DNA of 64,000 nt from contig JALMLS010000376.1 in assembly GCA_038496445.1 (NCBI GenBank), positions 372,001-436,000 on the forward strand, given 5' to 3'. How positions within the stretch are numbered: the first letter of the stretch is position 1; every line of letters starts with the position of its first letter. Below, one piece after another: positions 1 through 64,000 of this stretch. A model generated the notes under the pieces. The model saw nothing but the letters and a program-made list of their open reading frames with translations, had not been told where the DNA came from and did no database searches. Made by a program: the position numbers and the translations under genes. Origin of the DNA: Trichosphaerium sp. ATCC 40318. Taxonomy: Eukaryota > Protista > Tubulinea.

Positions 1-3000
1 AACAGTAAAACAAAAGCGAAATAAAGAGTTGATTACTTACCAATATTAAACTGAACCTTTTGTTTAGGGTTCATACCACGCCAATATAGGATAACATGGC
101 GTCCTTTCATCTCCCATAGATCAAAGACTTCTTGTTTAACAAGCTCTTTAAGCTTTTCAGTGCGTACTTCTAGACCACCAGGTACGCCAATGACAGCCAT
201 AGTCATAGGTAAATCACAATCAGTGACGTTTTCTACCGTAGTTCTAAGCTCAGCGCCTTCGCCTTCTGTTATCGTATCGGCGCTCAAGTTGCACGTAATA
301 CGTGTCGCGCACTCCTCGACTTCGTCTGGGCGAATGGTGTGATAGGAGACGTCGCACTAGTACAAGATAAGTCAAATGTTGACGTGAAATATCAAAAGGT
401 GAAAGAAATGCGTACAGAGTAAGGGATAGCGTTGGCGTATCCTGAAACCTCCATCTTTATAGTGTGTTCACCTGGAGTTAACACATCGTGGAACGAAGGT
501 AAGGTGTAGCTTTCTCCACCTGCTGATTTGAATGATTGTTGAGAATGACGCTTGCCATCGACGAACTGTAAAGATATTAGCGATGGAGCTTAAAGTATAC
601 AATCAAAAGGTACGTACCAATGTGACAGTTGGGCCGCTGCCAGATTTAACTACAGGGGCGCTACTGGCTTCGAATTGAGTCATGATAGCTTTCAAAACAA
701 GTGTTGTAGCTTGAGAAGTTCCGTATGCGCCAAAGCGACATTTCTTTTGACAGTATTCCAAACCAGCACTAATGTTGGTTGCATACTTAACTGGATCAAT
801 TCTAAATTAAAAACAGTAAGCCACAAGAAAGTCACCAACTGTAAAAGTATTCATACCTTAACCATGCTAGTACACTAAGCGCAGTGGCTTCAACATGTTT
901 GCTAGCAGCACCAGATCTTGTAATGGTAACTTCGCAGTCCCTTACTTGACCATTATCTCTTTGACCAGGTTCTAAAGGGTATAAGTAAGCAACACAATAG
1001 TATTATTTGTTTTGAGGACGTACTCTTCCACTGTTTGACAACAAGCTTTTCTGCAACAACTCTAGCATCGTCAATCTTTCCAACATTGGCAAGAGTCAAA
1101 GCAACAAGTGCGTAGATATAACTACACTTATCAAACTTGACACTCTTGACAATATCATTGATTTCCTTTTGGATCGTAGATCCAGGCAAGCCCCATTCAG
1201 TAAGCGCCCAACAAATGTACGCTAAAAATAGAATATAAGCACACGTGATAATAACAAATCAAGGAAACCAAATAAAAATAACCTACCATTGGCTACATTA
1301 GGTGGAGGATAAGAGAAAGCGTATTTTCCTCTAGACAAATTAAATCGACCTGTGCCGTTACGTCTACCAAGAAGCCATTTCATATTATCATCAACCATTG
1401 ATTTGGAAACAGGAGAAACATCTGCTATCTCTTTGAACATCAAGAGACCAAAAGCCGTCAAGACTTCATGTCCAGGGTTACCACCATACCATTCAAATCC
1501 ACCACTTCTGGATTGATAAGCTGTAAGCTTCTTGTAACCACTCTTTATTTTTTGTTGAGCAGAGCTGATTATGCTTGGAGAACCAGTGCCTGACTTGGCG
1601 TAATACTTAAGAGCTTGAACCATCGGGTACACTGTGGCACCAACTTGCTCAAAGCAACCATATGGCTCTTTTATTAGTCCAGTAAGAGAGCTTGTAAACT
1701 GTCTTCCTGGAGAAATATAAAAAGTGGTCTAAAGAGTATGTTAGGGTACCAAATAGAGAATGTTTATAAGTGCGTACGTTGGTTGAAATAGTGTTTGGTA
1801 CAACTGTTTTTGGAATGCTCACAGTAAACTCTTCAGCCAAGCTTTTCGAAAGGTTTCCAGATGCACCATAAGTTTTTGGGAATCCCTACAAAAACAATTA
1901 ACAAACAAAGAACCAAAGAAACCAAAACGTACGAGTGGAGCAATGCGAACTTTGCGCACAATACTATCTTGGTAACCACCTTCAGCCTTTGCGATGACCT
2001 TAACTTCAGTATTGAGAGGTACATCTTGGACCTTGATTGGTACTATTCTTCTGACACGTGTATCAGCTGGTAAATTAACACCAACATGTTTATTAGTATC
2101 AGAATCAAGTTCAAATCCAGCACCAGCCCATACTTCAATAGAGCCACCACTAATAGGCTCCTCAGTCGCGTTGGTAAGCGTTACTGGTAGAAGAATAGTA
2201 TCGCCAGCGGATACTTCCATAGGAACCTTTGGATCAGCAGAGAATGCTTCAACACACTTGATAAGTTTGTTGGCGGAACCTGTTTAAACAAAACGTGTAA
2301 GAAGATGCACAAAAAACAATAAACAGAAAGATAATCATCGTACCAATAGCACCACCTCTACCACGTCTATCAATGGCATCAGCCATAACCTTAAATCCAG
2401 TGATACTCTCAGAGAGGTTGAAAACAACAGTGGCACGACCATTTGAATCTGTAACTAATCCTGCAGCCCAAAATACAGTCTCAGTAAAATCAGTTCTATC
2501 TTCAGTTGGCAACTTCTTTAGAGCTTTGTGAGCAAATATTCTTACAACATCTGAAACAAGGTTTCTTGATTAGTATACTATCGATCGTACTAAACTTACT
2601 GTTTTGGGGAGCTGTAGGAATAGTGATACCATCCCGTAGCGATAACACCAGTCGCTCATTTTGTTCTTCAGGAATATAACAATCATCACCATATGCTTCA
2701 TCCATGCAGAAGTCCTCGCAGTCATCTTCTTCCAACATTGCAAATTGGGGTGGGGCGGGAGCAAATGAGGGTGGGGCGGCAGCAAGAGGGGCTGGTGGGG
2801 TAGCAGACACTCTCTTCTTCTTGCTGATTTGCCTTCTTCTTCGGGGTTTTGCTACTTTTTTCAGAGAACGCAAACTCTCTCTTTCTATAGCCTTTCCTCC
2901 CTTAGCCATTGAGCGCATTTTTTTCTTAGGTGCTTTCTTGTTCTTTTTACGAGCAAATATGCGACTACAAAACCCTTTAACGATGCAATACAAGAAAGTT

Positions 3001-5602
3001 AAGTAGACGTACGGCTCTGATTTTTCCTCTATCTCTAGTGTCCTAGATTGCAGAGCACTCTTACGGCTGCGACCAAATTTACGAGTTTTGACTCTTGAAA
3101 CTTCACTCCTAATTTGATATGTCTCTTCTTCTGACTCGTCACTATAGTCAAGCGAGCTAGATGAATAGGAACGCAAAAGATTATTTGACACTGGCTTTAA
3201 AGTATTGGTATTCTACATCAACATAAGTCATAATAGCAACAATGAGGAAACTTTCAAACCGTACCCAAGCTGCTTGATCCAAGAACGATGACTTTACAGC
3301 CAATACACGCTCTGCTTTACCTTCATGAGTATTGAGGAAATCACGTACATCAGCTTCCTTTTTAAAGTACACAAACTGACGCCATCCTTGTGTTCCAAGA
3401 AGTAAGTCAGTGGCTAAATCTCCCTTTTCGTCACCATTGAGGTAGACATGAGAGTCAAAAAGTTCTTTGACTTCACATTCGAGGAAGGCCATCTCGTTAA
3501 GTCTTGGGGCTTGCTTACGCTTCTAAAAGGCAGAAAAAGTAAGTATATACAATAGTTATTTTGTTAGCACGTACATCAACCATTTCAAGTACAGCATCAT
3601 CAGTAATTGTAACACCAACAACTGCGTCTGAAACAGGTGCTCCACGTTCATCTGTAGCTTGAAGACGCAAGACAACTTGGTCAGAAGGTGTGTACGACGT
3701 CCTGTCTTGAACAATCTTAATATCTACTGTATGGCTTGGTTTTCTGAAGATAAGACGTTCAGCTACTGGTATACCCTTGTCGTTCAATAAAGTGGCACGA
3801 AGCACACCTACAAAAAATCATCTTAGAGAGACATCTATCAAGCTAGCGTTCAAAAAACTTACCTTCTCCAGAGTATTCGGGTGGAGTGAGTGTAAGTACA
3901 GAAGTTTCTCCAGAAACAATGTTAACCCATGTGGAAGCTACTTGAAGTTCACGTTTGCTGAGTGTTACTCTGTAGCGACCAGATTCTAAAAGCATTCAAC
4001 ATACAAGCCAAAAAAAAAAGAACTTAAGTTCATGACTTACCAGAAGCAGCGACAGTGAGGTCTACACCTTCTCCAGCTTTGAATGAGTTGGTAGAACCTA
4101 CTCCGATAACTCCACCAGTTTCTTTAACACTAGAAGATATTTAACCAACAATCATTTCATTTCTTTACGTACTCGCAGCTCTCTGGGAAAGGAATCAACT
4201 GAGCAATACCAGTAGGCTCAACAACGCGCAGAAAATATTTAGTGTCCTTTGTAGGGGTGAAAGAAGCTTTACCACGACCTTCATGGGCAGAAGCAATATC
4301 ACAAACTAAGCTAAAAGTGCCTTAAAGAAAACAGTTAGCTTTTTTTTTTTCAAAACATCAACTTTTAGTACATACCTGAGGGGACATTGTTTGTGCTAGG
4401 CATTGTTGATGGCGCATCCTTAGATGAACAGCTGAGAATCTCTCCTTTTAAGTCGGCTGGATTTCCATTTGGAAGAGCAGCTTCAATATAAACAGCTGAT
4501 TCTAGACCAGCTACAAAGTGACCTGATTCAGGATAAAAGTCAACGTCCATTTTCTGTAGCAAGATTGGAATTGTCTTGCTCGTTGATTCAACAACACCTC
4601 CATCCGTAACACGAAGTGTGAGGGTGCCGTCCCCAATGTTGATATTTTTAGGGAGTTTAAACGCAACAGTGCATTTTCCATCTTCGTCTAGTTTGTAGTC
4701 TCCTCTATAGCACTCATCTCCATCAATACGGGCGATAGCAGTAACTGGTGCTCCTGCAGGTGCACCTCCTTCTGCTCTGTTGACTTCTAGAGTACACGAA
4801 GCGTTATCGCTTGGACCAAGTCCTTTTTTGATGAATTCTGCTTGTAGTTTCTGTGGCGGTTCATTAGAAACAATAAACGAGCTTGTAGGATGTTAAGAAA
4901 CAAAAAACGTACCAGCTTTGGCGGCTGGAACTCTCTGACCTCAATGAGACGCTCTGCAGGTGCGAATTGGCTATTCAACGTGAGTATACGCTTAGAAATA
5001 GTTAAAGAATTTGTACGTTGCTTCATAACCTATTTTTATCTTGTATTCGCCACTGTTAGCACCGGTAGGAACTTGCCAGGTCATGCCAAATACGCCATCT
5101 TTTGTTTTGCTTGTACACTTGTAAGCAACATCCCCTTTTGGCGTGAGGATTTGAAGCTCTACTACGTTAACGATTTGTTTAGCGCGTAGTGGTGCTTGAG
5201 TATGAGAGTTTAAAGGCACAGCGCGAATATAAACTAAAACCCGTTAAAAGGTTGACAAAGACATTATTAAATGCTCAAAGCTATGTACTTGTCTCTCCTG
5301 GTTTGTATAGTGGTTTATCGGTGGAAATATGAGTTGTATAACGCTCCGTAGGTAAGGCTGGCGTCTGAGATGTCTCACGTATCCAATCGTACTCATTGTC
5401 TGTAAAACTAATGCATATTAAGAAGGAGCCTATTCTTAGTTTAAATATAACTATCATACTTTGGTAATTGTTTATCTAGTTTGCTTAAGATAGAGTTCAT
5501 ATCTTTCTCGGGCGCTTTTGCTGTTGTTGCGCTTGGAGCAGCGCTTGGAGCAGCGCCTTTACCGCCTCCAAACATATTTAGTAGTGCCTTTACTGCGGCC
5601 AT
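1..5602 (-). CDS. Alpha-2-macroglobulin-like thioester protein (bacterial COG2373/MG2-type), multi-exon, 3' end runs off window
   Basis: ATG at 5602 (MAAVKALLNMFGGGKGAAPS...). MG2 motif HISTDKPLYKPGET (~5290-5333), VDFYPESGHFVAG, DLLLGTQGWRQF, RTDFTETVFW...FNLSESITGFKV, thioester motif EPYGCFEQ (~1645-1668), YQSRSGGFEWYG, and A2M receptor-domain-like GVPGGLEVR...VILYWRGM near the left edge; short GT-AG introns join the fragments. Confidence 0.9.
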
Positions 5603-6051
5603 TGTTGCTTTTGTTTGATTTGAACACTTCGTGGTTTTCGGTTCAAGACGCTGACTTAAGTCAGCTAGACTTGTTCTAATGCTCGGTTTTCGTTCGCAAC
5701 TGTTATATTATGTTGGTGGGGAGTAAGAAGACGTGGTTTTGCTGTGTATAGAATTTTGTGGAATCGTTTCAGTTAATCATTGGTTCGTACTTCGGTTCTT
5801 TCGCGTAGCCATTGTTTTTGGTACGTTATTATTGTTTTAAAAGTGATTCGCCAAAACGCGCTACAAAAAACGACAACCGTCTGCGTAGATCCAAGCGTTT
5901 TTACAGTGTTCTTGAGGTAATTCAATTGTCTTTCGTTTGTTTGGTGCTACTAAATCGCTAGTTTTGCTAAACAAGGCTGGTTTCTGTTTAAAGAGCGCAA
6001 GGCCAACAATATAACCCAAATAAAGGAAAATGTACAATTTTATTTTACAAT

Positions 6052-9000
6052 TCACTTGGTAATACCAAACTTGGCAACATCACCAACAAACAGGTGATTT
6101 CTCTTCTTTACGCTAGATATATCCTTACGAGTGCCACTAAGGAAAGCATGTCTTGGAGCAACCTTCATATTGAGCAATATATTAGCAGCAACGTCCGACA
6201 TCTTAACTTTTTTCTTTCCGCCGCTCTACAAAATATGGTAAGTACAAGAAAAATTATTCAATTGAAAAAAAAAGCGCGTACTTGTTTTTGTAGTTTTTTG
6301 AGCTCGATATCAAGATCGTCTGATTGGTATAGGAAGTTATCATACTCTTCTTGTTGTTCATCAGTTTGAGCAGCGCGATCAAGCATGTTTTGCATAGAGT
6401 ATAGCCTGTAACAATCTGGTTTAGAAGCAAGAACCAAAAAAAAAAATTCAGTTTCAGAAACACCAACCTGTATCTGGCTTCGACGTATTGTTTATCATCC
6501 AAAGCAATACTTGCAGCTTGTTGAATAGCAAGAGTAGATACAACACTAACATCAACTTTATCTTCAGCATCCTCTCTATCAGTTGTAGTCTTACGAACAG
6601 ATGACATTGTACGAAGACATTTCATTCCATCAGGTTTTGAGTATTCAATAATGATTTGAAATGGTACTTTTCTCGGTGGCGATTTTTTAGACTCCTATTC
6701 ATAAAGGTCAGTACCTTAAACGAAAGATAAAGTCGTACATCTGATAAAACACTCAACCCATTTTCAGTTACGCCATATTCAAGAGCAATATCATACTCGC
6801 TTGTAACGTTTCCTACTTCTACGATATGTTGTGATTTACCAGTCAAACTATTGCCCTTTCTCCATGCCATGGAAGAATGTGCCAAGAAAGTTACTTTAAC
6901 CTCTGTAGCAACAACAGGGTTGTCAATAATCTCACGCATTTTACGTTGGACTTCCAAAGCGTTTACCATGTTAACCTCGCCTATCACGTGATTAGAATAG
7001 ATGTAACTTTAGATGATTCTGTTTGATTCTGGTGGTACGTACCTGATGTTATATTTGCTGGGACACTTAATATAGATACCCCACAGTCTTGACCTTCGAT
7101 ACCAATAACGCTAATCGTTGTGCCATTTTTCTTTGCATAGTTTCCTACTGTCCTGAAGAATTTCTTGCTCTCTGCAGATGGTTTCTCAGGGTTTGTTATA
7201 GTGCCAAGACCAATGTTTGCAAGTCCGTCTGTGCAAACAATTACTTCAGAATGAGCTTTCTATCTTGCGGTTAGTTAGTATTCTTTTTTCTAAAAAGGCT
7301 GTTGTCGTACTTGAGAAGCTATAGCTGATGCTATTACTAGAGCAGGTCCGAGGGCGGTTTGACCGCCTTCTTCAAGTTCGAATAGTTGCTCAATCAATTT
7401 CTCATGTGACTCTGTTAAAGGTACCAAAGCATCAACATCAAAACTAATAAAGAAGTGAGTAGATAAGCACAGATGATTAAAGTTCGTACGATGTGCCACA
7501 ATCCACAAGCGCTTCGAAATCATTTAATTTATCTCCTGTGACTACTTGTTGTTTTGCTTTTGGGAGTGTGCCGTCACCAATAATGTGAACGTCGCTACAA
7601 GCTTATGTTAAGAAACAGACGTTGTTAAGCGAAGAAAGGCAAAAAAACGAACCTATCAAAAGTGACAACTACTATTTGTTTATCTGGTCTGCTTTTTAGT
7701 GTTTCTTCAAGTTGAACCAATATAGCCGCTTGCATACATTCCATACGTGAAGCAAACTTTAAACAGTGTTAACCGCTTTAATGAAGGGAGATTATTGACT
7801 TACTTTAACATCACGTTTTTGTCCAGGTAGATATTGATCAGCTCTTTCAGTGTTGAACTCTGAAGCGATTTTATCATCTTTTTTCTTTTTCCCCTTTAGC
7901 GAGAACATGTCGAAACCCTTTGGTATCTCCTGTGTTACACACATACTACCGGAGGTATCAAGGACAAATACAATAAGACCTGTTTAAAAATTAGTGACAT
8001 TAAAAGTTAGGTCTTATTGTTACCTTGTTGTTTGTCTTTTTCGCTTACTGTTGGAGGAGCAAGTACGTAATCAACAAAAGGTTGTTTTGGGATCTCTTCA
8101 GGGTCAAGATCGATAACGTTCTAGCATATGTAAACAACTGCAAAATCAAGTGGATAGTATACCTTATGGTTACAGAACTCACAACGCCAACTGGTGCCAT
8201 CATTCTTGATTTTACTCAAAGAAGACTGTAAAAACAATGTTAGTAAGAAAGGATTGAGAACAAACTGCTGCCCGTACCAGGATAGCTGGACAACTCTCAC
8301 ATTGAAAAGGATCTCCAGTTGCAATTTCTGTATCTTTACATAACTCTCCTAAGTTTAGAACCAAAGAGTTTGTTGTACTAACACGTTTCTTTGGCCCTGT
8401 ATTCTCTTTCTCCTTTTTTTCTTTTTTTTGTTCAGTATTTGTTGATACGCTGGCTTTCTTTTGAGGTAGTTTTTTGGTGCCAGTGTAGTTCTTTGCGCCT
8501 ATAATATATGATTAGACAATGTCAGGGTATTATTTATCATTTTTAAGTTACTTACACTTGATTATTTTAATACGATCAGCTGCTTTGTTTATGTTAATAC
8601 TCTTTAAAAGACTGTGATCAAAATCATCAAAATCTTTTGGTCCCAATTCGTTCTCGTTGAATATTTTGGCGTAGCGCCTATAATTGTTTAATTAACGCTA
8701 TGAAAATGTGGTACATTATCAAAAAAAAAAACAATTGGTACCTGCTGTCTGACATTTTAAAATCAAGAGCTGTCAAGAAAGTTTGCCAGTCAAACTCTTC
8801 TTCAGATTCTTGTGGGTTGCTTCCAAACCAACTAGAAACACGTCCAAAGAATCCACCGCTTGTATTCTTTGTTTTTTTCTTTTTAGGTGCTTCTTGGCTC
8901 TTATCTGTAAGACCAGGAACGTATACTTGCTTTCGGTATCTAAACACTTCACTTAACAAAAAAAACATCTGTCAAAAAGCATTTGTTCTACGTACGAGTC

Positions 9001-9972
9001 TTCAATTGTTGGATCGTACTCATCAACAAAGTGATTTTGTACTGCAGGGAAGATAAGAATGTCAAGTGCAAGTATTAGGTCACAAGTAACGTACTGAATT
9101 GTATGGTTATAGCAGATTTACCAACGCCACCATCGCCTATCTCTTTTTAATACAATCCCAACACGAGCCTTCTACTTACCAACAAGAACTATTTTGTAAA
9201 CAATACCATCTCCTCTTCCTACTTCACGCACTACAGTAAAGAAGCTCTCCTCGATATTGATCCGCGTTTTAGCACTTTACCGCAAGTCAGTCTCGCTGTC
9301 AATGAAGAAAGTTGAAAAACTTGCTAGGTACCTTGTTTCTATAAATTTGATACCCCACTCTGATGCAAGGTCTTCGCCTTCAGAATAATCAACTTGTCTT
9401 TGGTCTTCTAAGTCATTCTTATTACCCACCAGAACCTAAAAGTAGGAACGAACATCAGAATAAGGCAAAAACAACTTTCTTTCAACTAACCATTGGAAAC
9501 TCTTCAACGTCCTTTACGCGTAGGATATTTTGAATGTGCTGAGCTGCATAGTCGAAGCTACTGCGCGATGTAATCGAGTATACAATTAAAAAGCCTTGAC
9601 CACTACGTATGTACTGATCGCGCATTGCACTGTATTCTTCTTGTCCTAAAAGCACGTAAGAAACGCTTTTTGTAACCAGTAAAAATGGGAAAGGCAACAA
9701 GAAAGCCAACAAAGTGGCCAGCGCGGTTATATGCGCGTAGGGGAATAACATACCAGCAGTGTCAAGAATATCTAGTAAACAAGTACCGCCGTCTTCGTAA
9801 CGGCTTTTCATGTTATCTGACTGCTCCGCAGCCTTCATAATACCCGTAGCCATTTTTTCTAGGGCGTTTAAGCATTCTTTAATGATTTAATAACAAACGT
9901 ACTCTCTAGGTCTGGAAGCCCTTCCAGAACTTCACAATCTCCATAGTATACGTATTCACTCCCGAAATCCAT
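6052..9972 (-). CDS. cpras1: Circularly permuted Ras + Sec23/24-type Zn finger + VWA domain protein (cpRAS1 type)
   Basis: ATG 9972 ([10 protein letters not shown]). Spliced motif order: G3 LDILDTAG|[11 protein letters not shown] (~9770-9610), G4 VLVGNKNDL (~9435-9410), G5 ETS|AKT (~9270), G1 KIVLVG|[13 protein letters not shown] (~9200-9096), G2 [12 protein letters not shown]|YRKQV (~9040-8925). Then CESC...CEFC Zn finger, VWA MIDAS LDTSGSM (~7945-7965), [20 protein letters not shown]; TGA at 6052. Confidence 0.9.
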
Positions 9973-10734
9973 GGTGTCTTCGTTGTCTCGTTTGTGTAAA
10001 AGTGGTGTACCATCTAAAATAGAATTCAATGAAAATTACTTTTAGAATACTGCCGCAGACATAGACGGCTACCTTGTAGTCCATCCAACACAGCCCCAAA
10101 AACGTGATAACATTGTGGTTTGGTTGTTTCTTTTATGTCTTATATAGCGTAGTGAGGATATCCCGAACTCTTTTGTTGGTATCCCACTATGGATAAGTCA
10201 CAATTTTTTTGTATCATAGCACTGTTGTGTTCCGACAAGATGTTGTACTTTTATCCCGCAAAAATTCGAAGGCTGCAAACATGAATTTTGGTTGTTTTAA
10301 TTTCGCCGATTCAACGTGCATTTACGCCTAAAACATGCTTTCATAAGCAAGAGGATGTAATGTGTTATGTCTAGGTGCTATGTACTTACAGGAAATAGCG
10401 TTCATATTGCTCTTGCAGCTGTTTAAATTAGAACAAGTGCAGAATTTTCAATTCCAGAAACTTCCAGAAACCTGTGCATGTCCTTGCTAGCCGAACTCCT
10501 TCTGTAGTTGCTCTGAATAGGATCGGTGTTTAAGATAGAGGCTAAATTGCGGAAAAGCTCTACTCCAGACGATCTTCACCGTTTTGATTAGTTCATTTTT
10601 CCGCTATTCAACTCAAAGGGAAGCCTCCATCTTGTAGATTTTGGTATTAGCTTGGTCCTCCCTTGAAAGTAACTTAATATTATTTCAAATCCATTGTAGA
10701 AAGGCGCACGTAAAAAGTAGAAATTAATACAATT

Positions 10735-12602
10735 ATGTGGAGGTTGCTTGTGCTAGGTATATAATCAAAATGGATCGATGGGTTTTAATAAGGGTATAAT
10801 AGGTGCTTTAGCCATTTCCTTAACTTGGAGTTACAGTCAAGAGTTCTGGAGCGACTTGGATGACTTTCAAGTCGTAAATAAGAGTACAAAAATGCCGATA
10901 TATTGAAGCTAATCTTTTTTAAGTCTCGTTTGAACCAATAGACTCTAAAAAACGCTCTTCAGCTGATGAGATGATACTAAAGCTGTATGCGGCCGAAAAT
11001 CAAGTACTTTCGTTCACGTGCGTCAAATACTCTCTATACGGACCCGAAGGCAAAGTACGTAAGCTGTCAGGATTAAAACTCGAATTACAAAACATCATTT
11101 CCAAAAGTCATTTCCAACACGTGGTATGTTATTTTACTTCACTTACGCCCATATTAGATCATTATTCATGATGGCGATAATGTTACTTCTATAGACGCTC
11201 CCGATAATACTTATGAGGCAATTGATTCTGAATATAAACACATGCGCGTAATAGACCACTACGATGGAACTTTCTCTGGTTTCTTTATCACAAATGACAG
11301 CGATTGGGTTCACTTTGATTCAGTAGAAAGGTACAAAAATAAATACAGTGAAACTGTCCACTATGTGACATGAACTTTTTACAGGCATTTTGAGTTTATG
11401 GAGCCACATCATAAAGCCAAGGTTGGAAATGGTACACATTTACTATTGAGGTAAGAACAACTTGGGTTTTTTGTTATCGCGCTAACGTGCCCAAAGAGAA
11501 TCTGATTTGGGATATAAGAACAAACGCACGTTTGCAGAAGGTGACTCACTACCGTTTGATCCTCCTCCATCACCGTGCCCTTCTGAAGTTCATGAAATCA
11601 CTACAGTACATTGTCGATTAAAAACTAGATATTCTAACAAACATGTTTAGACTGTTCTTGCTAATTTTGGATATTACATTGCTAATGGTAAAAATGTAAA
11701 CCGAACAGCAAACTTTATTAGTACCTGTACGTCATCCATAACAAAGTTATTTAGACATATTCTAATTTTTTTACAAGCGTTTCTTGGGGCTAACATAGCT
11801 CTTGAGTCTGATCTTGTAAGTCCTCCTCGCCAACACAAACCTAACAGAGAAATTAGAATTTACGATATACTATCCATACGGCAGTTATTTACACAACTCC
11901 TGGTGAGACACGCCACGCTTTCGTTTTTTTTTACATTTTCTTTGAAGGTAAAGAAATCTGGAATATTGTCGGCGATTCTCCAGATTGTACTGACCTCGAA
12001 CTAAAATTTTGGGATGCATGGAGAGTAGACAAACTTCCACCTGAGAGACAAACGAACTTTGGATACCTCCTTCACACGTGCTTTTTAAGCAGTATAGCTT
12101 ATTGGAAGAGTAATCTATGTACTGAAGTAAGCCATTGAGATGTTCTATTTATTTGTAATCTAATCCTATTTTAAAGTATGGTCAAAGAGGCGTTATGGAA
12201 TACTTTAATCCTATTTTTTCTCGTCGTATTCTCAACTTCTTTGCAGCCCAAGGACTTGGTGCTCCACATGACCCTATAGGACTTGGCACTCGGGAAGTTT
12301 CAAGCAATGCGTACGAGATTAAAACTTGATATTTGATAGAAAGAATTAAACTAACAGATATCTTCCAAAGAGATCCAAGATTTGATAGATACTCTCGAGG
12401 CACTCAAACAACTTTATGCCCCTTAATAGAATCGACTATAACTTCTCAGTGTATCAAACCATACGTACCAATTTAAGACAATTGTTATTTAGACAGCGAA
12501 TAGACAGAACAATAAAGTGTTTAGTAATTTCTTTATCTTTGTTTTTTTGCCAATCCTATTTTAAAGTACACTACAACATACCAGAAACACTACACTGTGT
12601 AG
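10735..12602 (+). CDS. Secreted reprolysin/ADAM (M12B)-like protein with degenerate zinc-binding site (probable pseudo-protease)
   Basis: Signal peptide MWRLLVL|GALAISLTWSYSQ; prodomain-like exon IIIHDGDNVTSIDAPDNTYEA...DGTFSGFFIT; TVLANFGYYIANG; GYLLHTCF...IAYWKSNLC; active-site region reads ILNFFAAQGLGAPHD (12228-12272), aligning to AHExGHxLGAPHD. 3' end uncertain. Confidence 0.6.
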
Positions 12603-13372
12603 TCTGTGCCCGCTTCGTTCAGAAACAAGATCACAAACAATGGCGACAGCCTTTTTCTGCTGTAAAAAGCGACAAATGAGCTCATGTAGATTTAATAGGG
12701 AGAAATTTATAAGCTGTCTGAGTACTTGTTGACGCGAGCGAGTAACTACGCTCTCCGTTGCGAATCACTCATGAATTCTAACCAGTAAAAACTATCGGAT
12801 ACGCTTTCCGACGCGTTTATTGAGCGTACGGCGTTCAAACAAACTTAAATTACTTACTTCCAGAAAAATTACTGTACTATTCAAACAAGGGAAACGTTAG
12901 AGGTTCCTGTACTGTAATACGGGATGTATTACTTCGCGGTGGAGCGTCACTTTCTTTTTTATTACTCTGTGCTCGCAGTAAAAGGAAAATCAGTGTACAC
13001 TTTCAAACCAAAGTATGCCTTCGCAAACACAGCCAGGCTTCATATTATTCTGTTACATAAAAAACTTTCGAAAGAAAAGTAAGTCCAACTACGCAAAAAG
13101 GGGAACACGTAGTTACAAAAAATATCGCCTATGTTGTATTAGAAATAGGTTTACAAGTACCCCAGCTTCACCAAACAAGCGAACATCGGACAAAAACCAA
13201 AAAGTTTTACCAAAAAAAAAAAACCAACGACATTTTTTATCACGTGTTTTGCCGTTTCTCCGCGGCAAAATTATCATTCCTCTATGAACATTCTTTTGCG
13301 TTTTACAATTTAAATGTGAGACAATGTCGTACAAAAGAGAAAATTTTCTATTTATTTACGAGTATCACCAAG

Positions 13373-14982
13373 ATGACCACGCTTGCTGCTCTTTCGGTTT
13401 TATTACTTGCTGTGGCGTTTGCGCAACAAATCGGCACAAACCAAGCTGAAACGCACCCAACTATCTCTATTCAACAATGTACAGGCTCAGGACAATGTCA
13501 AACGCAATCCAGATCTATTGTACTCGACTCAAATTGGCGATGGACCCACGCAGTAGGAGGATACACCAACTGCTTCACCGGTAACCTATGGAACGAAACC
13601 GCATGCCCAGACCCTGCGACTTGCGCCACAAACTGCGCCATCGATGGAGCTGATTACGAAGGCACTTACGGTATCAAAGCCGGTGGAAACTCTGTTGCTT
13701 TGAAGCTAGTGACAGTAGGCCAGTACGATACCAACGTTGGCTCCAGAGTTTACCTCATGGAAGACGAAGAGCACTACCAGATGTTCAAACTTAAGAATCG
13801 CGAATTTACCATGGACGTTGACGTTTCACAACTCCCTTGCGGTTTGAATGGAGCAGTATACTTTGTAGAGATGGACGCTGATGGTGGCATGTCAAAATTC
13901 CCTTCAAATAAAGCAGGTACGCTTTGCACTCCGTACAAATGTTTTTCCAGAAAACAAAAAAGTTTTTTCGAACTTTATTTTCTGACACCTTCTTTTCTCA
14001 GGTGCCAAGTACGGTACTGGTTACTGTGATGCACAATGCCCACACGACATGAAATGGATCAACGGTGAAGCCAACTTATTGGACTGGACACCAGACCCAA
14101 ACAACAAAAACTCTGGCGTCGGAAAGTACGGTACTTGCTGTAACGAGATGGATATCTGGGAAGCAAACAGCATGGCTACTGCATACACACCTCACGTATG
14201 TTCAGTAAATGGTCAATACAGATGCTCTGGAACCGAGTGCGGCGACAATGGAGCTGATAGATACTTGGGCGTTTGTGATAAAGATGGATGCGATTTCAAC
14301 TCTTACAGACTTGGAAACCAGGACTTTTTTGGTGAAGGTAAAACTGTTGACACAAAACAAAAGGTCACAGTAGTTACACAATTTATCACTGCAGACGGAA
14401 CTGATACCGGAGACCTATCTGAAATCAAGCGGTACGACCTACATAGTTCATCTTTTTTTTACATTTTTTCTGTCATGTTGCTTTGTCCCGTTCTCTGACG
14501 CTTGGTTTAGTTTCTATGTTCAAAATGGAAAGGTTATCCCTAACTCGTACATAAGCTATTCAGGCAATGTTTCATCAACAAATTCAGTAACAGACAAATT
14601 CTGCACTGAGATCAAGTCTTTCTTTGGTGATAATCCAGCCTTCGAAAAGAAGGGTGGTTTGAAAGCTATGGGCGAATCTCTTGAACGTGGTGTTGTACTT
14701 GTAATGAGCCTTTGGGATGACTACTACGCATACATGTTGTGGTTGGACTCAAGCTACCCAACTGACGAGCCACCAACCAAACCAGGTGTTGCACGTGGTG
14801 CGTGATGCTTTGTAGTATTTTTTTTTTGCTATCCTCTTCTCATTTTCTCAATAGGACCTTGCCCAACTTCCTCAGGAAGACCACAGGATGTAGAGAGCAA
14901 ATACCCTGACTCCACTGTTACATACAGCAACATCAAATACGGCGCAATTAACTCTACTTTCTCTGCTACCTTTAACTTCTAA
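13373..14982 (+). CDS. Glycoside hydrolase family 7 cellobiohydrolase, secreted, no CBM
   Basis: Signal peptide [17 protein letters not shown]; [52 protein letters not shown], catalytic [22 protein letters not shown]; introns ~13917-14001, 14432-14510, 14798-14854; TAA 14980-14982. Confidence 0.96.
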
Positions 14983-15715
14983 ACAAAACGAAAAAATCTT
15001 TTGTTAATGAGTTGTATCAAATAAACAACTCTCAAGAGTTAATGCGCACAAAAATATTTTGTTTTTTTTTCTTTCGTTAACGAAAAAGAATTTGAGACTT
15101 GTACTAGGCCTATGTTTTGTTTAAGCACTCCTTGTTGTATGACAACTGATTGTGCATAGTAGGAGATATCAGCGGCAACAAATACTTGCGTTCAAAATGT
15201 TGTTTTTCTCGTTTTGATAGCCTGTTTTAGCAGATTGTTCTTTACAGTTCCAAATTGATTATTTTATCGTTTATATTTGCACGTGGTTCATGCGTTTAAT
15301 TTCAAAAAATGCTTTCTTGCTCCCTAACTCTCCCTTTGCTCAATACGCATTAAAATAGCGTAAAAACAACTTCACGGTTCTAACAAGGCCAAAAAACACA
15401 TTTTCAGGAACAATCACACGCCGAAATTAGTCTTTTATACTAAATCATTGTTTACGTACGTCCTTAGTTTATTAAGACGCGCAACAGCTGTATATACGTT
15501 ATCAAAACACAAATCGAAATGAAATACTGCGTATTTTCTGTGTTTTGCGGCCGATATTTGCGGTCTTCGTAAACACGTTATACAACAATAAAATAGGCAC
15601 ATATGTGTATTTCGGAGTTGTTTGCAACCAACATCCTTTTATAGGTTTAAAGATGCAAGTTGCAAAAGTTGATGGAAACTCTTTGACTACAGCATAAATT
15701 TATACTATAACGAAG

Positions 15716-18700
15716 ATGAAAGCTGTCTTAGGCCTTGTTTTGGGTACGTCTTAACCTCCTTTAACATTTACAATAAACAGAAACTACTCTACAATTTTGT
15801 GACTTTTTTTGTTTTGTGCACTCTTACACGAACAACCAAGTGCAATAACACGATTTCGCTATGCAATTATTGCAATATTAACGTATTTTAGCCTTGGCTG
15901 TCTTGAGCGTTTACGCCACATCAGTAGTAAGACAATGTCACGCAGATGAGTGCGCTGCACTTCCTGTACCAGCCGTAGTTGCCGCTGAATGTCTTGATGG
16001 CTCAACCGCTGGCGCTTTATGTACATACAACTGGAACTCAGGTGCCTGCGAATGGAGAGTGAAGAAATGTCCAACAGGTAAACACAAAGCGCTCTTTTTT
16101 TTTGTGGATTTTCTTTTTTTTGGATATTTTGACAAACTCCTAATCGTTGTTTTCTAGACTACTGCTTCCCAAACCCTTGCCCATACGGTCAATCTTGCAA
16201 AAGTGCTGCTCCAGATACAGTTAATGTAGCTTTTACTTGTGAGTGCCCAGTTTGCGAAAACCCAGACAACAAACCTGTTTGTGGTAGTGATGGCGTCACA
16301 TATGATGCTCTCTGCAAATTGAGAACTGCTTCATGCAAAGCTGTAAAGAACGGTAGCAGCCCAATTACTGTCAAATGTGATTCTGCTTGCAATGTACGTA
16401 TTTTTTGTCTCTTTTCCTCTTTTTTGGCGTTTTCAATTAATTTTCTTGTTAGGACTGTGTTGATGATCCATGTAATCCAAACCCTTGCTTTGATAACGAA
16501 AAATGTACTGCTATTGCCGCTGTATCTGCTTTCGATAGACCAACATTCAATTGTGCATGTGACGAAACCTGCACTGACGAAGTTGACCCAGTTTGCGGTA
16601 CTGACGGTGTTACATACGGTAACCCTTGCGAATTGAGAGTTGCTATTTGCAAAGCTCGCAAAGAAGGAAAACGTCTATGGAAAAACTGCGTTGGCGAATG
16701 TCCAGTACGTGTTCATTAATAGCTAGTTTTGATTTTTAAGGTTTTATGAATCGTAACTCATTTTTTTTTTCTTAGTGCGTTGTTGACCCAAAGCCATGTG
16801 ACTCCGAACCTTGTAATGATAACGAAGTTTGTGTTGAAGAACCAAACACTGCTATCGGATACTCTTGCAATTGTAAGAGCATCAGAGATTGTCCTCTAAC
16901 CATTGCATACGCACCAGTTTGTGGTCCAGACTACAACGTGTACGATAGCCAATGTGCTTTGGATATTGCTCTTTGCAAAGCTGAACAAACCAATGAACCT
17001 CTTGTATGCGTCACTGATTCAAGAAACCCAGTATGCGGTTCTGATGGTGTTACATACACTGATGAATGTGACTTGAAAAAGGCTAACTGTGCTTCTATCA
17101 TCAAAACTGGTGAACGTATCACAAAAACATGTGACGGCGATTGCGCTTCATGCCAAGTCAGTAAGTAACTTAACCTTTTTTTCTCTTTTTCTTCTTTCTA
17201 CCATGTTTCGTTTCTTCATCGTTATTAATAATTATCACCTAGACTGCTTGTGGAATCCTTGTGATATCAAGAACAATTGTACTGAACAATACCGTTGTCA
17301 ACAAGACCCAGCCACTTGCGAGCCAATCTACTATGATCCAGATACTGGTGATAAAGTATGCTGCGGTGGATGTACTTCTGATGCCCAATGTCCTTCTGAT
17401 GAACAAAGATGTGTCAGAGACACAACCAAAAACTGCGGCAAATGTGTCCGTTACTTGTGTAAGCTTTGTTCTTTTTTTCAAAACAATATCAATACTCATT
17501 TCTTTTTAGCTTGCGACTGTGATGCTGGTAATGCTACTTGTCCTGATGGCAAACCAAAGTACTACTGTACTCGCCCTAACCTCTTTACTGCTTGCGTAAA
17601 GAAAGAAAGAGACTGTGATTGCCCAGATGTATGCACAAGAGAATTCGACCCAGTATGTGGTACCGATGGTAAAACATACTCAAACGAGTGCCACCTCAAA
17701 TCCCAGAAATGCAGAAACGACCCAACTCTCGATATCGCCTCCCAAGGTGCTTGTCGCGATGACTGCCACTGTGGTTTTGGCGCTACTAACGCCAAATGTG
17801 TCGTAAGTGCAGACAACTCTGCAATCCGTGTCTGTGATTGTAACTACCCTTGCCCTGATGTTTGGGAGCCAATCTGTGGTACTGATGGACGTACATACTC
17901 CAACAAATGCGAATTCACCAGAGCTTTGTGTTTGGCACAAACCAACCCTGAAGCCCTTTCAAAACTCGCTGTTGACTGTGAAGGAGAATGCCCTTGCAGT
18001 ACGTTATCTTTTCCTTCTTTTTTACCTATTGTACACGTGCCTTTTTCATTGTTCTTACCTCTTGTTTTAGCAAAGCCTTGTCCTGATGGCATCCCACAAT
18101 ACAGATGCAGAAACCCATGTGACGAATCTACTTTCACTGAGCAAGAGAAACGTTGCGCTTCTAAATTCGAATGCAGACCTAATGTTTGCGGTGGATGTAA
18201 GAAAGAATGGTATTATCCAAACTCTGACAAAAAGGCTTGCTGCCCTGGATGTTGTAACAGCGTCTGTGTCGATGGACAATGTAAAAGAAACTTTGAATTA
18301 TCTTCATTGATTTCCCGTTGTCTCATTGACGATCACTGCCCAATCGGAAGTGAATGTGTCAAAGACACAGTAAACACTTGCGGTGGACAATGTAAACCAA
18401 GTACGTCTTTTTTTTCAGAACTTTCCAGACAAAATCGTCAACATCCTGTAATCTCTTTTCTAATGATTTTTTTCTAGTCTGTGAAGGTAGATGTGACCCT
18501 CTCCCTGAACCTAAACAATGCCGTGATGGTTCTGAAAAGAAATACCAATGCGTCCGTGATGTTGATACATTCAGATGTGTTCCTAAAGTCGAAGACTGCC
18601 CACGCTGTCAAACACTCGGAAAAGTATGCAGACGCTCACCAACCGGTCCTGAGCTTCCTTGCTGCGGAAAAGACAACATTTGCGGTAAACGCGGTGTATG

Positions 18701-20156
18701 TGTACGCAAGTACCCTAACCCAATCAACTGCTTGCTCCTATCTGGTTCCAAGGAAAGATGTATTGCTCATCCACACTGCGGTTTCACACAAGTCACATGG
18801 CCTACTAAGTCCCCAACAACACTTGCTCCTTCAACAAGATCCCCAACAAAGGCTCCTGTTACAAGAGCTCCTGTTGAAACAAAAGAACCAACAAAGGCTC
18901 CTCTCTCTGTAACTTTCGCACCTGCTGAAACAAGAGAACCAACAAAGGCTCCTCTCTCTGTCACTTTCGCACCTGCTGAAACAAGAGAACCAACAACAAA
19001 AGCACCTACTGGTGATGTAACAAAAGAACCTACAACAAAGGCACCTGTCCGCGATGTAACAACAGCACCAACAACAAAGGCACCTACTGGTGATGTAACA
19101 AGAGAACCTACAACAAAGGCACCTCTTGGTGATGTAGTAACAATTGAACCAACAACAAAGGCCCCTCCAACAACTGAGTCCCCAACAGAAGATAGAACTA
19201 CACAACCTCCAACAAGAGAAGACAACACAGTAACAGAAACACCAACAACCATACAACCAGCTTCAACTGAATCTCCAACTACTGCACCACCATCAGATCG
19301 CCAAAGAAAGAGATCAACTGAAGTCGATGTTAACTTGTGCTTCCCTTGCTGGTTATCTCCTATCCTCAAAAAGGTACGAACAAACCGCTTCCCATTAAGT
19401 TTCGAAGAAAAACCCCTCGCTTAACTTCTCATCATTTGCTTACCTTTTTCTTTCTAGTTGTACGGTATCGATCTCCTCGGATGCTGTGGACATAACAACC
19501 CACAATCTGAAGCACGCTGCAGAGCCCAACCAGGAACATGTGGATGGAACGCAGAAACAAAAGACTGCGTTGATTGCCGTATTGACCCAGAAGGAACAGG
19601 ATGTAATAATGAAGAATGTCCAGAATGCCCAGAACCAGATTGCCCAGAAGAAGAGCAATTCACAAGAAAATGGGGAGACTGCAAGTGCAAAATGTGCAAG
19701 AAATGTGTTGAACCTGATAATGTCAACCAAGTTTGCGGTAGCGACGACAGAGTCCACTGCGTTCCTGGACGTACTGGTGAAGATTGCTCAGAACTCGACC
19801 CTGTCGATCTTGTCAAGCGTGTTGCTCTCTTCTTGCTCAAGAACGGATTGTCGCCACAAGAGATCCGTGAACTCCTCACAGAGCAAACAGATGTCCCAAT
19901 CGAGTACATTACTGTTGATATCGTACCAGAGTCTAAGCGCTCTATTCAACAAACTGATGACGATTTCGTTGAAGTCACTGTCACCATTTGGAAGGGTGCT
20001 GATGACATTGATCCTAACGCTGCTATGAACACAGCCATTGCCAGTCTCAAGAGCAACGGTGATGTTGTAGTACAAGATGCAAACATTGATTCTAGCGCTA
20101 TGACACCTATTGTATCTTTCTTGATCATGGTTGTCGTTGCTGTACTCAGCATGTAA
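15716..20156 (+). CDS. Cys-rich multi-Kazal (follistatin/agrin-like) surface protein with Thr/Pro mucin stalk and hydrophobic C-terminus (possible GPI anchor)
   Basis: Signal peptide MKAVLGLVL|ALAVLSVYA; six P[VI]CGxDxxxY Kazal cores (~16276, 16588, 16914, 17028, 17650, 17869); PTTKAP repeats 18800-19290; RQRKRS furin-like site; C-terminus [21 protein letters not shown]. Confidence 0.85.
18880..19170 (+). repeat. Coding tandem repeats of the mucin stalk (51-bp [17 protein letters not shown] x2; ~39-bp EPTTKAPxxDVTx x4-5)
   Basis: Directly visible repeated gaaccaacaaaggctcctctctctgt and acaacaaaggcacct...gatgtaaca units. Confidence 0.85.
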
Positions 20157-20572
20157 GGGTATTATAAAATTGCCATTTTATATGTTTTTTATTAACAAAA
20201 AAACGACGTTGGCAAATAAAGTGTGAAATAGTTATGAAAAATAGAAAAATAAACCCTTTTACGCACACTAGATAAGTTCGTTTTCTGTATATTTTATATC
20301 AAAAAAGATTCGCGAAGTAATGTAATGTAAATGTGCAGCTCAAATTTGAAAGTTGTTGAATTTGCTTTACAACTTGCCAGTTTGTTATTTGAACGAATAG
20401 CCTTATGTAGTGTTACCTTCCAGCAAATTGAGACTTAACACTAATAGAGTCTTTGTTGGAGTTGTACATTGAAACCATTATGACGTTTGTAGGTGAAAAA
20501 GTTAGAAACTTTGCTGTTAACAACTTTTTTTGCTTTGACTTTTTTATTGATCCGATATAACTAATTATGTTA

Positions 20573-23500
20573 TTATAGCGTTTTTTTGCTACTAGAGCTT
20601 GACAAGCTTGGCGATTCTGTGGGTTGCAGTTTATGACTATTGTTCTTTAGCTCTTGCAACTCTTTCTTAACCCTTTCAAGTTCATTTTTCAAATCTTCAT
20701 TTGTTTTCCCATCAGTTGCTGCATTTGATAAAGAAATTGTCTTGCTCCTTTTAGCAGCAGAATATTTATTTGCACTATTTAATAAAGAGTTAAGGTAACA
20801 AAGAGTACTGATAGTTGTAGTGGTGTATGTACGTTATTGATAGCTCAGATTCAGATCGAGTGAAGATCATCCATAATTTTGGAACAAAGATCATTCCAAG
20901 GGTTACTAACATGATAATTAGTGATGTGTCTCAGTATTATACGAAAAGTAGTTTATCTTACCTGTAGCTACAAACCATATACCAAGTGATACAACAATAC
21001 TGACTGTACTGTATGATGAAGGAGAGTTTACAGTGTATCCAAATATAAGTAGAAGTGTTCCCCAAATAAGGTCGTTGTAGATAACTGCTGCCATCCATCG
21101 TGATTCGTTGTACAAACTTGGTACTTTTCTTACTGCAAAGGCAAAGTAAGCGCCAACAAGAACAACAAGTCCCTAAAGCAGTTTAAGTTAAAGTTCGATT
21201 GTTTTATTGTTTTAAAGAAAAAATCAAGTATTTAGTGATAGTGTTTACGTACTTCGTATACTACTGTCAGAATCAAGAGTACACTACCATATCTACTACT
21301 ACATTTGCCAAGTAAAAAATCGTTGTTATTAGGATCAATGATATGTTTGAGTTTATTACGAGATGTGACAGTCCAAATAATGAGTATTATCTCGTGATGT
21401 TATGGCATTTTAGTCGAAATAAAAAAAAAAGTGTTTTTTGGATACGAGTTGCGCAAAGACTGCGGCCAATGTCATTCGAATAATCTCAGTAAAGGATATA
21501 AACGCTCTTGATACATTCACCTTACTGAACAGTCTCTTTATACGGTACGTTTTGGCAACCAAAGGTCTAAAGAAAAAAAGTTGAAAGACGATCTCCACAT
21601 CTTTTGGTTTGTTGCTCTGTACTTACGCGAGAGTTATAATAAATCCCATCAAAGGCAACCACACTCGGAGCTCACAAAGTATCTCTGAAACAGGAGCAAT
21701 CCTAACAATTCCAATCAGTTTTTTGTAAAATGAGTAAAATCTTGTTTTGCGCGTACCATGCGACTGCACCAGCGTATGATACGAGTACACCAAATAGAAT
21801 CAAAAGAAGGAACTCTCTGGTTGCTGCACGCAAAACGACGCTCGATTTCCTGTAATTTAAAAGTCGTTAGAGAACAAAGAGAGAACAAGACACAAAAAGA
21901 AATTCATCAAGAACATACCAAAAAAATACAACAAAGACAGATATAGAAATTACAGGGGTGCCTAATACCAATAGAACAAGCACTAGAATAACAGCTGGTT
22001 CATTCCATCTACTTCTTATATCCCCTGACACAATCAATACAAGAGTATTATTTACCATTGTAAGGATTCCATAGTAATCTGTTTCACCCAAGTTTATCAC
22101 AACATCTGTAAACTTAGTTGTGTCTATCTCTGTTTCATTTGTGAATTTCATCAAAGAAAATGAATCACCAAGTTTTACGGTTTGATTTGTAGATACTTCA
22201 ATACGAAGAGTGCCATCTGAAGAGAGGTTCGTTAAAATCACGTGATTTGAGAGAAAGTAAATGCGTTGTGAATGCAGAAAAACTGGTACGTACTCAGTTC
22301 TGGTTCTACTTCCCAATTTATAAACGATGTGTTGAGATACATTTGTATTGTACTTTCAGGATAAAAGAAAGTAGGTAAGTTTATCGTTATTTCACCCTAA
22401 AATAACAGAACATTAATTTATAAAACTGTAAAAAAAATACAAGAAAACAGAATTTTTGATTACTTACTCCTACTTCAAGTGTAGCATTCTCAAATCCAAT
22501 CGCTGATGAATCACTCGATATTTCTATTGTATTTTCAATGCTCATTACACCTCCATTGTCATTTCGGATATATGTGTTCACAGGTTTAAAAGCTAACTGA
22601 GTTGCTGTTTCGTTGTCAAGGCTATCTATTTTTGCTTTAGTGTCAAAACATCCAACAACTTACTATTGCTCCCTATTGTGCTGTTTTCAAAAACTAAGCC
22701 TACTGTTGTACTAGTTTCGATAAAGAGTATTCCTATTTCACTTTAATCTTTGTTACTACGAAAAAACCCAAGTAACTACCATTGTTTTCTATTGTGATGT
22801 TTTCGAAAACTAAGTCTCCTAGCTTTAATGTGGATTCACTTCCGCTTGTAAAGACCATCTCTGCTGTGTCGTCTGATTGCTCAATTCCATCAAATGTGGT
22901 GTATCCCTTTTGATACAAGGTCAAAACCAACAAAAGAAAAAATCACTACATACAATGATGGTTCCCTCAACTGAAAGCGAGAAAGATTTTGTGATTGTGA
23001 ATGAGCTGTTTGGGTGAATAACTAAAGATCCACCCACAGCAGTAAGGCTGAGAAGTGTAAACGGTTCATAGTTGTTCCAAACACCAATAGGTGGTACACC
23101 AATATTCTCAAATACATTCCCTAAGATAAGACGTCAATCGTTTACCTCAATCTACTTCTAAACGTTACCGTGAGGTCTAGAAGGTAAGAAACCTTCAATA
23201 TCGTATGGAGTTGATGATGTGAAAGTATTATTAAACATATGGACAGGTGAGCTGCCGGACAAAGCTATGAAAGAAATGTAAAGCAACAAGCAAAAAAAAA
23301 AAGCACTTACCATGTTGGCTGTTCAAATTAAAGTGGCATCCCTTCACAGTGATGTTGGTACCAATAATACGCATACCACCGCCAATTTCAGCCCTGTTGT
23401 CTTCAATATAACAGTCTTGAATAACTCCAAGTGAACCACCGTATGACATTGCACCGCCGTTTTGAGTTGCAGTGTTTCTTGTAAAATTACATCGAGAAAC

Positions 23501-25990
23501 TGTAACAGGCTTGTCAGCACGTATACCACCTCCATTGCCATCATTTCCGTTGCCAGAGCCAGCTGAGTTTTCTAAGAATGTACAATCCGATATTTCTTCA
23601 TCCGCTCCATGGGAACTTCTAGCGCCATGAATTGCAGCGCCTCTTGATGTTGCTTCATTTTTCTCAAAGTGACAAAAGCGAACGTGGAAATCAATATTAT
23701 TTAAAAAGTATAGCCCTCCTCCAGTACTAGCCTTGTTGCCAATGAAATCTAGATGCTCAAGAAGAGTATGATTATTTTGAAAGTAGATCCACGCTCCTCC
23801 TCCGTTATCTCTAGCAATATTTTCCTTGAACAGTACATGACTCAATGTAACATTGCGGTTATGCTAGAAAAATCATGTTAAAATAGGCGCTTGTGAAAAT
23901 ACAGAATAATCACGTGTGATAAAGGTGTCTCACTCTGAGAATTGATCACAAACTTGTTGGCAAAAAACACGCAACGTACTTCGAGTATATAGAAACCACC
24001 TCCGTTATCTCTTGCTTCGTTTTTTATAAACGAAGAATGCTCTAATGTGATATTTTCGTTGTAGTCACTTATAAATATACCAGCTAAAATAATACATTAG
24101 CAAAGGTACACAACTTTGGGTACAATAATTCAAAACAAAAGCCCTAACATACCACCGTCATCTCTAGCGTAGTTTCCTTCAATATGAACGTCTCTGAACA
24201 ATACATTCTTGTTATAATCGTTGATGAATATTCCAGCAGCGTCTCTGTCAGCATAATTATTGAGGAACTGAGACTTTGTAATGATGTAATTAGTGTTGTT
24301 GTCACCCATGTAAATACCACAACCGTCTGTACAGTTATTGTGTTCAAATAAACATTCCTGTATCACAACATTGTCACTATTCACAATATACAATCCACCG
24401 TCCATAACGTTATATCTATTAAATACTTATTGAAGTCCATGACTTTTGTCATGCAAAAAAATTCTTAAATCTAGTTGTATTAATACCTGAAGGTACAGAA
24501 CTCAACGACAGAATCTGCTATGTTCTCAAGGAATACAACTGCAATACAGTTAATCATACGATTTTACAGATATGAAAGGTACCTCCTGTTTCCCCTTCAT
24601 TTGATACAAAAGAACAGTTCCGCATATTGAATTTGGAAGGAGTGTCATCATTGACGATATCTTGTAGAGTGATTAATCAAACAATACATTATTATGCTTT
24701 GTGTTAGTATGTGTACTTATTGCAGATCCTTTGATAGCATAGTTATTTGTGAATGTACAATCTTGAACATCCATGTCGATGTATCCGAAGCCATAGACAA
24801 CTCCTTTTGACATTTTATTAGAAACAAAAACTGCACGTAGATTTTTGTGATTTACCTTCGCCGACTACTTGATTGTCATCGAACAAGCAATTATCCATTT
24901 TAATATTTGCATTGTGCATTCGGACAACTCCAAGACCTCCTTCAGTTTCAATCGTATTTTCTGAAAATGTTACCCTGAAGAAGACATTATTCCAAAGTTG
25001 TTCTACTATCCTACTCACGACGTACCTTGTTAAGTTTAAAGATGAATCCTGGATATATAAAATACCGGAGCCCGAAAAATCATCGGTAACGTTCTCGCCA
25101 CATGCATTCTCAACGAATTTACAATCACTATTGAAAAAGTCAATATTACCCGAAAAAAAAAAGCTTATGTATCCAACAAACCAACACGTGCCTGAACGAA
25201 AAGGCACAACCTTCTCTCGCGAATAGAACTGAACCACCTTGGTTTGGAACCTATTCAATTTTACAGTTACAATCAATCAAAGTGTCAAATAACAGTACCT
25301 CTTCGAACGTTACGTTTGGCATAGTGGCGTTACCGTCCAAGGTATTATTTACAACTGGAGGTGGTGTCGAATTGTCCTATGTGATTTAGCTGGGAGTATA
25401 TTTTACTTATTTGTTTGGATACAACGCGTACCGTTATGTTAGGAAAGTCATAGACGCACTCAGCCCTTGTAAAAGTAATATGAGAGAAACTAATTATTTC
25501 CAAATGTTGCTCATCAAATAGCCGGCCACAAGACTCAATAAAAAACAAGTAATGCTCGAACTCTCCATCAATAACAGTTTCTCCCATTTCAGAACCTGTA
25601 AACCCAAATTAATACGGAAGTTAAATGTTGACGCATTACCTCTAATCTCAATCCCATAAAGGGTATCAGGCGCAGGCCAGTCAAGCCTTGCGTTTCCGAT
25701 GCCTTACAAAAAATTAACACTTTTTACGACTCGATAGTACCTGTGTATGTGCCAGGAGACATGCTTATAACGTCGTTTGGTTTTGCTGCTGTGAATAAAG
25801 CATACCGTAGAGAAAGGCAAGGTGTATTTTCGCTTGTACAATCCCCATTGTCGGAACCTTGAAACAGTTAACTCTTCCAAAGTGGTGGTGAAGGTAATTC
25901 GTTACCTGTTGTATCAACGTATAGTGTAGATGCCCGTGATAGAGTGAATAAGGTTATACTCACCACTATTAGGGAACGTGTTGTGAACAT
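20573..25990 (-). CDS. Class C (GABA-B/Grl-like) 7TM receptor with right-handed beta-helix (pectin-lyase/Pmp-like) ectodomain, copy 1
   Basis: ATG 25990 with signal peptide (MFTTRSLIVVSITLFTLSRA), STLYVDTT|GSDNGDC...PCLSLRYAL...SPGTYT; many GG[AG]x..F..N repeats; 7tm_3 motifs PLVAKTYRIKRLF, AVRKVPSLYNESRWMAAVIYN, FVPKL; short C-terminal coiled coil (LKNELERVKKELQEL); TAA 20573. Confidence 0.85.

Positions 25991-64000: not shown

Follow-up and report, generated by a model that had tools for sequence, protein, structure and literature searches.

Can a thioester macroglobulin of bacterial type work inside a eukaryotic cell? To our knowledge, every characterised thioester macroglobulin, whether complement factor, insect TEP or bacterial periplasmic A2M, works outside the cytosol. 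A gene of the amoeba Trichosphaerium sp. ATCC 40318 raises the question, because its predicted product carries the thioester motif but no apparent export signal. It lies in a stretch of 64,000 nucleotides (contig JALMLS010000376.1, positions 372,001 to 436,000), here called the window. The initial annotation placed an A2M-like protein without secretion signal at 1640-5602, and proposed that it was acquired horizontally from bacteria, gained introns and was reused in the cytosol. On the sequence comparisons below, we consider it fairly probable that the amoeba has here an intact nuclear gene whose product, a thioester macroglobulin of bacterial type, stays intracellular, and that the gene descends from an old bacterial one shared with other protists.

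Gene model and domain order

The macroglobulin-like gene occupies 40..5602 of the minus strand. It starts with the ATG at 5602, has at least 21 exons and runs past the left edge of the window. Thus the extent given by the initial annotation holds from the N-terminus to the thioester, but the gene goes on to position 40 and beyond the window. The spliced model has 21 exons and 1498 codons with zero stops. Its 20 introns all have the form GTA..AG and are 43-65 nt long, and 12 of the 20 exon junctions are gap-free against homologues. Single exons were the queries in the database, family and fold searches, while the joined spliced protein was used for local BLAST against fetched proteins, for alignment and for trees. 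The 5' end of the model was set by sequence statistics and homology alone. Might the gene be without function, as a relic in decay or a contaminant of the assembly? No point in support of this was found, and it is hardly credible given an uninterrupted reading frame over all 21 exons, an invariant thioester cysteine, colinearity with homologues at about 40% identity, and 20 spliceosomal introns with eukaryotic genes alongside.

The N-terminal MG domains are encoded by exons 2-9 (3575..5407, minus strand), as indicated by MG2 and A2M_BRD Pfam matches and by colinearity with bacterial homologues. The A2M_BRD match on the exon pieces is weak. MG2 was matched on three exon pieces, each time under the whole-protein cut-off because exon boundaries split the domains; full-length family members colinear with the model carry MG2 above the cut-off. 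The first MG domain begins at the ERY..STDKPLYKPGET motif, residue 69 of the model, and from there the model is colinear with the bacterial homologues. The N-terminal half is closed by the family motif DLLLGTQGWRQF (3373..3408, minus strand, read directly from the sequence), which the initial annotation had singled out as a signature and which is common to the bacterial and protist relatives.

Exons 11-12 (2600..3212, minus strand) encode a bait-like linker of low complexity without Pfam match, and the gene model places an in-frame 48-nt intron (3012-2965) within this region. The linker is highly charged, with Ser/acidic, Lys/Arg-rich (RRRR, KKKR), Pro/Ala and acidic-Cys stretches. GTQGWR and DFTETxxW lie 253 residues apart, and the median for this distance is 180 among the other fetched full-length members, which are mostly bacterial and whose linkers are likewise of low complexity. 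The A2M domain and then an MG/CUB-like region follow in exons 13-14 (1933..2550, minus strand). Here PF00207 was matched as two halves of 20.8 and 15.6 bits with intron 13 between them, and the region is gap-free against homologues bearing PF00207.

The thioester domain (TED) is encoded by exons 16-19 (618..1728, minus strand), which match TED_complement at 9.5e-18 as well as solved structures. The PYGCFEQ motif, reported as intact in the initial annotation, is indeed so, being encoded at 1665-1645 of the minus strand. Searched with a degenerate DNA pattern for GCFEQ, the window gives one match where 0.02 would be expected, and the column of the thioester cysteine is invariant in 76/76 aligned family members. 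Apart from it the family has almost no conserved cysteines, and conserved cysteines were therefore uninformative as a test of compartment. Exons 20-21 (40..565, minus strand) probably encode the C-terminal MG8 or receptor-binding-type domain. The A2M_recep match (4e-4) scores 21.4 bits, just under the cut-off of 21.7, with the domain truncated by the window edge; alignment to homologues favours the assignment, and the alignment end points put the edge about 40 residues before the end of the bacterial homologues. NCBIfam gave no match to ten exon pieces, and no anaphylatoxin or C345C domain was found in the model as far as the window holds the gene. The spliced model predicts a complete alpha-2-macroglobulin-like protein: MG domains come first, then a disordered bait-like linker, the A2M domain and the TED, and at the end a probable receptor-binding-type domain.

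Start of translation and export signals

Where does translation start, and is there a signal for export? Exon 1 (5460..5602, minus strand; 47 codons and 2 bases) begins at the ATG at 5602 and yields the peptide quoted in the initial annotation. Its product is a hydrophilic, Ala/Gly/Ser/Pro-rich extension without hydrophobic core. The maximum of a Kyte-Doolittle-type score over 10 residues (KD10) is 1.45 in the first 60 residues; by contrast 78% of 280 full-length family members reach 2.2 or more at their N-terminus. The KD19 maximum of 1.33 predicts no transmembrane segment in the model. By this rough hydropathy measure the protein lacks a signal peptide, as had been claimed. The codon-usage score of exon 1 in frame is 0.66 bit/codon, while the gene's own coding windows score 0.50±0.16 and the spacer upstream -0.25±0.23 bit/codon. 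Intron 1 (5408..5459, minus strand; 52 nt, GTATGA...TAG) scores -0.68 bit/codon, which is intron-like, and its GC content (0.27), size and ends are in line with those of the other 19 introns. The ATG at 5602 has A at -3 and G at +4, and an in-frame stop at 5710-5708 lies upstream of it. No similarity of exon 1 to any homologue was detected, including the N-terminus of the nearest eukaryotic relative.

An upstream exon might still supply a signal peptide. It was sought on the minus strand of the 450-nt spacer (5603..6054) to the upstream gene by an inventory of ATGs and ORFs, and was rejected: there are only two ATGs, opening peptides of 11 and 3 residues, and no ATG-led hydrophobic ORF. Within the spacer a putative leader intron can be read at 5790-5742, and the ATG at 5812 opens a short upstream ORF. 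This ORF, the sole splice-compatible one, was rejected as a leader, since its product is basic rather than hydrophobic and its frame does not match that of exon 1. A fusion by read-through from the upstream gene was rejected as well, as a stop at about 6054-6052 closes that gene.

Could the protein, or one isoform of it, be secreted by use of another start? Intron 1 contains an ATG at 5457 that shares the frame of exon 2 and opens 18 mostly hydrophobic residues with a KD10 of 2.34, and such an ATG-led hydrophobic extension is found in this one of the 20 introns only. A start there would also restore a bacterial-like layout, with the first MG motif at about residue 40; in the bacterial homologues the ERY..TDKP motif lies 41-57 residues from the start. 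However, the stretch has the intron-like codon score given above (though a signal peptide could score low regardless), and exon 1 scores as coding and ends at an ordinary splice donor, after which comes an intron of 52 nt. Since ATGs at 5602, 5575 and 5500 stand upstream, use of 5457 as first AUG needs a transcription start within 5499-5458 as well as retention of intron 1. No eukaryotic homologue carries a leader either, and we regard this reading as unlikely. A further possibility is that the extension is an organelle presequence, for example a mitochondrial one, which would bring the trap to a compartment resembling the bacterial periplasm. Its first 31 residues are Ala/Ser/Gly-rich and hold three Lys and no Asp or Glu, as a presequence might; but they have no Arg, the extension is Gly/Pro-rich with a modest helical hydrophobic moment of 0.41, and homologues either begin right at the first MG domain or bear acidic or Asn-rich extensions. 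We judge this very unlikely. The best-supported start is thus the ATG at 5602, and the protein predicted from it has no export signal.

Bacterial and protist relatives

The initial annotation called the signatures bacterial-type, and the searches bear this out. The TED exon matches the GCFEQ family with up to 140 bits (5.6e-36), and the best solved metazoan TEP with 37 bits. In the search with this exon there were 2646 library matches, and the best 150 of these 2646 nearly all have P-x-GCFEQ. Among solved structures it matches TEP1, A2ML1, A2M and CD109 with E-values of 2e-8 to 3e-7, while solved bacterial macroglobulins gave no match at E<0.01. The closest relatives of the protein are bacterial "MG2 domain" proteins, some 1400 residues long, which share 38-42% identity with the model across about 1240 residues and whose labels include Planctomycetota, Phycisphaerae, Brocadiia, Pirellulaceae, Archangium and Cystobacter. 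The gene of one close relative has flagellin and alanine racemase genes on either side. An atlas search with exon 5 returned bacterial MG2 fragments only, a weak lead. Bacterial type is thus supported, by sequence similarity, for both the TED and the whole protein.

Is the gene then a recent and private acquisition? Homologues without hydrophobic N-terminus were found in Gefionella, Anaeramoeba, Cantina, Andalucia, Flabellula, Mastigella and Euplotes and on one mRNA-like contig (8/8), and on the last a stop precedes the ATG. The nearest of these eukaryotic homologues has a hydrophilic extension of equal length (58 vs 54 residues). The homologue from Anaeramoeba ignava (KAJ5074730.1, P0103, annotated 'polyubiquitin-like') belongs to the same GCFEQ family, is signal-less and is about 30% identical to the model. 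It differs in that several ubiquitin-like domains and a near-canonical ubiquitin ending in LRLRGG replace the linker; these lie in a single genomic ORF, and the gene has one short intron only.

In the phylogeny, which the initial annotation had put forward as a check against bacterial A2M, the window protein groups with protist homologues and two bacterial sequences. Its cluster holds 12 rows, of which eight are known eukaryotic, two unlabelled and two bacterial, and the window protein joins P0161 and Flabellula with an SH-aLRT of 97. The Andalucia homologue is positioned elsewhere in the tree, away from this cluster. When ten eukaryotic rows were constrained to a single clade, the constraint was not rejected (p-AU 0.53). 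The trees were built with FastTree and under LG+G4, a single-matrix model that is more prone to join long branches, and the eukaryotic clade has long branches. By its sequence, the window protein belongs with the proposed signal-less protist group of GCFEQ macroglobulins. Because most of the eukaryotic homologues fall into one cluster, along with two bacterial sequences, the acquisition from bacteria looks old and common to other protists. The proposed transfer followed by intron gain hence survives as the economical reading, given the 20 introns and the eukaryotic neighbour genes, but it is not special to this gene. Bacterial descent as such is no new idea, having been proposed for Dictyostelium in 2008 (PMC2430557).

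Possible action inside the cell and comparison with known systems

Why should the protein act inside the cell? The best-supported start lacks an export signal, as in the protist relatives, so the protein probably works there, and a cytosolic location may be inferred. The ubiquitin domains at the bait position of the Anaeramoeba homologue likewise point to intracellular use. A signal-less protein might nevertheless reach phagosomes or the medium by an unconventional route or by lysis, and keep the ancestral anti-protease role. This would fit the established sites of action of all characterised superfamily members, and the tetrabasic RRRR and KKKR sites of the linker resemble those at which proteins are cleaved along the secretory pathway; complement C3 and C4 have chain-processing sites like these. 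There is no evidence for an export route, though, and the Anaeramoeba homologue has ubiquitin, which serves cytosolic enzymes as a substrate, in its linker with LRLRGG intact, so action outside the cytosol seems quite improbable.

If the protein does remain inside the cell, it would work by the mechanism attributed to its relatives. Once the exposed linker was cleaved or engaged, there would be a conformational change that uncovers the thioester, formed by the Cys-Gln pair of GCFEQ, and the uncovered thioester could then bond covalently to a nearby nucleophile on an attacking protease or another target. The ancestral bacterial gene most likely lost its signal peptide and gained introns, a history that would be common to other protists. 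As a broader and rather speculative scenario, to which we give a low probability, an ancient system of intracellular surveillance by thioester, with a bacterial macroglobulin at its origin, might be common to protists of several supergroups. In it the bait position would be a slot for exchangeable modules, filled by the charged disordered linker here, by ubiquitin in Anaeramoeba and by a cpRAS GTPase in Dictyostelium, with cpRAS-VWA proteins as partners. Such modules might offer decoy substrates or docking sites to the enzymes of intracellular invaders, such as proteases or deubiquitinases; once a module was cut or engaged, the thioester would fire and mark the intruder by a covalent bond. Complement-like tagging would then have a counterpart in the cytosol, with an origin independent of animals. 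More generally, a conserved signal-less branch with cytosol-specific modules (ubiquitin in at least one member) would put covalent-capture chemistry inside the cell. It would be a case of a bacterial periplasmic protein retargeted following transfer, and, if intracellular, would offer a testable route to a form of cell-autonomous defence, or of protein tagging, so far unrecognised in microbial eukaryotes.

How does the protein compare with known systems? With the bacterial GCFEQ-type proteins of Planctomycetota and Myxococcota (COG2373-like; 'MG2 domain-containing / A-macroglobulin complement component') it shares P-x-GCFEQ, GTQGWR, a low-complexity linker ahead of DFTETxxW, identical domain order and full-length colinearity. 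Most of those proteins have a signal peptide, and in others an anti-sigma-like N-terminus precedes a membrane segment, whereas the amoeba gene is split by 20 introns and encodes a hydrophilic N-terminus of 68 residues and a linker that exceeds theirs by about 70 residues. With the metazoan thioester proteins (Anopheles TEP1, A2M, A2ML1, CD109, complement C3/C4) it shares the superfamily and the signature of the TED fold; they differ in having GCGEQ in place of GCFEQ, in being secreted with a signal peptide, and in the much lower score noted above. The periplasmic ECAM/YfhM-type macroglobulin of E. coli and Salmonella is similar as a thioester macroglobulin with a CxEQ motif, but differs in being a lipoprotein with CLEQ.

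A published parallel extends to the gene next door. The upstream neighbour on the same strand (6055..9886, minus), of cpRAS-VWA type by its Pfam matches and ORF segments, encodes a Ras-like GTPase (Ras, 1.9e-14 and 7.9e-9), a Sec23/24-type zinc finger and a VWA domain (zf-Sec23_Sec24 and VWA_2, both weak). The only literature found on protist or planctomycete thioester macroglobulins is the work of Elias and Novotny (2008), who proposed a bacterial origin by gene transfer for two COG2373-like macroglobulin-like proteins of Dictyostelium (PMC2430557). One of the two, DdiCPRas2 (3933 residues), has a cpRAS domain at 2844-3013 between macroglobulin-like blocks at 2140-2771 and 3158-3933 (PMC2430557). 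Compared by published description only, the Dictyostelium proteins are alike in that an amoebozoan bacterial-type macroglobulin-like protein is linked to a cpRAS GTPase. Unlike in DdiCPRas2, where the cpRAS domain is internal, here the cpRAS-VWA protein has a separate gene 450 nt upstream. By this analogy it may be a partner of the macroglobulin rather than a part of it, and might act jointly with it; the adjacency is a single case. It would be a second, independent link of macroglobulin-like proteins with the unexplained cpRAS GTPases.

Gene model and domain order

The window DNA is eukaryotic, with about 38% G+C, and from 5602 down to 36 on the minus strand it carries stop-free segments with the frame shifting between them. 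When these segments are joined across GT..AG introns, one consistent macroglobulin model of 1498 codons and no stops is obtained. Its exons, all on the minus strand, lie at 5602-5460, 5407-5289, 5233-5017, 4970-4913, 4850-4376, 4320-4173, 4129-4041, 3985-3863, 3807-3575, 3522-3265, 3212-3013, 2964-2600, 2550-2344, 2279-1933, 1885-1778, 1728-1287, 1221-1024, 971-857, 801-618, 565-416 and 356-40 (exons 1 to 21), and a GTAAGT donor after the last of them leads out of the window. All 20 introns fall within 43-65 nt and 24-37% G+C, start with GTA (mostly GTACG or GTAAG) and end with AG. In the alignment with homologues 12 of the 20 splice junctions are gap-free; small insertions of 3-13 residues are found at junctions 5, 6 and 17, where the exact splice site may differ, which leaves the argument unaffected. 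The initial annotation placed the gene at 1640-5602; it reaches well past these coordinates.

What does the gene encode? Pfam, structure, NCBIfam and protein searches were run exon by exon, and the joined model was used only in local comparisons. The Pfam matches on the exon pieces are MG2, A2M_BRD (weak), A2M, TED_complement (9.5e-18) and A2M_recep, which is the typical alpha-2-macroglobulin order, while no NCBIfam model matched any exon searched. DLLLGTQGWRQF is encoded at 3408-3373 (-) and PYGCFEQ at 1665-1645 (-), and the window contains a single copy of the DNA pattern for GCFEQ, where 0.02 would be expected. The initial observation of a thioester A2M-like protein with this motif intact is therefore confirmed; the gene, its family and its thioester motif are established.

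Bacterial and eukaryotic relatives

The exon of the thioester domain (window:1288-1704:-) was compared with 1.84 billion representative proteins and gave 2646 relatives, the top one at 140 bits and 50% identity, with P-x-GCFEQ in nearly all of the best 150. Among solved structures it matches Anopheles TEP1 best, with no more than 37 bits, and this search gave no bacterial ECAM-type match at E<0.01. When the joined model was compared by local BLAST with the proteins that had been fetched, whole-length relatives of about 1400 residues came out on top, with 38-42% identity over about 1240 residues, the named ones belonging to Planctomycetota (Phycisphaerae, Brocadiia, Pirellulaceae, Rubripirellula) and Myxococcota (Archangium, Cystobacter); one close relative, on a 190-kb contig, is flanked by genes for flagellin and alanine racemase. 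Therefore the protein was correctly called bacterial-type. Its GCFEQ type is a third lineage among the bacterial ones and differs from that of E. coli. A bacterial subgroup of this family (P0031, P0042, P0065, P0110, P0112 and others) has an N-terminal anti-sigma-factor-like segment, LLEY.FGCH, before the macroglobulin body in place of a plain signal peptide.

Cluster look-ups also name eukaryotic homologues in Gefionella okellyi, Anaeramoeba ignava, Cantina marsupialis, Andalucia godoyi, Flabellula baltica, Mastigella eilhardi and Euplotes crassus, and the database entries of the protist homologues carry automatic names only. Do they go back to a single acquisition? In the trees the window protein, the homologue P0161 and Flabellula form one group (97 SH-aLRT), within a set of 12 rows that holds 8 known eukaryotic proteins, 2 unlabelled contig proteins (P0084, P0049) and 2 bacterial ones (P0018, P0009); Andalucia is placed outside this set, beside P0002. 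When the ten eukaryotic rows (minus Andalucia) were constrained as one clade, the fit equalled that of the free tree (p-AU 0.53). By raw identity, the eukaryotic sequences each lie nearer to the bacterial proteins, which evolve slowly, than to one another. Since the branches are long and the trees were built with FastTree and with IQ-TREE under the single-matrix model LG+G4, the data are compatible with one old acquisition by eukaryotes and do not amount to proof of it.

N-terminus and translation start

Alignment with the bacterial homologues begins at model residue 69, ERY..STDKPLYKPGET, a point that in their own sequences comes 41-57 residues after the start, behind a signal peptide. A 10-residue window of KD hydropathy at least 2.2 is found within the first 60 residues in 78% of 280 full-length family members, and many of those under this threshold have an anti-sigma-like N-terminus. 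The window protein reaches only 1.45 there, and by this measure the earlier claim of a non-hydrophobic N-terminus holds. No transmembrane-like segment is found anywhere in the model, the maximum over 19-residue windows being 1.33. By hydropathy the best model is signal-less.

The initial annotation would have yielded to an upstream exon supplying a signal peptide. Between the end of the upstream gene, near 6054, and the macroglobulin ATG lies a 450-nt spacer with only two ATGs on the minus strand, which open peptides of 11 and 3 residues. The short ORF from ATG 5812 is accompanied by a 49-nt GTACGA..CAG stretch at 5790-5742 (-) shaped like the introns of this genome, a possible leader intron; its splicing would lengthen the first peptide to about 32 residues, basic, non-hydrophobic and out of frame with exon 1. 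This spacer offers no signal-peptide exon.

ATG 5602 is taken as the start because it has A at -3 and G at +4, an in-frame stop lies upstream at 5710-5708, exon 1 is coding-like and intron 1 (52 nt, GTATGA..TAG, 27% G+C) resembles the remaining introns. Measured by the codon usage of the gene itself, exon 1 reaches 0.66 bit per codon, and its other two frames -0.71 and 0.00, where real coding windows give 0.50±0.16 and spacer -0.25±0.23. Exon 1 also holds a tandem direct repeat encoding AAPSAAPS (5530-5560 (-)), of low complexity, which may evolve by slippage. Might a secreted isoform start instead at ATG 5457, which lies within intron 1 and reads into exon 2 in frame? It would gain an 18-residue hydrophobic leader (5408-5457 (-), maximum 2.34 over 10 residues) and would have its first macroglobulin (MG) motif about 40 residues in, as in bacteria, and with such an ATG-led hydrophobic extension in only one of the 20 introns it is not a commonplace accident. 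However, the codon usage of the stretch is intron-like (-0.68 bit per codon), and with ATGs upstream at 5602, 5575 and 5500 it would offer the first AUG only if an unspliced transcript started within 5499-5458; we consider this isoform quite improbable.

The signal-less protein from ATG 5602 has signal-less relatives: a hydrophobic N-terminus is found in none of the named protist homologues nor in P0161, whose ATG is preceded by an in-frame stop on an mRNA-like contig of 4479 nt. Some protist homologues begin a few residues ahead of the first MG motif. The N-terminal extension of P0161 (58 residues, Asn/Lys-rich) is like that of the window protein (54 residues) in length and character, with no sequence similarity between the two. 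The Gefionella okellyi proteins P0019 and P0152 begin with MGQKHS, which fits the N-myristoylation pattern and is, in our own reading, a possible myristoylation site; if real, it would hold a signal-less macroglobulin on the cytosolic face of membranes.

Linker, bait-position modules and possible working

Between GTQGWR and DFTETxxW, bacterial and protist members share a charged low-complexity stretch, the spacing being 253 residues in the window protein, while its median is 180 among the remaining full-length members that were fetched, mostly bacterial. The bait-like linker is a trait of the GCFEQ family, and its position in the window protein is that of the bait region in studied macroglobulins. 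At 2800-2960 (-) the linker bears the Lys/Arg clusters KKNKKAPKKK, RRRR and KKKR, which may serve as signals for nuclear localisation or as tetrabasic sites for cleavage, similar to the chain-processing site of complement C3/C4.

In Anaeramoeba ignava P0103 the bait position, exactly where one macroglobulin half gives way to the other, is occupied by several ubiquitin-like domains together with one near-canonical ubiquitin that ends in LRLRGG (residues ~640-1179), and one uninterrupted genomic ORF (L002, an A. ignava scaffold, 11716-15873) encodes ubiquitin, A2M domain, thioester domain and C-terminal domain. Ubiquitin is found in the cytosol or nucleus, as are the enzymes that cut after its diglycine, and this placement hints that the eukaryotic branch may work inside cells. 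A deubiquitinase cut after this ubiquitin would divide the protein in the way that furin divides complement C3. RCC1-repeat genes, some with BTB, immediately follow the macroglobulin-like gene on its downstream side at L002 15996-21726 and, on an unrelated metagenome contig, at L003 8817-10758; the linkage is possibly conserved.

How might such a protein work? By analogy with the family members that have been studied, we propose that it would stay in the cytosol, that its exposed linker would be cut or engaged, and that the macroglobulin body would then rearrange so that the Cys-Gln thioester bonds the attacker or a nearby target. Defence against intracellular invaders is a plausible but speculative role.

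The same-strand gene directly upstream, 6055-9886 (-), combines Ras-family motifs, their order permuted, with a Sec23/24-type zinc finger and a VWA domain, which is the cpRAS-VWA architecture (cpRAS, a Ras-like GTPase) of Elias and Novotny 2008 (PMC2430557). Its last exon (..AANILLNM.., 6160-6200 (-)) shares LLNM with the macroglobulin start (..AVKALLNM.., 5575-5600 (-)), probably by chance. Dictyostelium DdiCPRas2 has its cpRAS domain (residues 2844-3013) flanked by macroglobulin-like blocks, 2140-2771 on one side and 3158-3933 on the other, for which a bacterial origin by gene transfer was proposed (PMC2430557); judged by the block lengths, the insertion point would be about the bait position. 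That cpRAS and macroglobulin are fused in one amoebozoan and, in this single case, adjacent in another suggests a possible functional link between them. The superfamily is already known, and a bacterial origin of amoebozoan members was proposed in 2008. Our literature search found no paper on the signal-less protist branch or its bait-position modules.
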